A stretch of DNA of 64,000 nt from assembly GCA_964545575.1 (NCBI GenBank), contig CAZJFL010000001.1, forward strand, positions 69,878-133,877. The letters are read 5' to 3'. Made by a program: the position numbers and the translations under genes. Position 1 is the stretch's first letter. Each line of letters begins with the position of its first letter. This DNA comes from an uncultured Planctomycetales bacterium. Its GTDB lineage: Bacteria; Omnitrophota; Gorgyraeia; Gygaellales; Profunditerraquicolaceae. Shown piece after piece: positions 1-64,000 of the stretch. The notes under the pieces are model-generated. The model saw nothing but the letters and a program-made list of their open reading frames with translations. It did not search any database and was not told where the DNA came from.

Positions 1-1272
1 CAGCCTGATGGGGCTGGCTTCATGCATAAAGGTGGCCAGCGACATTTTAACCCTGCCTACAGCGGTAATAATATCCTGCCAGGAATCTTTTATGTTCTCC
101 AAAGACACTCCCGGATTATTCTCTACCGGCTCTACCTTGTTTTCCTGAGGCTGTTTTTGGAGAATATTCTGCGCAGGGGGATCTTTTTTGATATGGGTTA
201 ATTTAACCAGCGCTATCTCCAGCGGTATGCGCAAAGAATCCAGCCGCCTGGACATTTCATGCGTGTTGACCAATATGTTGAAAACGCTGAATATCTCTCC
301 CAGGCTAAAGGACCCCGATTGCTCCAGCAATCTATCGCAAATATCCTGCGGTAAATCTATTAATTTGGCGTCTGCCTGCGTGATTTTGGCGATCATCAGG
401 TTGCGGAAATGCTCAATCAGATTCGTCAGAAATACGCTGGTATCCTTGCCTTCTTCGATAACGGTGTTTAATAAATTGAGGGCTTTTTCTGTATCTTTTA
501 CTATTATGGTATCGGCTATGGCAAATAATGCCTCCTGCTCCACGAGGCCAAAAAGCGATACGATATCCTCTAGAGACACCTCGTTTTTAGCAAAGGCGAC
601 CAGCTGGTCTAAAACCGATTCCGCATCCCGAAGAGACCCGTCGCTGCTCTTGGCTATGGCAAATAATACTTCCTTGCTTACCTTGGCCTTTTCCTGCCCG
701 GCTATTTTTTCAAGCTGCGCAATTATCTCTAATACCGGGATGCGCCGGAAATCAAAACGCTGGCACCTGGAAAGCACCGTCGGGATAACCTTGTGGGGCT
801 GGGTGGTCGCGAAGATGAACTTAACAAACTCCGGAGGCTCTTCCAGGGTTTTCAGCAGCGCGTTAAAAGCATCCGTAGTCAGCATATGCACTTCGTCGAT
901 AATATAGATTTTGAATCTTGCGCTGACCGCGGCGAACTTTACGTTTTCCCGAAGCGTGCGGATTTCGTCGATACCCCTGTTAGAGGCGCCGTCTATCTCG
1001 ATGACGTCGAGGCTGCGCCCTTGCGTTATCTGGAGGCAGGAAGTGCATTTCCCGCAAGGATTAGCGGTTAGGCCCTCTTTACAATTTAAGGCCTTAGCTA
1101 AAATCCGGGCGGTAGAAGTTTTACCGACTCCGCGCGGGCCGGTAAAAAGATAGGCGTTGGCGACCCTCTCCTTCTCCAGGGCAGCTTTTAATTTGGTAAC
1201 TATATGGGCCTGCCCCACAATCTCATTAAAGCTCTGCGGCCGCCACTTCAAAGCAAAAACCACATATCCCAT
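1..1272 (-). CDS. dnaX: DNA polymerase III subunit gamma/tau, C-terminal part runs off the window start
   Basis: Minus-strand translation from ATG (complement of 1270-1272) gives MGYVVFALKWRPQSFNEIVGQAHIV...FTGPRGVGKTSTARILAKALNC...IIDEVHMLT...SRCQRFDF, i.e. Walker A, DEAD-like box and clamp-loader motifs. There is no stop before position 1. It is absent from the ORF track only because it is truncated by the window edge; the plus-strand ORFs 188..907, 793..1071 and 911..1153 are its shadows. Confidence 0.9.
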   Translation of the reverse strand, partial: MGYVVFALKWRPQSFNEIVGQAHIVTKLKAALEKERVANAYLFTGPRGVGKTSTARILAKALNCKEGLTANPCGKCTSCLQITQGRSLDVIEIDGASNRGIDEIRTLRENVKFAAVSARFKIYIIDEVHMLTTDAFNALLKTLEEPPEFVKFIFATTQPHKVIPTVLSRCQRFDFRRIPVLEIIAQLEKIAGQEKAKVSKEVLFAIAKSSDGSLRDAESVLDQLVAFAKNEVSLEDIVSLFGLVEQEALFAIADTIIVKDTEKALNLLNTVIEEGKDTSVFLTNLIEHFRNLMIAKITQADAKLIDLPQDICDRLLEQSGSFSLGEIFSVFNILVNTHEMSRRLDSLRIPLEIALVKLTHIKKDPPAQNILQKQPQENKVEPVENNPGVSLENIKDSWQDIITAVGRVKMSLATFMHEASPIRL

Positions 1273-1273
1273 C

Positions 1274-2608
1274 TTATAAATCCTTACTCTTTAAACCCAG
1301 CTCTGCGATTGCCTGCTCAGGGCTACTGGTATATTTACGGCAGAACCTGGTGACCTGCTGTATGTCGGTAATGCCCTTTTCTGAAAGCGCATCCACCAAT
1401 CTCACCCTTCTCTTTAATTCCTCGACCAGCTCTCTGGAAGATCTGCCGCTTATCTGGGAGAGCCTGTCCCTGTAGGTGCCGCCCCCTCCCGGCTCAAGGA
1501 ATTCGTGCTTGGGCAAATCATAAGACCAGAGAGAGCCCAATAAAACCGTGTTTTTTTCCATCCCGCCGGTCTCAGCCAGCTCTCCTACCACGCGCTTGAT
1601 CTGGCCGTCTACTTTAAACCGGCGCATAACCACAAAGACATCGATTAAGTTTATCAGCGCGTTGGGTATATTCATCGGTTCGTTTTCCAGGCGCATTACC
1701 GTCTCTCTGGGTGTGGATGCGTGCAGGGTCCCCATGCAATACTTGCCGATATTCATGGCGGTCATCAAATCCTGGGCTTCTCTGCCCCTGACCTCTCCCA
1801 CAATCACTCTATCCGGGCGCATGCGTAAAGAGTTCTTGACTAAATCCGCCAGCGTCGTTTCCTCATCACTCTCCAGGCGCGAACAATTCTCTTCCAAATC
1901 GGTATTTAACTCTAAGGTGTCCTCAATAACCACTATCCGTTCTTTTGCGGGGATAAAACTAAAAAGCGCGTTTAATAAAGTGGTCTTGCCCGAACCCGGG
2001 CCTCCGGAGATGATAATATTTGCCGGCTTGACATTAAGGCCTTCTACGTAAAGCCAAAGCTGCGCGGCTAATTCAGGGTTAAGCGCGCCGTTATTCACCA
2101 GCTCGATGATGCTTAAGGGTTTTTCTTTGGCGCGGGTGATGGTAATCTGCGGCCCGAAGGGGGAATACACGATGTTGGCTCTTCCCTTTACTTCGGCAAG
2201 CTCGACGTTATTTATCTTTTTGATATCTTTCCTCCCCGAGAAAAAAACCAGCTTTTTGATAAAGAGGTCCAACTCTTCGCGGGAAGAAAACTTTTTATCC
2301 GTAGTGATCATGCCTACCCTGGTCTTGTGCACATAGATAGGAGAAAGATAGTTGATCATAATATCTTCCACTTCCGGGTCGGAAAGAAACTCCTCGATGA
2401 TCCCGTAGGAAAGAAACTCGTTAAAAAACTGCTCTAACTCCAGCCCCTTGCATTTATGGATAAACCTCTGGCAGACGGGAGAATTATAGTATTCCAAAAA
2501 AACCTGAAAGATGACCTCACGTTTGCAGGTCAGGTCTTGCAGCAGAAAAAGCTTACCCAATAGCTTATCCAGTATATCGTTTTCAATAGCGATTCTTTCT
2601 TTATCCAT
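1274..2608 (-). CDS. Type II/IV secretion system ATPase (TadA/CpaF/FlaI-like)
   Basis: 444 aa with Walker A GGPGSGKTTLLNALFSF, Asp box VIEDTLEL and His box GTLHAS, the architecture of the GspE/VirB11/FlaI family. Its stop lies 2 nt upstream of the dnaX start, consistent with co-transcription. Confidence 0.8.
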   Translation of the reverse strand: MDKERIAIENDILDKLLGKLFLLQDLTCKREVIFQVFLEYYNSPVCQRFIHKCKGLELEQFFNEFLSYGIIEEFLSDPEVEDIMINYLSPIYVHKTRVGMITTDKKFSSREELDLFIKKLVFFSGRKDIKKINNVELAEVKGRANIVYSPFGPQITITRAKEKPLSIIELVNNGALNPELAAQLWLYVEGLNVKPANIIISGGPGSGKTTLLNALFSFIPAKERIVVIEDTLELNTDLEENCSRLESDEETTLADLVKNSLRMRPDRVIVGEVRGREAQDLMTAMNIGKYCMGTLHASTPRETVMRLENEPMNIPNALINLIDVFVVMRRFKVDGQIKRVVGELAETGGMEKNTVLLGSLWSYDLPKHEFLEPGGGGTYRDRLSQISGRSSRELVEELKRRVRLVDALSEKGITDIQQVTRFCRKYTSSPEQAIAELGLKSKDL

Positions 2609-2622
2609 ATTTTCTCCTTATT

Positions 2623-2686
2623 GGGCATGCACTCCGCTCGCTAAACCGCTTGTCGCGGTTTGCCCTTCGGGCCGCTCGCTTGAGTG
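2623..2686 (-). ncRNA. Candidate structured RNA element, copy A, next to tRNA-Ser(GCT)
   Basis: GCACTC-CGCTCGCT-[hairpin AAACCGC/GCGGTTT]-[GCCC-UUCG-GGGC]-CGCTCGCT-GAGTGC. It shares its architecture with the copy at 6590-6646 but shows compensatory changes in the stems. Strand of function is uncertain. Confidence 0.4.
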
Positions 2687-2721
2687 CCGAAAAAATTTTG
2701 TTTGTCTCAAAATTTTTTCGG
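2687..2721 (-). terminator. Perfect AT-rich hairpin abutting and overlapping the tRNA-Ser(GCT) 3' end
   Basis: CCGAAAAAATTTTG-tttgtctc-AAAATTTTTTCGG, a 13-bp stem. A similar hairpin lies downstream of tRNA-Ser(TGA). Confidence 0.4.
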
Positions 2722-2808
2722 AGAGGCAGGGATTCGAACCCTGGGGGCCAGTTACCCAGCCCAATTGCTTAGCAGGCAACTCCGTTAAGCCAGCTCCGGC
2801 ACCTCTCC
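2719..2808 (-). tRNA. tRNA-Ser(GCU), class II with long variable arm
   Basis: Manual fold of GGAGAGGTGCCGGAGCTGGCTTAACGGAGTTGCCTGCTAAGCAAT...GGTTCGAATCCCTGCCTCTCCG gives a 7-bp acceptor stem, 3-bp D stem, anticodon loop CUGCUAA and a T arm GGTTCGAATCC. CCA is not encoded. Confidence 0.85.
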
Positions 2809-2877
2809 AAATTCAATGAGCGCACAATTTACGGAACGAAGTGAATGTAAATTGTATGCGCGAATTAATCCCGCACG

Positions 2878-3333
2878 CTATTTATTACGTTTGCGGGAAA
2901 AAAATTCCGTTAATAAAGAGCTGCATTCCTTTTCTAAAATCCCGCCCTTTACTTTAATGCGATGATTTAATTTCTTATGATTTATAATATTCACTACAGA
3001 GCCGCATGCGCCTGTTTTGGGGTCCTTTGCGCCGTAATACAGGTTCTTAATGCGCGCCAGAACAGAAGCACCGGCGCACATACTGCACGGTTCAATTGTA
3101 ACATAAAGACAGCATCCGGACAACCATTTGCTCCCCAGGTAATTAGTCGCAGAAGTCAAAGTCAACATCTCGGCGTGTGCGGTAGGATCCTTCAGGGATT
3201 CAACTTGATTATATCCGCGGGCGATAATCCTATCTTTATAAACTACCACCGCTCCGACGGGAACTTCATCTTTTTCAAAGGCTTTACGGGCTTCCTTTAA
3301 AGCCTCCTGCATAAAACGGGTATGTTTTAGCAT
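2878..3333 (-). CDS. tadA: tRNA-specific adenosine(34) deaminase
   Basis: 151 aa with the CDA-fold zinc motifs HAEMLTL and IEPCSMCAGA. Its size matches TadA, and it sits immediately downstream of its substrate tRNA-Arg(ACG). Confidence 0.85.
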   Translation of the reverse strand: MLKHTRFMQEALKEARKAFEKDEVPVGAVVVYKDRIIARGYNQVESLKDPTAHAEMLTLTSATNYLGSKWLSGCCLYVTIEPCSMCAGASVLARIKNLYYGAKDPKTGACGSVVNIINHKKLNHRIKVKGGILEKECSSLLTEFFSRKRNK

Positions 3334-3345
3334 TGCCTAAATAAG

Positions 3346-3419
3346 TGCGCCTGGCTGGGATCGAACCAGCAACAACCAGCTCCGTAGGCTGATGCTCTAT
3401 CCAATTGAGCTACAGGCGC
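3346..3419 (-). tRNA. tRNA-Arg(ACG)
   Basis: GCGCCTGTAGCTCAATTGGATAGAGCATCAGCCTACGGAGCTGG...GGTTCGATCCCAGCCAGGCGCA, with anticodon loop CUACGGA. This is the A34-to-I editing substrate of TadA. Confidence 0.85.
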
Positions 3420-3465
3420 GTTAATCTTTTTGCCTCCTGTAGCGAATCCGCCAACGTTCTGTGGC

Positions 3466-3481
3466 AGAGAGCTACAGGCGC
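3466..3481 (-). repeat. 15-16 nt exact copy of the tRNA-Arg(ACG) 5' end (gagctacaggcgcgt), about 47 nt upstream of the tRNA
   Basis: An exact match to tRNA positions 1-14 plus one flanking base, sitting in an imperfect hairpin CCTGTAGC...GCTACAGG. Confidence 0.6.
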
Positions 3482-3486
3482 GTATC

Positions 3487-3798
3487 TTAAAGCTGAAGGA
3501 TAATTTCAAAGAGGAACTTCATATCCAGAATCGCAAGCAAGATCAAAATAGGTCCTGCTATCAGGTGGTAATTAAATAACAGGTTATCTAGCCAGGTTAT
3601 ATTGGCGTCCAAGGGGACAAGCGCAGGCGTATGAAACACCTCCAGTTTTAAGCGCTTGTCTATCTTATAATAAATCTCCAGCGAGAAAGTAAAAATCATG
3701 CTTATGATACAGATTAATCCGTAAGTAACGAAAACTAAGGCGCTTAAAAACCACCCCAATTCATCGACAGTCATGAAATTGATATTGGTATTAAACAT
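3487..3798 (-). CDS. Small hydrophobic membrane protein, hypothetical
   Basis: 103-aa ORF with two predicted TM stretches (LGWFLSALVFVTYGLICIISMIF; LIAGPILILLAILDM). No recognisable family. Confidence 0.35.
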   Translation of the reverse strand: MFNTNINFMTVDELGWFLSALVFVTYGLICIISMIFTFSLEIYYKIDKRLKLEVFHTPALVPLDANITWLDNLLFNYHLIAGPILILLAILDMKFLFEIILQL

Positions 3799-3856
3799 TT
3801 TTGCGTTCCTTTCTCGTCACTACGCCCATTGTCGGACAAATAATCCTAGTACTAAT

Positions 3857-3993
<137 letters not shown>

Positions 3994-4003
3994 CAGATAT
4001 GAA

Positions 4004-5005
4004 TTAGACTTTTGAATTCTTATAAGACCTAAATCTCTCTATATGTTTACTATTATGACTACCGATTATTTGCATATATTTGTTAACTTCTTTTCTATCA
4101 TAAATGAAAATATGCCTTCCTCCGGCAGTTTTGCAATTTAAACTAAACCTCAGAAACATTTTATACGCCGAATTCAAAAGAGCTTTTGAATGACTCGTAA
4201 AACACAAACCCATATGCCTGTATTTAATTCCCTTGGTAGTGTGATTATGGAAATAAATACCTCCATCGGTATCCATTAAGCCCCTCAGGCAACTTTTTAC
4301 AAACTCGTTATCCTTAAAAATCCATTGCGGCACATCTGTGCCATTTAACATCTTGTTCCCTTTCTTCATACCGCAATTTATCAGAAAAAGAACGAGGTTT
4401 TTACTCGATACTGTAACAACAATGGTATTTTTATCCCTGACTGTGACAGTAGAGGTTATCTTAAATAAATCAGTGACAATTTTTTTGATGAAATAGGCAT
4501 AATCCCTGTCAGTTTTATTATTATAGATTCTGACTTGATGTTCATTTATTGAGCCATCGCCTAAAAGAATCCCAATAAATTCTGCTAACAAAGAAGATCT
4601 TCGAGGATAAATAATATTTTTCCTTAACTTAAAACCTACCTTTTTAGCGAATTCCGGGTCATTCCGAAATTTCAAAGCAGAGACCATACCCCCTTTTCTT
4701 CTGCCTTCTACTGTACCAAGACGCCCGTATAATTCATTCCGCCTTAAAGCCCCCAACCTTGCCGCGCTCTTAATATTCCAATCATCCGGGAGAACTTCTA
4801 TTCTTGGAACAGAAATTCTTAGTTTCTTCTTTAATGATTGAAGAGAAACGTAATTCATTTGATATTTATCCCTTCGCCAGTCAAATAAAGTTCGCTTATC
4901 CACCTTGCAAATTCCGGCTAAATTATGCCAATCAAGATTATTTTCTTTCTTAATCTTCCCCAGAAAACTTCTCTGTTTATTTTCTAGAAATTTTACTCTT
5001 GGCAT
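4004..5005 (-). CDS. Double-motif LAGLIDADG homing endonuclease, free-standing
   Basis: Two LAGLIDADG motifs (LAEFIGILLGDGSI and LRGLMDTDGGIYF) about 100 aa apart, plus an N-terminal basic HTH-like region. The true start is MPRVKF (ATG at 5003-5005). The track ORF 4004..5191 is artificially extended by reading through tRNA-Ser(CGA) and the 59-bp repeat. Confidence 0.75.
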   Translation of the reverse strand: MPRVKFLENKQRSFLGKIKKENNLDWHNLAGICKVDKRTLFDWRRDKYQMNYVSLQSLKKKLRISVPRIEVLPDDWNIKSAARLGALRRNELYGRLGTVEGRRKGGMVSALKFRNDPEFAKKVGFKLRKNIIYPRRSSLLAEFIGILLGDGSINEHQVRIYNNKTDRDYAYFIKKIVTDLFKITSTVTVRDKNTIVVTVSSKNLVLFLINCGMKKGNKMLNGTDVPQWIFKDNEFVKSCLRGLMDTDGGIYFHNHTTKGIKYRHMGLCFTSHSKALLNSAYKMFLRFSLNCKTAGGRHIFIYDRKEVNKYMQIIGSHNSKHIERFRSYKNSKV

Positions 5006-5048
5006 AATATAATTCCAACCGCTCTGCCACCTCTCCAAGAATTTTATT

Positions 5049-5107
5049 GTATGGCGGCGCCGAAGCCAGAGGCTTCGGCATCCGCCATGTTTTTCAAGAG
5101 AAAAACA
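5049..5107 (-). repeat. 59-bp perfect direct repeat, copy 2
   Basis: Identical to 3857-3915 and positioned immediately 3' of tRNA-Ser(CGA). Confidence 0.85.
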
Positions 5108-5196
5108 TGGCGGAGAGTGGAGGATTTGAACCTCCGTACCTCTTACGAGGTAACGCGCTTTCGAGGCGCGCGCTTTCAACCACTCAGCCAACTCTC
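5107..5196 (-). tRNA. tRNA-Ser(CGA), class II
   Basis: GGAGAGTTGGCTGAGTGGTTGAAAGCGCGCGCCTCGAAAGCGCG-[variable arm]-GGAGGTTCAAATCCTCCACTCTCCGCCA, with anticodon loop CUCGAAA. CCA is encoded. Confidence 0.85.
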
Positions 5197-5381
5197 CAAA
5201 ATTTAAACGGACCCGTTTTGTTTACTTAAGCCGCTTCTCGAAGACCGCAAGCGCCGAATTCATATTGTCGGGGCTTCGATGAAATCCCCCATAGTCGGCA
5301 TTATCATCTTCAATCGCGCAGTCTGCAATACCAGCGTATTTACATATCCATTCGACCGCTTCACGCATGCCGTCGATACCA

Positions 5382-6461
5382 TCACCCTCCGGGTTCGGGT
5401 CCTGTTTTTACATAGGTTCTTTTGCCAAATGAATTACTACGGCCATCAAGACAAGTTCCGCAAACCGGTAAGCTTTTTCTATCCGCATGTATTTTTCTTC
5501 TAAGATTTTGGTATTTTCCATTTCTCCAGATATCCCGTAAATCGTCTCGGAAAATATTTCCCATTATATGAAAAGATGCTAGATCGCTACAGCAAGGAGT
5601 TACATCGCCGTTAGAATTGATGACCGTGTAATACTCGATAGAACTACAGGAATTCGGTACTGCGACCTCGTTTACAAAAAGTCCGTCTTTTTCAACGTAG
5701 TTTCTATTAAACGAGGTATCGCGGGGAAAAATCTCTTTTGCTACTTTCTGAAAGTCAGAGCCATCAAAACCGATACCGACCGCTTTTTCCCTATATACAT
5801 CAGCATGCAGTTTTCCGGACATCTCTAACATCATTTGGCGTTGATGTTCGTTATGTTTCATGACAATAAATTGTAATTCGACTATCGGCTTTCTAGATTT
5901 CAGCTCTTTTTTTGCTTGATAGATTAATTCAAATCCTTTTATAACTGCGCTAAAATCAGCTCCTTTTCGGTATTTGTTATAGGTTTCGTGATCCGCGCCA
6001 TCAAGGCAGATAATTAAGTAATATAGGCCGCTTTTAACAACATATTTACAATATTCGATATCCTTAAAAAAAGTACCGTTCGTACATATGCGGATTCTAA
6101 TTCCAGATTCAGTGGCGTATCTAACCATTTGTAGAATATCTTTATGAAGGAAAGGTTCGCCAAGATTCCATAAATCTATATGGGCAATATAAGATCTAAC
6201 TTCATCAACGATTTTTTTAAATTCCTGCAGGCTCATTGATCTTGCTAGCCGATTTAATTTATTCGTACCTGTGGGGCATGCGATACAGCGGAGGTTACAA
6301 AGATTTGTCGGCTCTATAACAAGATAAAAAGGCAGAGGGGAAAATAGCGACTTTCCCGTTAATCCTTTTAATAATTTATATAAAATAATGTCAAAACGTC
6401 TTTTCTTGATTATTAAACAAAGCGCTTCTATTTTTTCAGTGAGGTATTTCATGAAATTCAT
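5382..6461 (-). CDS. Radical SAM protein with C-terminal SPASM/twitch domain
   Basis: CNLRCIACP (CxxxCxxC) in the N-terminal part and a Cys-rich C-terminal region (TPCCSDLASFH...CGTCLDG). A 47-codon continuation in the +1 frame immediately after the stop suggests a possible frameshift or a small downstream ORF. Confidence 0.8.
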   Translation of the reverse strand: MNFMKYLTEKIEALCLIIKKRRFDIILYKLLKGLTGKSLFSPLPFYLVIEPTNLCNLRCIACPTGTNKLNRLARSMSLQEFKKIVDEVRSYIAHIDLWNLGEPFLHKDILQMVRYATESGIRIRICTNGTFFKDIEYCKYVVKSGLYYLIICLDGADHETYNKYRKGADFSAVIKGFELIYQAKKELKSRKPIVELQFIVMKHNEHQRQMMLEMSGKLHADVYREKAVGIGFDGSDFQKVAKEIFPRDTSFNRNYVEKDGLFVNEVAVPNSCSSIEYYTVINSNGDVTPCCSDLASFHIMGNIFRDDLRDIWRNGKYQNLRRKIHADRKSLPVCGTCLDGRSNSFGKRTYVKTGPEPGG

Positions 6462-6514
6462 TATTTTGTTTGAAAGTTTATTTCTATTATTTTACCATTA
6501 TTTCGGTAGCCCTA

Positions 6515-6556
6515 CGATTTCGAGGCGCGCGCTTTCAACCACTCAGCCAACTTTCC
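6515..6556 (-). repeat. Diverged copy (40/42) of the 5' half of tRNA-Ser(CGA), positions 1 to about 42, upstream of the radical-SAM gene
   Basis: ggaaagttggctgagtggttgaaagcgcgcgcctcgaaatcg versus tRNA ggagagttggctgagtggttgaaagcgcgcgcctcgaaagcg. Similarity ends after the anticodon loop. Confidence 0.75.
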
Positions 6557-6589
6557 AAAGCTATAAATTTTCCTTATCAGAATGTATTG

Positions 6590-6646
6590 TGGTGCTAGCA
6601 CCACGCTCGCTATTTTGCTTGTTGCAAAATTACGCTCGCTTTGGTG
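6590..6646 (-). ncRNA. Candidate structured RNA element, copy B, next to tRNA-Ser(TGA)
   Basis: GGTGC...CGCTCGCT-[hairpin ATTTTGC/GCAAAAT]-CGCTCGCT-TTGGTGCC. It has the same architecture as 2623-2686, with covarying stems. Confidence 0.4.
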
Positions 6647-6681
6647 CCGAAAATTTTTTCTTTATCAGAAAAAATTTTCGG
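6647..6681 (-). terminator. AT-rich perfect hairpin abutting the tRNA-Ser(TGA) 3' end
   Basis: CCGAAAATTTTTTC-tttatcag-AAAAAATTTTCGG. Confidence 0.4.
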
Positions 6682-6765
6682 AGGCGGAAGGATTCGAACC
6701 CTCGATGGGCGTAAACCCACAACGGTTTTCAAGACCGCCGCATTCAACCGCTCTGCCACGCCTCC
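6679..6765 (-). tRNA. tRNA-Ser(TGA), class II
   Basis: GGAGGCGTGGCAGAGCGGTTGAATGCGGCGGTCTTGAAAACCGT-[variable arm]-GAGGGTTCGAATCCTTCCGCCTCCG, with anticodon loop CUUGAAA. Confidence 0.85.
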
Positions 6766-6770
6766 CTCTC

Positions 6771-7448
6771 TTACCTTAAAAATAATTGCCTAAAGATAAG
6801 GTAAAATATATCGCTTGCCGCCCGGAAAGAACCCGAATAAAAATTGACCAACGAAAACTCTTTAAAAATAAAGCTCAGGCCCAGCCCAAGCAACGCAATA
6901 TTAACCAGGTACAGGAAAGAAAAACCAAAGAGATAGTTGGCCTTTAAAAAATCCCCCTGCTTCAGGCGCAGAGATTTTGCGCTGAATACAAGGTGCAGGG
7001 CGATGCTAAAGCCAAAAAAGAAAATAAAATAATTTATTAGATCCGCCGATTTAAAAATAGCCGCGGCCGGCGCATAGAGGACAAACAGGATGATGGTATA
7101 GACGGGTAATAGATAGGGCGCGAATTTTACCAAGGGATGAAAAAACTTAAATATTGCCTCTACCAGCTTCTGCCCCCTGGAATAAACTGTTACCGGCTCC
7201 CAAAGAAACAGATAAACCGCAAGAAACGCGATAACACCGCCCCAAAAATACCACTGAAGTTTAAAATCTATAAGATCAAGCTCCTTGATAAAGGCAACCG
7301 ACAGTGAATAAACAAAAGGCAGCAGGCAAAGCCCCAGAATGAACTTTACGATGCCGAAAACGCGGCCGGAGAAACCGGACATTCTAGGCACGGGAGCGCT
7401 GATTTCCACTTTGGGAATTTCTTTTTTAAGGGATTCTTTCTTTTTCAC
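6771..7448 (-). CDS. Polytopic integral membrane protein, hypothetical
   Basis: 225 aa with about 6 hydrophobic helices. No recognisable motif. Confidence 0.5.
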   Translation of the reverse strand: MKKKESLKKEIPKVEISAPVPRMSGFSGRVFGIVKFILGLCLLPFVYSLSVAFIKELDLIDFKLQWYFWGGVIAFLAVYLFLWEPVTVYSRGQKLVEAIFKFFHPLVKFAPYLLPVYTIILFVLYAPAAAIFKSADLINYFIFFFGFSIALHLVFSAKSLRLKQGDFLKANYLFGFSFLYLVNIALLGLGLSFIFKEFSLVNFYSGSFRAASDIFYLIFRQLFLR

Positions 7449-7457
7449 AATAAATTT

Positions 7458-8726
7458 CTATCCTATCCTCTCTTGGCCGTCAAGATATGCCTTTAAAACC
7501 TCAGGGACAATAACTGATCCGTCTTTCTGCTGATAATTTTCTAAGATAGCTACCAGGGTGCGCGCCAAAGCCACTCCGGAGCCGTTTAAAGTGTGCACAA
7601 AATCTAATTTTTTAGTATCTTTTCTTCTGAACTTTATATTTGCCCTGCGGGCCTGAAAACTTTCAAAATTACTGCAGCTGGAAACCTCCAGCCACTTATC
7701 TATTCCCGGGGCATAGGCCTCTAAATCATAACATTTGCTCGCGGCAAAACTTAAATCTTGCGTCGGCAAAACCGCTACCCTGTATGGAAGGCCAAGAAGT
7801 TGCAGTACCTCTTCGGCATCTGCGACCAGTTTTTCCAATTCGTCATATGAACTTTCCGGTTTCACAAACTTGACCAGTTCTACCTTATCAAACTGGTGCA
7901 CCCTGATCAGGCCTTTGGTGTCTTTGCCGTAGGAACCTGCTTCCCGGCGGAAGCAGGCGGTATAGGCGGTATAATAAACCGGCAACTTATCTTCATCCAG
8001 TATCTCATCGCGGAATATATTGGTTAGCGGGACTTCGGCGGTAGGAATAAGAAACAGATCATCATCTTTTAAGCGGTACATGTCTTCTTCCAGTTTCGGG
8101 AGCTGGCCGGTTCCGGTCATCGAGGCGCGGTTGACTAAAAACGGCGGGGATACCTCGGTGTAACCGTGTTTTTTGATATGTAAATCCAGCATAAAATTAA
8201 TCAGCGCCCGCTCCAGCCTGGCGCCCCAGCCTTTATAAAGTATGAAGTTTGAGCCGCTAATCTTTGCCGCCCGGTTAAAATCGATGATATCCAGATGCTG
8301 GCTGATTTCTATGTGGGTAGCCGGTTTAAAATCGATTCTTTTAGGTTCGCCCCAGGAACGCACTATTTCTTTCTTTGTCGGGTCTCCGACAGGAACAGAT
8401 GCGTGCGCTATATTCGGGATAACTAAAAGCAGCTCGGACAGCTGGATATCCAGCTTTTTGACTTCGTCTTCCAGCTTACCGATCTCCTGCGAAACCTTCT
8501 TCATGGAAAATATTTTATCCTTGGCGTCTTTCTTAGCCTTTAACAAAGCGCTGATCTCATCATTGGCTTTGTTTTGCCTGGCGCGGTAATCTTCTAATTC
8601 GGAAAGGCTCCTGCGGCGCAGATCGTCTAATTTAAGCAAGCTATCCAGGTCCAGCTTTAAATTGCGATTCTCCAAAGACTGCCTTACCAGATCCGCGTTT
8701 TCTCGGATAAACTTTAGGTCTAACAT
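7458..8726 (-). CDS. serS: Seryl-tRNA synthetase
   Basis: 422 aa with an N-terminal coiled-coil tRNA-binding arm and class II aaRS motifs (FRREAGS...[12 protein letters not shown]...[10 protein letters not shown]). It lies next to four tRNA-Ser genes. Confidence 0.95.
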
Positions 8727-8752
8727 AGTTACCTCTCTTTAGCTGTCTTCTG

Positions 8753-10213
8753 CTATCCCTTAATAACGCACAATGGCCGCATACGACAGACGCGTTTGGA
8801 GATTCCTGCGCGATGCACCACATCTACTACGTCGTTAACATCCTTGTAGGCCTGGGGTGCTTCTTCTACGAGTGTTCCTCTACCTGAGGCCTTAACCATT
8901 ATACCCTTGGATTCCAATTCTTTCAATAAGGTAGCTTCATTTATCGACCTGCTTGCGGCGGTGCGGGATTTTAACCTGCCTGCGCCATGGCAGGTCGAAC
9001 CGAAAGTTTCTTCCATGGCTTTTTGGGTACCCACTAAGAGATAAGAATTTCTCCCCATATCTCCGGGTATAATCACCGGCTGGCCTATTTTTTTATACCT
9101 TTCAGGCAACGCCGGATGCCCCGGGCCAAAAGCGCGGGTGGCGCCTTTACGGTGGACGCAGAGCATTTTTTCTTTTCCTTCAATAGTATATTTTTCGATC
9201 TTGGCGATATTGTGCGCGACGTCGTAAATCAAGAACATCCCTAATTTCTGCCAAGAGATAGCGAATATTTTTTCAAAAACCTTACGGGTAAGATGCATTA
9301 AACACTGCCGGTTTGCCCAGGCATAGTTTGCCGCGCACTTCATCGCTCCCAGATACGCCTTACCTTCGGCAGAATTAACCGGTGCGCAGGCCAGCTGCCT
9401 GTCCGGGACATTGATCTGGTATTTCTCGAGGCAATGTACCATATCTCTGGTATAGTCCTCGCAAATCTGATAGCCCAATCCCCGTGAGCCGGAATGAATC
9501 ATCAGCGTAATCTGCCCAAGATTTAAACCTAATTCATCAGTTATATCCCTATCGTATAATTGATCGATGGCCTGCACTTCCAGGAAGTGATTCCCTGAAC
9601 CTAAGGTGCCGGACTGGGCCTTACCTCTTTCGTAAGCCCGCTGGGAGACCGTATCCGGATCAGCCCCCTGGATGGCGCCGTTCTCTTCAGTGCATTCCAG
9701 GTCATCTTCCGTGCCGTAGCCTTTTTCTACCGCCCACTTTGAACCTTTAAGTAAAATCTCCTTTTCTTCTCTGGCGCTTACCCTGATATCGCCTTTAGAG
9801 CCAACTCCTGCAGGAATATCATTAAATAAAGCGTAAACCAGGTCTTTTATTTTATCTTTTATATCTTCAAATTGAAGGTTGGTTTTAAGCATGCGCACGC
9901 CGCAATTTATGTCAAAACCGACCCCTCCGGGAGAAATTACGCCTCCGTTTTCGATATCGGTCGCCGCCACCCCTCCAATGGGAAAACCATAGCCCCAGTG
10001 GATATCGGGCATAGCCATTGATGCATTTACTATGCCGGGCAAAAACGCCACGTTAGCTACCTGCTCCGCTGCCTTATCCTGCCTGATATCTTTCAATAAT
10101 TTTTCATCGGCATAGATAATCCCGGGCACGCGCATCCCCCTTTTATAGCTTTTAGGTATCCGCCAGCGGAAATCGTCAATTTTCTCTAAAGGTACGGCCG
10201 GGTTTTCAGACAT
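8753..10213 (-). CDS. rtcB: RNA-splicing ligase RtcB (3'-phosphate/5'-OH RNA ligase)
   Basis: 486 aa matching the RtcB signature regions (MPDIHWGYGFPIGG, GFDINCGVRML, SGSRGLG, HNIAK, HRKGATRA). Confidence 0.95.
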   Translation of the reverse strand: MSENPAVPLEKIDDFRWRIPKSYKRGMRVPGIIYADEKLLKDIRQDKAAEQVANVAFLPGIVNASMAMPDIHWGYGFPIGGVAATDIENGGVISPGGVGFDINCGVRMLKTNLQFEDIKDKIKDLVYALFNDIPAGVGSKGDIRVSAREEKEILLKGSKWAVEKGYGTEDDLECTEENGAIQGADPDTVSQRAYERGKAQSGTLGSGNHFLEVQAIDQLYDRDITDELGLNLGQITLMIHSGSRGLGYQICEDYTRDMVHCLEKYQINVPDRQLACAPVNSAEGKAYLGAMKCAANYAWANRQCLMHLTRKVFEKIFAISWQKLGMFLIYDVAHNIAKIEKYTIEGKEKMLCVHRKGATRAFGPGHPALPERYKKIGQPVIIPGDMGRNSYLLVGTQKAMEETFGSTCHGAGRLKSRTAASRSINEATLLKELESKGIMVKASGRGTLVEEAPQAYKDVNDVVDVVHRAGISKRVCRMRPLCVIKG

Positions 10214-10622
10214 CCAAAATCACCTCTGCCTGCCAGCCGCCTGCCTTCTTTGCGATTTTTAATTGATGGTAAGTGGCGGCTTTTATCTCGGTGTTGACTT
10301 TATAGTTATTGATATTGCTTGCCACGGCAACTGCCTCCAGGCGCTTCTGGTTTATTTTTTTTATGCGTAAATCCTCAAAAATCAGGCCCTTAGCCGAAGA
10401 TAAAGATATTAATTCATTCAGCCAGTTAATCAGGAGCTCCTCTAGATTATCCGCTTCCTGGACTATCGCCAAATTATGCGGCTTTGTATTTTTAATTTTC
10501 TTTTTCTCTGCGATGATCTGGAATATGGCGAGGCCGGCGTTCCTGAACAGGTCTTTTAAAGAACCGCCTTTTACCCTGATGCCTATATCTGCGGTATGGT
10601 CGATAAGTTCGTATTTAACCAC
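10206..10622 (-). CDS. Archease (RtcB activator)
   Basis: 138 aa beginning MVKYELIDHTADIGIRVKG, the conserved archease N-terminal HTAD motif. It overlaps rtcB by 8 nt, consistent with an operon. Confidence 0.85.
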   Translation of the reverse strand: MVKYELIDHTADIGIRVKGGSLKDLFRNAGLAIFQIIAEKKKIKNTKPHNLAIVQEADNLEELLINWLNELISLSSAKGLIFEDLRIKKINQKRLEAVAVASNINNYKVNTEIKAATYHQLKIAKKAGGWQAEVILDV

Positions 10623-10637
10623 GCAGTTATAATTTTA

Positions 10638-10713
10638 TGGTGGGCCATGCGGGAGTCGAACCTGCGACCTTGACATTAAGAGTGTCCTGCTCTACCAATT
10701 GAGCTAATGGCCC
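10638..10713 (-). tRNA. tRNA-Lys(CUU)
   Basis: GGGCCATTAGCTCAATTGGTAGAGCAGGACACTCTTAATGTC...GGTTCGACTCCCGCATGGCCCACCA, with anticodon loop CUCUUAA. CCA is encoded. Confidence 0.8.
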
Positions 10714-10776
10714 GGATTTGATTTTAGATTTATTATTTTACCCTAAAACAGGATGCTTTGCAAGATAAGGATTTAG

Positions 10777-10850
10777 TGCGCCTGGCAGGAATTGAACCTG
10801 CAACGCCTAGCTCCGAAGGCTAGCGCTCTATCCAATTGAGCTACAGGCGC
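10777..10850 (-). tRNA. tRNA-Arg(UCG)
   Basis: GCGCCTGTAGCTCAATTGGATAGAGCGCTAGCCTTCGGAGCTAG...GGTTCAATTCCTGCCAGGCGCA. It shares its 5' half with tRNA-Arg(ACG) at 3346. Confidence 0.85.
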
Positions 10851-10851
10851 A

Positions 10852-11571
10852 TTACAGAATCTCGCACTTATCTCCGATGATTTCCTTGATTTTTTGAAGT
10901 TTACTCTTACCTACCGGCAAGATACCGGGTTCGCTGGTAGCGCGTACGGGGGAGTTCAACTGTACTTTATCCGGGTTTATTTTATCTATGGCTTCTTTTA
11001 ATTTTCTGATCTCGGGCAGGACGTCATTTACGCCTTTTACCAGCATCACCTCCAGCCAAATCTGGCCTGCAAACTCTTTTCTTAAGGCTATCAGGCCGTC
11101 TATGATATTCTTTATTTTTATGCCGCTTAAAGGCCGGTCTATTTTTTCAAATACTTCTTGAGTTGCTGCATCCAAAGAGGGGACTATTAAACCTGCACCT
11201 GATAATTCCTGCCTGACCCCGGGCGCCCCCAACAATGAAGAGTTAGTCAATACCGCTACGGGAAGAGAAGTAATTTTTTTTATCTCCGTAATTAACCTGC
11301 CTATCTTATCATGTAAAAGCGGCTCGCCCGAACCGGATAGGGTAACATAATTTAACCTGCTTGCTTCCGAAGGGTTGTTTAGAAGCCATAGCTTAAATTC
11401 AGCCAGGATCTCCTCGGGCGGAATATACTCTTTACGTTCGCCGGTCTTATCGCTGGTCTTGCCCAGCTGACAGTAAATACAGTCGAAATTGCAGGCCTTT
11501 GAGGGAGTGAGGGTCATCCCTAAAGAAAACCCCAGCCTCCGTGAATTTACCGGACCGTACAGGTATAGCAT
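10852..11571 (-). CDS. Radical SAM domain protein (COG0731/PflX-like Fe-S oxidoreductase)
   Basis: YGPVNSRRLGFSLGMTL...CNFDCIYCQLG is a CxxxCxxC motif in a characteristic N-terminal context. Exact function unknown. Confidence 0.7.
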   Translation of the reverse strand: MLYLYGPVNSRRLGFSLGMTLTPSKACNFDCIYCQLGKTSDKTGERKEYIPPEEILAEFKLWLLNNPSEASRLNYVTLSGSGEPLLHDKIGRLITEIKKITSLPVAVLTNSSLLGAPGVRQELSGAGLIVPSLDAATQEVFEKIDRPLSGIKIKNIIDGLIALRKEFAGQIWLEVMLVKGVNDVLPEIRKLKEAIDKINPDKVQLNSPVRATSEPGILPVGKSKLQKIKEIIGDKCEIL

Positions 11572-11644
11572 AGCTTATGACATAATAAACCCCCACCCTT
11601 GTAAAATTAGATTTAAAATCAATTCACAAAAGTGGGGGCAATAT

Positions 11645-11920
11645 CTATTTTACTTCTATCACGCAGTTTTGCGAACCAAAGGCGTTGGAAACGTAGCCCG
11701 AACAACGGGGGTCGTTAACCCAGCTGCCGTCAACAAAGAACTTATACTCATGCCTGCCGGGCCTCAAGCTTGTTTTTACTATCCAATTCCCGCGGGAATC
11801 TTTCTTAGCGGATAGATTCCTGGTGTCCCAGTTATTGAAACTGCCTGCCAGATACACTCTTTTAGCCTGCGGAGCATAAAGTTTAAACTCCGTTGCTTTT
11901 GCCTTCATTATACCTGCCAT
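11645..11920 (-). CDS. Glycogen-binding (CBM48 / AMPK beta-like) domain protein
   Basis: 91 aa: FKLYAPQAKRVYLAGSFNNWD...HEYKFFVDGSWVNDP, an early-set carbohydrate-binding motif. Confidence 0.6.
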   Translation of the reverse strand: MAGIMKAKATEFKLYAPQAKRVYLAGSFNNWDTRNLSAKKDSRGNWIVKTSLRPGRHEYKFFVDGSWVNDPRCSGYVSNAFGSQNCVIEVK

Positions 11921-11975
11921 ACCGGCCTCCTTTGTTCTATTTTCCCCTCTAAAACTTTATCTAAAACAGGGCTGA

Positions 11976-12407
11976 TTACCTGGTGGTCACCGCAGCAGCT
12001 GGTGCGGCATTGAAATACTTGCTCAACAAGCTCCAGGTCTTACGGCCTACTTTCCCATCGGCTTTCAGGTCGCTGGCCTTCTGGAACTCTTCGATTGCCT
12101 TCTTGGTCTTAGGGCCCATTTTTCCGTCAAGCGAACCTTTATAATAACCGGCATTTTTTAAAGCGGTCTGTATCTCTTTAATCGTAGGGGTAATAGGCGC
12201 TACTTTTGGTTCGGCTACCACGGCCGGTTGCACTACCTGGGGCTTAACCGGTTCAGGAGTTGCCGCGGTCATATTAACATTCAGCGCATTCATCGCCTCA
12301 ATAGACATGGCTTCCTGGGCCTCTTGGGGCGTAACGTTCTTCTTGCCGCAACCTAACATATAAACGCTAAACAGAACCGCTAAAATTATAAATACATATT
12401 TTCTCAT
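11976..12407 (-). CDS. Lipoprotein with peptidoglycan-binding (PG_binding_1) domain
   Basis: The true start is MRKYVFIILAVLFSVYMLGC (lipobox LGC), with an SD AAGAGGAAG upstream. The C-terminal part carries GPKTKKAIEEFQKASDLKADGKVGRKTW. Confidence 0.65.
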   Translation of the reverse strand: MRKYVFIILAVLFSVYMLGCGKKNVTPQEAQEAMSIEAMNALNVNMTAATPEPVKPQVVQPAVVAEPKVAPITPTIKEIQTALKNAGYYKGSLDGKMGPKTKKAIEEFQKASDLKADGKVGRKTWSLLSKYFNAAPAAAVTTR

Positions 12408-12571
12408 CTTCCTCTTCCTTTCTTTTAAGTATAAAATAATTTTATTTTTTAGCCCGTCTCTTTTATTATCCTTATCTTCACCTCCTAAAAAGGCGCACAA
12501 AGAGAACCTTAACTATGGTAAAGCTTATTTTAATACTAATTTAGGAAAAAGCAACAAAACATTTAAACTGA

Positions 12572-13051
12572 TCATTTAGCATGCATAGAGATTATCTTTA
12601 AAACCTCTTTTCCGTCCTTTGCTTTCTTCAGTTTCTCGACGATAAACTTATCTTTTACCAGGCGGGATATCTCGGCCAATATCTTAAGGTGACCGCCCAC
12701 CTCCTCTTCCGGAGAGGCAAGGGCGAAAAATAGGTGCGTTTTTTCTCCGTCCAATGCCCCAAAGTCTATGCCGCCTTCGGCCCTGGCAAAAACCAGGATA
12801 AAACCGCCCACTGCTTTTGATTTGGCGTGAGGTATGGCGACACCCCCGCCGATACCGGTAGAACCGAGGCGCTCGCGTTCCATGACGGTTTTAAAAAAAG
12901 TCTTTTTATTTTTTAACTTTTTGGAGGTGGCGATAAGCTCGACTAAATTATAGATGATTTCATGCTTATCTTTCCCCTCTAACTCCAAATCAATAAACTT
13001 CTCTTTGAGTAAATCGGTTAACATTATATCTTTCTGTTTTCTGCCGCCCAT
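12572..13051 (-). CDS. ptsN: PTS EIIA(Ntr)-type protein (nitrogen regulatory IIA)
   Basis: 159 aa containing GIGGGVAIPHAKS with the phosphorylatable His, the PTS_EIIA_2 fold. Confidence 0.75.
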   Translation of the reverse strand: MGGRKQKDIMLTDLLKEKFIDLELEGKDKHEIIYNLVELIATSKKLKNKKTFFKTVMERERLGSTGIGGGVAIPHAKSKAVGGFILVFARAEGGIDFGALDGEKTHLFFALASPEEEVGGHLKILAEISRLVKDKFIVEKLKKAKDGKEVLKIISMHAK

Positions 13052-13066
13052 TTTATTAAATCCCTC

Positions 13067-14263
13067 CTAGATATTCCTTATCTCTGGATACAATATATTG
13101 ATTACCAAAAAAGAAACCGCGCAGATTGATCCGCTTAGAGTAACGGTGAAAGTTACTCCCCAGCCTTGCGATAAAACACCGGCGAGAAGATTGCCGAAAG
13201 GCATAGCTCCGGCAAAGGTAAACATATACGCGCTCATTACCCGGCCCCTGAAATTATCCGGTACCAGCTCCTGTAACGAAATATTAATCAGGCTGGTCGC
13301 CGTAACCGAAGACCAGCCTATTAACGCCAGGGCAAGAAGCGAAGAAAAATAAACTTTCGATAAAGCAAAAAGTACCAGCGAAATAGAAAATACGGCCAAA
13401 GAAAAAGCCAGGAATCTTCCTTTATTTTCAAGCTTACTGAAACGTGCCAGAGACAACGCTGCCACTAAAGCGCCTAATCCCGCCGCCGACATCAGCGCCC
13501 CCAGGCCCCTGGCTCCGACTCTAAGTATATCGTTAGCAAATATCGGCATCAGTATAACGTAGGAGATACCGAATAAACTGGTAATACCGACGGTAGTAAT
13601 CAATAAAAGGATGATGCGGTGATTCCTGATAAAGCGCAAACCCTCCAGCAGATCTTTGCTAAAGGCAGCTTTACTCTCTTTTTTAAATCCGGGAGTGATT
13701 TTAATAAAGGTAAGCGCTGCGATTACGGCGAGAAAACTTATTCCGTTTATATAGAAACAACCGCTCATACCGATAATAGCAATCAATACACCCGCCAGCG
13801 CCGGGCCGATGAGGCGGCTGGAATTAAAAGCTGCGGAGTTTAAGGCAACGGCATTAAGGAGATGCTCTCTACCGACCAATTCCGCCACTATCGCCTGCCT
13901 CGCCGGGCCATCAAAAGCCATCACTGTACCGTTTAATAACGCAATAAACATAACCTGCCAGGGGGTAATCAGCTTTAGTTGTGTCAGGACCGCTAAAATA
14001 AAAGCCAGCGCCATAAAAGCGTTTTGCGTAAATAAAAGGATGGACCTCTTATTAATCCTGTCGGCAGCCACTCCGCCGAATAAGGATAAAAGAAACATCG
14101 GTATCGAACCCAGGAATCCTGCCAGCCCCAGGAGAAATGCAGACTTGGTCAAATCGAACATCAGCCAGCTCTGGGCTACGATCTGGATCCAGCTACCGAC
14201 GAGCGAAACGAGCATCCCTACCCAGTAAATCCGGAAATTTCTTATTTTTAAAGAAGAGAACAT
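13067..14263 (-). CDS. MFS transporter
   Basis: 398 aa with about 12 TM helices and the MFS signature GxxADRxxKR (GGVAADRINKR). Confidence 0.8.
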   Translation of the reverse strand: MFSSLKIRNFRIYWVGMLVSLVGSWIQIVAQSWLMFDLTKSAFLLGLAGFLGSIPMFLLSLFGGVAADRINKRSILLFTQNAFMALAFILAVLTQLKLITPWQVMFIALLNGTVMAFDGPARQAIVAELVGREHLLNAVALNSAAFNSSRLIGPALAGVLIAIIGMSGCFYINGISFLAVIAALTFIKITPGFKKESKAAFSKDLLEGLRFIRNHRIILLLITTVGITSLFGISYVILMPIFANDILRVGARGLGALMSAAGLGALVAALSLARFSKLENKGRFLAFSLAVFSISLVLFALSKVYFSSLLALALIGWSSVTATSLINISLQELVPDNFRGRVMSAYMFTFAGAMPFGNLLAGVLSQGWGVTFTVTLSGSICAVSFLVINILYPEIRNI

Positions 14264-14264
14264 C

Positions 14265-14741
14265 TCAAATCGCGGTTGATAAAATATTTTTATCGATAAA
14301 TGCGCTGATTTTTCCGGCGATTTCTTCTTTCTTTTTTTCTAATGCCCCGCTTAAGCCCTCGCCAAAAGAAGTATCCCCGACCTGTATGCCGGCTACATAG
14401 ATCCTGGCCTTCAGGTTAAAATTTTTAGAAAACTCAAAAATATCTTTCAGGCTAAGCTCATGGGTGGACATGGCCGGGTTTTTAAGATTATACTCTGCAT
14501 CTTTTAATTCAAATATCTTAAGTTCGCCGGGGGATAAACCTGCGTTTACGCCGTCGATAAGAAGGACGCTATCATAATCCTGCATCCGATGCGCCAGATC
14601 AAAGCTGGCTATCCCGAAATCAAGATAAGCTACTCCTTCTCTCTGATAAAATTTAAGGAGAGATTCTAGAATTATTATTCCGATTCCGTCGTCTCTCCTT
14701 AAGGTATTACCTATGCCGATGATAGCTACTTTTTTAGACAA
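14265..14741 (-). CDS. Hydrogenase maturation endopeptidase (HycI/HyaD family)
   Basis: MSKKVAIIGIGNTLRRDDGIGI is the N-terminal signature of this family. It lies immediately downstream of the hydrogenase large subunit. Confidence 0.8.
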   Translation of the reverse strand: MSKKVAIIGIGNTLRRDDGIGIIILESLLKFYQREGVAYLDFGIASFDLAHRMQDYDSVLLIDGVNAGLSPGELKIFELKDAEYNLKNPAMSTHELSLKDIFEFSKNFNLKARIYVAGIQVGDTSFGEGLSGALEKKKEEIAGKISAFIDKNILSTAI

Positions 14742-16086
14742 ATTTTACATCCAATATGTGGGTGGCGCAGGATATGCAGGGGTCATAGGCCCTGGCAAGC
14801 ATCTCTAAATCGAGGGTAATCTCCTCTTTAGTCTTTTTACCGAGTAGTTCGGGAACGATTTTACGCATATCTGCCTCTAGATTCCCCATATTTTGATTTG
14901 TAGGTATCGCACAATTTGCCTTGGTAATATGCCCTGTCTCGTCTATGGAATACTCATGAAACAAGCTGCCCCGCGGGACTTCCACGCAACCGATCCCTGC
15001 GCCAGGCGCATATTTAATTTTATTCATTTCACTTCTTTTCGGCCAGGAGGAAACCACCACTTTGTCTGTATTGAGGCCGTCTTTTAGGATCTTCTCCATT
15101 ATTTTAATCGACTCCTCCAGGCAATGCACCCATTCTACCAGCTGGGCCACGGTATTAAGGTAAGGATTGTGGCACGGCGCATTAAGCCCCAGTTCCTTAG
15201 CCACTGACTTTGCTTGCTTATTGAGCTGGGCGGAATTATTATTAAACCTGGAAAGCGCGCCCACGGCATAAGGCTTGCCGTTGATAGCGGCTATTTTTGC
15301 CCGCGAATAATCTACCACTGTCTCGGTAAAAAGCTTTTTATAATCACTGACTTTTGTTTTTTGCCCGCCGCTTACTACCAGGTCTCCCTCATACATCGCA
15401 TATTCATCATCGCAAGACAACGACATATACTGCGTCGGCCTCTGGAACTCCGGGAACTTAAGTCTCTTAAATATTTTGACCGTTTCTTCCCCGTCTTTAC
15501 GCGCTGCCAGCATCAATTTATATAATTCTTCCAACCCGTCCTTCGACGGCAGCTGCGTCAGCCCTCCGATAACATAGCTGATAGGATGGATATGGCGTCC
15601 GGCAAGGACCTCTCCGGCATAATCGCTCATTTTTTTCATCCGTAAGGCCATCTCAATCACCGGACGGTGCGTTTTAACTAAGGGCATAATGCTTTTTACG
15701 CCTAGTAGATCGGGTGCGACCAGGATATAAATATGCAGGATGTGGCTATCCATCTGCTCGGTATACAAAAGCAGTTTGCGTAGCATCACCGTTTCGCTGG
15801 AAGGCGCTACACCCAGAGCATCTTCGCCGGCTTTGATGCTGGCTAAACTGTGTCCGCAGGCGCAGATGCCGCAGATACGGCTGGTCAGATGCTGGGCTTC
15901 CCAGATTGACCGGCCCACCAGCATAGATTCAAAGAAACGCGGGGATTCGATGACCTGAAATTCGCATTTAGTGAGCTTCCCTTCTTTTACATCCACCACT
16001 ATATTACCGTGCCCTTCCACCCTGGTCAGGTAACGGACGTCTACTTTGACATTCTTGGAATCTATTTTATTTGAACTCCTGGCCAT
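14734..16086 (-). CDS. hydA: [NiFe]-hydrogenase large subunit, group 3b (sulfhydrogenase alpha)
   Basis: N-terminal RICGICxxxH and C-terminal DPCISCATH Ni-Fe ligand motifs. About 450 aa. Confidence 0.9.
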   Translation of the reverse strand: MARSSNKIDSKNVKVDVRYLTRVEGHGNIVVDVKEGKLTKCEFQVIESPRFFESMLVGRSIWEAQHLTSRICGICACGHSLASIKAGEDALGVAPSSETVMLRKLLLYTEQMDSHILHIYILVAPDLLGVKSIMPLVKTHRPVIEMALRMKKMSDYAGEVLAGRHIHPISYVIGGLTQLPSKDGLEELYKLMLAARKDGEETVKIFKRLKFPEFQRPTQYMSLSCDDEYAMYEGDLVVSGGQKTKVSDYKKLFTETVVDYSRAKIAAINGKPYAVGALSRFNNNSAQLNKQAKSVAKELGLNAPCHNPYLNTVAQLVEWVHCLEESIKIMEKILKDGLNTDKVVVSSWPKRSEMNKIKYAPGAGIGCVEVPRGSLFHEYSIDETGHITKANCAIPTNQNMGNLEADMRKIVPELLGKKTKEEITLDLEMLARAYDPCISCATHILDVKFV

Positions 16087-16831
16087 ACTTTTCTCCCAGC
16101 GAATCGTTGTAGAGAGTAAAATTTTGCAGTATCTCTTCCAATTTCAGGCCGTATTTTACTAAAATATCCTTGGCTGCATCTACAGCCGGATTTTCCACCA
16201 ACCCCCGGCAGCCATAACACCTGTTCCCGTTATTCACGCACCAGGAATTACACCCGGCCCTGGTTACCGGGCCCATACATTCCTGGTCTTTTTCGTAGCG
16301 GCAGACATTTTCGTTCATCTTGCATTCCTGACAGACCGCATAATTAGGCACTACGTAAGGCTTGCCCATCAAAATACATTTAATCACAGTAATGACCTCC
16401 GGTATATATACCGGACAGCCGTGGATAAAATAATCTACTTTAACTATTCTGTGCACCGGCATCGCCACAATAGTATTTATTGTATCTTGCCTGGGGCCAT
16501 AGACTCTTTGTTTCGCCACATCTAAAGAGGTGCGATTTTTAACTCCGTTTACCCCGCCGATTGTAGCGCAAGAGCCAAGGGCAACCATTATCTTTGCCTT
16601 TTCCCTGATTTTCTTTATCCGCATTACGTCATGATCGGTAGTAATGGCCCCCTCGATAAAGGCTATATCATAGTCCTCGCCCGCTTCAGACATGATCTCT
16701 CGGAAACTTACGATATCTACGAGCTTGGCAATCTCAAGCAGGGTCAAACCCATATTCGCAAACTGCAGCTGGCAGCCCTCGCAATCCGTGAAATCAAAAA
16801 AAGCGACCTTTGGTTTAGGCTGCTTTTTCAT
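16067..16831 (-). CDS. hydD: [NiFe]-hydrogenase small subunit, group 3 (delta)
   Basis: VAFFDFTDCEGCQLQ proximal-cluster motif plus additional Cys clusters. Confidence 0.85.
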   Translation of the reverse strand: MKKQPKPKVAFFDFTDCEGCQLQFANMGLTLLEIAKLVDIVSFREIMSEAGEDYDIAFIEGAITTDHDVMRIKKIREKAKIMVALGSCATIGGVNGVKNRTSLDVAKQRVYGPRQDTINTIVAMPVHRIVKVDYFIHGCPVYIPEVITVIKCILMGKPYVVPNYAVCQECKMNENVCRYEKDQECMGPVTRAGCNSWCVNNGNRCYGCRGLVENPAVDAAKDILVKYGLKLEEILQNFTLYNDSLGEKYGQEFK

Positions 16832-17681
16832 GGCATTCTCCTTTAAAATTCTTTAACTGGCTGTAGTCAAATACCGGCCCGGACTGGCAAATATAAAGTC
16901 CTTCAACCTGACAATGGCCGCATTTACCTAAACCACAGCGCATCCTTCTTTCCAGCGACACAATGATCTGGTGCTCGGGAATATTTTTATTCAGTAACTC
17001 GCGAATAACAAATCTATACATTATCGGAGGGCCGACCACTACCCCGTAAGTCCTAGCCGGAAAAATATCTACGCCCGGGATTAAGGTGGTAATCAGCCCG
17101 ACGTTGCCCTTCCATTCAGGATCAGCCTTATCTACGGTGCAGTTTAATTTGATTTCCGCCCGTTTCATCCATTCCTTGGTTTCTTCCTGAAATAAAAATT
17201 CCTTAGGCGTTTTGCAACCGATGAGTATTTGCACGTGGCCAAAATCATTTTTATTATAGGTGACATATCTGATCAGCGAGCGTAGCGGCACTATCCCCAG
17301 GCCCCCGGCAACGATAACCAGATCATAGCCGAACATCCGGTCTACGGGGAAACCTTTGCCAAACGGCCCGCGGATGCCGACGATGTCGCCCCGGCCTAAC
17401 TTATGCAATTTATCGGTGAAAACTCCCACATTCCTTACCGTAAGGTCAAAATAACCTTTGTCCGTAGGCGAAGAACAGATAGATATCGGGGCTTCTGCGT
17501 AGCCGAATATGGAGACCATCACAAACTGCCCCGGCTCATGGCCAAGATTGATTTTTCCTTCCAGTTCAATGCGGAAGAACTTTTCTTTCTCGGTAAGCAT
17601 CCTTGACTCCATGATCTTGCCTCTCATCGGCTTATAAGGAGAGGTCTTCATTTTTTCCAGGAGTATTTCTCGGTCAATCAT
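16815..17681 (-). CDS. hydG: Hydrogenase gamma subunit (FAD/NAD(P)-binding oxidoreductase, 2Fe-2S)
   Basis: Ferredoxin-NADP reductase-like fold with a C-terminal CGxGxCGxC (CGLGKCGHCQ). Confidence 0.85.
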   Translation of the reverse strand: MIDREILLEKMKTSPYKPMRGKIMESRMLTEKEKFFRIELEGKINLGHEPGQFVMVSIFGYAEAPISICSSPTDKGYFDLTVRNVGVFTDKLHKLGRGDIVGIRGPFGKGFPVDRMFGYDLVIVAGGLGIVPLRSLIRYVTYNKNDFGHVQILIGCKTPKEFLFQEETKEWMKRAEIKLNCTVDKADPEWKGNVGLITTLIPGVDIFPARTYGVVVGPPIMYRFVIRELLNKNIPEHQIIVSLERRMRCGLGKCGHCQVEGLYICQSGPVFDYSQLKNFKGECHEKAA

Positions 17682-18718
17682 TTTTGCTCTCCCTTTTCAG
17701 CCAGCAGCGCATTCACTGTCTCCACCAAATTAATCTCAGCCATACAGGCCCTGGTGCATCTTCCGCAGCCGGTGCAAAAATAACGGTTGAACTTATCCAC
17801 CGGATATTTGAATTTCCGGTAATACCTGTGCCTTTGCCTGGTGTCGCGGCCTTTGCGGAAATCTTCGCCCCCGGCTACCTTGGCAAAATCATCCATCTGA
17901 CAGGAGTTCCAGATGCGGTAGCGCATCCCTTCATTAAAACTTAAACCCATTTCGTCCATGACGTCAAAGCAGTAACAGGTAGGACAAACGGTGGTGCAAT
18001 TGCCGCAGGCGACACAACGCCTGCCTACATCCTTCCAGACATCCGAATTAAAACGTTTATCGAATGCCTCGTAGACCACAGGTAAAGAAGCATTAAACTC
18101 TTCTTTAAATACTTTTTTCTTAGCCTCTCTAGCGCGTTCGAGGCTAAGCATATCTTTCTCATCCGCTTCCTTAATATAATCTAACCCATGGATGAGCTTT
18201 TCTCCTTTTTCCGAATTGATATGTAAAATAAACTTTTCGCCCAGATCCACCATCATCAAGTCATAGCCACCCCGGGGCACGTGGTTACCCATAGAAGTGC
18301 AATTAGCGAATTTATCGCAATACTCCAGGCACTCTATGCCGATGATGGTCATTTTATCTTTGCGATTCAGGTAATTCGGGTCTTCGGGGCTATCCCTGAA
18401 TACCACATCCATGCATTGGATGCCGGCGATATCGCAGGTATGCACCGCAAAAAGAATATACTCCTCGAACTCTTTGATGGCTTTAGCGGTCTTAAAAGGC
18501 TTAAGCGTAAATTTTAATAATTTTTCTTTTTGGGGAAAATAATATTTCTTGGGAGGCAGTATGGTAGGAATATATTTCAGGGTGATCTCATTTACATCTT
18601 TGACGGGCCTGAAGATAAAAAGGTTTTCTTTTTTCTTTGGCGCATAGAGCCTGGCTCTTTTCTGTAAATGCTGGAGCCATCTATTCAAGTCTTCTTTTTT
18701 TATAGTCGCATATTTCAC
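17678..18718 (-). CDS. hydB: Hydrogenase beta subunit (4Fe-4S protein, AsrA-like)
   Basis: Multiple Cys clusters (CVACGNCTTVCPTCYC; CTGCGRCTRAC). It is the first gene of the hydBGDA order. Confidence 0.8.
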   Translation of the reverse strand: MKYATIKKEDLNRWLQHLQKRARLYAPKKKENLFIFRPVKDVNEITLKYIPTILPPKKYYFPQKEKLLKFTLKPFKTAKAIKEFEEYILFAVHTCDIAGIQCMDVVFRDSPEDPNYLNRKDKMTIIGIECLEYCDKFANCTSMGNHVPRGGYDLMMVDLGEKFILHINSEKGEKLIHGLDYIKEADEKDMLSLERAREAKKKVFKEEFNASLPVVYEAFDKRFNSDVWKDVGRRCVACGNCTTVCPTCYCFDVMDEMGLSFNEGMRYRIWNSCQMDDFAKVAGGEDFRKGRDTRQRHRYYRKFKYPVDKFNRYFCTGCGRCTRACMAEINLVETVNALLAEKGEQK

Positions 18719-18733
18719 GCTGTTGCCCCCAAT

Positions 18734-18976
18734 CTATGCAAAATCCAATTTAGTAATCTCTAATTCCGGCCCGTAGGGGACCTTGGTGATTTGTATCTGG
18801 AGGCTCTCCCATTTTGTGCCGGCCGATTGTCTCCTGTAGTGCTCTTTAAAATGCTCCTGGCTGATGCCCCCGAATTCAGAAAGCGAGATATGAATCTTGC
18901 GGATTCTTCTGGAAGATAGTTTTTCTTCTTTATCCAGGTAGGCAAATATATTTTCTAAAAGGTGCGCTTCGTGCAT
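18734..18976 (-). CDS. HypA-like N-terminal domain protein, truncated and lacking the zinc finger
   Basis: It starts MHEAHLLENIF like HypA (MHELS...) but is only 80 aa and has no CxxC pairs. Confidence 0.4.
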   Translation of the reverse strand: MHEAHLLENIFAYLDKEEKLSSRRIRKIHISLSEFGGISQEHFKEHYRRQSAGTKWESLQIQITKVPYGPELEITKLDFA

Positions 18977-19056
18977 TGAGCCTTAATTAAATGGGGAATT
19001 GATATGGAATTATATGATACCATAATTCTTCAGGGGGTCAAGAAAAAAGACAGGGA

Positions 19057-19527
19057 TTAAGGAGAAGGGGGAGGCGGGGATAACCTCAACCTTACTAAAT
19101 CGCTGACTAATTTTCCGTCTGCCTGCCCGGACACCTTAGCCGTAACTTCCTTCATTACCTTACCCATATCCTTTAGGCCTTGGGCGCCCGTAGAAGCAAC
19201 CGCCTCCTCAATGATCTTCTTGATCTCTTCTTCCGGCATCTCGGGGGGTAAATAGGATTTTAAAATCGCCAGTTCCTTTGTTTCTTTATCCGCCAGATCC
19301 TGACGCCCCCCTTTGGTAAATTGCTCTATAGAATCCTGGCGCTGCTTAATCTGTTTTTTAATCACCGGGATGATTTCGGCATCATCGAGCTTTGCCTTCT
19401 TCTTAGCCGTGGCCGTATTGATCATCTCTGCGCGTAAAAAACTTAAAACCGAGCTCTTCAGCGTATCTTTTGCTTTCATCGCCTCTTTATAGTCGTTAAG
19501 GACTTTCTCTTCTAATGGCATGGCCAT
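19057..19527 (-). CDS. GatB/YqeY domain protein
   Basis: About 150 aa ending with the YqeY-type C-terminal region (LKSYLPPEMPEEEIKKIIEEAVASTGAQGLKDMGKVMK). Confidence 0.8.
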   Translation of the reverse strand: MAMPLEEKVLNDYKEAMKAKDTLKSSVLSFLRAEMINTATAKKKAKLDDAEIIPVIKKQIKQRQDSIEQFTKGGRQDLADKETKELAILKSYLPPEMPEEEIKKIIEEAVASTGAQGLKDMGKVMKEVTAKVSGQADGKLVSDLVRLRLSPPPPSP

Positions 19528-19550
19528 CTCCCTTCTCTCTGCCCAATCAA

Positions 19551-19680
19551 GGGACAGTTCTACTACTAATCGGGGGACGTTTCTCGTTCCAATCGAAGAA
19601 CTGTCCCCTTTTCCTTAACCTTGGGGACACTTCTAGCTTTGACAGAAGAAACGTCCCTGCTTCAGTAGGAGAAGCGTCCC
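19551..19680. repeat. Cluster of six GGGAC-N(3-5)-TTCT / AGAA-N-GTCCC palindromic motifs
   Basis: gggacagttct, gggggacgtttct, agaactgtcccc, ggggacacttct, agaagaaacgtccc, agaagcgtccc. The same family occurs at 49812-49885. Confidence 0.7.
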
Positions 19681-20573
19681 TAAAAATAGCTTTGGAATTT
19701 TTTAAGCCTTTGTTTTAAATCTTTCATCGTCAGGCGGGCCGTCCGTTCTAGCCCGAAGCCCTCGACATTGAATGAAGCGGCAACCGTACCGTAGGCAAGC
19801 GCCCTTTTAATAGCCGCCGCATTAATTTTTTTGCTTTTGCTTAAATACCCCATAAAACCTCCGGCAAAAGTATCCCCTGCTCCGGTAGGATCGACTACTT
19901 TTTCCACCGGATAAGCCGGCAGCGAAAAAAGTACATTATTAGCGTAAAATAAAACTCCGTGCTCTCCCTTTTTTACCAGGACCATTTTCGGCCCGAGGTT
20001 ACAGAGACAACGCGCAGCCACTACTAAATTACGCTCCCCTGACAATAATCTTGCTTCCTGGTCATTGGCCACATAGATATCCACTTTTTTAAGCAATTGT
20101 AAAAGCGAGCGGCGTTTATGCTTAATCCAGTAATTCATACTATCCAAGCCCACCAGCTCCGGGGAGCGCATTCCGGACAATAAATGCCTTTGTATATCGG
20201 GATCGACGTTAGCTAAAAATATATGCTTGATCAAGCGCTCGCCTTCAGAAATAAACGGCCGGAAGCTGGAAAGCACGCCTAATTCGGTATTTAAAGTAAT
20301 TGCCGTGTTTAAATCGCCGCTATACCGGCCCTGCCAACGGAAAGTCCTGCCTCCGGCCTTAACCAGCGAATCCAAAACTAATCCTTTTCTGCGCAGTAAA
20401 CCTGTGTGTTCGGCGGGAAAATCTTCCCCGATAACCGCCACTAGATGGACGCTCGTAAACAGGCGAGCGGACATGGCAAAATGCGCGGCTGAACCTCCGA
20501 GCATCTCTCTTCTTTTGCCGGAAGGAGTCGTCACATCATCCAGGGCTACCGTACCTAATACTACTATACTCAT
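19680..20573 (-). CDS. PfkB-family carbohydrate kinase
   Basis: C-terminal DPTGAGDTFAGGF motif of the ribokinase superfamily. Confidence 0.8.
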   Translation of the reverse strand: MSIVVLGTVALDDVTTPSGKRREMLGGSAAHFAMSARLFTSVHLVAVIGEDFPAEHTGLLRRKGLVLDSLVKAGGRTFRWQGRYSGDLNTAITLNTELGVLSSFRPFISEGERLIKHIFLANVDPDIQRHLLSGMRSPELVGLDSMNYWIKHKRRSLLQLLKKVDIYVANDQEARLLSGERNLVVAARCLCNLGPKMVLVKKGEHGVLFYANNVLFSLPAYPVEKVVDPTGAGDTFAGGFMGYLSKSKKINAAAIKRALAYGTVAASFNVEGFGLERTARLTMKDLKQRLKKFQSYF

Positions 20574-21313
20574 CTGATAAATATTAAGCTAAGCGCTGCT
20601 ACCAATACGCAATAATAGCCGAAATAATCGAGCCGGGATTTACGCAAAACTAATTTTAATAGCCAAAGCGAAAAAAGCCCAGTAATAAAACTAAAGACGA
20701 AACCCAAAGCGTAATCGCCGAATTTTCCCTGTATAGCAAAATCAATTTTTTTTGCCTCCAGGAGAGTAGCCCCGAGAATCGCCGGGATAGAAGCAAGAAA
20801 GGAAAATTTAAAACTAACTTCCCAGGTCAACCTGCGAAATAATAGCGTAGAGATAGTTATCCCTGAACGCGAAATCCCCGGGATGATAGCCAGCCCTTGA
20901 GCAAACCCTAAAAATAAAGCGTCGCTTAAACCCAACATTTCTCTGTTCGGGCGCCGGAACCTGCGTGTCAATATCAATATTACACCTGTGACCAAAAGTG
21001 CTGCAGCCGCTAGCTTAACCGAAGCAAACAGGCCTTCAAAAAAATCCTTTCCCGCTATTCCGATGACGCCGGTAATAGCTGTGACTATCAAAATAAGCAA
21101 TAGCCATTTAATATTGCGCAATAATCCTAATATATCTTTAAAAAAGAATACCGTCAGGGCAAGGACCGTCCCCAGATGAAGGACTATAGAAACAACTAAT
21201 TCTTCTCCGCTGAGGCCGAGGATTTTTTGCAGGATAACTAAGTGGGCGGAACTGCTTACCGGCAAAAACTCGGTTAACCCCTGGACTACCCCTAAAAGCG
21301 CATATTTAAGCAT
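20570..21313 (-). CDS. uppP: Undecaprenyl-diphosphatase
   Basis: GVVQGLTEFLPVSSSAHL and PGISRSG motifs. Confidence 0.9.
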   Translation of the reverse strand: MLKYALLGVVQGLTEFLPVSSSAHLVILQKILGLSGEELVVSIVLHLGTVLALTVFFFKDILGLLRNIKWLLLILIVTAITGVIGIAGKDFFEGLFASVKLAAAALLVTGVILILTRRFRRPNREMLGLSDALFLGFAQGLAIIPGISRSGITISTLLFRRLTWEVSFKFSFLASIPAILGATLLEAKKIDFAIQGKFGDYALGFVFSFITGLFSLWLLKLVLRKSRLDYFGYYCVLVAALSLIFIR

Positions 21314-21932
21314 ATTTTTCCAGCAACCCCTTCATATCCGGCGGTAAATCCGCATGTAGCCTTATAAGCCTTTTAGTAACCGGGTGCGTCAACTCCAGCT
21401 CTTCGGCGTGGAGACAGAGCCTTTTGGCCTTAACCGTAAAATCCCTCCGGAAAGCATATTTGGTCTCGCCTAATATCGGGTGGCCGATCGCTTTAAAATG
21501 TATCCTTATCTGATTGGTGCGGCCGGTAGAGGGATAGGCTTTCACCAGGCAAAAACCGCCCATTTTTTTTACCAGCCGGTATTTTGTCAAGGCGTTCATT
21601 CCCTCAATAGGAAACTTTATTTCCGCGCAGACTTCTCTTAATATGCCGCGCACAAAAGCCAGATAAGTCTTTTTTATCTCTTTGCCTTTAAAAAGCGCCA
21701 TCATTTTTTTCTGGACGGATTTCCCCTTGGCATAAATGATTAACCCCGAAGTCTCCCGGTCAAGGCGATGGCAGGGATGCAGGCGGTAGGAAACTCCTTT
21801 ACTCTGGAGCTCATCATTGAGTATACTTGTTAATGTGCGTCTTTCGTTTTTTGGTGTGGGTATCGTCAATAATCCCGAAGGCTTGTCTACTACTAACAAC
21901 CAGTCATCTTCGTAAATAACAGGTATGTTCAT
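21306..21932 (-). CDS. RluA-family pseudouridine synthase
   Basis: Catalytic HRLDRETSGL motif. Confidence 0.85.
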   Translation of the reverse strand: MNIPVIYEDDWLLVVDKPSGLLTIPTPKNERRTLTSILNDELQSKGVSYRLHPCHRLDRETSGLIIYAKGKSVQKKMMALFKGKEIKKTYLAFVRGILREVCAEIKFPIEGMNALTKYRLVKKMGGFCLVKAYPSTGRTNQIRIHFKAIGHPILGETKYAFRRDFTVKAKRLCLHAEELELTHPVTKRLIRLHADLPPDMKGLLEKYA

Positions 21933-22906
21933 TATATAATTTCCAACATCCTGTCTATTGCTTTTCTGGCGCGCTGGCGTATCTGGTCAGAAATCCTCAC
22001 TTCCTCTTTAAGTTCTTCCAGCGCCCAAAGAATCTTCTCCTGGGTGGTGCGTTTCATATTCGGGCAAATCGCCCGTTCCGAAGCCGGATAAAACTCTTTG
22101 GCGGAATTGTCCTCTTTAAGCCGGTAAAGCAAACCCACTTCTGTGCCGACAATAAACTCTTTAGCCTCGGTTTCTTTGGCGAATTTACCCATCTGGCTGG
22201 TGGATAACGCCGCATCCGCCATCGCCACCACCTGCGGCAGGCATTCAGGGTGCACCATCACCTTGGCAAAGGGATGAAATTTCTTTTCTCTTTTAATGTC
22301 TTCGGGAAGAATCTTGATGTGGGTAGGGCAAAAACCGTTCCAGGAGATAAGCTTCCTGCCGGTCTTTTTAGAGACATAATCGGCAAGGTATTTATCCGGC
22401 ACAAAAATAATCTCTTCTCTTCCGCCAAAGACGGATCCCTGCCCGTCCGGCAGGCGGGCGCCTACGGCGGAATCTTTTATTATTGCATTCACCACTGCGA
22501 CCGCATTTGTCGAGGTGCAGCAGACATCCAGCTCCGCCTTTACCTCTGCCGAAGTATTCACGTAACCTACTGCTACGGCCTGGGGATGTTCTTTTTTTAG
22601 ATTCCTTAAGTCCTGGGCTGTAATCATATCGGCCATCGGACAACCAGCATTGACGTCGGGCATCAGTACTAATTTATCCGGACAAAGTATGGAAGCGGTC
22701 TCAGCCATAAAATGCACTCCGCAAAAGACGATCACCCGGGCCGTGGTTTTAGCGGCAATACGGCTTAATTCCAGGGAATCGCCCCGGTAGTCCGCGACAT
22801 CCTGAACCTCCGGCAGCTGATAGTTGTGCGCCAGGATTACGGCATTGCGTTTTTTCTTTAATTCGGAGATCTTTTTCTCTAAGCTATCCTTGACTTTCTT
22901 ATCCAT
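21932..22906 (-). CDS. nadA: Quinolinate synthase
   Basis: NAVILAHNYQ, three conserved Cys and the overall NadA pattern. Confidence 0.9.
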   Translation of the reverse strand: MDKKVKDSLEKKISELKKKRNAVILAHNYQLPEVQDVADYRGDSLELSRIAAKTTARVIVFCGVHFMAETASILCPDKLVLMPDVNAGCPMADMITAQDLRNLKKEHPQAVAVGYVNTSAEVKAELDVCCTSTNAVAVVNAIIKDSAVGARLPDGQGSVFGGREEIIFVPDKYLADYVSKKTGRKLISWNGFCPTHIKILPEDIKREKKFHPFAKVMVHPECLPQVVAMADAALSTSQMGKFAKETEAKEFIVGTEVGLLYRLKEDNSAKEFYPASERAICPNMKRTTQEKILWALEELKEEVRISDQIRQRARKAIDRMLEII

Positions 22907-22918
22907 TATCTTGCTCCT

Positions 22919-24001
22919 TTAAGCTATTATCCTGTCAATGATTCCTCCGCCTATCGCCGTATCCCGGGAATAGAATACCGCGGATTGGCCCGGAGTAACC
23001 GCAAACTGCGGTTTTTTAAAGTTGACCTTTATTTTTCCTCTGCAAGGCATCAGTTCTGCTTGCGCTTCCCTGTGATTATATCGTATTCTCACCCTAAGGA
23101 CAACTTTCTTTTTTGGGGGGCAAGCGGTAAAATGCACCTTCTTTACCAGAAACCGGCGCGCAAATACGTCTTCTTTTTTACCCAGGATTATCTGGATTTT
23201 ACGGGGATCGATTCGCAAGACATATAGGGGATACCCCATAGCCACGCCTAAACCTTGGCGCTGGCCGATAGTATAAAATGCAACCCCTTTATGCTCGCCT
23301 AAAACATTACCCTGCCTATCGGTAATTAAACCCGGCTTTATTTTGCCGATGCGCCCTTTTAAGAACTTCCGATAACCTGTTTCCGGTAAAAAGCAGATCT
23401 CCTGGCTGGCTACTTTATCCGCTACCGGCAGAGCAAAGTCTCTAGCCAGGCGGCGCACCTGGTCTTTGGTATAATCTCCCAAAGGAAAAAGAATATGCCT
23501 AAGCTGATGCTGATTTAGGCGGTATAAGAAATACGACTGATCTTTATTTTTGTCTTTGGCTTTCTTCAGTAAATATCTCTGAACTCTGAACCCTGAACCC
23601 TGAACTTTAACCACGCGCGCATAATGTCCGGTAGCAAGATACTGCGCACCTAACGATAGAGCCTTCTTTAATAAAATATCAAACTTGAGAAACTGATTGC
23701 ATCTGACGCAAGGATTAGGAGTCCTGCCGCTGGCATATTCCCGGCAAAAATCTTTAATTACTTTCTCTTCCAGGGATTTCTGCATATTTATTACATAGTG
23801 TTTAATTCCTAACTTGTGCGCTACTCGCCTGGCATCCTCTATACCCTGTATGCCGCAGCAGCGCGGTTTTTTGCTGGCAACATCAGGCAGATTAAAACAC
23901 ATGGTGATACCGATAACCTCATAGCCGCGTTTTTTTAACAAGGCGGCGGCTACCGAGGAATCGACCCCCCCGCTCATCGCGACAACTACCCGTTTTTTCA
24001 T
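22919..24001 (-). CDS. mnmA: tRNA 2-thiouridine(34) synthase
   Basis: PP-loop VVVAMSGGVDSS, catalytic Cys and the KDQSYFLY motif. It contains a 4x heptamer repeat at 23578-23605. Confidence 0.9.
   Translation of the reverse strand: MKKRVVVAMSGGVDSSVAAALLKKRGYEVIGITMCFNLPDVASKKPRCCGIQGIEDARRVAHKLGIKHYVINMQKSLEEKVIKDFCREYASGRTPNPCVRCNQFLKFDILLKKALSLGAQYLATGHYARVVKVQGSGFRVQRYLLKKAKDKNKDQSYFLYRLNQHQLRHILFPLGDYTKDQVRRLARDFALPVADKVASQEICFLPETGYRKFLKGRIGKIKPGLITDRQGNVLGEHKGVAFYTIGQRQGLGVAMGYPLYVLRIDPRKIQIILGKKEDVFARRFLVKKVHFTACPPKKKVVLRVRIRYNHREAQAELMPCRGKIKVNFKKPQFAVTPGQSAVFYSRDTAIGGGIIDRIIA
23578..23605. repeat. Heptanucleotide tandem repeat (YCTGAAC)x4 inside mnmA
   Basis: tctgaac tctgaac cctgaac cctgaac, encoding VQGSGFRVQ. 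Confidence 0.8.
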
Positions 24002-25836
24002 CTTTCAATCTTTACTTCGGTTAACCCACGCACGGAATTACACAAGAATATCTTGTCGGCTTTTAATAAATCTTTCCGGAATATCATTTTTTCTTGCGCT
24101 CTATGTTTCTTGATAAAATATTGGCGGAAGATCCCCGGCAAGATCCCGCTCGATACCGGCGGAGTATAATATTTTTTATTTTTTTCGATGATTATATTCG
24201 AAATTGCCCCTTCCGCCACTTCGCCTCTGGTGTTCAGGAAAATTACGTCGAAATAACCCTTCTCTAGATAACAGAGGTGTTGCGAGTCGTAGAGGTTGCG
24301 GTTAGTTGTTTTATGATAACAGAACGGGTTTTGCGGGTCAATTTTATAATCAGAGATAGCGGCGTATTTTATGCCGGCCTCCCGGGGAAGTCGGGAGTAT
24401 TCCGCTTTTAAAGTGCCCTTTCTATCTAACAACAAACGCAGCTTATAGCGGCTGCCGCTTTGAAATTTGTTTTTTAAAGCCCCCAGCGCTTGTTTTATTC
24501 TTGCGCGGTCAAAACAAAAACCAAAGTATTGGGCCGAACGCTCCATTCTTTTTAAATGCTCCTCTAGGAATTTATATTCCCCGTCCCAGAGAATAGTTTC
24601 TAATAAACAAAAGTCCTCGTATCTATCGGTAAGAAACTTGGCTTTGAGGATACACTCTCTAAACTCGCGATGAGCCTCTGAATCATAAACTATACCGCTG
24701 CCTATGCCCATCTCTCCTTTATTTTTAACCAGAGAGATAGTCCTGATCGGCAAATTAAATATTGCTTTTCCCTTAGGAAAAATGATCCCCAATGCCCCGC
24801 AGTAGATATTGCGCGGCCCCTTCTCTAATTCTTTGATGATCTGCATGCTTTTTATTTTAGGCGCGCCCGTGACCGAGCCGCCGGGAAACATGCTTTTAAA
24901 TATATCAAAATAACTCGTCCCTCTTCTTAAAGTAGCCCGCACTTCGGAAGTCATCTGAAACAAGGTATTGTATTTCTCGATATTAAACAAAGCGGTTGCC
25001 TTTACGCTATCCGCCCGGGCAATACGGCCTAGATCATTGCGGATCAAATCTACGATCATGATGTTCTCTGCTAAATCCTTACTGCTGTTTTTTAATTTCA
25101 GCGCCTGCTCTTTATCTTCTTTGATATCCCGGCCCCTGCCGATGGTGCCTTTCATCGGACAAGAATATATGCTGCGGCCGTTTCTTTTAAAGAACAATTC
25201 CGGAGAAAAAGACAATACGTATTCGTCTTTAAACTTACAGAATGCGCTGTAAGGGACGTTTTGCCGGTTTTTTAGACTCTCGTAAAAAGAGAATGCCGAG
25301 CCAGAGAAACGAAAGCGGTATTTTCCGGTAAAGTTTATCTGGTAGGTATCGCCGCGCCTGATATATTCCTTTATGCGCCGGATTCTCCCCGTATATTCCT
25401 TTTCATTAAAATCGAACTTTAAGCTTCCTGCCGAGAAATCTTCCTGCTTGCTTTTCGTTGCAAAAATACCCGGGAGATGCCCGCTTAGTTTTCCGGTTTT
25501 ATGATTAAAAGAAGCGGCCTGATCAAAAACAGCGATCTGTATCAGGGGAAAAGGCGCGGATTCCTTAAAGCCGAATTGCTTATTCTCAAAATAATACCCC
25601 AGTTCATAAGAAAAATATCCGGCCAAAAAATATTTTTGTGCGTAATATTCTATCCGGCTAAAAGCTTTTTCTATATCGGCGTAACGGTTTATTTTAATTA
25701 TTTTAAGCGGATGGGTAAAAATATAACTGGAGGAATTATCTTTATCAAAGAGGGTGGTTTCAAAAAGAAAAAAATAATCCTGCTGCTTAATATATCCGGG
25801 GTCCAGGGACGGTAGGGAAAAATATTTTCTCGTCAT
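23998..25836 (-). CDS. Aminodeoxychorismate synthase component I fused to aminodeoxychorismate lyase (PabB-PabC)
   Basis: The N-terminal 400 aa form a chorismate-binding enzyme (GAPKIKSMQII, SGIVYDS). The C-terminal 200 aa form a class IV aminotransferase/ADC-lyase fold. Confidence 0.75.
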   Translation of the reverse strand: MTRKYFSLPSLDPGYIKQQDYFFLFETTLFDKDNSSSYIFTHPLKIIKINRYADIEKAFSRIEYYAQKYFLAGYFSYELGYYFENKQFGFKESAPFPLIQIAVFDQAASFNHKTGKLSGHLPGIFATKSKQEDFSAGSLKFDFNEKEYTGRIRRIKEYIRRGDTYQINFTGKYRFRFSGSAFSFYESLKNRQNVPYSAFCKFKDEYVLSFSPELFFKRNGRSIYSCPMKGTIGRGRDIKEDKEQALKLKNSSKDLAENIMIVDLIRNDLGRIARADSVKATALFNIEKYNTLFQMTSEVRATLRRGTSYFDIFKSMFPGGSVTGAPKIKSMQIIKELEKGPRNIYCGALGIIFPKGKAIFNLPIRTISLVKNKGEMGIGSGIVYDSEAHREFRECILKAKFLTDRYEDFCLLETILWDGEYKFLEEHLKRMERSAQYFGFCFDRARIKQALGALKNKFQSGSRYKLRLLLDRKGTLKAEYSRLPREAGIKYAAISDYKIDPQNPFCYHKTTNRNLYDSQHLCYLEKGYFDVIFLNTRGEVAEGAISNIIIEKNKKYYTPPVSSGILPGIFRQYFIKKHRAQEKMIFRKDLLKADKIFLCNSVRGLTEVKIER

Positions 25837-25844
25837 GCTTTAGG

Positions 25845-27629
25845 TTACCACTGGCATCTGATACCCCCCTCGATGGCCCTTCCCGGCTGAGGGATGCCTG
25901 CTATTTCTTCATATTTTACACCGAGGAGGTTGGTAATGTCCAAGAAAATCTGGCCATTCCGATGGATTTTATAAGCGAAATGGCTGTTTAAAATAAACCA
26001 CCCGCCGCGGCCGGGCCTCTCTTTGTAGGTTAATGTCAAACCTTGAATCCCGCAGGGCAGATTAAAGTCTACCATAGCATTGGCCAGGTGGCGAGAATAA
26101 TTCCGTCCATATTTGTATAGGTAGCCGCGGGTATCAGCCTGCTTATTAATATAGGTATAGTTGCAAGACATCTTGATATATTTATTAAATTGCCAGCTAA
26201 AATAGTTTTCTAAACCCAGGACCCCGGTATCGCTTATGTTTTCAGCCTGCCATTTTGCTTGCAGGGGGCTACGCTTTATCCAGTCAATTACATCTATTGC
26301 TTCCCGGAAGAAAAAAGCTGTGCCTAAGGAAAAACCGTCTTTCTTATAGTCATAGCCTAACTGATAATTAACCGATTCCTCTACGCTAAGATTACGGTTT
26401 CCTGCGGTAGTAGGGTCGTTATAATAGAGTTCGGTAAAGGTAGGGATGCGGATACTTCTGGCTATACCCAAAGTTAAACCACTGGCTCCCCCGACTTTAT
26501 ATTTTAAATTTAGTGCGCCGGTATAAGCGGTGTTGAAACCCTCAAAATTATCCATCCGCAAGGACCCGGCCAGAGAAAACCTCTGATTGATATCTTTGTT
26601 GTCGTCAAAAAAGATGCTTTCGTGATTACGATAGTGCTTGCCTAAGTTAGTGGAATGGATCTCTTCCCTGCCGTACTCAAAGCCCAGGCCCGCTCTCCCC
26701 AGAAAGCCGGTTTGTTTCTGGAAATAAATATTAGGGGTATAGATATCGGTGCGGTGCTGATTAAGATAACGGCTGCGCACTTCTGTTTTATCGAGCATAA
26801 ACTTATCGTAATGCCGGCGCCATAAAAAATTCGGCTTGATGATTAACCCTTCATTTTCAGAAAGCAAGCCCGCCTCCAAAAGATAAGTCTTGGTCCATTC
26901 TTCTGAAGGGTATCCTAAGCCCGGGGTATAAAAATCAAATGCCCCGAACTCCTTATCCTGATAGCCAAAGTCTAAATTAACTGCGCCGCATGGCACATCC
27001 AGCGAAGAGCTGAAAGTGGCGGTATATTTTTTAAAATCCGTATCGTAATGAAACCCGTCTGATTGCGCATATTCGGAGGAAACACGGAAACTTAAGTCTT
27101 TTATTTTCTCCGTAAAGCTGAATAGCCCGGCCTTGGTATCAAAAGAGCCGTAGCTACCTTCTAAAATTAGCTCTTTCTGTTGCGGTTTTTTAGTCAGGAA
27201 ATTGATTGCTCCGCCGATGGCGTCAGGCCCGAATAGTGAAGAACTAATGCCGGGGATCAAATCAATTCTTGCAATATCCGCTTTGGTTAAGGGAATGTCT
27301 GAATTATGATGCCCTGTCTGGGGGTCGTTGATACGCTGGCCATCGATAAGGACTAAAACTCCCTGAAAGGTTGAACCCCTCAGGGAAAAATCTGTCTGGA
27401 TGCCTTCGCGGAGAGAACGGCTCTGTAGGTCTAGCGGCAGGAGAGACAAAGATTCTATTGGCGAGGCATAAAAATCTTCTACTTTCAGGGTAAAGGTATG
27501 CGAAAAATAAGCCTTTTCCTTTGCCACCACTATGCGCTCTAAATCCCGGGGCGGAATTTGGGCGCCATAGGCAAGGCCGGGCAAGATAAGAAAAATAAAA
27601 AATAAACCGCACCAATTTATCTTTGCCAT
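25845..27629 (-). CDS. TonB-dependent outer-membrane receptor
   Basis: Signal peptide, plug domain (LDGQRINDPQTGHHN) and a Tyr/Gly-rich beta-barrel ending in an aromatic residue. Confidence 0.8.
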   Translation of the reverse strand: MAKINWCGLFFIFLILPGLAYGAQIPPRDLERIVVAKEKAYFSHTFTLKVEDFYASPIESLSLLPLDLQSRSLREGIQTDFSLRGSTFQGVLVLIDGQRINDPQTGHHNSDIPLTKADIARIDLIPGISSSLFGPDAIGGAINFLTKKPQQKELILEGSYGSFDTKAGLFSFTEKIKDLSFRVSSEYAQSDGFHYDTDFKKYTATFSSSLDVPCGAVNLDFGYQDKEFGAFDFYTPGLGYPSEEWTKTYLLEAGLLSENEGLIIKPNFLWRRHYDKFMLDKTEVRSRYLNQHRTDIYTPNIYFQKQTGFLGRAGLGFEYGREEIHSTNLGKHYRNHESIFFDDNKDINQRFSLAGSLRMDNFEGFNTAYTGALNLKYKVGGASGLTLGIARSIRIPTFTELYYNDPTTAGNRNLSVEESVNYQLGYDYKKDGFSLGTAFFFREAIDVIDWIKRSPLQAKWQAENISDTGVLGLENYFSWQFNKYIKMSCNYTYINKQADTRGYLYKYGRNYSRHLANAMVDFNLPCGIQGLTLTYKERPGRGGWFILNSHFAYKIHRNGQIFLDITNLLGVKYEEIAGIPQPGRAIEGGIRCQW

Positions 27630-27688
27630 AAAGGCATTATAGCGGGTGCGGCATAACTGTCAACTTGAAAATTATATTTGGTTTACGA

Positions 27689-28648
27689 TTACCGACAGTG
27701 CACTACGTCCCCGGCCATCACCTTCTGGGTTAATCCGGAATCCCTCCTTAAGAGCAGGCCTCCGTCGGTATCAATACCCACTGCCTCCCCCTCCATGTGT
27801 GCCTCATGGGAAATAACCTTTATCCTCCTGCCGAGAGTCAGATTAAAAATATGCCATTTATCAATGATCACCTTGGCTGTTTTTTTCTGAAAAAGCAGGT
27901 AATTAAATTCTATGCGGCGCAATATCTCCTGAAGCAAAACAATGCGGTTTACTTCTTCCCTCTTTTGCTCCTTTAATGAGGTAGCGCCTTCTACCAGTGC
28001 TTTCTTATCGTTGTTGACGTTTAAGCCTATGCCGATAACGATAAAACGGATTTCGTCGGTCTCGGCACTCAATTCAGTCAGTATTCCGCCGACTTTTTTA
28101 TTATGGATCAGGACGTCGTTAGGCCATTTAATCTTGGCCTCTAATCCGCAGGTTTCCTTTATTGCCTCGCAGATACTTACCGCAGCCATAAGCGTCAGGA
28201 TCGGCGATTGCGCCGGCATAATCTTAGGCCTTAAGACCAAAGATAAATATATACCCTGATATTTAGGCGAAATCCATGCCCTGCCGAGCCTGCCCTTGCC
28301 TCTGGTTTGCGCTTCGGCTACCACCACCGCCCCTTCCGGGCAGCCGCTAATCCCCATCTGGGCTGCGATGCCCATAGTCGAGGGCACCGTTTCCAGATAA
28401 CAGATTTTTCTACCGATGAACTTTGTGTTCAGGCCGTGGCTTATCTCACCCGCCAGGAGCCTGTCCGGCGAAGAAAGTAACTGATAACCTAAGTGCGGGA
28501 CAGCCACAATGTCATAGCCAGTATCCCTTAATTCCTGGATATGCTTCCATAATGCCTGGCGGCTTATCCCTAAACGTTCGCTTATTTCTTCTCCGGAGGC
28601 GTATTCCGATTTTTTCTTCAGGAATTCAAGGATTTTATCCCGTATCAT
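27689..28648 (-). CDS. birA: Bifunctional biotin-protein ligase / biotin operon repressor
   Basis: N-terminal HTH (GEEISERLGISRQALWKHIQEL) plus a BPL catalytic domain with GRGRLGRAW. Confidence 0.9.
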   Translation of the reverse strand: MIRDKILEFLKKKSEYASGEEISERLGISRQALWKHIQELRDTGYDIVAVPHLGYQLLSSPDRLLAGEISHGLNTKFIGRKICYLETVPSTMGIAAQMGISGCPEGAVVVAEAQTRGKGRLGRAWISPKYQGIYLSLVLRPKIMPAQSPILTLMAAVSICEAIKETCGLEAKIKWPNDVLIHNKKVGGILTELSAETDEIRFIVIGIGLNVNNDKKALVEGATSLKEQKREEVNRIVLLQEILRRIEFNYLLFQKKTAKVIIDKWHIFNLTLGRRIKVISHEAHMEGEAVGIDTDGGLLLRRDSGLTQKVMAGDVVHCR

Positions 28649-28653
28649 TTTTT

Positions 28654-29031
28654 TCAGGAAGGATTTTTCTTGCGGTAATCTTCGATAGCTGACTTTAGAG
28701 CTTCTTCCGCTAAAACCGAGCAGTGCATCTTAACCGGTGGCAGCCCCCCTAAAGCCTCTGCTACTGCCTTATTGGAAATCTCTAATGCCTCTTTGATGTT
28801 TTTGCCCTTGATCATTTCCGTAACCATGGAGCTGGTAGCTATGGCTGCGCCGCAGCCGAAGGTTTTAAATTTAGCGTCGGTAATTATCCCATCTTTAACT
28901 TTTATATAGAGCTCCATGATGTCTCCGCAGATAGGATTGCCGACCTTGCCCCTGCCGTCGGGATTTTCGATTTCTCCGACATTGCGCGGATGCAGAAAGT
29001 GATCCATTACTTTTTCGCTATAATTCTCCAT
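28654..29031 (-). CDS. Fe-S cluster scaffold NifU/IscU
   Basis: GNPICGD...FKTFGCGAAIA...HC conserved Cys triad. Confidence 0.85.
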   Translation of the reverse strand: MENYSEKVMDHFLHPRNVGEIENPDGRGKVGNPICGDIMELYIKVKDGIITDAKFKTFGCGAAIATSSMVTEMIKGKNIKEALEISNKAVAEALGGLPPVKMHCSVLAEEALKSAIEDYRKKNPS

Positions 29032-29032
29032 T

Positions 29033-30193
29033 TTATCCTTTATAAAGCGGCGACATCTTGCGCAGTTTTTCTACCACCGACGGCAATTGCTCTAATAAAT
29101 AATCAACATCTTCTTTGCTAGTCCATCTGCCTAAAGTAATACGCAATGAACCATGAGCAATCTCATGGGGCAGGCCGATGGCTAATAATACGTGCGAAGG
29201 CTCTAAGGAACTAGAAGTGCAGGCAGAGCCGGTAGAAGCGGCAATTCCCAGCATATCCAGGCTAAGCAGTATCGACTCTCCTTCAATATACTTTATGGAA
29301 AAGTTTACGTTATTAGGCAGCCTTTTTGTGGCGTGGCCGTTTAGATAAACCTCAGGAATCCTCTTGGGGATTTCTGCAATCAGCCTATCGCGCAAACTGC
29401 TCTGTGCCTTCGCTTCCTCTTCCATCTTGTCGCTACAAAGTTCTATCGCCTTTGCTAACCCCACTATCCCCGGTGTATTATGCGTCGAGGCCCGCCTGTC
29501 TCTTTCCTGGTCTCCGCCGTGTAAAAACCTTTCAATGCGCGTGCCTCGTCTGATGTATAAAGCGCCAACGCCTTTCGGACCGTAAAATTTATGGGCAGAG
29601 AGGGATAACAAATCTACGCCCAGAGTATTTACGTTAACCGGTATATGTCCTACGGTCTGCACTGCGTCGCTATGAAAATAAATCCCTTTTTCCCGGGCGA
29701 TTTTGCCGATATCCGCTATCGGCTGGATAGTGCCGATTTCATTATTGGCGTGCATCACTGAAATAAGAATGGTTTTATCGGTAATTGCCTTTTTAATCTT
29801 GGCGGGATCAACCAGGCCGTATTTATCCACCCCCACAACCGAAATTTCAAAGCCCCTCTTCTCTAAAAACTTGGCCGGCTCACCAACCGCATGGTGCTCA
29901 ATAGCCGAGATAATGATGTGATTTCCTTTTTTCTCGTTTGCATAAGCAACACCTTCGAGAGCAAAATTATTTGCTTCGGTTCCCCCGGAGGTAAAAACGA
30001 TCTCCTCGGGTTTTGCGCCGAGGAAGGAAGCGACTTTTTCGCGGGCATCCTCGATTGCCTTTTTAGCTTCCTGTCCGTAAGTATGGATACTGGAGGGATT
30101 GCCGAACAGCTCAAAGAAATAAGGCTCCATCGCCTTGATCACTTCGGGGTCGGTGGGGGTAGTGGCAGCGTAATCTAAATATACTCTTTTCAT
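29033..30193 (-). CDS. Cysteine desulfurase (NifS/IscS)
   Basis: PLP-Lys motif SAHKFYGPKG and active-site SGSAC. Confidence 0.9.
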   Translation of the reverse strand: MKRVYLDYAATTPTDPEVIKAMEPYFFELFGNPSSIHTYGQEAKKAIEDAREKVASFLGAKPEEIVFTSGGTEANNFALEGVAYANEKKGNHIIISAIEHHAVGEPAKFLEKRGFEISVVGVDKYGLVDPAKIKKAITDKTILISVMHANNEIGTIQPIADIGKIAREKGIYFHSDAVQTVGHIPVNVNTLGVDLLSLSAHKFYGPKGVGALYIRRGTRIERFLHGGDQERDRRASTHNTPGIVGLAKAIELCSDKMEEEAKAQSSLRDRLIAEIPKRIPEVYLNGHATKRLPNNVNFSIKYIEGESILLSLDMLGIAASTGSACTSSSLEPSHVLLAIGLPHEIAHGSLRITLGRWTSKEDVDYLLEQLPSVVEKLRKMSPLYKG

Positions 30194-30984
30194 TTCTTAA
30201 ATACCTCATTCATGCTTCCGGTACGATAACCTTCCAAATCAACAGTGATGTAATTATATCCTAAACTCTTCAGCCTATCCAGTATAAAATCCCTTTTCTT
30301 TATCAGCCCCGGTATATCATATTTAGGCACTTCTATACGGCAGAGGCCGTGGTAATGCCTTAATCTCACCTGAGCAAAACCTTGTTTTCTTAAAAAATTT
30401 TCCGCGCGGTTAATCCGGGATAATAAAAGAGGCGATATTTTTATACCGTAGGGAATCCTTGAAGCCAGGCAGGCCAACGACGGCTTATCTGCCGTAGGCA
30501 GCCCTAAGGCTTTGCTTTGTTTGCGGATATCCTGCTTGGTAAAACCGGCCTCTTGTAAAGGAGAACGGACTTTTAATTCAATTCCTGCGATATTGCCCGG
30601 ACGGAAATCTCCTAAGTCAGAAACATTGCTGGCGTCAGCGATAAAGTTTAATTTATTTTTTTGGGCAAGGCCTTTTAAGCGGCTAAAAAGTTCCCTTTTA
30701 CAAAAATAACAGCGGTTAACCGGATTAGAAACGAACTTTTCGTTTTTTAATTCGCGGGTGTGGATGATTTTATGCCGCATCCTAAGTTTACGCGCCATCT
30801 TTTTCGCAAAAACCAGCTCTTCGGCGGGGTAAGTCGCGGAATCCGCCGTAACCGCCAAAACCTTATCTCCCAAAGCTTCTTGCGCCACCTTAAGAAGAAA
30901 AGTACTATCCAGGCCTCCGGAATAAGCGACCAGAACCGAACCCATATTTTTTAAGATTTTCTTTAGCTTCTCTAACTTATTCAT
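30190..30984 (-). CDS. PP-loop ATP pyrophosphatase, LarE-like sulfur transferase family
   Basis: The true start is MNKLEKL (ATG at 30982-30984). It carries the SGGLDS PP-loop and a CYFCK Cys motif. The track ORF start at 31119 reads through the upstream intergenic region. Confidence 0.7.
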   Translation of the reverse strand: MNKLEKLKKILKNMGSVLVAYSGGLDSTFLLKVAQEALGDKVLAVTADSATYPAEELVFAKKMARKLRMRHKIIHTRELKNEKFVSNPVNRCYFCKRELFSRLKGLAQKNKLNFIADASNVSDLGDFRPGNIAGIELKVRSPLQEAGFTKQDIRKQSKALGLPTADKPSLACLASRIPYGIKISPLLLSRINRAENFLRKQGFAQVRLRHYHGLCRIEVPKYDIPGLIKKRDFILDRLKSLGYNYITVDLEGYRTGSMNEVFKK

Positions 30985-31096
30985 AAATAAGGAGTGTCTG
31001 TAATTGAAGTGAGTTTGTGTGAGTTTTGCGGGTGGCGCGAAGTGTTTTAAAGGAGCATGATGCGACGAGAAACACGAAGCGACAGGACCCGCAAAA

Positions 31097-31504
31097 CTAA
31101 AAACGAACCTCCATTGCACGGGTAGGACACACCTTCACGCACAACTCGCAGGCGATACATTTATTATCATAAAAATGGACTTTGCGCGTAATCGGATCTA
31201 TCGCTAAAGCCCCGGTAGGGCAAATGGGCACGCAGACTCCGCAGTCAGTGCATTTGACTTCGTTACGGATGACATCCTGACTTAAAGGCTGGATCCGCAC
31301 GCCACAGGACTCTAAATATTTCATACCTTGATTAAAGTTTTTATCCTCACCGGCGAGCTCCAAAACCATCAACCCTTCTTCCTGCGGCGTAACATAAGCC
31401 TTGAGGATATTAAACTGCAGGTCATACTCCTTGACTAGCTTATAAATAATCGGCTGGTCCACCAGCCGGTGCGGAAAATGCAGAACTACGCGTTTGGAAA
31501 TCAT
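31097..31504 (-). CDS. NIL-domain / 2x[4Fe-4S] ferredoxin protein (MA1822-like)
   Basis: The start MISKRV overlaps the nfu stop (ATGA). It has [12 protein letters not shown] and [12 protein letters not shown] motifs. It is the partner of the COG1900 protein in homocysteine biosynthesis. Confidence 0.7.
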
Positions 31505-31734
31505 ACTGCAATCACCTCTTTTACTTGCGGGACTTCCTGCTTTATAATCCGCTCGATACCCATCTTTAAAGTTATCTGGCTCATCGGGCAACACCCGCAG
31601 GCCCCGGTAAGTTTTACTTTGACTATACCATCATCGCTAACATCTACTAATTCCACATCTCCGCCATCAGCAGCAAGCATCTGTTTTACTTTCTCTAAGA
31701 CCTTCTCTACTTGTTCGCGCATGTTATCCTCCAC
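31501..31734 (-). CDS. NifU-like C-terminal (Nfu) Fe-S carrier domain protein
   Basis: 77 aa with [10 protein letters not shown], probably using a GTG start. Confidence 0.7.
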
Positions 31735-31853
31735 TAATGATCATGTGAATTAATGCACACGATGATTAGCAAAGCTAATCATCGTGTGTAAATTCAGGCA
31801 GAGACTTGCGTTCGCTCACGCTCCGCAAGTCTCGCCTTCATTTAATTATATCA

Positions 31854-33053
31854 CTAAATAGCCCTCTCTTTCAAGGGCTTAAAGGCATAGCCTGAATCTG
31901 CCCCGGGTAAAGCTGCCACGGGTTCGGTGAGCATAAAATCACGCTTTTCAATCCAGGCTTTCAATTCCTGCGCGATCTCCCGCGCCTTGGAATAACTGGA
32001 GAGGTTTCCGGTAGGGATCTCCTTGCCCTGCACCTTGATTTTACCGGATTTTAACTGGCTGTAACTAACCTCGGCTAAACTACCCGGAATCATCTGGGGA
32101 TAACTCTGGCTGTAATCTACTACCTGAGCATAAATCTCCTCGTCTTTGGCTGCTGCGTATTTAACCGTCTCTTCATCTAATATAGGTATGGGAACGCCAA
32201 TACCCACGGTCAGGGTTACGCCGTAACCTAACATACTCGTCCCCACCAGCCATTCGGGTTTCATCTGCTTTAAGTCTCCGATTACTGCCAGTGTCCCGGC
32301 AGGGGCTTGGGGGATACCGTTATCCGTCCTCTTTACTCCCGGATTATGCTGGGTGCCGTGCCAGGCGACATACCCGATACCTCCGCCTAACCAGATCTTG
32401 GTACCCACTCCGATAGTCTTGTAATTTGGGTCCTTTAACAAAGGGGAAAGCTGGCCGGCAGAGCAATAATTAGCATTACCCAGATGCGGCTTTAATACGC
32501 CCATATAAGTATAAATTATTTTATCCGAAAGATTCACCGCCACATTATAGTTCTGATAGCAGTTACGGATATTAAAAAGTACGGCCTCATTCAAATCCTT
32601 GATATTGATCAGCGTTTCCAGTTTCTTGCGCGGATAACAGTCTGTGCCGTAAGCACTCGCCTCCAGGCGGATATCCTTGCCGGCAACCAACTCCTGAATT
32701 ACGTGCCCGCCGCCGTATTTGAATTCTCCCGGGAAGACTTTATTGCGCGGGTCATCGTCGGGCATGGCAGTTGCGCCCAGATAAAAATCCATGGCCGCAA
32801 AACCGGTATAAACCGGCACATCGTTTAGTTTACATATTCCGCCGCCTAATTTTATTCGAGGGCGAGAGTGGCCGATATTAAAATAAGCGCCGGATGAACA
32901 CATCGGCCCGAAAGTTCCGGTAGTGACCACGTCTACTTCCTCTGCCGCCTTAGCCGAGCCTTTTTTAGCCACTAGGTCAATGATTTCTTCCGCCGTAACT
33001 ATCACGGCTTGGCCTTTTTTAATCTTCTCATTAATCTCTTTAATCGTCCTCAT
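31854..33053 (-). CDS. COG1900/DUF39 homocysteine-biosynthesis protein (MA1821-like)
   Basis: 399 aa with an N-terminal VDVVTTGTFGPMCSSGA region, characteristic of DUF39 sulfide-incorporating enzymes. Confidence 0.8.
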   Translation of the reverse strand: MRTIKEINEKIKKGQAVIVTAEEIIDLVAKKGSAKAAEEVDVVTTGTFGPMCSSGAYFNIGHSRPRIKLGGGICKLNDVPVYTGFAAMDFYLGATAMPDDDPRNKVFPGEFKYGGGHVIQELVAGKDIRLEASAYGTDCYPRKKLETLINIKDLNEAVLFNIRNCYQNYNVAVNLSDKIIYTYMGVLKPHLGNANYCSAGQLSPLLKDPNYKTIGVGTKIWLGGGIGYVAWHGTQHNPGVKRTDNGIPQAPAGTLAVIGDLKQMKPEWLVGTSMLGYGVTLTVGIGVPIPILDEETVKYAAAKDEEIYAQVVDYSQSYPQMIPGSLAEVSYSQLKSGKIKVQGKEIPTGNLSSYSKAREIAQELKAWIEKRDFMLTEPVAALPGADSGYAFKPLKERAI

Positions 33054-33077
33054 TATTCTTTCCTCCTTACCACCTAT

Positions 33078-33998
33078 TTAAACAAATAAATCGGTAGAAA
33101 GATACCTCTCTCCGGTATCCGGTAAAATTACCACGATAAGTTTGCCTTTATTCTCCAGCCGTTTTCCCACCTGGACTGCTGCCCAGGCCGCGGCACCCGA
33201 AGAAACTCCGGCCAATATCCCCTCTTCTTTGCTCAACCGCTGCGCCGTGGCTTTGGCATCGTCGTAACTGACCTGAATAATCTCATCGATAATTTTACGG
33301 TTCAGCACCTCCGGCACAAAGCCGGCGCCGATACCCTGAATTTTATGCGCTCCCGCCTTACCCCCGGATAATACCGGGGAATCCTTCGGCTCTACGGCCA
33401 CTGCCTTAAAAGAAAGCTTCTTCTGTTTGATTACCTCTGAAATACCGGTAATGGTACCGCCGGTGCCTACGCCGGACACTAAAATATCTATTTTACCTCG
33501 CGTATCCTCCCAGATCTCTATTGCCGTGGTGCGGCGGTGAACCTCCGGGTTTGCCAGATTCTGAAACTGCTGCAGCAGAAGATAACGCTTATCTGTCTTG
33601 GCTAAATCTTGCGCCCTTCTGACGGAGCCCGACATACCCTCGGCTCCCGGAGTAAGAATAATTTCCGCTCCGAAGGCAGAAAGAAGCTGGCGGCGTTCGA
33701 TACTCATCGTCTCCGGCATGGTCAGGACTAACTTATAACCCTTGACTGCACAGACGAAAGCCAAGGCAATCCCGGTGTTACCCGAAGTCGGTTCAATAAG
33801 AATAGTATCTTTTTTAATCTTACCTTCAATCTCGGCCTTCTCAATCATGCTCAAGCCGATCCTGTCCTTGACCGAAGAGCAGGGATTAAAGGACTCTAAT
33901 TTGGCAACCACCTCTGCGTTGCACTCTTTGGTAATCCGGTTTAAACGCACCAGAGGAGTATTTCCTATGAGTTTAGTGATATCTTTGGCAATCTGCAT
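33078..33998 (-). CDS. cysK: Cysteine synthase A (O-acetylserine sulfhydrylase)
   Basis: PLP-Lys SVKDR and GNTG/GTGGT glycine loops. Confidence 0.9.
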
Positions 33999-34012
33999 AC
34001 TCTCTCCTTGAA

Positions 34013-34453
34013 TTAAATCTGATAAATAAAAGCGGGGTCCTGCCTCTTTATTTTCTTTGCCAAATCTTCAAAGGTAACGCTGTCGATAATTCCAGAGGTG
34101 GACTCAGCAACCTTAGTCCAGATATCCCTAAAGGCGCATTTATAGATATCGCTGCAGCCCCGGTATTTCTTATCCACGCAAGCAATGGGTTCAATGGGCC
34201 CATCAATAAACCTGATCACCTCACCCAGTCTTATCTCTGACGGTGCCTTAGCTAAAAGATAACCCCCTATTTTGCCGCGCCGGCTTTCGACAAAGCTGCC
34301 TCTTTTTAAATCCAGAAGTATCTGCTCCAAAAATTTAACCGGGATATCCGCCCGCTTAGCCAGCTCATGAATAGCCACCGGGCTCTCCCCGTAATGCAAG
34401 GCTAAATCCAGAATCGTCTTTAAGGCGTAATCCCCTTTATAAGTAATACGCAT
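34013..34453 (-). CDS. Rrf2-family transcriptional regulator (IscR/CymR-like)
   Basis: N-terminal wHTH ([11 protein letters not shown]...[19 protein letters not shown]) and a C-terminal Cys cluster. Confidence 0.85.
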
Positions 34454-34510
34454 AGTTATATCCTATAATCTCTATCAACATAGTAGAGTATACTGAGAAA
34501 ACGTATTTTG

Positions 34511-35287
34511 TCAAGTATTTTTTTTAATTAACTCCTTGGCTACCTTTTCTCCGGCAAGAAGCATTCCGCCGAAAATCGGCCCCATGCGCGGGCCCCCGAA
34601 TACCGCGTTTGCGCACATGCCGCAGGCATATAACCCGGGGCAGATTTCTTTTGAGTTCTTTACAATCGTATCCTCTCCTACCTCTGCCCACATAGACTGT
34701 TCACCCATGATTTTTCCGGTTTTTGTCTTCAGCCGGATGCCGGATTTCTTCTCAATAATCCGGGCTATCTCCGCAGGATGGCCGGTGGCATCCACCACGA
34801 ATTTAGCGCGCATACTAATGGGGTCAACATGCAGATCGGCTATTTCAACCGCTGTCCAGTTTAATACCAGCCCCACTACTTTCTTATTGCGCACCATCAC
34901 GTCTTCGGCGCTGATAAGATTAAAAATTTTCAAACCCGCCTTTACCGCCTTAGAGCAAATAGTTGAAACTGATTCGATGGAATCCGCTAAATAATAGCCT
35001 CGGGCGTAGCGTCTGCTTTTAATGCCAAACTCATCCAGTATCCTTCTGGCTTTCTCCTGGACCACAATTTCATTAAACATCATACCCCCGCCCCACATGC
35101 CGCCGCCGACGGAAAGCTTTCTTTCAAAAAGCACTACTTTTTTTCCTGCCTTGGCTAAATAATAACCGCAAACCATACCTGCCGGGCCGGCGCCGACAAT
35201 AGCCACCTCAACATCAAGTGCTGCAACCAGCTTATCTTTATAAGATTCTATGATTGCATTGGAAATCACTATTTCATCTAACTTCAT
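34511..35287 (-). CDS. thi4: Thiazole synthase Thi4 (archaeal/sulfide-dependent type)
   Basis: FAD motif [10 protein letters not shown] and the GMWGGGMMF region. It lies downstream of a TPP riboswitch. Confidence 0.85.
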
Positions 35288-35359
35288 TTTAGTCTCCTCC
35301 CTTAACCCTTAATAAATAGGAAACCCTTATGCCAAATACATAAGGGTTATACACATTCA

Positions 35360-35455
35360 CTCCTCCTTTTCCTACGCTGGTATTATCCAGATCAGGTTAT
35401 CAGGGTCACCCCGCTTAAGCGGGGACTCTCAGGCCGTTATCACGACCTCCCCATA
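35360..35455 (-). promoter_or_regulatory. TPP (THI-box) riboswitch in the thi4 leader
   Basis: On the minus strand: GGGGUGACCCUGAUAACCUGAUCUGGAUAAUACCAGCGUAGGAA plus an upstream CUGAGAG, the two conserved THI-element blocks. Confidence 0.75.
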
Positions 35456-35467
35456 ATCTTATTTATT

Positions 35468-36196
35468 TTAATGCCCCAGCCTTTTTTGCAGGAAGGCGCG
35501 GAATTCAGGCGGAAACTCAATCTTAGCCCTGCCGGCAGAACACTTATCCAGGCTATCGATAATCTTAGGTAACATTTTGTAAGGAAAAGTAAGAATCAAT
35601 TTATCTTTTTCTACGTTGCACATTTTTCTGGCAGTATAGTCGTAAAAGGAGAGGTTAATTTCTCCGCTGAGCAATGGATAAATGATGCTTAAGCGGCAGG
35701 TCGGCCCGCCCATCTTGATTTTCGGCATCACCCCATCAAAAAAAGTAGCAAAAGTAAGCAAGCGGCAGGCCTGTTCGGCATTAACAATAAAAATCACCAA
35801 TTGCGGCTCTGCTTCGCACTTCTCTAGAGGAGAGAGTAAAAAGCGCTTTCCGGAATTATCCGGAACATCTTCGATCTGCGACAAGAGCTTATCCAAGGCC
35901 TCATAAGAACAAAAAAGCTTCTCCCCTTCTACTACAAATTTACGGATCATCCCCAAAACCTCGGGGTCTTTAACCCGGTGAAAACCTAAATGCCAGGAAG
36001 CGCCGAAACAGGCGTTATTCGCTTTATCTAATTCAATTACCTCGCCCTTTCCTGCTTCAAGGATTGCCCGGCAGATACGTATTTTTTTCTCTGCCGGCTT
36101 AGCACTTGCACCCTCAAGCAGGCTTACCCCCAGCGGGCTGTATTCTAAACCTAAGAGTTCTTTTAAAGTTTGCGCGTAGCCTTGCCAGTCTTTCAT
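35468..36196 (-). CDS. DUF169 family protein
   Basis: MKDWQGYAQTLKELLGLEYSPLGVSLLEG is the typical DUF169 N-terminus. 242 aa. Confidence 0.6.
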   Translation of the reverse strand: MKDWQGYAQTLKELLGLEYSPLGVSLLEGASAKPAEKKIRICRAILEAGKGEVIELDKANNACFGASWHLGFHRVKDPEVLGMIRKFVVEGEKLFCSYEALDKLLSQIEDVPDNSGKRFLLSPLEKCEAEPQLVIFIVNAEQACRLLTFATFFDGVMPKIKMGGPTCRLSIIYPLLSGEINLSFYDYTARKMCNVEKDKLILTFPYKMLPKIIDSLDKCSAGRAKIEFPPEFRAFLQKRLGH

Positions 36197-36198
36197 CG

Positions 36199-36867
36199 CT
36201 ATTTAGATTTAATCGCCAAAATCTTAATTAAGTCAGCTGCGTCTTCTATCTTATCCGTCACTCCTTCAAGGTACTCTGCCAGCTGGTAGCAAAGAAGCAA
36301 ACTGGTTGGCTCAAGTTTTTCGTGAATAATCGCTTCGATCAGGGTTTTCTTCTGGTCATCGGCTTGATGCTCCAGCCGGTCTACCTCTTCGCAATCTGTC
36401 AATGCTTTTTTAAGGTCGTTTTTGGAAAGCGACTGGATCCCCTCTTTTAGTTTAGAGATAGAGTTAACGATTAATTCCGTTGCCGATGAGATATTCTTTA
36501 AAATGCTCTCCGGAAGCTTCTGCTCGATAAACCCTAAGATGCGCGCAGCACCATTAGTCCAATCGGCAATCTTATCCAGGGTCTTGACAAAATGCATCAG
36601 GTCTTCCCGGTCCGGAGGAAGAAGCAGGCTCTCGGCAAGCTCGCTGACCATTTTCGACCTTAAAGTATCTGCCTCATGCTCGCTAACTCTGACGTTTTCA
36701 ATCGCCACGGTCTTGGCATTTAAATCCCCCTGAATAAACGCGCGCACTGCCTCGGAAAAATGGGTCACGGTTTTATAAGTCTCCTCCACGTGCTTCTGGG
36801 CATCCTTTAAAATAGAGAGCTCCTCAGCCATTCCTAACCAACCTAAGATATTCCTCGTTTCTTTCAT
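36199..36867 (-). CDS. DUF47 / PhoU-like phosphate-transport regulator
   Basis: 222-aa helical protein of the type that accompanies PiT transporters (COG1392). Confidence 0.7.
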   Translation of the reverse strand: MKETRNILGWLGMAEELSILKDAQKHVEETYKTVTHFSEAVRAFIQGDLNAKTVAIENVRVSEHEADTLRSKMVSELAESLLLPPDREDLMHFVKTLDKIADWTNGAARILGFIEQKLPESILKNISSATELIVNSISKLKEGIQSLSKNDLKKALTDCEEVDRLEHQADDQKKTLIEAIIHEKLEPTSLLLCYQLAEYLEGVTDKIEDAADLIKILAIKSK

Positions 36868-37031
36868 CTTTTACCTCCTTAAATGAGCAGAAAACTTACG
36901 GAGCGAATGAAATGAGCGACGTAAGTTTTAGCGTCCGTTATTTACTTGCCTATCAGCGTCTGCGAATTTACTCCGCTGCAGCAATCGTATTAATAACCAG
37001 CGGAGCAACAATCCATAGCTAATGCCCTTAC

Positions 37032-38012
37032 TTATATTTTAACAAATATCATAATTCCCTTTAAAACCAAAAAACTGATTATGCCTGAGACAAAAGGCGT
37101 AGCCAGCCAGCAGAAAATTATCTCGCGTATAATCCTTATATTTAAAACCCGTACTCCCCTTACCAGGCCCACGCCAAAAATTGCTCCGACAATAGAATGA
37201 CTGGTGGAAACCGGTATGCCAAAAACAGTGTATATATGGACATTAATGGCGCTGGCAAGCTGGGCAGAAAATGCCATAATTGGCAAAAGATTGGTGATCT
37301 CCGAACCGATCGTCTCTATAACCTTATAACCCCAGGTCATAATGCCTAAGACGATTGCCAGGCCGCCCAGTATCACGCTCGTTTTTGCAGAAAGAATATT
37401 TGCCCCCACAATCACGCCGGTAGCATTGGCCACGTCATTGGCGCCCCAGGTATAAGCCACGTAACAGCCGCTTAAGATGATCAGCACGGCCAGGCTCCAC
37501 CTTAAATGTTTGCGCGGGATAATCCTGTAAAGCACATTTTTAAAAATCCGGTAAAATATATACCCTAAAACCGCCGCACCCACCGGAGTAAAAATCCAGC
37601 AGATAAAAATATCTCCCAGCACTTTCCATCTTACGGGAGCGCCCACCGCAAGGCCGGCGCCGGCAACCGCGCCGACAATAGAATGACTCGTAGAAATAGG
37701 CATCTTCCAGTAGGTAGCCAGCACTACCCAAGCGCAGGCGGCAAAAGCAGCTACTAAAGCTAAATAAAGAGCTATGTTTTTATCCAGCTCATTTATCGGC
37801 ACAATGCCTTTGCCGATAGTCTTAGCTACATGCCCCCCCTGTAAAAATGCGCCCAGGAAACCGAAGGCGACAATTAAAATAATCGCCTGTTTTAAATTGA
37901 GTACCCGCGAGCCGACAGCGGTGCCTAAAGAGTTGGCGGCATCGTTGGCCCCGATTGACCAGCCGACGCCAATGCTCATTAACAAAACTAAACCGACTAA
38001 TAAGACATACAT
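37032..38012 (-). CDS. Inorganic phosphate transporter, PiT family
   Basis: GANDAANSLGTAVGS and a repeated GANDVANATG signature. Confidence 0.9.
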   Translation of the reverse strand: MYVLLVGLVLLMSIGVGWSIGANDAANSLGTAVGSRVLNLKQAIILIVAFGFLGAFLQGGHVAKTIGKGIVPINELDKNIALYLALVAAFAACAWVVLATYWKMPISTSHSIVGAVAGAGLAVGAPVRWKVLGDIFICWIFTPVGAAVLGYIFYRIFKNVLYRIIPRKHLRWSLAVLIILSGCYVAYTWGANDVANATGVIVGANILSAKTSVILGGLAIVLGIMTWGYKVIETIGSEITNLLPIMAFSAQLASAINVHIYTVFGIPVSTSHSIVGAIFGVGLVRGVRVLNIRIIREIIFCWLATPFVSGIISFLVLKGIMIFVKI

Positions 38013-38079
38013 TTAATTTTATGGGGGTGGTAGGACGCCTAAATTATATCATCCAAATACAAGAAGTAAAGAAAATAGA

Positions 38080-38736
38080 TTAAAATAAGGCCTTTAACTT
38101 AGCGCCTAATACGTTAACGTCCGCCCATTTTATTGAGCCTTTGCTACTCTGCAGCATATAATAAATTTCCGCCTTCAGATTCTTAGTTAGTTTCATACTG
38201 AGCCCGGAAGAAAACCTGTTTTGATTTAAATCACTCGGCAGGCCGTCAAAAACGATAAATATTTCATCTGAAATATATGGCTGGATTTCTATCCTGGTAA
38301 ATTTCCAGGGTAATTTTAAGGTGAACTTATTGCGGTACCTCCAAAAATCAACTTTATAGTCAAACTCATTATATTCCATCCGGCTGCGGTCTTCCAAATT
38401 AAAACCCTTGAACGCGCTGGATAGCGTTAAGGTCAAATAAGGCTCTTCGCAGGGGAGAAATTTTCCTTTGACTAAATCATAGATCTGGCGGTACCCGCCG
38501 CCGATATTTAGATATTCTTTGAGATTATAGAAAAATCCTACATCGTAGTGTTGGTAATAAAACTCGCCGGCATTGTTTCCCCAGCGGAACTCCTGCTCAA
38601 AGGCTATTTTGGAATCTTTATTGATCTTGAATTCCTCTACGTCAGTATTCCAGACCTGAAAGTCTCCGTCATCAAAAGCATAAACATAACTTGTAAAAAT
38701 TAAAAACAGGCCTGCGACTAAAAACTTTAGCTTCAT
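38080..38736 (-). CDS. DUF2490-like outer-membrane beta-barrel protein, secreted
   Basis: Signal peptide MKLKFLVAGLFLIFTSYVYA followed by alternating aromatic and hydrophilic strands. Confidence 0.45.
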   Translation of the reverse strand: MKLKFLVAGLFLIFTSYVYAFDDGDFQVWNTDVEEFKINKDSKIAFEQEFRWGNNAGEFYYQHYDVGFFYNLKEYLNIGGGYRQIYDLVKGKFLPCEEPYLTLTLSSAFKGFNLEDRSRMEYNEFDYKVDFWRYRNKFTLKLPWKFTRIEIQPYISDEIFIVFDGLPSDLNQNRFSSGLSMKLTKNLKAEIYYMLQSSKGSIKWADVNVLGAKLKALF

Positions 38737-39413
38737 AGTCGGCGTTCTTTTCCCTTGCAAACCTTAACGCATACCCCGCAGATATACTGGTCGACTAATT
38801 TTTGTTTTTGAAAATCTTTAAGCTTTTCAAAACATTTAAAGTGGTCGAAATCGGACGGGCTATCCTTTATTGCCTGCGCAGGGCAGGCCGGGATACATAG
38901 CCTGCAATCCCGGCAAGAGCCCTTAAGAGGCTTATCTAGCTTTAAAGGCATATCGGTAAGAATAGAAACTATGCGGAATTGAGAACCGGCTGTTTTGTTA
39001 ACCAATAAATTATTCCTGCCTATCCAGCCTAAACCGGCAAGTTGTCCGATTTGCTTATGCGAAAGATGCGCCTTCTGGTTTTCCCAGTCTAGAATTACCG
39101 ACGCCGGTATAGGTAGGGCCAGAAAACCTTTGTCCTGTATAAAATTAGTCAGGCGCAGTGCAGCCTGATCCAGGGCGGCGTTCAGGGCGCGGTAATGATG
39201 GAAATAAAGCTTGGTGGGCTGCTCCTCTATTTCTTCTAAGACAGCTGCTGAGATGCGCAGGCCCAGACAAATAGCTTTATCGAACTTTTTTATCGATCCG
39301 GCAGACAACAAAAAATCATTTTTAACTCTACTTATATCCGCAACGCCGAATATATCTATGCCTAAACTCTTACAGAACCTCTTCAGGCTAAGATAGTTTT
39401 TATTTTTATCCAT
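38733..39413 (-). CDS. QueG-like 4Fe-4S protein (epoxyqueuosine reductase family, short form)
   Basis: GWIGRNNLLVN...TDMPL...CRDCRLCIPACPAQAI resembles the QueG core. Confidence 0.5.
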   Translation of the reverse strand: MDKNKNYLSLKRFCKSLGIDIFGVADISRVKNDFLLSAGSIKKFDKAICLGLRISAAVLEEIEEQPTKLYFHHYRALNAALDQAALRLTNFIQDKGFLALPIPASVILDWENQKAHLSHKQIGQLAGLGWIGRNNLLVNKTAGSQFRIVSILTDMPLKLDKPLKGSCRDCRLCIPACPAQAIKDSPSDFDHFKCFEKLKDFQKQKLVDQYICGVCVKVCKGKERRL

Positions 39414-41262
39414 TTAGTTTCCTTAAAGACACCATTAAAATTGAGATTGCTGCCGGGGTAACGCCGGAAATCCGCGAGGCCTGGCCTAAATTAACCGGTT
39501 TAAATCTGGCGAGCTTCTCCTTTATTTCGCGCGAGAGGCCGGCGATAACGGCATAATCTAAATCTTGGGGAAGCCTGATCTTTTCCAAGTTCTTGAACCG
39601 CTCTACCTCGGCAAGCTGCCGCTTGATGAACCCGGAATATTTTACTTCAATTTCGACCTCGCGCAAAGCAAAATCCGGGATATCTAAAGCAAGGTGGTCC
39701 AAGCTTTCCAAATCCGCGATACTTATTTCCGGCCGTTTAAGCATTTCTTCTAAGGCCACGGATTTTTTTATCGGCGAAGATTTAAAGCCCTCTAAACGCG
39801 CATTTAATTCCGGCGAAGGCTTAAGCTGTTTTTCCTTTAAGAAAGTTATCCCTTGCTTAATTGCCCGTTCTTTTTCCTGTAGCCGCTGGTAATCTTGCGG
39901 GCTTACTAAACCTAAATCATAACCTATCTTTCTTAAACGCAGGTCAGCGTTATCTTCGCGTAAAATCAGGCGGTATTCTACGCGCGAGGTAAACATGCGA
40001 TAGGGCTCATTTGTGCCTTTAGTGGTCAAATCATCTATTAATACGCCGATATAACTAGTGGCGCGGTCTAAAATCAGCGGTTCTTTGGACTGGGCGCGTA
40101 AAGAAGCGTTTATTCCAGCAATTAAACCTTGGGCTGCTGCTTCTTCATAACCGGTAGTGCCGTTAATCTGTCCGGCCAAATACAGGTTCTTAATTAATTT
40201 AGTCTCTAATGTCGGATAAGTTTGAGTCGGCTCAACTATGCTATGCTCTATCCCGTAGCCAAAACGTATCACTTCGGCTTTTTCCAGCCCTTCAATAGAG
40301 CGTATCATTTCTGTTTGCACGTCTTCCGGAAGGCTGGTGGAAAGTCCGTTAGGATAGACTTCGTCGGTCTGGTAACCCTGCGGCTCTAAAAATATCTGGT
40401 GGCGTTCTTTATCGGCAAATTTGACTATCTTATCCTCGATTGAGGGGCAATAGCGCACGCCGGTTGCTTTAATTGTCCCCGCATACAATGGCGATCTGTC
40501 AAGGTTATCCCGGATAATCTTATGCGTATTTTTATTGGTATAGGTAATATGGCAGGATACTTGCTTCTGCTCTAACTCTAAGGTGGAAAATGAAAACGGT
40601 TTTGGCGGGCTATCGCCCTTTTGTTCAATAAGGCAGGCGCAATCTATCGTTTTTTTATCCAGGCGCGGGCAGGTGCCGGTCTTAAATCTTAAAATATTGA
40701 ATCCAAGGTTTTTTAAATCCTGCGCCAAAGCAACTGATGCCGGTTCATTGATGCGGCCTCCGCTGGTATGGTTTAAACCGCGGTGGATTAACCCCTCTAA
40801 AAAGGTACCGGGGGAGATGACTACGCAGGTAGCGCTGATTTCTTCTTTATCCGTGATTACCCCTATTGCAATATTGTCTTTAACTAATAATTTCTTTACC
40901 TCTGCCTCTTTGAGAGAAAGGTTTTTCTGCTCCGAAACCATCCGGCGCATATACTCTTTATACATCTCCATATCAATCTGCGCGCGCGATGATTGTACTG
41001 CCGGGCCCTTGGAGGCATTGAGTATCCTGAATTGAATCCCGCAGGTATCGGCAGCTTTGGCCATTTCGCCGCCCAAGGCATCTACTTCTTTGACCAGCTG
41101 GCCTTTGCCTACCCCGCCGATAGCCGGGTTGCAGCTCATCAGGCCGATGGTCTTAGCGCTTAGCGTCAGCAAAAGAGTCTTACAGCCCATGCGCGCCGAA
41201 GCTAATGCCGCCTCAACGCCAGCATGTCCTGCGCCGATAACTATAACCTCATAACTAGTCAT
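39406..41262 (-). CDS. mnmG: tRNA uridine-5-carboxymethylaminomethyl synthesis enzyme
   Basis: FAD motif VIVIGAGHAGVEAA, the GidA family signature and a C-terminal tRNA-binding domain. Confidence 0.95.
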   Translation of the reverse strand: MTSYEVIVIGAGHAGVEAALASARMGCKTLLLTLSAKTIGLMSCNPAIGGVGKGQLVKEVDALGGEMAKAADTCGIQFRILNASKGPAVQSSRAQIDMEMYKEYMRRMVSEQKNLSLKEAEVKKLLVKDNIAIGVITDKEEISATCVVISPGTFLEGLIHRGLNHTSGGRINEPASVALAQDLKNLGFNILRFKTGTCPRLDKKTIDCACLIEQKGDSPPKPFSFSTLELEQKQVSCHITYTNKNTHKIIRDNLDRSPLYAGTIKATGVRYCPSIEDKIVKFADKERHQIFLEPQGYQTDEVYPNGLSTSLPEDVQTEMIRSIEGLEKAEVIRFGYGIEHSIVEPTQTYPTLETKLIKNLYLAGQINGTTGYEEAAAQGLIAGINASLRAQSKEPLILDRATSYIGVLIDDLTTKGTNEPYRMFTSRVEYRLILREDNADLRLRKIGYDLGLVSPQDYQRLQEKERAIKQGITFLKEKQLKPSPELNARLEGFKSSPIKKSVALEEMLKRPEISIADLESLDHLALDIPDFALREVEIEVKYSGFIKRQLAEVERFKNLEKIRLPQDLDYAVIAGLSREIKEKLARFKPVNLGQASRISGVTPAAISILMVSLRKLNG

Positions 41263-41272
41263 ATTATTCTAG

Positions 41273-42565
41273 CTACTCTTGTGCAGCCTTTACAAGGAGG
41301 GGCATGATGTCGCGGCCGAGAATTTCACCGATAGAGCCGAGTTTCGCCGCTTTTTCGGAAAAACTTAAAGAGCCATCGGGCTTAATATTGCCGCCGCAAA
41401 CCAAAAGCGGCACCGGGTCAGCGGAATGCGCCTTCATCGCACAGACCGTAGAGTGATCCGCAGTCACAGCGATAATAGTATCAGTCATATCTAATTTAGG
41501 CAAAAGACTGGAAAAGAAAAATTTGTCAATCGCTTCGATCACTTCTTTTTTCTTCTGGAAATCTCCGTCATGCGCCGGCTCATCCGGGCCTTTAATATGC
41601 ACGTAAATCCCGTCATACTTCTTAATCGACTCCAAAGCAACCTTCGCCCAGATGGGGTAATCCACATCTAAATGTCCGCTTGCATCCGGCACAGCAATAA
41701 TTTCCATCCCGGTCAAAAGCGCAATCCCTCTTTCTACCGGCATTTGCACAAAAGAGCCGAATTTCAGATTATGCAGGCTCTGGATATCGGGAAATTTAGG
41801 CAGGCAGTCGCCGGCATCCCGGGATAAAATCAGATTACCCGGCATTTTGCCGTCAGCAACCCGCTTTTTATTTACTGCCGCTTCATTTAAGGCCTGATGA
41901 GATTTTTGGGTGAATTCATTCAAAAGCATGGCCGCCTCTTTCGCCTCAGAATAATTCTCGTATCCAGGCATAGGCATAGATTCGGCCACGGTATTTTCGA
42001 ATTTTTCCTTGGCCACGCCAAAAACTCCCTCTCTGTCATATGCCGGATCGGTATTGGTGACCCAGCCGGATAATTTCGAATGCATTCCGCGGATCACTAA
42101 AACGCCGCGGTGGCCGATGGTATTTTTAAATTCAAAAGTGGCGCAGGATAAAGTGACTTTTGAATTTATCTCCTTGGATAATGCCGTAGCTTCTTCGGTA
42201 GTCAGGTTTCTCCCCACCCGCCGGTCTTTAATCGTTTTTCCGTCTGCCTCTACGGTAGCGAAGTTAACGCGCAGGGCAAGATTTCCCTCACTTATCGCTA
42301 ACCCCTCTGCGAAAGCCTCCAGCGGCCCCCGGCCGGTATAATATTTATGGGCATCGTAACCTAAGAGGCTGATTACCGCGATATCGGATTCCGGGGCAAT
42401 ACCGCGGCCCACCGGATACACTAAACCCGTCCTGCCGTTTTGCGCCAGGCGGTCCATATTCGGGGTGAGCGCCGCCTCTAAGGGAGTCTTATTACCCAGC
42501 TCCTCTAGCGGTAAATCTCCCAAACCGTCCAGGACTATATATAAAATTTTCTTCATGATTAGCAC
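41273..42565 (-). CDS. apgM: 2,3-bisphosphoglycerate-independent phosphoglycerate mutase, archaeal type
   Basis: LYIVLDGLGD, DSGHLD-like metal sites and a TADHST motif. Confidence 0.85.
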   Translation of the reverse strand: MLIMKKILYIVLDGLGDLPLEELGNKTPLEAALTPNMDRLAQNGRTGLVYPVGRGIAPESDIAVISLLGYDAHKYYTGRGPLEAFAEGLAISEGNLALRVNFATVEADGKTIKDRRVGRNLTTEEATALSKEINSKVTLSCATFEFKNTIGHRGVLVIRGMHSKLSGWVTNTDPAYDREGVFGVAKEKFENTVAESMPMPGYENYSEAKEAAMLLNEFTQKSHQALNEAAVNKKRVADGKMPGNLILSRDAGDCLPKFPDIQSLHNLKFGSFVQMPVERGIALLTGMEIIAVPDASGHLDVDYPIWAKVALESIKKYDGIYVHIKGPDEPAHDGDFQKKKEVIEAIDKFFFSSLLPKLDMTDTIIAVTADHSTVCAMKAHSADPVPLLVCGGNIKPDGSLSFSEKAAKLGSIGEILGRDIMPLLVKAAQE

Positions 42566-44865
42566 TTAGAAAAACCGCAGGCCTGGCACTTGACGCAGCC
42601 TTCTTCGTGGCGTAGGGCGCCGCCGCAATCAGGGCAGACCCCCACGATATCTCCGTGCAGCTGGAAATCGTCGGCATCGGTGGTGCTAGGCGTTTCATCG
42701 CCGTGGGAATGCTTCATGGCTACCTGCGGGATCTGGAGGGATATATTAGCCGCTTCGTCGCTGACTAATCTTTGTTCAATCACGCGGGCGATGGCGTCGG
42801 CGCAGGAAAAAATGCGCTGGCCCTTCTCCCAGGAAGGCGAAGGGCAACGGATATTGCGCAATTGTTCAATAATCGCTTTTACTTCTATGCCGGTCCTGAA
42901 AGCCAGGGAAACCAGGCGCCCGACTGCTTCCAGCTGCGAAGCAGCGCAACCGCCGGCCTTGCCCATCTGGGTAAATAATTCAAAGGGCCTGCCTTCTTCG
43001 TCGCGGTTTATGGTCACATAAAGATTGCCGCAACCGGTAGCCACTTTAGTGGTGGTCCCGTTGATCACTTCCGGCCGGGGCCGGGGGGCGATATTATACG
43101 GCTCGGCCGCGGCTGCCTGCGCCAGGGCGGGGCTGCTCTTACCTATATTTAAGACCTGTTCTTCGCGGCTCTTGTCGCGGTAAATGGTAATACCTTTACA
43201 GCCTAATTCGTAGGCTAAGAGATAGGCTTTTCTGACCTCTTCGAGGCTCGCGTCATGCGGAAAATTAATGGTCTTAGAAGTGGCGTTATGCACGTATTTC
43301 TGAAATGCCGCCTGCATGCGCACGTGCCATTCGGGAGAGATATCATGCGCGGTGACAAAAATCTTTTTTACATCCGGGGGAATACCTTCCATATCTTGAA
43401 TTGAGGCGCTCTCGGCGATTTTCTCCATTAATTCCCGGCGGTAAAATCCCCGCTCGCGGGCGATCTCCTCGAATAAAGGATCCACCTCCACCAGTTTATC
43501 GTTATCCATGACATTACGGTAATAAACAATGGCGAAGAGCGGCTCAACACCCGAAGAGCACGGCCCGGCGATAATGCTGATGGTGCCGGTAGGGGCGATA
43601 GTAGTGAGGGTGGCGTTACGGATTTTTAAACCCCCATCTTTTTTATCGTAAATACTGCCCTTAAAAGCCGGGAATGTCCCGCGCTCGGCTGCCATTTCTC
43701 TGGATTTGGCAGTTGCTTCGCTTAAGATAAAAGACATTAGCTTCTCGGCTAAGGCCACTGCCTCGTCGCTATTATAGGGCGTGCCTAAGCGGGCGAGGAG
43801 TGTCGCCCAACCCATCACCCCGAGGCCGATCTTACGCGTCAGTTTTGTCGCCCTTTCTATCTGGGGAAGCGGGAACTTATTTACGTCGATAATATTATCT
43901 AGAAAATGCACCGCTAAACGGGTTACTCTTTTTAATTTATCCCAGTCGATTTCATAGCGGTCGCCGGCTGCGCGTTTATACATGCGCGCCAGATTTATCG
44001 AGCCTAGGTCGCAGCTTTCGTAAGGCAGGAGCGGCTGTTCCCCGCAAGGGTTGGTGCTTTCAATTTTACCTAATTTAGGGGTCGGGTTATACTGGTTAAG
44101 CCGGTCAATAAAAATCACCCCCGGCTCGCCGTTCTTATGTGCCTGCCTGACGATCAGGTCGAAGACCTCTTTGCTATTCAGCCGTTTTACTACTTTTTGC
44201 GTATGCGGGTCTATTAAATCGTAGTCCTCGTTATTTTTTAGTTTTGCCATAAACTCATCGCTGATGCCGACTGAAATATTAAAATTAGAAATATCGTTAT
44301 TGTTTTCTTTGCAGGTAATGAACTCTAAGATATCCGGATGGTCAACCCTTAAGATCCCCATATTCGCGCCGCGGCGGGTGCCTCCCTGTTTTACCGCTTC
44401 CGTCGCCGCATCGTAAACCTTCATAAAAGATACCGGGCCGGAAGCAATGCCGCCGGTAGTCTTGACCATCGAACATTTTGCGCGCAGGCGCGAGAAAGAA
44501 AACCCAGTTCCTCCGCCAGACTTGTGAATCATCGCGGTGGCCTTAAGAGTCTCAAAAATAGAATCCATGGAATCGTCTATCGGCAAAGTAAAACAGGCGC
44601 TTAGCTGGCCTAATTCCCTGCCGGCATTCATCAGGCACGGCGAATTAGGCACAAACTCCAAATCCGTCATTATCCGGTAAAATGATTCCTTCAGGCCTAC
44701 AATTTCTTTTTCGCTCCTACCGTAAAGCTTATCCGCATCGGCAATGGCAGCGGCAACCCTTAAGAACATCTCTTCGGGAGTCTCGACCACTTTACCCTCT
44801 TCATTCTTCTTCAGGTATCTTCTTTCCAATACCTTCAAAGCATTGTCTGATAGTTTTAAATGCAT
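42559..44865 (-). CDS. nrdJ: Adenosylcobalamin-dependent (class II) ribonucleotide reductase
   Basis: 768 aa with catalytic NPCGEQ and the B12-binding region, plus a C-terminal Zn ribbon CPDCGG...CVKCQACG. Confidence 0.9.
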   Translation of the reverse strand: MHLKLSDNALKVLERRYLKKNEEGKVVETPEEMFLRVAAAIADADKLYGRSEKEIVGLKESFYRIMTDLEFVPNSPCLMNAGRELGQLSACFTLPIDDSMDSIFETLKATAMIHKSGGGTGFSFSRLRAKCSMVKTTGGIASGPVSFMKVYDAATEAVKQGGTRRGANMGILRVDHPDILEFITCKENNNDISNFNISVGISDEFMAKLKNNEDYDLIDPHTQKVVKRLNSKEVFDLIVRQAHKNGEPGVIFIDRLNQYNPTPKLGKIESTNPCGEQPLLPYESCDLGSINLARMYKRAAGDRYEIDWDKLKRVTRLAVHFLDNIIDVNKFPLPQIERATKLTRKIGLGVMGWATLLARLGTPYNSDEAVALAEKLMSFILSEATAKSREMAAERGTFPAFKGSIYDKKDGGLKIRNATLTTIAPTGTISIIAGPCSSGVEPLFAIVYYRNVMDNDKLVEVDPLFEEIARERGFYRRELMEKIAESASIQDMEGIPPDVKKIFVTAHDISPEWHVRMQAAFQKYVHNATSKTINFPHDASLEEVRKAYLLAYELGCKGITIYRDKSREEQVLNIGKSSPALAQAAAAEPYNIAPRPRPEVINGTTTKVATGCGNLYVTINRDEEGRPFELFTQMGKAGGCAASQLEAVGRLVSLAFRTGIEVKAIIEQLRNIRCPSPSWEKGQRIFSCADAIARVIEQRLVSDEAANISLQIPQVAMKHSHGDETPSTTDADDFQLHGDIVGVCPDCGGALRHEEGCVKCQACGFSKC

Positions 44866-44899
44866 CTGGCACCCCGGACTAAAAACTTTAGAGTTTATT

Positions 44900-44990
44900 T
44901 ACTTAGAAAGCATAACACCGATTAAAATGCTTGTCAACAAAAAAATACAATATATGGTAGAGCTTAAACTAAAATATACAATAAATTGTA
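44900..44990 (-). promoter_or_regulatory. Putative nrdJ promoter with NrdR-box-like palindromes
   Basis: Minus strand: TTGACA-N17-TATGCT preceded by atacaatttattgtat (perfect 16-bp palindrome) and ccatatattgtat. Confidence 0.4.
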
Positions 44991-44995
44991 TTATC

Positions 44996-46018
44996 TTAAG
45001 GAGCGACCGGCCGGCAGGATTCTCGGATTACCAATTCTGTCGGGAGAACGACTTTTTCTATTTTCTTCTTTTTCCCGGACATCAAAAGGTTCAATTCTTT
45101 AACGCTTTCCTCCGCCATTTTGACCAAAGGCTGCTTTACCGTAGTTAGGGATACCGGCCCGTAAAGCCCGGAAGGATTATCATCAAAGCCGATAATGGAT
45201 AAATCCTGCGGTATTTGTTTGCCCGACTCTTTTACCACGGCCATCACTTCCAGGGCCATCGAATCGGAAGCTACAAACACGGCGGTAGGCGCATCTTTCA
45301 TATTCAGGATTTTTTCCGCAGCCTGGCGCGCCTGCCCGCGCGAGTAATCGGTTTTTAAAATATAATCCTCGCGCAGGGCGATGTTATTTTTCTTTAAACC
45401 CGCCTTATACCCTTCCAGGCGCTGCATCGAGGCCTGAGTAACTAAATCTCCAGTAATGTGCGCGATCTTCTTATGCCCTAAGCTGACTAAATAACTTACC
45501 GCGCCCTCCGCTCCTCCGGCATTATCCACGGCGATACAGCTGACCTCTAATTCTTTCACGTAATTATTAATCACCACGCAGGGTATGCCCTGCTGGAGCA
45601 TTTCTTTAAGCTGGTGCCAGTTGCCGATAATATCGGCAAAGATGATCCCTCCCACCCCTTTTAAGTTAAGGGGAGAGCGCGTATCGGTCAGACGCAGCAA
45701 TAAATCTAATTTTAACCTGTCGCAAAGCGTGCCGATGCCGCGCAGTAATTCCAGGGCGTAAAAAGAATAGAATACGTCGGTGTAGCGCGGGATGACTAAT
45801 GCCACCACATTACTTTTTCCGGTAGCCAGACGCTGGGCGAATACGGAAGGCTCAAACTTCAGTTCTTTTATCGCATCTAAGATTTTGAGGCGGTTTTTCT
45901 CCTTTACCGAAGGCATCTTGTTGATCACGCGCGATACCGTAGTAATGGATACACCTGCCAGGCGGGCAACATCTTCTATGGAAATGGTCTTGGAGGGGCC
46001 TTTTCTGACTCGCACCAT
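44996..46018 (-). CDS. LacI-family transcriptional regulator
   Basis: N-terminal HTH ISIEDVARLAGVSITTVSRVIN and a periplasmic-binding-protein-like core. Confidence 0.85.
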   Translation of the reverse strand: MVRVRKGPSKTISIEDVARLAGVSITTVSRVINKMPSVKEKNRLKILDAIKELKFEPSVFAQRLATGKSNVVALVIPRYTDVFYSFYALELLRGIGTLCDRLKLDLLLRLTDTRSPLNLKGVGGIIFADIIGNWHQLKEMLQQGIPCVVINNYVKELEVSCIAVDNAGGAEGAVSYLVSLGHKKIAHITGDLVTQASMQRLEGYKAGLKKNNIALREDYILKTDYSRGQARQAAEKILNMKDAPTAVFVASDSMALEVMAVVKESGKQIPQDLSIIGFDDNPSGLYGPVSLTTVKQPLVKMAEESVKELNLLMSGKKKKIEKVVLPTELVIRESCRPVAP

Positions 46019-46034
46019 TTAAATAAAGCGACGA

Positions 46035-47195
46035 TTATCTAACGTTATCTCCGATCTGTATCGGAGTAGCTTCTCTTTTTATATCGCAAGCTGCGATATT
46101 CGGGCGCACCTGGATCACTTCGATGTCGGCAATCAGCTGGGATTGCCGGTAGACCTGCAAACTATCGCCTACTTTTATGCCTGTGCCCTGGCCTAAATCA
46201 ATGATCACAAAATTATTATCGCGCTTGACGGCTAAGACTTTGCCGTCGAGCGTCGTCGCTACCCCGGCACCGGCCCCTATCGCCGGCTCTCCCTGCGGGC
46301 GCACGAAGATGGGCGGCAACTCCACAGACTCCTCTGTTTTTGGCGCAGGCACATAACCGGCTGCTCCAGCCGGCTCTAGTTGTCTTCTTAAATTCTCTAT
46401 CTGCGCCATTCTATCTTTTAAAAGTTGCTCCATTTCGCCGAAACTGTTTTCTAGGCTCGTATTTGTCCCCTGCAATTCCGCCAGTTTTTTCTCCAAAACG
46501 ATCTTACGGTTACCCAGGCTCTTTAATTGCCGCCTTAAAATATAATTATCGTTCTTAATGGACTTAATACTGTCTTGGATCTGGAACTTATCATTCCTCT
46601 CCCTGACCAGTTCCTGAGCCACGCTATCCATCATCTTCTGGTTATAGTCCATCTGCCTTTTTAAGTCCTGCTTATCGCGCATCTGGTTTTTCAATTCTAA
46701 CTCTAGCGACGCCTTGCCCCTCTGCAGTTCCTCATTCTTTATCTGCATCTCCTTAAAATCCTTGCGTATATTCTCCAGCCGGATTTCTAAGTCCGTTTTT
46801 TCTTTCAGTATCGCCGCCCAGTAGGCATCATCAGTCTCCGCAGAAAGCGCCGTAAGCACTTGTGGCCGGGCAGCCTCTTCGCTGGCTTTGGCTTTCAGCT
46901 CTGCCGTAAGCTCATCTTTTTCCTTTAACAACAGCTCATATTTCTTCTCTAGTTCACTGCGATCCTGCGCCGACCTCTCCACGTCTTTGTTCAAATTATT
47001 GAACTTCTCTTGCAGCCTCCGGTTATCCTGAAGGCCGGCGTTGATTTTTGCGGCTAAAGATTCATTTTCTCTCTTAAGACTATCCCTTTCCCGCCCTATC
47101 GTCTGTTTTGCGTTAAAAACCTGAAAAGTAATAAAAAAGCTAATCAATAAAAGGCCGACCAGCCCGATCAGAATAAATTTTATCTTATCCCCCAT
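46035..47195 (-). CDS. Membrane-anchored coiled-coil protein, hypothetical
   Basis: N-terminal TM helix, about 250 aa of heptad-rich coiled coil and a beta-rich C-terminal domain. No family assigned. Confidence 0.4.
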   Translation of the reverse strand: MGDKIKFILIGLVGLLLISFFITFQVFNAKQTIGRERDSLKRENESLAAKINAGLQDNRRLQEKFNNLNKDVERSAQDRSELEKKYELLLKEKDELTAELKAKASEEAARPQVLTALSAETDDAYWAAILKEKTDLEIRLENIRKDFKEMQIKNEELQRGKASLELELKNQMRDKQDLKRQMDYNQKMMDSVAQELVRERNDKFQIQDSIKSIKNDNYILRRQLKSLGNRKIVLEKKLAELQGTNTSLENSFGEMEQLLKDRMAQIENLRRQLEPAGAAGYVPAPKTEESVELPPIFVRPQGEPAIGAGAGVATTLDGKVLAVKRDNNFVIIDLGQGTGIKVGDSLQVYRQSQLIADIEVIQVRPNIAACDIKREATPIQIGDNVR

Positions 47196-47206
47196 CTATC
47201 CTCCAT

Positions 47207-48442
47207 CTACCTTAGCTGAGCGAACATCTTCTGCATCACCAAGCTTGCTGCGCCCAAGGCTACCGCGTTCTCTCTCAACTGGGAATAAACTATTTTTAGT
47301 TCTTCCGTAGTCTCCCGGAAAGCCCACTCCCTGACCGTAGAGCTTACCTTATTTAAAAATCCTTCTCCTGCTTCCTCTATACCTCCGCCGATAACCACTA
47401 CCTGCGGGTTAAGCAGATTCACCAGGGAAGCAATCTTAATCCCTAATTTTTTAGCAGCGCGCTCGAGCGCGCTAAGAGCAACCGGATCCTTGGCGCGCGC
47501 GGCAATGAAAACGCTCTTTAAATCTAAATTATTAATACTGGCTGCGGTAAGTTTCAAAAAACTTGCTGCGCTATCTTTATCACCGGCTAACACCGCTTTC
47601 ACGTCGCTGGTAATCCCCAAATCCGTCTCCCAGCGCTTAAGAAAACAACCGTTACCCGCATCGCAACTAAATTGGTCCTGTTCCTTATAATTATAAATAG
47701 CGACTTCTCCGGCATAACCGTTTGCGCCGGTATAGACCTCCCCGTTAATCATGATGCCGCAGCCGACGCCGGAGAACATATAGATTACGTTTTTAATCCC
47801 GCGCTCAAGGTCCAGCCAGTGTTCGCCAAAACAGGCGCAGGTGGCGTCATTGTCCACCATCGTCGGTAAATTGAACTCTTTTTCGATCAGCCCCTTAAGC
47901 GGCAAATCTACGGAGGCGTAAGTATAATAGTGGTCCATCTTCTGCGGCCAGTGCACCGAACCGTCTTTTTTATTTACCAGGCCGGCAATGCCTACGCCCA
48001 CACCTTTAATGTTTTCGGCGTAATCTTTGGAGCGGCGCAGGATTTCGCGGATAATTTCCAGCAGGCATTCGGTGATTTCCTTGACTGAGGCCTGGGGGCG
48101 GGCGATCTGGGTCTTGGTGATGATGTTGCCTTTTAAGTCCACTAAAAGGCCGACCATATTCGTCAGGTTTAAACCTACTCCGATGATATAGCCGCCTTTT
48201 GAATTAATGTCCAGTAACAGCGGCCTCCTGCCGCCTTCCGAGATATCAAATTCTTTCTCATAGACCAGATTATTTTTTATAAAATCATCGATGTAATTAG
48301 AGATGGTCACCACATTGATTCCCATTTCTTTGGCGATATCCGGCCGGCTGATCGGGCCATCTCTCCTTAAGATCCCTAAAATCTCAACGCTGCGCTTTTC
48401 TTTGTCCGAGAGTTCCTCTTTTTTAAAATTAACCTGCCACAT
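47207..48442 (-). CDS. ROK-family transcriptional regulator / sugar kinase (NagC/XylR-like)
   Basis: N-terminal wHTH plus the ROK signature (CxCGxxGCLE-like: CDAGNGCFLKRWE). Confidence 0.85.
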   Translation of the reverse strand: MWQVNFKKEELSDKEKRSVEILGILRRDGPISRPDIAKEMGINVVTISNYIDDFIKNNLVYEKEFDISEGGRRPLLLDINSKGGYIIGVGLNLTNMVGLLVDLKGNIITKTQIARPQASVKEITECLLEIIREILRRSKDYAENIKGVGVGIAGLVNKKDGSVHWPQKMDHYYTYASVDLPLKGLIEKEFNLPTMVDNDATCACFGEHWLDLERGIKNVIYMFSGVGCGIMINGEVYTGANGYAGEVAIYNYKEQDQFSCDAGNGCFLKRWETDLGITSDVKAVLAGDKDSAASFLKLTAASINNLDLKSVFIAARAKDPVALSALERAAKKLGIKIASLVNLLNPQVVVIGGGIEEAGEGFLNKVSSTVREWAFRETTEELKIVYSQLRENAVALGAASLVMQKMFAQLR

Positions 48443-48552
48443 ACGCGTTATCTGGGTTTCTCCGCGGCTTAAAGATTAAAAAAAGACTTTATTTAACTTT
48501 TATTTATACTACTAACTATTGCTTAAGTCAAGCATTTTTAATGCTTTGTGCT

Positions 48553-49830
48553 TTAAGATTCGGGTGTAACCGCCTTTATCTTGGTTTCTTTGCGCTCGGG
48601 GTTCTTCCAGAAGTCCCTGACCGTATAATAAGCTTTTCTAGGCAGCCGCTTATTCAAACCGTCAACTAAATCTGGCGATAAAGCCACGATGCCAAACCAC
48701 TCTTCGTTCATATTCATATTTCCGGGCACCTGAATATCAAAATAATAACTGCCGTTGGACCAGTTGGACTCGGTATCATGCGCCTTCCAGGACTCGGCGT
48801 CATTTTCGTTATGTTTCCACCATTCGTCTGTCCATTCGAACATCACGCCCCCTAAGCAATTACCCGCGCCTGCCTTGCTCTCGGCTAGATTATTATAAAT
48901 CTGCCTCCACTGCGATTCCAGAAAAAAAGCCTGCATATCCTGGTTTTCTTTTTTTAAGTATGCGTCGTATGCATCCGCGCCGAGCTCAGCAATCAGGAGG
49001 GGCTTATTAAAGGTGGCCTTTAAAGAATTGAAAAGGTTGCCGAAGGTTTTGCCGCGGTAGATAATGCAGCTGACTAAATCCACGTCGGGGGCAAACTGAT
49101 TAGCCACGTCCAAAGCAATAAGCTCTCCGCTACCTAAGCCTACCGGATGATCGGGGTCTATTTTATGTATCTGGCGGGCTAATTCATTCACAAAAGAATA
49201 ATAGGTTTTAGCCCGCAGGAACCTTTGCTTGGCAGGGTCGGGCTCTTTATCTATCTCCTCGGATGACCAGGGGTTGACCCGCCCGGAAAAGGAATAATTA
49301 TTTTCGTTGCCTAAAGACCACAATAAAACCCCGGGTTCATCTTTATAGAGATTGACCATTTCTAAAACTTCCTTTTTTATTTTCTCCTGAAAGCATTTAT
49401 CGCCGTAAAGCGGGCAGGGATACTCCCAGAACCCCAGCCAGTGGCCGATAATGGTGCGGATGCCGAACTTTTGGTATAAATCCCTGATCACCAATTTTAC
49501 TTTTTTGGGATTATCGGATACCTGATAAAGCCGGATAGTATTGATTCCCATCTCCTGCATTAGTTTTCCGTCTACAAGCCAGGGCTTATGGGGGTCAGAC
49601 CACCAGTCATAGGCATAATTGCTGCCGATGGGGATAGGATTATAACAGACGCCTTTTACAATATAAGGCTTACCGTCTACGATTAACTGGTAACGGCTGT
49701 TTTGGATTGCCTTGATGTAGACTTTGGGCTGGGGCTTAGGAAAGGCTTCGCCCAAAATAAAACAAGAAAAGATAAGCGTTGCGATAAAAAGCTTCTTGCT
49801 CATTTTAAAGAGGGACAGGTCCCAACCCAA
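48553..49830 (-). CDS. Secreted clan GH-A (TIM-barrel) glycoside hydrolase
   Basis: Signal peptide, acid/base LGNENNY and nucleophile LIAELG motifs. Paralogous to the C-terminal domain of 51157..53442. Confidence 0.6.
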   Translation of the reverse strand: MGWDLSLFKMSKKLFIATLIFSCFILGEAFPKPQPKVYIKAIQNSRYQLIVDGKPYIVKGVCYNPIPIGSNYAYDWWSDPHKPWLVDGKLMQEMGINTIRLYQVSDNPKKVKLVIRDLYQKFGIRTIIGHWLGFWEYPCPLYGDKCFQEKIKKEVLEMVNLYKDEPGVLLWSLGNENNYSFSGRVNPWSSEEIDKEPDPAKQRFLRAKTYYSFVNELARQIHKIDPDHPVGLGSGELIALDVANQFAPDVDLVSCIIYRGKTFGNLFNSLKATFNKPLLIAELGADAYDAYLKKENQDMQAFFLESQWRQIYNNLAESKAGAGNCLGGVMFEWTDEWWKHNENDAESWKAHDTESNWSNGSYYFDIQVPGNMNMNEEWFGIVALSPDLVDGLNKRLPRKAYYTVRDFWKNPERKETKIKAVTPES

Positions 49831-49885
49831 AGCAAGAAGTGTCCCTTGCAGGGGACACTTCTTTGATCAGGTCAAGAACTGTCCC
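49812..49885. repeat. GGGAC/GTCCC palindromic repeat cluster, including the perfect hairpin agaagtgtccc-ttgca-ggggacacttct
   Basis: Same motif family as 19551-19680. Confidence 0.7.
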
Positions 49886-49891
49886 TAGATT

Positions 49892-51052
49892 TTATTCGAA
49901 CTTAATTTCGTCCAGATAGAAGGTTGCGCCTTCCGGATTCACGTCGATGTTGGTCGCCCAGCAGAAACCGCCGATGATAAAAGACATATCTTTGCCCATC
50001 AGGTCAATGGTATACTGGGTCCAATCCTTATTCAGGATGACCGGGCCGATACCCGCGGTATCGGAATCGGAAAACTCACCCATAATCCCGCCTACCCTAA
50101 ACTCCTCTATCCTTTCGCCGCCTTTTTCTCCCCGCGCCCAAAAGGTGAGCTTGGTGGCTTTGGATAAATCATAACCGGCATCAACCATGCCCCAGTTATT
50201 CGGCGGATTCTGCCATTGTACGCCTGCCCAGCGCGCACCCTGAGAAGCTTTACCGGTGTAAACCATCTTAATACAGGTATCCCCTAAATAAGGGTCTTGT
50301 TTACATGCGCCGTCATATTTTATGTCGCCGTAATCGCCCATCCATCCGGAGGGGATGAAATGATTGCTGACTGAGCTTCTGTCGGCATAAATATAAAAGG
50401 GTACGTTCTCTTTCTTCTTTCCCTCCGGCTTCATATTAGGGTCGGCCTCGTACTTAATGTCATCGATGTAAAAAGTTACTCCGTCAGGATTCAAATCCGC
50501 GGTAGTCGCCCAACCGAACCCGCCGCTGATATAGGATAAATCTTTCCCGGCTAGATTTACGGTGTATTCCTTCCAGGTATCGGTTAATTCTACCGGGCCC
50601 ATCTCGATGGCCGCCGAATCCGGATACGCGCCTTTGATCCCGCCGATGACGAACTTCTGAATCACCTCGCCGCCTTTTTCTCCCCGCGCCCAAAAGGTGA
50701 GCTTTGTCATACCGGAAAGATCAAATCCGCCTTTTTTAGAACCCCAGTTATTCGGCGGGTTCTGCCATTGTACGCCTGCCCAGCCTTCGCCTCTTCCTGT
50801 TTTCTTAGCCGAATAAACAAATTGAATGGAACTGGAACCTGTATGAGGATTACTAAGAGACTGGTCATTTATCTTAATATCTCCGTAATCACCCATCCAT
50901 CCCGAAGGAGCATAGTGATTTTCCCTTGCGCCCTTGTCTTTGTAGACGATGAATTCCTTCGAGCTTTCCGCAACGGGCTTGGCTTCTTCTGCCCCTGCGC
51001 AAACAGGCAGAAATAACATCGCTACTGCCATTACTGCTAATAATTTCTTCAT
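49892..51052 (-). CDS. Secreted protein with two tandem about 180-aa beta-rich (CBM-like) domains
   Basis: The true start is MKKLLAVMAVAMLF (good SD). It has two repeats sharing GWAGVQWQNPPNNWG and SGWMGDYGDIK. Confidence 0.5.
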   Translation of the reverse strand: MKKLLAVMAVAMLFLPVCAGAEEAKPVAESSKEFIVYKDKGARENHYAPSGWMGDYGDIKINDQSLSNPHTGSSSIQFVYSAKKTGRGEGWAGVQWQNPPNNWGSKKGGFDLSGMTKLTFWARGEKGGEVIQKFVIGGIKGAYPDSAAIEMGPVELTDTWKEYTVNLAGKDLSYISGGFGWATTADLNPDGVTFYIDDIKYEADPNMKPEGKKKENVPFYIYADRSSVSNHFIPSGWMGDYGDIKYDGACKQDPYLGDTCIKMVYTGKASQGARWAGVQWQNPPNNWGMVDAGYDLSKATKLTFWARGEKGGERIEEFRVGGIMGEFSDSDTAGIGPVILNKDWTQYTIDLMGKDMSFIIGGFCWATNIDVNPEGATFYLDEIKFE

Positions 51053-51156
51053 CTCTAACACCTCCCCTTTCGTTTGCTTATCACTTATCGCACTATATGC
51101 CATATGCAGATTTCCTATTTTTATTTTGTATTTTTGATGCGCCTCCTTTCCCCTCC

Positions 51157-53442
51157 CTATTGACTCCATAATTTCTTATAGGTGTAATATGATTTACGTA
51201 GCTGCCTTAAATACGGACTCAACTTTCCGTCTCCCTGCCCGGCAATCCCGAGCCACTCCTCATGCATATAACCGTCGGGGAACGGGCCGGTGAATAAACC
51301 TTTGGTGTCGTGCCGGGAAGGCTCATAGGCCTTCCACCACTCATCCAGCCATTCAAAGATCACCCCGCCGATAGAATTGCCTTCGCCGCTGCCAAAGGCA
51401 GTATTGCTTTCTATATCCTCCCAGGCTCCGCTGTGGTAGGCTGCCTGAAGAACTTCCGCCTCATCAGGAGTCTTACCTTGCGCATAGGAGGGGCAGCCAA
51501 ACTCGGTGATGAACACTGGCTTATCCGCCTCCTGTTTTACCTGCCGCCACAAGAAACCGAAACCGTAATCACCGCGGTAAGCATTGGTGCCGAAAATATC
51601 AATGTCGGGCGCATCTTTGCCGAACTTATCCAGAAATAAAGTATCACCGCTACAGATAGCCACGGGGTGACCGGGGTCTATTGCCTTAATCTGCCTAGCC
51701 ACTTCATTGGCAAACTTAAAAAACGCGTCCGGATCGGTATTGGCATTACAGGCAAAACCGTAAACATTTTCATTACCCAGCAGCCAGAAAAGGATATACG
51801 GCTCGTCCTTAAACTCTAAAACCATATTGATCACCGATTCCATCATCTTCTTTTTCTGCTCTTCGTTGGTGTAATCCGTGCCCGGGTACCATTTAGCGCC
51901 GGAGCCGATAGCATATTTGCCCAGGAAATCCCCCATAATCACCCTTATGCCGTAAGTCTTATATAAATCGCGCAGCAACTCTTTGTTTGGCCAGTTATAA
52001 TCGGGGCGATGGTACATCCGTATAGTATTGACACCCATCTCTTTCATTAATGCAAAATCCCCTACTGCCGGCTCATCCGGATCTTGAAGGTTATTTTTAT
52101 TTTTATCTACGAACGAATCATAAGGCGCATCGATTTTGCCGTTTTTATTATCATCCTCAAGCTGCCAATTTTTCATTGTCCCTTCGTCGGGAGATTGGCC
52201 CACTTTCGTCGGGGAATAAGTAATGCCTTTAATAATATAGGGCTTGCCATCCGCTATCAGCTGCCAGTCGCCGGTTTCATACTGCACCAAATGCACTTTC
52301 CCCGTGCCTAAATATTTATTTACGCTTAATTCCGCCGGCGAGGATTTGGATTTCAAGTTTTCCAAGAGGCCGGACTTTTGGAACCTTCCGGGGTTAGTTA
52401 CGGCGGTATCGTTGGAGACGTTATTATCGTAGCCGTTAATAATTTTAATATCCGCATCTACTAATTTATATCCTAAATTAGGGTTGCGGCGCAGGAGAAA
52501 GTTGATCTTGGCGATCGCTGCCTGTCCGATATACCAGGGCGTATGCCAGTAAGTCCAGCTGTAGGCGCCGGGAAAATGCACCACAATAGCATAATAGCAT
52601 TTGATGGCATGTTTAATCAGCCCGGACTTTTCCAGAATCAGGCCGGTATAAAATAATTTTACTCCCTGCGGCTCGGGGGCAATGGCCCATTTTAAAAATG
52701 CCGCCTCCAAATCCGGGGAATGCAGGAAATCCCAAAGGCTCCCCTCCAGCCTTTTCGCCTCTTTGGCTTTTTTGAATTCCGGGTCCCATCTAATGGAGGT
52801 GCTATTAGGATAGACGCCTTCGCCGACTGCCGCGCTTAAACCCTCCTGATCGCTGACTACATAGCGGTAATCCTTGGTGCCGATATTCTTAAACTCGCCG
52901 TATTGCTCGTAATCTACGAAATCTTCTTTACCCGGATCGTAAAGGACTATTCTTGTCGGTAGCTGGCTGATCTTTGCCTTTTTTTCTATCTCAATGGAGC
53001 CGGTCTCTATTTTTTTCACGCTCTGCTTTGCGGTTTCGGCAAGCTGCCAGTACCAGCCGCGCTGGTCCCAGGCCTGGGCGTAATAATATTTTTCGATTAT
53101 CAATTTAAAGATCTTCTTCGCTTCCTCCGGTTTTTCCTGGCGCATATAGCTTTCGGCCTGGATAAAATATGCGGTAGCTACGTTATTTAAGTCCTGGACA
53201 TTCTCGATCGCTTCCTTATTCTTGGGAAGTTCTTTTAAAGAAGCCTGTTCTTTGTCCGCCTCATTCTTGTATAAATCAATGCACGCTTTAGTATATTTAA
53301 AAACCGCCTCAATGTCGCGCCTGCCGTGCGCCTCCCAGGCCTTGACGATCAAATCGCCGGAGGAAGGCTTATCCTGGCATATCGCATATCGCATATCGCA
53401 TATCGCAAAAAATAATGCTAAAATAATCAAGGTGCGTTTCAT
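51157..53442 (-). CDS. Secreted multidomain glycoside hydrolase (N-terminal TPR-like region plus clan GH-A TIM barrel)
   Basis: Signal peptide, LLGNENVYGF (acid/base) and FITEFGC (nucleophile). The N-terminus contains an (ATATCGC)x4 heptamer array. Confidence 0.6.
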   Translation of the reverse strand: MKRTLIILALFFAICDMRYAICQDKPSSGDLIVKAWEAHGRRDIEAVFKYTKACIDLYKNEADKEQASLKELPKNKEAIENVQDLNNVATAYFIQAESYMRQEKPEEAKKIFKLIIEKYYYAQAWDQRGWYWQLAETAKQSVKKIETGSIEIEKKAKISQLPTRIVLYDPGKEDFVDYEQYGEFKNIGTKDYRYVVSDQEGLSAAVGEGVYPNSTSIRWDPEFKKAKEAKRLEGSLWDFLHSPDLEAAFLKWAIAPEPQGVKLFYTGLILEKSGLIKHAIKCYYAIVVHFPGAYSWTYWHTPWYIGQAAIAKINFLLRRNPNLGYKLVDADIKIINGYDNNVSNDTAVTNPGRFQKSGLLENLKSKSSPAELSVNKYLGTGKVHLVQYETGDWQLIADGKPYIIKGITYSPTKVGQSPDEGTMKNWQLEDDNKNGKIDAPYDSFVDKNKNNLQDPDEPAVGDFALMKEMGVNTIRMYHRPDYNWPNKELLRDLYKTYGIRVIMGDFLGKYAIGSGAKWYPGTDYTNEEQKKKMMESVINMVLEFKDEPYILFWLLGNENVYGFACNANTDPDAFFKFANEVARQIKAIDPGHPVAICSGDTLFLDKFGKDAPDIDIFGTNAYRGDYGFGFLWRQVKQEADKPVFITEFGCPSYAQGKTPDEAEVLQAAYHSGAWEDIESNTAFGSGEGNSIGGVIFEWLDEWWKAYEPSRHDTKGLFTGPFPDGYMHEEWLGIAGQGDGKLSPYLRQLRKSYYTYKKLWSQ
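53378..53406. repeat. Heptanucleotide tandem repeat (GCATATC)x4 in the signal-peptide codons of the GH gene
   Basis: gcatatcgcatatcgcatatcgcatatcgca, encoding AICDMRYAI. Confidence 0.85.
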
Positions 53443-53789
53443 TTTAAACCCTTCTTAAATGCCCTTATTTTCCTTATGATTTTCTCTGCCTCTTCATACA
53501 ATTCTTTTTGTTTTAACTCGGTAATATATTTCCTTAACAGGGCAAAATATAGAATATTTACTGTTTCTAAAGCCGACTTTATGCTTGTATCAAGGAAACA
53601 GCTAAAATCTCTAGTAGTACTTGCTCCTGAACCCTCAGCAATATTATTCGAAATAGAAACTGCTGCTCTTCTTAATTGAGAACATAATCCATACATTTCT
53701 TTTTGTGGAAAAGAATCGGCTATCTCGTATAATTTACTTGCGTATTCCAAAGACAATTTCCAAATCTCTAAACTTTCAAATCTAAACAT
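53439..53789 (-). CDS. Four-helix-bundle protein (23S rRNA intervening-sequence protein / Avd-like family)
   Basis: 116 aa with FESLEIWKLSLEYASKLYEIADSFPQKEMYGLCSQLRRAAVSISNNIAEGSG, the TIGR02436-type signature. Confidence 0.8.
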   Translation of the reverse strand: MFRFESLEIWKLSLEYASKLYEIADSFPQKEMYGLCSQLRRAAVSISNNIAEGSGASTTRDFSCFLDTSIKSALETVNILYFALLRKYITELKQKELYEEAEKIIRKIRAFKKGLK

Positions 53790-53798
53790 TCGAATTAC

Positions 53799-53904
53799 GA
53801 TAAGCGATTAGCGATAAGCGATAAGCCCTTTTCGCATATCGCATATGGCATATCGCATGTCGTCTTTAAGATTTTACGATAAGCGATTAGCGATAAGCGA
53901 TAAG
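53799..53904. repeat. Composite heptamer array: (GATAAGC)x4 - (GCATATC)x4 - (GATAAGC)x4
   Basis: Two identical 28-bp GATAAGC/GATTAGC arrays flank a GCATATC array. The GCATATC unit is the same one found at 53378-53406. Confidence 0.85.
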
Positions 53905-53910
53905 CTAATA

Positions 53911-54759
53911 TCATCCTGCTATCGCTCCGGCTGTTACTCCCTTGACAATATACTTCTGCATCAAAAGATAAATTATAATTATCGGCAACGCAGTTATGGT
54001 TAAGCCGGCCATCAAAAGCGGGTAATTAGTGACGAACTCGCCCTGGAAAGACTTAAGAGCGACCTGAAGGGGCATGAGCTTACGCGAATCAAAGATAATC
54101 AAAGCCAGGATATATTCGTTCCAGATATTGAGCGCGTTGAACACGACCACGACCGCCAAGACCGGTTTTGCCAGCGGCAGCGCAATGTGCCACCAGAGCC
54201 CGATCTTGGAGCAACCGTCAATACGGGCGGTATCCTCGAGTTCCTGGGGCATCTTATCAAAGAATGTCTTAAGGAGGTAGATACTAGTGGAAAGCCCGAC
54301 ACTAATCATGCATAGAATATAGCCGACCGGGGTATTGCGTAGATGCAACTTATTCAAAAGTACGTAAAGGGCGACAAAACTGCCAGGAATGGGGATCATC
54401 ATCGCCGCCATAAAAATATAAAAGAGAAGATTCCTACCGGGGAACTTAAGGCGCGAAAAAGCATAAGCCGCCAGAGACGAAACGATGACTATGCCCAAAA
54501 CCACCGTCACCGTATAGAAAATGCTGTTTAAGAAATACCTGCCAAAACCGCCTTCTTTCCAGGCTAAATAATAATTCTCAAAGTGGAACTCATGGGGGAA
54601 AACCGACATGTCTTTAAAAATAGTTTCCTGGGTTTTGAGGCTGGAGGAAACCATCCAGAATAAAGGAAATAGGCAGGTGATTGCCACGAGAATAAGAAAT
54701 AAATGGATGAGCATATTCAGGGTTACTCTTTTAGTTTTATAATAAATTACTGATTTCAT
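53911..54759 (-). CDS. ABC sugar transporter permease (MalG-like)
   Basis: EAA loop region (DGCSKIGLWWHIALPLAKP). Confidence 0.85.
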   Translation of the reverse strand: MKSVIYYKTKRVTLNMLIHLFLILVAITCLFPLFWMVSSSLKTQETIFKDMSVFPHEFHFENYYLAWKEGGFGRYFLNSIFYTVTVVLGIVIVSSLAAYAFSRLKFPGRNLLFYIFMAAMMIPIPGSFVALYVLLNKLHLRNTPVGYILCMISVGLSTSIYLLKTFFDKMPQELEDTARIDGCSKIGLWWHIALPLAKPVLAVVVVFNALNIWNEYILALIIFDSRKLMPLQVALKSFQGEFVTNYPLLMAGLTITALPIIIIYLLMQKYIVKGVTAGAIAG

Positions 54760-54765
54760 CGCGCC

Positions 54766-55644
54766 TTAAGCCTGCCTTGCTTTTTTAGAAAAACGGTATT
54801 GAATAAAAGAAATTATAACCAGAATTGCGCCAAAGGTAATCCCCTGCGCGCAGGCATAACCGAAACGCGAAGAGCCGCGCATGGAAGCCAGAATCCTTAA
54901 TACCGGGACCTGGGTGTGGTATGCCGGGCCTCCGTCGGTCATGGCAATAATCAAAACAAAGGCCTGCATTGTGCCTAAAACCGTCAGTATCGCCACCAAT
55001 ACCGCCACCGGTATCATCAAAGGCGCGGTGATATTTTTAAAGGAATGCCAGGCATTTGCCCCATCCACGCGCGCGGCTTCATAAAGTTCGCGCGGTATAG
55101 TCTGCAGCCCGGCTAAAAATATCAGGAAACCCCAGCCAAAACCTTTCCAGGAGTGCACCAGTGCCACCGCCGTTAACGCGGTCTGCGGATCGGATAGCCA
55201 GTTTCTCGCCAGGTTTTGAAAACCGAAATGCGCCAGCCAGCTGTTTAAAATACCGTAATTGCCGTCTAAAATCCACTGCCAGACAAGGCCTACTACTACT
55301 TCCGACAAAACCGGGGGGATAAAAAATATCAGGCGGTAGAAATTTTTCATCCGGATTTCCCGGTCGCAGGCCCAAGCCAGCAAAAACGCCAAAGCATTCT
55401 GAAAAGTCAGGGCGATGAGCGTAATGTATCCGGCATTGAGCATCGAATGCCACCAGATTTTATCAAGGGTAAAGATCTCCTTGAAATTGTCAAAGCCGAC
55501 AAAGATCTTGGTCGGAAGGATGCCGTCCCAATCAAACATCCCGAGCCAAAACACCCATAAAAACGGAATGATATAGAAAATCGTAAAGATAGTTAACGCC
55601 GGTAATACGAACGCGTAATTTTCGAGCGTATCTTTGATCTTCAT
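54766..55644 (-). CDS. ABC sugar transporter permease (MalF/UgpA-like)
   Basis: EAARVDGANAWHSFKNITAPL EAA motif. Confidence 0.85.
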   Translation of the reverse strand: MKIKDTLENYAFVLPALTIFTIFYIIPFLWVFWLGMFDWDGILPTKIFVGFDNFKEIFTLDKIWWHSMLNAGYITLIALTFQNALAFLLAWACDREIRMKNFYRLIFFIPPVLSEVVVGLVWQWILDGNYGILNSWLAHFGFQNLARNWLSDPQTALTAVALVHSWKGFGWGFLIFLAGLQTIPRELYEAARVDGANAWHSFKNITAPLMIPVAVLVAILTVLGTMQAFVLIIAMTDGGPAYHTQVPVLRILASMRGSSRFGYACAQGITFGAILVIISFIQYRFSKKARQA

Positions 55645-55649
55645 TCTAG

Positions 55650-57146
55650 CTATTCTTCTCTTCTTTCTCCTCTTCGCCTTTCTTCCTCTACGCGTATTTC
55701 TTCTTTTCTTCTTTCTTCTCTTCGCCGCTCTACCTGCGTACGAATTTCACATGCCTTAGCTTCTGAGATTTCAAAAGTCATAATAATGAAAATAGCGACT
55801 AAAGAGGTCACAATCGGAATTCCGATATCACATATCCTCATCCAGAATAAAGCGCTGATCGTCTGGTTGGCGCCTAATGCAACATTGAAGCCGGTTACAT
55901 TCAGGAGGATTCCGGAGATAAGCGATGAAATTGCTAATCCTAGTTTTACCATCCACCAGTAAATAGCGCCAAACATGCCTTCTCTGCGTGTGCCGGTTAG
56001 AAGTTCGTCAAAGTCACAAACATCGGCTACCATGGAACTTACCAATGTGAAGAGCGATCCCAGGCCAAACGCAATGAACGGAGCAGCAATCAGTAGTAAA
56101 TATGGATGATGAGGATTATAGCCTATCCATTTCAAAGCGTAACCGATGATTGAAATGGAAACGGTGATTAAAAAGGTGTTCCGCTTCCCAATCTTTGTGG
56201 AGAGCCATGTGGCTATGAAAATGACGCAGAAAGTACAAACGGCACTAAGCGAACCAAACCAACCAAGCAATGTGCCGCCTTTTGCGTAATCGCCGCCATA
56301 AACATAGAAGAAAATAACATAGGCCGTGAAAGCGGAAGCAAGCATAAATCCGTTGAAGATCAAGAATGTTGCTGCACAAAGTTTAACAAACGGGCGGCAT
56401 TTGAAAGCAATCGCAAAACCGCGGAAGAAGTCTTTCGTAATATTCCAAGGGCCCACTCCTCTTTGAGGTCTCGCTATATTACCGAAACGCTCTTTAATAA
56501 AAATTGCCGGAAGTATGCCGCCAAACACGATAAAGGCGCCGAGGACTATTGAGAGGATCCGCGCTCCATGGACAATATCTGTAAACATGCTCTTGTTGTC
56601 CATGATTTTGAAGAACCAGGGAGCGATCACCCAGGCAAATTGACCGATAAAATTGCTGGCCGCCTGCAGCCGTGTTCGCTCATGATAATCGGGTGTCATT
56701 TCATACCCTAGCGCGATCCAGGGGATGGAAAAAAGGGTAAATCCAAGAAAATAGAGGCTCTGGAACGCCGCGAAATACCAGAAATAGAAACTTTCACTAT
56801 GCCCCTTATATAGTTGGAACATCAATGCGTATAAAATTCCCCCGATAATCGCTCCAAAGAATATAATAGGCCTACGGCGCCCCCATCGGGTTCGGATATT
56901 ATCTGAAATGTAACCGGTAAGGGGATCTGATATGGCATCGATAATACGGGGAATGGCTCCTACCAGACCCACTAAAGCGGGATTCACGCCTAATCCGATG
57001 TTTAAAATAATGACCATCGCTCCAATAGCGGCGGCCTGAATGCTATTAACTAACCCCCCTATGCTGTATACGGCTTTTTGAAAAATAGGAATGCGGTCTT
57101 CGCGGGCTGTTACGTGGTGTTTTGGTTGGCTAACTGCTTGTTCCAC
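55650..57146 (-). CDS. MFS/GPH-family transporter with a highly charged RE-rich C-terminal tail
   Basis: 12 TM helices. The C-terminus RRREERRKEEIRVEEERRRGERREE is encoded by a CT-rich tract. Confidence 0.7.
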   Translation of the reverse strand: MEQAVSQPKHHVTAREDRIPIFQKAVYSIGGLVNSIQAAAIGAMVIILNIGLGVNPALVGLVGAIPRIIDAISDPLTGYISDNIRTRWGRRRPIIFFGAIIGGILYALMFQLYKGHSESFYFWYFAAFQSLYFLGFTLFSIPWIALGYEMTPDYHERTRLQAASNFIGQFAWVIAPWFFKIMDNKSMFTDIVHGARILSIVLGAFIVFGGILPAIFIKERFGNIARPQRGVGPWNITKDFFRGFAIAFKCRPFVKLCAATFLIFNGFMLASAFTAYVIFFYVYGGDYAKGGTLLGWFGSLSAVCTFCVIFIATWLSTKIGKRNTFLITVSISIIGYALKWIGYNPHHPYLLLIAAPFIAFGLGSLFTLVSSMVADVCDFDELLTGTRREGMFGAIYWWMVKLGLAISSLISGILLNVTGFNVALGANQTISALFWMRICDIGIPIVTSLVAIFIIMTFEISEAKACEIRTQVERRREERRKEEIRVEEERRRGERREE

Positions 57147-57149
57147 TAA

Positions 57150-58487
57150 TTACTCCTTTCTTATTGACATCTGTTTCCGCTTGCGCGCCAATTCCCGCTC
57201 TTTAACCGCTTGAGTTTCGGCCGCTACCTGAACAGGCGTTTTCTCACCCAAGATGATCGACTGGATCCCCTTACTCCAAGTCTCGATCACCATTGAAAAC
57301 TCCGATACGTCCCAGGCATTAGGATGGGTCACGTAATCCATTCCTCGAGCGAACAGCGCATTGATCTTGAGGCTGCTTGCCGCGCTCTGCTTGTTCGCCG
57401 GCAGGTTGTTAGTAGCACTAGACAGATAGGACTGCTGTTCCTCATCGCTAAACCAGCGCAAGAATTTTACCGCCTCTTCTTTAAATTTTCCGCGGGCATT
57501 GACCATAAAAGACGAGCCAGCCCCGCCCCAGATACTCATCGGATAGACTTCGGACGCCTTTGGCGGCAGCATGGCCGCGTAATTCAACTGCGGGTTCATC
57601 CCTTTATACACGTTCACGCACCAAGAACCATTAAAAGCAAAGACTGCCTTACCATTGGCAAATAACTGCTCGGCGGTCTTATTGATCATCGTCACGACAC
57701 CGTTGGCTAAAACTCCCGCATCCTGCATTTCTTTAAAAAGGTTCAAAACCTTTATCCAGTCCGGGTCGGTATAAGGCACCTCGCCCCTGATCGTGGCTAA
57801 AACTTTGTCTTTACCCATAATATTAAAGGCGTAATTATTCGCAAGGCAATCTATCATCCAGGCTTCGCCCCACCCGGAAACCAAGCCCTGCTTATGGGCG
57901 GCTTTGATTTTTTTGCCTATTTCTAAAAACTCCTGAAAAGTTTGCGGCGGGCGGTCAGGGTCAAGCCCTAATTCCTTAAATAAATCCTTATTATAAAGCA
58001 TCTGGATAGTCATCACATCGATGGGCACGCCGTAAATTCCCGGCTTGACGCCATAGGTATTGCTGTCGGCGAATTCATTGACTGCCAGGGCTTTGCTGAA
58101 AAGCTCGTTTTTCCATTCACCCTGCGCTTCTTCCATATAGGGCGTTAAATCTAAAATATGGCCGGCTTTCACAAAAGAAGCGAAATCCCGTTTTTCGCCT
58201 AATATGCCAAAAATATCCGGCAGGTTTTCGCCTTGCGCCGCAGCGCGCACTTTCTGGGAATAGACATCTGAAGGCGCGTAGAGCTCAAAATTAACTTTTA
58301 TTGCGGTTTGGGCTTCATATTTTTTGGCCAGCTCCTGAAAGGCCGGGTCTCTGTCGGTCATCCAGTGCCAGACTGTAAGGGTGGCGGCTTTAGTCTGCGG
58401 TTTAGGGGCACAGCCAGAGACAATGAACAATGAACAATGAACAATGAACAATAACGAAAACATGAAAGCTATTTTACGGCTGGGCAT
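57150..58487 (-). CDS. ABC transporter extracellular solute-binding protein (family 1), lipoprotein
   Basis: The signal peptide with a lipobox (VSGC) is encoded partly by a (CAATGAA)x4 heptamer array. A mature SBP fold follows. Confidence 0.8.
   Translation of the reverse strand: MPSRKIAFMFSLLFIVHCSLFIVSGCAPKPQTKAATLTVWHWMTDRDPAFQELAKKYEAQTAIKVNFELYAPSDVYSQKVRAAAQGENLPDIFGILGEKRDFASFVKAGHILDLTPYMEEAQGEWKNELFSKALAVNEFADSNTYGVKPGIYGVPIDVMTIQMLYNKDLFKELGLDPDRPPQTFQEFLEIGKKIKAAHKQGLVSGWGEAWMIDCLANNYAFNIMGKDKVLATIRGEVPYTDPDWIKVLNLFKEMQDAGVLANGVVTMINKTAEQLFANGKAVFAFNGSWCVNVYKGMNPQLNYAAMLPPKASEVYPMSIWGGAGSSFMVNARGKFKEEAVKFLRWFSDEEQQSYLSSATNNLPANKQSAASSLKINALFARGMDYVTHPNAWDVSEFSMVIETWSKGIQSIILGEKTPVQVAAETQAVKERELARKRKQMSIRKE
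58414..58447. repeat. Heptanucleotide tandem repeat (CAATGAA)x4.5 in SBP signal-peptide codons
   Basis: caatgaacaatgaacaatgaacaatgaacaataa, encoding FIVHCSLFIVHCSLFIV. Confidence 0.85.
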
Positions 58488-58593
58488 AAACCTTTTGCTC
58501 CCTTCCAGACATATTTATCTAGCGCTCCTTACCTATATATAATAGAGGTAAACACTAAAATTTAACATAATTTTAGATGCTGGTCAAGAAATT

Positions 58594-59289
58594 TTATCTT
58601 AAAGCCCTTGACAAGCCCAATAAATCCGCCCTTTCCAGATTAATTCCGCTGCGGTATTCATTGGCGCCTTGGGGCTTTGACCAGACTACCTCCCCCCGGG
58701 TGTAAAGCGGCTCATCCCTATCCGCTACTTTAAGCCATATCTCCAGACGAGCATTGGCTTTCAGTTCAGAGCTGCTCACTAAACCGATGCCCTTGGCGCT
58801 GATATCGGAAGTCTCTGCTTCTCCTTCGCGGCCGGTCTGCGCGTCCAGATACTTTACGGATAGCTTCGCCGTCATCCTCTGGAAAATCCTCCTGTCTTCC
58901 ATGGTTTCACCTCCTTCCTTTTCATCCATACCGTTCCACCACTGCCGGTGCATTTCTTTAGGGTAATGGTGGCGCATAAAGCGGTATATCTTCTCTTTAT
59001 CCTGATCGGATATCCTGGTAAAGTAAATGCCATAAATGTTATGGCCGTCTACTGGTTTGTGCCAGCCGATCCAGGCCTCCACGTGGATGATAAACGACTC
59101 GGATAAAATAATGCTTAACTTGAAAAAGGTATCCGCTGCCAGCCGCTGTGCCAGAGAAATCCTGGCGCCTTTAAAGTTTAAGTCATGGAGGGTACAGGGT
59201 ATCGCTGCTAAGGCTCCCTCCAGCTTTATTTGCGCGCGGTTATCAATTTTCCAACGGGGACATTTTCTTTTCTCGTCCATCGGTTTCAC
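58594..59289 (-). CDS. Tandem PilZ-domain protein
   Basis: Two RxxxR...D/NxSxxG-like PilZ signatures (RKCPRWKIDNRAQ...NFKGARIS and RRIFQRMTAKLS...DISAKGIGL). Confidence 0.6.
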   Translation of the reverse strand: MKPMDEKRKCPRWKIDNRAQIKLEGALAAIPCTLHDLNFKGARISLAQRLAADTFFKLSIILSESFIIHVEAWIGWHKPVDGHNIYGIYFTRISDQDKEKIYRFMRHHYPKEMHRQWWNGMDEKEGGETMEDRRIFQRMTAKLSVKYLDAQTGREGEAETSDISAKGIGLVSSSELKANARLEIWLKVADRDEPLYTRGEVVWSKPQGANEYRSGINLERADLLGLSRALR

Positions 59290-59340
59290 CTTGGCCCTTT
59301 CTTTTGATTTTAGAAACCGTTTTTATAATCTATCCGTCAT

Positions 59341-62300
59341 TTATCTGCCATATGTAAATCCCGCAATCTCTATTAATATTTGGCGCAAAATCCCTTCCCA
59401 AGGAATTAATGCAGCTACTCTAAATGGATTTTTTCCTTTATGCAAAGCGTCTTCTAGATTCCGTATAAAATTTTCCCTTTTTTGCGAATCGTCGATTCTT
59501 TCCCTTGCCACGCCTTTTATAATCCTTAAATACCGCTTCTTTTTCTGGGAGTTATAAGTTAGCCAATCGCTGATGATTCTTAATCCTATGCCCCATAGTT
59601 CCTCCCGGTATTTATGAATACTATCCGGATTTTCTCTTATCTCGGCAATAATTTTTTCTAATTTCTTATGTTGTAATTTTATAATGACCCCCGAAGCCAA
59701 TGCCCGCAGCTCATGATTAGTATGCCCTAAATAATAACTATTGAGTATATGGGAAAGGTAAGAAATATCGTCTACCTCATCAACGATTCCCGCTAAAATA
59801 TCGATTATTACCATATCTTTCTTAAATTTTTCAAAATCTACCGGCCGCAGAAAGCTTTCTAACTTACTGATAATATTTTTATCCGCCTTTCTTTGTACTA
59901 ACACCTTCTTTGCTTCCTGCCAAAGCGCCTCATTAGATCTGCTAAATGCCTCTTCCACATAGCGCAGATAATCTCCCGCTGTAAACAATAATCCTACTGT
60001 ATCACTTTCGATCTGATAAAAGAGGGGATGTAGCTGACATAATTTCTTATGCATTCTTCTTAAAGCAAGGCTGATCAGGGGTATCGTCTTATCTTGCTGC
60101 TGAGTTGTGAAAGAAGATATCTGCTTCATCATCTCTTCAATAATTCTTATCGCCTCTGTAATATTGGTTGTGATCACGGATATATTTCTGCCTTGGCCTA
60201 GATATATCTGGGGCCCTGCCTGTTTTCTTATCTCTTTAATCTTCTCTGATAATCTCTTTATTGCGATGAGGAATTCGTTCCTTTCCTCTTCATCCAACAT
60301 ATTTACTTTCTTTAACATGTTCCTTATTGAAGACTCTAAAATAATCTGTAATTTTCTTCTTGCCGAATTGCATTCGGTAATTATTTTTTTACCTAAGTCA
60401 GAGCTTTTTAAAGGCTGCTCAGCGGCAGCAAGCTCTAATAATTCAAGAAAACAATTTATCATTTCCGAAGTATGGAATAGCCTTAATGGGTGTTTTGCTA
60501 TTCTTGCCTTTAGCATGCGCGCCACAAAAACCCCTATTCTTCTTTCTTCATAATGTAATAAACCTAAACTTTTTCCGTAACCCCTTAAGCGCAGAAAACT
60601 GCCTACATAGTCAGCTAATTCTACCCGTTCCATCCCCCGTAAGATCTCTAATCCTTTCTGTGCCAGTCCAGCCATTCGGTCTGCGATAATGCCCAATTCT
60701 TCTTTAAGTCTTACCAGTGCCCGTGTTTTATGTTTTCTCTGATAACTCTTCAAAAGGGCTCTTAGGGAATGGCCGCCGAAGAACTCTATTTTTTCATCAA
60801 AATCCAGTATGGTTAAGGCGAAAGAATTTTTGCCTAACGCCTCAGTCAAGCATTCCAAAAACTTTTTCTTTACTGCCGCAGGTACTTCTGCCCATGATCT
60901 CATTTCGTCTCTTCGTACCCGCCCCAGCCAGAAGTTAAAATTATCCTCGGAAAATTTAAAGCCCAATTGCTTTTTTAACCGACTCAGGCCGTCGTTTTGG
61001 GTATCGTGTCTTTTTTGATAAGTCTCTAAAAGACGGATCAATGTTTTCCCGAGGCGGGGGATTTTTATCTTAAAATCTTTTAAAATTAGATCTTCCGGTT
61101 TCTTACCTACCTCTTCGGCTAACAGTTCCACGCAGAATATCTTTACGATGTCGGGAATCCTATCCCAAACAGTTCTTTCAGTCCTTATGTAGTATGCCCA
61201 AGCATCGAGATCCATTTCTTGGGTGAAGGTTTCGGGAAAAACTGAATGTAATAATGCCGGAAAAGAATAATCGAACAGCCGCCAAATCCCCAAAAGCCCT
61301 TCTTTCTCCAGCATCGCTCTGTTTACCTCCCTTAAAAGCGATTCTCTGTTTGTAATATCTAAATGCAGATGCTCAACGGCAACGTGCAATAACGCGGTCT
61401 TTGCTAATTCTTTATCCCAGCCTATGACGCGCGGCCCAAAATAACTAATGAACTCCCAAATATGCAGGTGCCCGCCTTCATCGGTTTTTAAATTAAATAG
61501 CCAGTAGTAATGTTCTTTCAGCATTTTATACAGCCCGCCCTTAAACGATAAAAGCATGCCGCTTAAATTCTGCTGCTGGAATAATTCCTCCCAGCCGCCT
61601 TTTTCTATGCCTTCTCTTTTAAATAGCTCTTGGAATTTTTGCGGATGCAGTAAGTCGCTAAAAGTATTCTTGGCCGGATCGTCAGGGTCGATGTTAATCA
61701 ATTTCAGATGCTTTTCAAAGAAATGCCTGACCGCCTTTTCTATCATCTGTTCATCCTGCCATATCCCTTTCTGCAAAATAAAATCCCAAGGATGCAGGTG
61801 CCCGCCCTCCGCTGTTTCCAAATCAAACGCCCATGGATAACAGGCGCGAAACGCTCCATAGAAACTCCCCCTGAATAAATTTCCCAACACGTCTCTGCCG
61901 ATTTCTTTTCTCAGAAGCTTTGACCAATCGCTGCTCTTAAGCTGTCCGGAAAACCGCTTCTGCGCCTCCCCTGTCATAAATTGGGAATTTCTGCCTTTTG
62001 CTAATTTAACTATATATTCGGGAAATAAGCGTAGGCCTATCTGTCTTAATCTTGCATCCATTTTTAAACCAAGGTGTCTTTCAAAGATATGCCTGAGATT
62101 TTTGATGGTTTTTTCTTCTTTTTCCTCGCTTTCTTTCAGGCGCACAAAATCTAAATAATGCAGGTGGAAGCCTTCCTTGGTGCTATAATCGAATGCCCAC
62201 GGATAGACCATTTCTACTGCCTCGGCGAAACTAAGGCGGTTTACCTTACCGTCGCTACGCCGCTCTCTGAATGCTAGCTTAAATTTAGCTAAAAGCTCAT

Positions 62301-64000
62301 CCAGATGCGCCACACCGGACCTGCGGCAAAGTAAATAGTGGTTTTGGTAAAAAAGGCGCCTATCTATCTTTTCACCCTGCTTCATCTCCAATTTCAGTTT
62401 TTCTTCAAAGAAATATTTTAACAATATAAGCCGATTTATCTTTCCTGCTTTGCCTACCAAGGTATTCATGGGAAACTTGGGGTTTTTGCTACGCAGCATT
62501 GTTTCATAATACTGACGAAGGGCAGGCCCGGCACATCTTATATACTCATCTGTCAATTTCTGTCTTTCTGCATCAGATTTACAAATACTCAATAAATATT
62601 CCAGCTCGGGGATTACTTCAAATAGATTACGGCCTCTGCCGCGCCAATGGACTATCTGCTTTTCCTTTTCTCTATCGATATATCGACGGTAAAATGGGCG
62701 GTACTCTGCCCCTACAAAAGTTTCCTTTATTTTTCTCTTTCCGAAAAACCTCATCACTAAATAAAATTCTATTTCATAAATATAAAAATAAACCCCGGCA
62801 GCGGTCAATAACCTGTCCCGGAAACCTTCATTTTTTAGGTAGCCAGCGATCTCCTTAGCCTGATATTTTCTGCTTAAAGCAACATCGAGAAACGGATCAA
62901 TGCCGTAATAAAGCCTGAACGCTATCATTTTTACAAATAACTCCGCATATTCTGTGGGGTTATCTTTCTTCATCTCTAACAACTCTTCCAATGCATCTAA
63001 AACCGATGCGGCATCTATGGAAAGCTCTTGCTTATTCCTTATCTGGAGGGACCCGATAAAATCTTCCCGTATCTTTTTTCGGCTGTTGCTTACCACTGAA
63101 TCCGTAACCAGCAGAAAACCAGCTAAAGCCAACTCACTTCCCGGGGGCCGCGGATGATGAAAGACAAATAATACTAAACTGAAGATAACCCAAACCGCCA
63201 GAATTACGATTAATAATCCAATCTGGGTGAAGCCTTTTGGCCCTTTCTTTAACTGTAATTTTGCGATTATCTCTAAAGCTAATTTCCTGATATCGGCATT
63301 CATATGCCCGATATAATATCTATTTAAGACATCTTTTAGTTTGGCGATATCTTGGGCATCGCTGCAAATCTCTGTCAGAATTTCAATAATCGCCATATCT
63401 TTAACGACGTATCTTTCTTCAAAAAACCCGGGGTCAAGTATGTGCATTAAACGCAGGATTAACTTCCTGTCCCCTTTTCTTAGCTTCAGTTCATTTTTAG
63501 CTGCTTCTATCAGTTTAATATTTCCCTGGCGTATAATCGAAAAGGGATCAAGACCGGCAAAACCCAATTTTACCTTAAGGTTATTTAACGCCTGCTTTAA
63601 ATTTTCATTCTTACCACGGTAACGCTGCAAAAGTCCAATCAAGCTCTGGTTTAAAGATAGTATCTGAGTTTTAAAATCCTCCGGATTTAAGCCCTCGGGT
63701 TTTTTCTTTAACTGCGTAGTTAACAATTCCACGCACCGGCGCTGCACAGAAAGAGGCACCTTGCTCCAGACAATATGCCGGCACCTCTTTAACTGCGGAA
63801 ACCAAACCGCCCAGTCCGCCTGGGAAAATAATTCATCGAATACGAAATTTAATAAAGCCGACGCAGAACAATCAAAGATTTCCCAGAGCTTAAAGACGCC
63901 TTCCTCTTTTAAGACCTCCCGGGTCATCCCTTCGGATAACGATTCTACGCTAAGCTCTAATTTCCGGTGTTTAAGCGCAATGTGCTTTACCGCCTCTTTT
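59341..64000 (-). CDS. Giant uncharacterised protein, more than 1550 aa and N-terminally truncated by the window end, with internal duplications
   Basis: The open frame continues without a stop to position 64000. It has one predicted TM helix and three roughly 110-aa repeats sharing YPWxFDxxTxEGGHLHxW(D/E)F. The N- and C-terminal regions are also homologous to each other. No family recognised. Confidence 0.6.
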   Translation of the reverse strand, partial: KEAVKHIALKHRKLELSVESLSEGMTREVLKEEGVFKLWEIFDCSASALLNFVFDELFSQADWAVWFPQLKRCRHIVWSKVPLSVQRRCVELLTTQLKKKPEGLNPEDFKTQILSLNQSLIGLLQRYRGKNENLKQALNNLKVKLGFAGLDPFSIIRQGNIKLIEAAKNELKLRKGDRKLILRLMHILDPGFFEERYVVKDMAIIEILTEICSDAQDIAKLKDVLNRYYIGHMNADIRKLALEIIAKLQLKKGPKGFTQIGLLIVILAVWVIFSLVLFVFHHPRPPGSELALAGFLLVTDSVVSNSRKKIREDFIGSLQIRNKQELSIDAASVLDALEELLEMKKDNPTEYAELFVKMIAFRLYYGIDPFLDVALSRKYQAKEIAGYLKNEGFRDRLLTAAGVYFYIYEIEFYLVMRFFGKRKIKETFVGAEYRPFYRRYIDREKEKQIVHWRGRGRNLFEVIPELEYLLSICKSDAERQKLTDEYIRCAGPALRQYYETMLRSKNPKFPMNTLVGKAGKINRLILLKYFFEEKLKLEMKQGEKIDRRLFYQNHYLLCRRSGVAHLDELLAKFKLAFRERRSDGKVNRLSFAEAVEMVYPWAFDYSTKEGFHLHYLDFVRLKESEEKEEKTIKNLRHIFERHLGLKMDARLRQIGLRLFPEYIVKLAKGRNSQFMTGEAQKRFSGQLKSSDWSKLLRKEIGRDVLGNLFRGSFYGAFRACYPWAFDLETAEGGHLHPWDFILQKGIWQDEQMIEKAVRHFFEKHLKLINIDPDDPAKNTFSDLLHPQKFQELFKREGIEKGGWEELFQQQNLSGMLLSFKGGLYKMLKEHYYWLFNLKTDEGGHLHIWEFISYFGPRVIGWDKELAKTALLHVAVEHLHLDITNRESLLREVNRAMLEKEGLLGIWRLFDYSFPALLHSVFPETFTQEMDLDAWAYYIRTERTVWDRIPDIVKIFCVELLAEEVGKKPEDLILKDFKIKIPRLGKTLIRLLETYQKRHDTQNDGLSRLKKQLGFKFSEDNFNFWLGRVRRDEMRSWAEVPAAVKKKFLECLTEALGKNSFALTILDFDEKIEFFGGHSLRALLKSYQRKHKTRALVRLKEELGIIADRMAGLAQKGLEILRGMERVELADYVGSFLRLRGYGKSLGLLHYEERRIGVFVARMLKARIAKHPLRLFHTSEMINCFLELLELAAAEQPLKSSDLGKKIITECNSARRKLQIILESSIRNMLKKVNMLDEEERNEFLIAIKRLSEKIKEIRKQAGPQIYLGQGRNISVITTNITEAIRIIEEMMKQISSFTTQQQDKTIPLISLALRRMHKKLCQLHPLFYQIESDTVGLLFTAGDYLRYVEEAFSRSNEALWQEAKKVLVQRKADKNIISKLESFLRPVDFEKFKKDMVIIDILAGIVDEVDDISYLSHILNSYYLGHTNHELRALASGVIIKLQHKKLEKIIAEIRENPDSIHKYREELWGIGLRIISDWLTYNSQKKKRYLRIIKGVARERIDDSQKRENFIRNLEDALHKGKNPFRVAALIPWEGILRQILIEIAGFTYGR

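What the first reader, a model, noticed from the sequence alone, without database searches (positions are those of the whole stretch)
59341..64000. Giant protein (more than 1550 aa) with two-fold internal duplication and a triplicated YPWxFD-x4-EGGHLH-xW(D/E)F module, next to a tandem-PilZ protein
The frame is open from 64000 to 59341. The first about 350 aa (…FKLWEIFDCSASALLNFVFDELF…KPEGLNPEDFKTQILSL…) are homologous to residues about 790-1000 (…GIWRLFDYSFPALLHSVFPETF…KPEDLILKDFKIKIPRL…). The segment around MHILDPGFFEERYVVKDMAIIEIL…YYIGHMNADIRKLALEIIAKLQ recurs near the C-terminus (…FEKFKKDMVIIDIL…YYLGHTNHELRALASGVIIKLQ). Three consecutive roughly 110-aa units share an invariant aromatic/His block (YPWAFDYSTKEGFHLHYLDF; YPWAFDLETAEGGHLHPWDF; YYWLFNLKTDEGGHLHIWEF). 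This block could bind a metal or be catalytic. One TM helix anchors the protein. I do not recognise the family. The downstream neighbour has two PilZ (c-di-GMP receptor) signatures, suggesting c-di-GMP-controlled function. This is the best candidate in the window for an undescribed system.
Basis: seen in the sequence. Interest (0 to 1): 0.6.

Follow-up and report, generated by a model that had tools for sequence, protein, structure and literature searches.

The report
Omnitrophota giant-gene tail with uncharted repeats
This is the last part of one of the very long genes typical of Omnitrophota bacteria, in their already-described "giant gene, then pilZ, then sugar-uptake genes" arrangement; what is new is that this tail is built from two repeated protein modules that match no known family or solved fold.

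Summary
The minus-strand frame is open from 59341 to the window edge. The internal duplications and the three His-motif blocks are highly significant, and the neighbour is a tandem-PilZ protein.

The interpretation needs correcting in three ways.
1. The ORF is only the 3' end of a longer gene. A near-identical contig gives at least 2,391 aa with nine His-motif units, and an Omnitrophota orthologue gives at least 3,834 aa.
2. The order giant gene, pilZ, sugar transporter, glycoside hydrolases is already published as typical of Omnitrophota giant genes (West-Roberts 2023). Relatives of the repeats outside Omnitrophota have no PilZ neighbour.
3. The "two-fold duplication" comes from a 3,946-bp add-on cassette bounded by a 14-nt direct repeat. 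This cassette is missing from a co-occurring short allele and from the orthologue.

The function is inferred only. My best guess is a binding or scaffold region on the cytoplasmic face.

The parts
59341..64000 (-). 3' end of a giant gene. There are 1,552 codons plus the stop at 59341-59343, and the frame is open to the window edge.
   Evidence: Translation has no stop. Contig L001, from the same strain, extends it to at least 2,391 aa and is still cut at its 5' end. The orthologue in an Omnitrophota single-cell genome (L005) is at least 3,834 aa and open at the locus edge.
63883..63999 (-). Tail (the '...AVKHIALKHRKLEL' helix) of His-motif unit 6. The rest of the unit lies beyond the window edge.
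   Evidence: aa 1-20 align with the tail of unit 9. The full unit is seen in L001 aa 758-878.
63559..63816 (-). A repeat, copy 1 (aa 62-147). This is a basic five-helix module of about 85 aa.
   Evidence: HMM built from 81 units. It matches copies 2 and 3.
63244..63528 (-). B module, copy 1 (aa 158-252; ...DMAIIEIL...YYIGHMNADIRKLALEIIAKLQ). It is the C-terminus of the protein in the short allele and in the orthologue.
   Evidence: 42% identical to copy 2. L002 and L005 end here. No Pfam or HEAT hit.
63237..63250 (-). Upstream copy of the 14-nt direct repeat AAAGAAAGGGCCAA. It marks the left boundary of the long-allele-specific segment.
   Evidence: The 14-mer occurs exactly twice in the window, with 0 expected by chance. 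The junction was mapped in L002 and L004.
59305..63236 (-). Sequence between the two repeat copies. Together with one repeat copy (3,946 bp) it is the add-on that is present in the window, L001 and L003 but absent from L002, L004 and the L005 orthologue. It encodes aa 255-1552 plus the 3' spacer.
63148..63240 (-). The only strongly hydrophobic segment (aa 254-284, FTQIGLLIVILAVWVIFSLVLFVF).
   Evidence: Kyte-Doolittle scan, mean 3.26 over 19 aa.
62344..62637 (-). N-cap of cassette 3 (aa 455-552; ...NPKFPMNTLVGKAGKINRLILLKYFFEEKLKLEMKQGEKIDRRLF). It is equivalent to the 'FPxGFWxGxxG...LGLxMD...IDxRL' start of the standalone proteins.
   Evidence: P0003 aa 66-668 align with query aa 477-1098. 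This region in homologues gives weak DUF4046 hits.
61969..62346 (-). His-motif unit 7 (aa 552-677; YPWAFDYSTKEGFHLHYLDF), triad position 1.
   Evidence: HMM domain table and alignment.
61594..61977 (-). His-motif unit 8 (aa 675-802; YPWAFDLETAEGGHLHPWDF), triad position 2. This is the unit that was modelled.
61282..61605 (-). His-motif unit 9 (aa 799-906; YYWLFNLKTDEGGHLHIWEF), triad position 3.
60958..61212 (-). A repeat, copy 2 (aa 930-1014). This is the copy that was modelled.
60688..60942 (-). A repeat, copy 3 (aa 1020-1104).
59638..59940 (-). B module, copy 2 (aa 1354-1454; ...DMVIIDIL...YYLGHTNHELRALASGVIIKLQ).
59291..59304 (-). Downstream copy of the 14-nt direct repeat. It overlaps the Shine-Dalgarno region of the PilZ gene.
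58594..59289 (-). Tandem-PilZ protein (231 aa from the GTG start; 228 aa from the ATG that other assemblies call). It is the first gene of the downstream sugar-uptake cluster.
   Evidence: PF07238 twice, E 3e-23. There is no terminator-like site between the giant gene's stop and its start. The L005 orthologue also has PilZ in this position.

Best explanation
**What it is (shown).** The ORF is the C-terminal part of an Omnitrophota giant gene. It sits in the locus type already described for that phylum: giant gene, then pilZ, then a binding-protein-dependent sugar transporter, then glycoside hydrolases.

**How it is built (shown).** The visible region is a chain of cassettes of about 650-750 aa. 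Each cassette has these parts in order:
- an N-cap;
- three non-identical all-alpha units of about 115 aa, each carrying YPWAFDLxTPEGxHLHPWDF and, about 20 residues later, RHxxExHLGL;
- one or two basic five-helix 'A' repeats of about 85 aa;
- a helical 'B' module.

The same cassette exists on its own as a 480-950-aa protein in Margulisiibacteriota and in unclassified metagenome bacteria.

**The last cassette (shown).** In this strain the last cassette, together with a hydrophobic segment, is a 3.9-kb add-on bounded by a 14-nt direct repeat. It is polymorphic in the population.

**How it works (inferred).**
- The region lies on the cytoplasmic side. In the long allele it is tethered to the membrane.
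- It acts as a multivalent binding or scaffold region rather than as an enzyme array.
- Each His-motif unit holds a metal ion or small ligand through its four conserved histidines.
- The basic A repeats dock nucleic acid or transcription-type partner proteins.
- PilZ belongs to the locus (giant gene plus sugar uptake), not to this repeat family.
For: **Identity and locus**
- The window's MnmG is 73-78% identical to proteins named Candidatus Omnitrophica/Omnitrophota.
- Orthologue L005, from an Omnitrophota single-cell genome, is 59% identical and colinear over 1,092 aligned positions. It is followed by the same genes: PilZ, SBP, MFS, two permeases.
- Downstream Pfam content in L001 is PilZ, SBP_bac_1, MFS, two BPD_transp_1 and Glyco_hydro_2_C.
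- This matches the published description (10.1101/2023.11.21.568195).

**Cassette structure**
- L001 has nine units whose three sub-types recur in the same order.
- P0001-P0003 align over query aa 477-1121, which covers a whole cassette.
- 18 of the 52 homologues carry 2-4 units each.

**Novel domains**
- No match in Pfam, NCBIfam, PADLOC or PHROGs, nor in PDB sequence profiles.
- The models are confident but have no structural neighbour.

**Cytoplasmic side**
- 12 standalone His-motif proteins have no N-terminal hydrophobic segment.
- The 3,823 aa of L005 have no hydrophobic segment.
- A-repeat proteins also carry Sigma70 r2/r3/r4, GerE, HTH_11, HTH_IclR, SF1 helicase and DnaJ domains.
- A units are basic (mean pI 9.0, net charge +4.6).

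**Binding rather than catalysis**
- Units always occur as ordered tandem triads.
- Some units have lost one or both histidines of the HxH pair (L001 unit 1, P0032, P0033, P0039).

**PilZ is not a partner of the family**
- No PilZ in L006, L009/L010, L011/L012 or L015.
Against: - No direct evidence exists for any ligand, metal or partner.
- I could not inspect the model coordinates, so I do not know whether the four histidines are close together in space.
- The topology rests on a simple hydropathy scan. West-Roberts et al. predict most annotated domains of giant proteins to be extracellular, though they call those predictions unreliable.
- The full N-terminal part of the gene is unknown. It may carry signal peptides, many TM helices or enzymes that change the picture.
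- The domains that co-occur with A repeats were each seen in only 1-2 of 31 proteins.
- PilZ could still act on the giant protein as a whole.
Confidence: 0.6

Rival explanations
1. The His-motif unit is a catalytic, metal-dependent domain, for example a phosphodiesterase or hydrolase, perhaps acting on c-di-GMP or on sugar phosphates. The giant protein would then carry arrays of active sites.
For: Four histidines and acidic residues (D52, E57, D65) are conserved across units from proteins that are only about 25-38% identical. Conservation of polar residues like this is unusual for purely structural repeats. A c-di-GMP receptor gene lies next door. Omnitrophota giant proteins are often multi-enzyme chains.
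Confidence: 0.15
2. The cassettes are extracellular or surface-exposed modules for adhesion or prey binding, as proposed for Archaeovorin-type giant proteins. The hydrophobic segment would act as a membrane anchor, with the C-terminal cassette outside the cell.
For: The published model for these loci is prey attachment and cell-wall digestion, with most domains predicted to be extracellular. The long allele has a single strong hydrophobic segment directly before the last cassette. The downstream genes import and degrade sugars.
Against: The same module types lie on both sides of the single hydrophobic segment, so a one-pass topology would put identical modules in different compartments. Standalone homologues have no signal peptide. 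The orthologue has no hydrophobic segment in its 3,823 aa. A repeats co-occur with sigma-factor, HTH, DnaJ and helicase domains, which are cytoplasmic.
Confidence: 0.15
3. The giant protein and the tandem-PilZ protein form a dedicated, undescribed c-di-GMP-controlled system in which PilZ regulates the His-motif modules.
For: The genes are adjacent on the same strand with no terminator between them. In the short allele the giant gene's TGA overlaps the PilZ GTG, which suggests translational coupling. The pairing is conserved in the Omnitrophota orthologue and in most Omnitrophota giant-gene loci.
Against: The pairing is already described, and it holds for giant genes of very different domain content, so it is not tied to these modules. 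Four independent neighbourhoods of His-motif proteins outside Omnitrophota have no PilZ. PilZ is just as well placed to regulate the sugar-uptake operon that it heads.
Confidence: 0.15
4. The long ORF is an assembly artefact or a decaying pseudogene made of repeats.
For: Metagenome contigs break in or next to this gene, and two alleles that differ by 3.9 kb exist.
Against: The frame is open for at least 7.2 kb in independent assemblies from different samples. It is conserved at 59% amino-acid identity with an orthologue from a single-cell genome. The repeats are only 25-56% identical at protein level, too divergent to make an assembler collapse them. The allele junction is a clean 14-nt repeat seen in two assemblies.
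Confidence: 0.03

Closest known systems
Omnitrophota giant-gene loci (West-Roberts et al. 2023, bioRxiv 10.1101/2023.11.21.568195; catalogue in Nielsen & Lui 2026, bioRxiv 10.64898/2026.06.07.730766)
   Same: Same phylum. A very long ORF is immediately followed by a pilZ homologue, then solute-binding protein, permeases and glycoside hydrolases. The protein has a repeat-rich architecture with no Pfam match; 137 of 916 long Omnitrophota proteins have no Pfam hit.
   Different: The total length is unknown here (at least 2,391 aa; orthologue at least 3,834 aa). The visible part has none of the SecA_DEAD, glycosyltransferase, HEAT/TPR or dockerin domains used to define the Archaeovorin and dockerin types, and only one hydrophobic segment. 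The two repeat families found here are not described in either paper.
Standalone His-motif cassette proteins, all annotated 'hypothetical protein' (for example MFA5034566.1 from a Candidatus Margulisiibacteriota MAG; P0001-P0003, P0007-P0012)
   Same: Same order of N-cap, 3-4 His-motif units and, in P0001-P0003, two A repeats. They are 32-38% identical to the window's last cassette (E down to 5e-91).
   Different: They are single 480-950-aa proteins with no PilZ neighbour and no shared gene neighbourhood. Some (P0007-P0012) have a different C-terminal domain in place of the A repeats.
Pfam DUF4046 (PF13255)
   Same: The first 40 positions of the profile align with the 'FPxGFWxGxxGxxN' N-cap of several standalone homologues. 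The best is P0011, E 1e-3, 20.1 bits.
   Different: All hits fall below the gathering score of 22.8. The window protein itself gives no hit. DUF4046 has no known function, and no paper in the library mentions it.
Small helix-turn-helix / winged-helix DNA-binding domains (NtrC DNA-binding domain, TetR N-terminal domain, sigma-28 region 4, SANT-SLIDE)
YcgR-like and other PilZ-domain c-di-GMP receptors (the neighbour gene only)
   Same: Two PilZ domains (PF07238), with the RxxxR-type N-terminal motif region present in each half.
   Different: There is no PilZN (YcgR N-terminal) domain or other effector domain. Its target is unknown.

Membership tests
Omnitrophota giant-gene locus (West-Roberts 2023) | Encoded in an Omnitrophota genome | tested here: met
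   MnmG from the window is 73-78% identical to proteins named Candidatus Omnitrophica/Omnitrophota. A syntenic orthologue is found in an Omnitrophota single-cell genome.
Omnitrophota giant-gene locus (West-Roberts 2023) | pilZ homologue immediately downstream of the long gene | tested here: met
   PF07238 twice, E 3e-23, starting 51 nt after the stop.
Omnitrophota giant-gene locus (West-Roberts 2023) | Solute-binding protein, binding-protein-dependent permeases and glycosyl hydrolases further downstream | tested here: met
   SBP_bac_1, two BPD_transp_1 and Glyco_hydro_2_C in the same order (ORFs).
Omnitrophota giant-gene locus (West-Roberts 2023) | Gene longer than 90 kb (protein over 30,000 aa) | not testable with these tools
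   The ORF runs off the window. L001 gives at least 2,391 aa. The orthologue is at least 3,834 aa and open at the locus edge. No longer contig could be retrieved.
Omnitrophota giant-gene locus (West-Roberts 2023) | Numerous TM helices and a divergent SecA_DEAD domain | tested here: inconclusive
   The visible part has one hydrophobic segment and no Pfam hit. These features could lie upstream.
Archaeovorin-type giant protein | Glycosyltransferase, methyltransferase, glycosyl hydrolase, peptidase and NUDIX domains, and HEAT repeats | tested here: inconclusive
   None detected in the window ORF or in the 3,823 aa of L005. The only hit is a sub-threshold Glyco_hydro_130 match, 20.1 bits against a cutoff of 26. 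The upstream part was not seen.
   No HEAT or TPR hit at E<=10 on the whole protein or on any piece. The B module looks HEAT-like only by eye.
Pfam DUF4046 (PF13255) | Score at or above the gathering threshold of 22.8 bits | tested here: not met
   The best relative scores 20.1 bits (P0011). The window protein gives no hit.
Known metal-dependent all-alpha hydrolases (HD, HEPN and similar) | Fold similarity to a solved member | tested here: not met
PilZ domain (neighbour gene) | Match to PF07238 above the gathering score | tested here: met
   82.5 bits against a cutoff of 22.5, in two stretches.

The most novel reading that the evidence does not exclude
The His-motif unit (HxH…Hx4H, about 115 aa, all-alpha, no PDB neighbour) could be a new metal- or ligand-binding fold that works in ordered triads as a sensor or catalytic module. 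In Omnitrophota, copies of this module would have been strung onto a membrane-tethered giant protein, and the co-transcribed (in the short allele possibly translationally coupled) tandem-PilZ protein would couple its output to c-di-GMP. The 3.9-kb add-on would then be a natural example of a giant gene growing, or shrinking, by one whole cassette at a 14-nt microhomology.
Probability: 0.12. Interest if true: 0.75.

Novelty: new variant of a known kind. Interest (0 to 1): 0.45.

Why it matters
Omnitrophota giant proteins are a recognised knowledge gap, and roughly one in seven of the long ones has no recognisable domain. This locus offers something tractable.
- It defines two compact, confidently modelled repeat domains, with boundaries, consensus sequences and conserved residues.
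- The same cassette exists as small standalone proteins in Margulisiibacteriota. Those could be expressed and tested directly, which is not feasible for the giant protein itself.
- Long and short alleles co-exist in otherwise identical backgrounds. They differ by exactly one cassette between 14-nt repeats, which gives a concrete view of how such genes gain or lose modules.

It does not reveal a new c-di-GMP system: the link between giant genes and pilZ is already in the literature.

Tried and rejected
- **The search for homologous proteins (word-indexed):** the full ORF and a 45-unit alignment both returned nothing, although relatives exist. Only the exhaustive HMMER scan found them.
- **First genome contigs attempt:** A 7-row alignment worked.
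- **afdb50 fold library:** not available, so there was no comparison with predicted structures.
- **Phage, plasmid and viral-contig searches:** no relatives.
- **HEPN idea (Rx5H in 'RHxxExH'):** rejected, because the Arg is not conserved and there is no fold match.
- **HD or hemerythrin-type metal sites:** no fold support.
- **Common origin of the His-motif unit and the A repeat:** hhalign probability 0.2%.
- **Recovering the N-terminus:** look-ups through PilZ and the SBP gave only contigs that break in or beside the gene.
- **The 231-aa GTG-start PilZ:** not on record. The 228-aa ATG form is.
- **Nickel-related genes near P0003 in L009 (NikR, CbiM, LarA, CDF):** an appealing link to a His-rich motif, but they lie on the other strand, are separated by unrelated genes, and are absent from the other neighbourhoods. 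I treat this as coincidence.

Full report
**1. Checking the observation**

Read from 63999 downwards, the minus strand is open for 1,552 codons and stops at 59341-59343. The ATG at 63927 that the ORF listing reports is not the start, because homology to the internal repeats begins at the very first codon of the window.

- aa 1-147 match 867-1014 (39% identity, E 4e-26).
- aa 158-260 match 1354-1454 (42%, E 2e-16).
- aa 58-146 match 1016-1103 (32%, E 3e-8).
- The three His-motif stretches match each other at 47% (E 1.5e-14), 40% (E 1.5e-10) and 33% (E 1.5e-4).

The downstream gene (58594-59289) carries two PilZ domains (PF07238, 82.5 bits). One strongly hydrophobic segment lies at aa 254-284.

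**2. The gene is longer than the window**

An exact look-up of the PilZ product (228-aa form) returned four metagenome contigs. L001 differs from the window at 10 of 14,630 positions and extends the ORF to 2,391 aa, still cut at its 5' end. That stretch contains nine His-motif units, arranged as three triads. The three unit sub-types recur in the same order within each triad.

A scan of one genome per species found a syntenic orthologue in a Candidatus Omnitrophota single-cell genome (L005, JBHPGR010000015).
- L001 aa 1-1091 align colinearly with orthologue aa 2789-3823 at 59% identity.
- The orthologue's frame is open to the edge of the fetched locus, so it is at least 3,834 aa.
- It is followed by PilZ, SBP, MFS and two permeases, the same order as in the window.

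The window's MnmG is 73-78% identical to proteins named Candidatus Omnitrophica/Omnitrophota. The organism is therefore an Omnitrophota bacterium.

**3. The locus type is already described**

West-Roberts et al. [quoted passage not shown] The window has exactly that order:
- PilZ;
- SBP_bac_1;
- MFS_2;
- two BPD_transp_1 permeases;
- a small 23S_rRNA_IVP protein;
- a Glyco_hydro_2_C protein;
- a duplicated protein with no Pfam hit;
- a further 425-aa protein (48553-49830) that I did not scan against Pfam.

The "giant protein next to PilZ" pairing is therefore a known feature of the phylum, not a new system.

It is also not a property of the repeat family. The His-motif relatives in two Margulisiibacteriota-type and two unclassified neighbourhoods (L006; L009/L010; L011/L012; L015) have no PilZ neighbour and no neighbour in common.

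**4. What the visible region is made of**

No part of the ORF matches any of the following:
- Pfam, whole protein or in six pieces at E<=10;
- NCBIfam, PADLOC or PHROGs;
- PDB sequences.

The word-indexed protein search found nothing. An exhaustive HMMER scan of 1.84 billion cluster representatives found 52 proteins at E<=1e-3, ten of them at E<=1e-30. These resolve into two unrelated repeat families (hhalign probability 0.2%).

*(a) The His-motif unit.*
- It is about 115 aa long. Its consensus is ...W..LF....L.G....S......YPWAFDL.TPEG.HLH.WDF.....W......A.RH..E.HLGL.MD....ID.RL.
- One His is invariant. W18, F51, G58, H60, H62, F66 and H90 are at least 90% conserved across 45 units.
- It occurs in 18 of the 52 proteins, always as 2-4 tandem copies.
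- An AlphaFold2 model of unit 8, built on a 39-unit alignment, is confident (pLDDT 86.5, pTM 0.70) and all-alpha.

*(b) The A repeat.*
- It is about 85 aa long. Its consensus is W..VP.......ve.lA.elGK.Pg.L...DF......fgGK.L.GLL..Y.........AL..LK..LGI.
- There are 154 units in 39 proteins, in arrays of up to 18.
- The model is very confident (pLDDT 93.8, pTM 0.84; five helices).
- The units are basic (mean pI 9.0, net charge +4.6), whereas the His-motif units are neutral.
- Proteins with A repeats also carry Sigma70 r2/r3/r4, GerE, HTH_11, HTH_IclR, SF1-helicase, DnaJ and STAND-NTPase domains.

*(c) The B module* (...DMAIIEIL...YY[IL]GH.N...R.LA...I.KLQ) looks HEAT-like by eye but gives no profile hit.

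The order N-cap, three or four His-motif units, two A repeats and a helical tail is exactly the architecture of the complete 776-945-aa proteins P0001-P0003. They align with query aa 477-1121 at 35-36% identity. P0002's cluster includes MFA5034566.1, a hypothetical protein from a Candidatus Margulisiibacteriota MAG. The tail of the giant protein is therefore a concatenation of a cassette that exists elsewhere as an independent protein.

The N-cap of several standalone members gives sub-threshold hits to Pfam DUF4046 (best 20.1 bits against a gathering score of 22.8). No paper in the library mentions that family.

The family is rare. There are four loci among 185,579 species genomes and six among 241 million metagenome records. 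None was found in phage, plasmid or viral collections. The clusters hold 1-6 members each, and all but one of the named members are called hypothetical; P0005 is named a FliA sigma factor.

**5. The "two-fold duplication" is an add-on cassette, and it is polymorphic**

Contigs L002 and L004 come from two other samples. In them the giant ORF ends right after the first B module (...IIAKLQLKKGPR*), and PilZ follows 6 nt later. In these short alleles the giant gene's TGA overlaps the GTG of PilZ.

The junction is a 14-nt direct repeat, AAAGAAAGGGCCAA. It occurs exactly twice in the window, at 63237-63250 and 59291-59304, with none expected by chance. The 3,946 bp between the two copies are missing from the short allele. 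Those bases encode the hydrophobic segment, cassette 3 and B module 2.

The flanks of L002 are 100% identical to the window, so both alleles exist in essentially the same strain. The L005 orthologue ends at the same place as the short allele.

The add-on is 38-47% identical to the upstream cassettes, so it is not a recent tandem duplication. I cannot decide the direction of the event:
- The short form could be ancestral and the add-on acquired later. The orthologue's end and the overlapping stop and start codons favour this.
- The add-on could have been deleted recently by microhomology. The identical flanks are compatible with either direction.

**6. How it most likely works**

*Shown:* the identity of the locus, the cassette architecture, the absence of any known family or fold, and the allele structure.

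*Inferred:*
- **Cytoplasmic location.** Standalone homologues have no N-terminal hydrophobic segment. The orthologue has no hydrophobic segment in its 3,823 aa. A repeats co-occur with sigma-factor, HTH, DnaJ and helicase domains. Identical module types flank the single hydrophobic segment of the long allele. "TM-only, cytoplasmic-domain" is also the commonest predicted architecture of long Omnitrophota proteins (10.64898/2026.06.07.730766).
- **Binding rather than catalysis.** The units come in ordered triads, and some have lost one or both histidines of the HxH pair.
- **Metal or small-ligand binding** by the HxH…Hx4H histidines.
- **Nucleic-acid or transcription-factor docking** by the basic A repeats.

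I put about 0.8 on the identity and architecture part and about 0.3 on the mechanism.

The rival explanations are a catalytic metal-dependent domain (0.15), surface-exposed prey-binding modules (0.15), a dedicated PilZ-controlled pair (0.15) and an artefact or pseudogene (0.03).

**7. Novelty and verdict**

The locus is a member of a known kind (Omnitrophota giant gene plus pilZ plus sugar uptake). The two repeat domains and the cassette are undescribed, and they are shared with small proteins in Margulisiibacteriota. This makes it a new variant rather than a new kind of system.

Interest is moderate (0.45). The finding is useful for opening up the unannotated part of giant proteins and for seeing module gain or loss in action, but it has no demonstrated function and no new regulatory principle.

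Noticed in passing
window 59291-59304 and 63237-63250 (minus strand); L002 2965-2978; L004 128-141: A 14-nt direct repeat, AAAGAAAGGGCCAA, bounds a 3,946-bp segment. The segment is present in the window, L001 and L003, and absent from L002 and L004, whose flanks are 100% identical to the window. Long and short alleles of the giant gene therefore co-exist in one population.
   Followed up: yes
L002 2978-2991 (short allele); compare window 59280-59343: In the short allele the giant gene's stop codon overlaps the PilZ GTG start (…CCA AGG TGA AAC CGA TGG…), a layout typical of translational coupling. In the long allele the gap is 51 nt, with no terminator-like site.
   Followed up: partly
L005 1-11506: The orthologue's upstream 2,788 aa have no significant Pfam hit, only a sub-threshold Glyco_hydro_130 match. 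By eye they contain Fic-like (HPADGHHR), GNAT-like (RGKGIGY) and ATP-grasp-like stretches and long charged, proline-rich linkers. The frame is still open at the locus edge.
   Followed up: partly
P0001 aa 910-929; P0003 aa 756-775: Standalone cassette proteins end in a short hydrophobic tail (…IADCLIMLGLISGAIIKVGE). This could be a tail anchor, which would parallel the membrane tether of the long allele.
   Followed up: no
P0005, P0006, P0024, P0028 N-termini (aa 1-70): Several large A-repeat proteins share an N-terminal hydrophobic segment followed by a conserved stretch (…LAPPSRFKPLISIEKR… / …SKFNPIVRIEKRNGEF…, then …F.YL..LI.Q). This looks like a common membrane-anchor head for long proteins of this type.
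   Followed up: no
window 49892-51169 (minus strand): A 425-aa protein lies downstream of the Glyco_hydro_2_C gene (51157-53442). It has a clear internal two-fold duplication (GWMGDYGDIK…WAGVQWQNPPNNWG…LTFWARGEKGGE, twice) and no Pfam hit on record. It may be an undescribed carbohydrate-binding module pair.
   Followed up: no
window 53439-53789 (minus strand): A 116-aa four-helix-bundle protein of the '23S rRNA intervening sequence protein' family (PF05635) is embedded in the sugar-uptake operon, between the permease and the glycoside hydrolase. It is conserved there in L001, L019 and L020.
   Followed up: no
L001-L004, L019, L020: Every metagenome contig that carries the downstream operon ends inside or right next to the giant gene. 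This fits assembly breakage caused by the allele polymorphism or by repeats.
   Followed up: partly
L009 / L010 1-7633: The standalone homologue P0003 lies near a nickel/cobalt gene set (NikR, CbiM, PDGLE, a CDF exporter, LarA) and a Fic gene, on the opposite strand. This is suggestive for a His-rich motif, but it is not seen in the other neighbourhoods.
   Followed up: partly
P0004 (many sites) and P0026 aa 129-150: Recurrent 'ASSP(V/L)GALV…' peptide stretches interrupt otherwise unrelated regions of two homologues. They may be translated copies of a short repeated DNA element.
   Followed up: no
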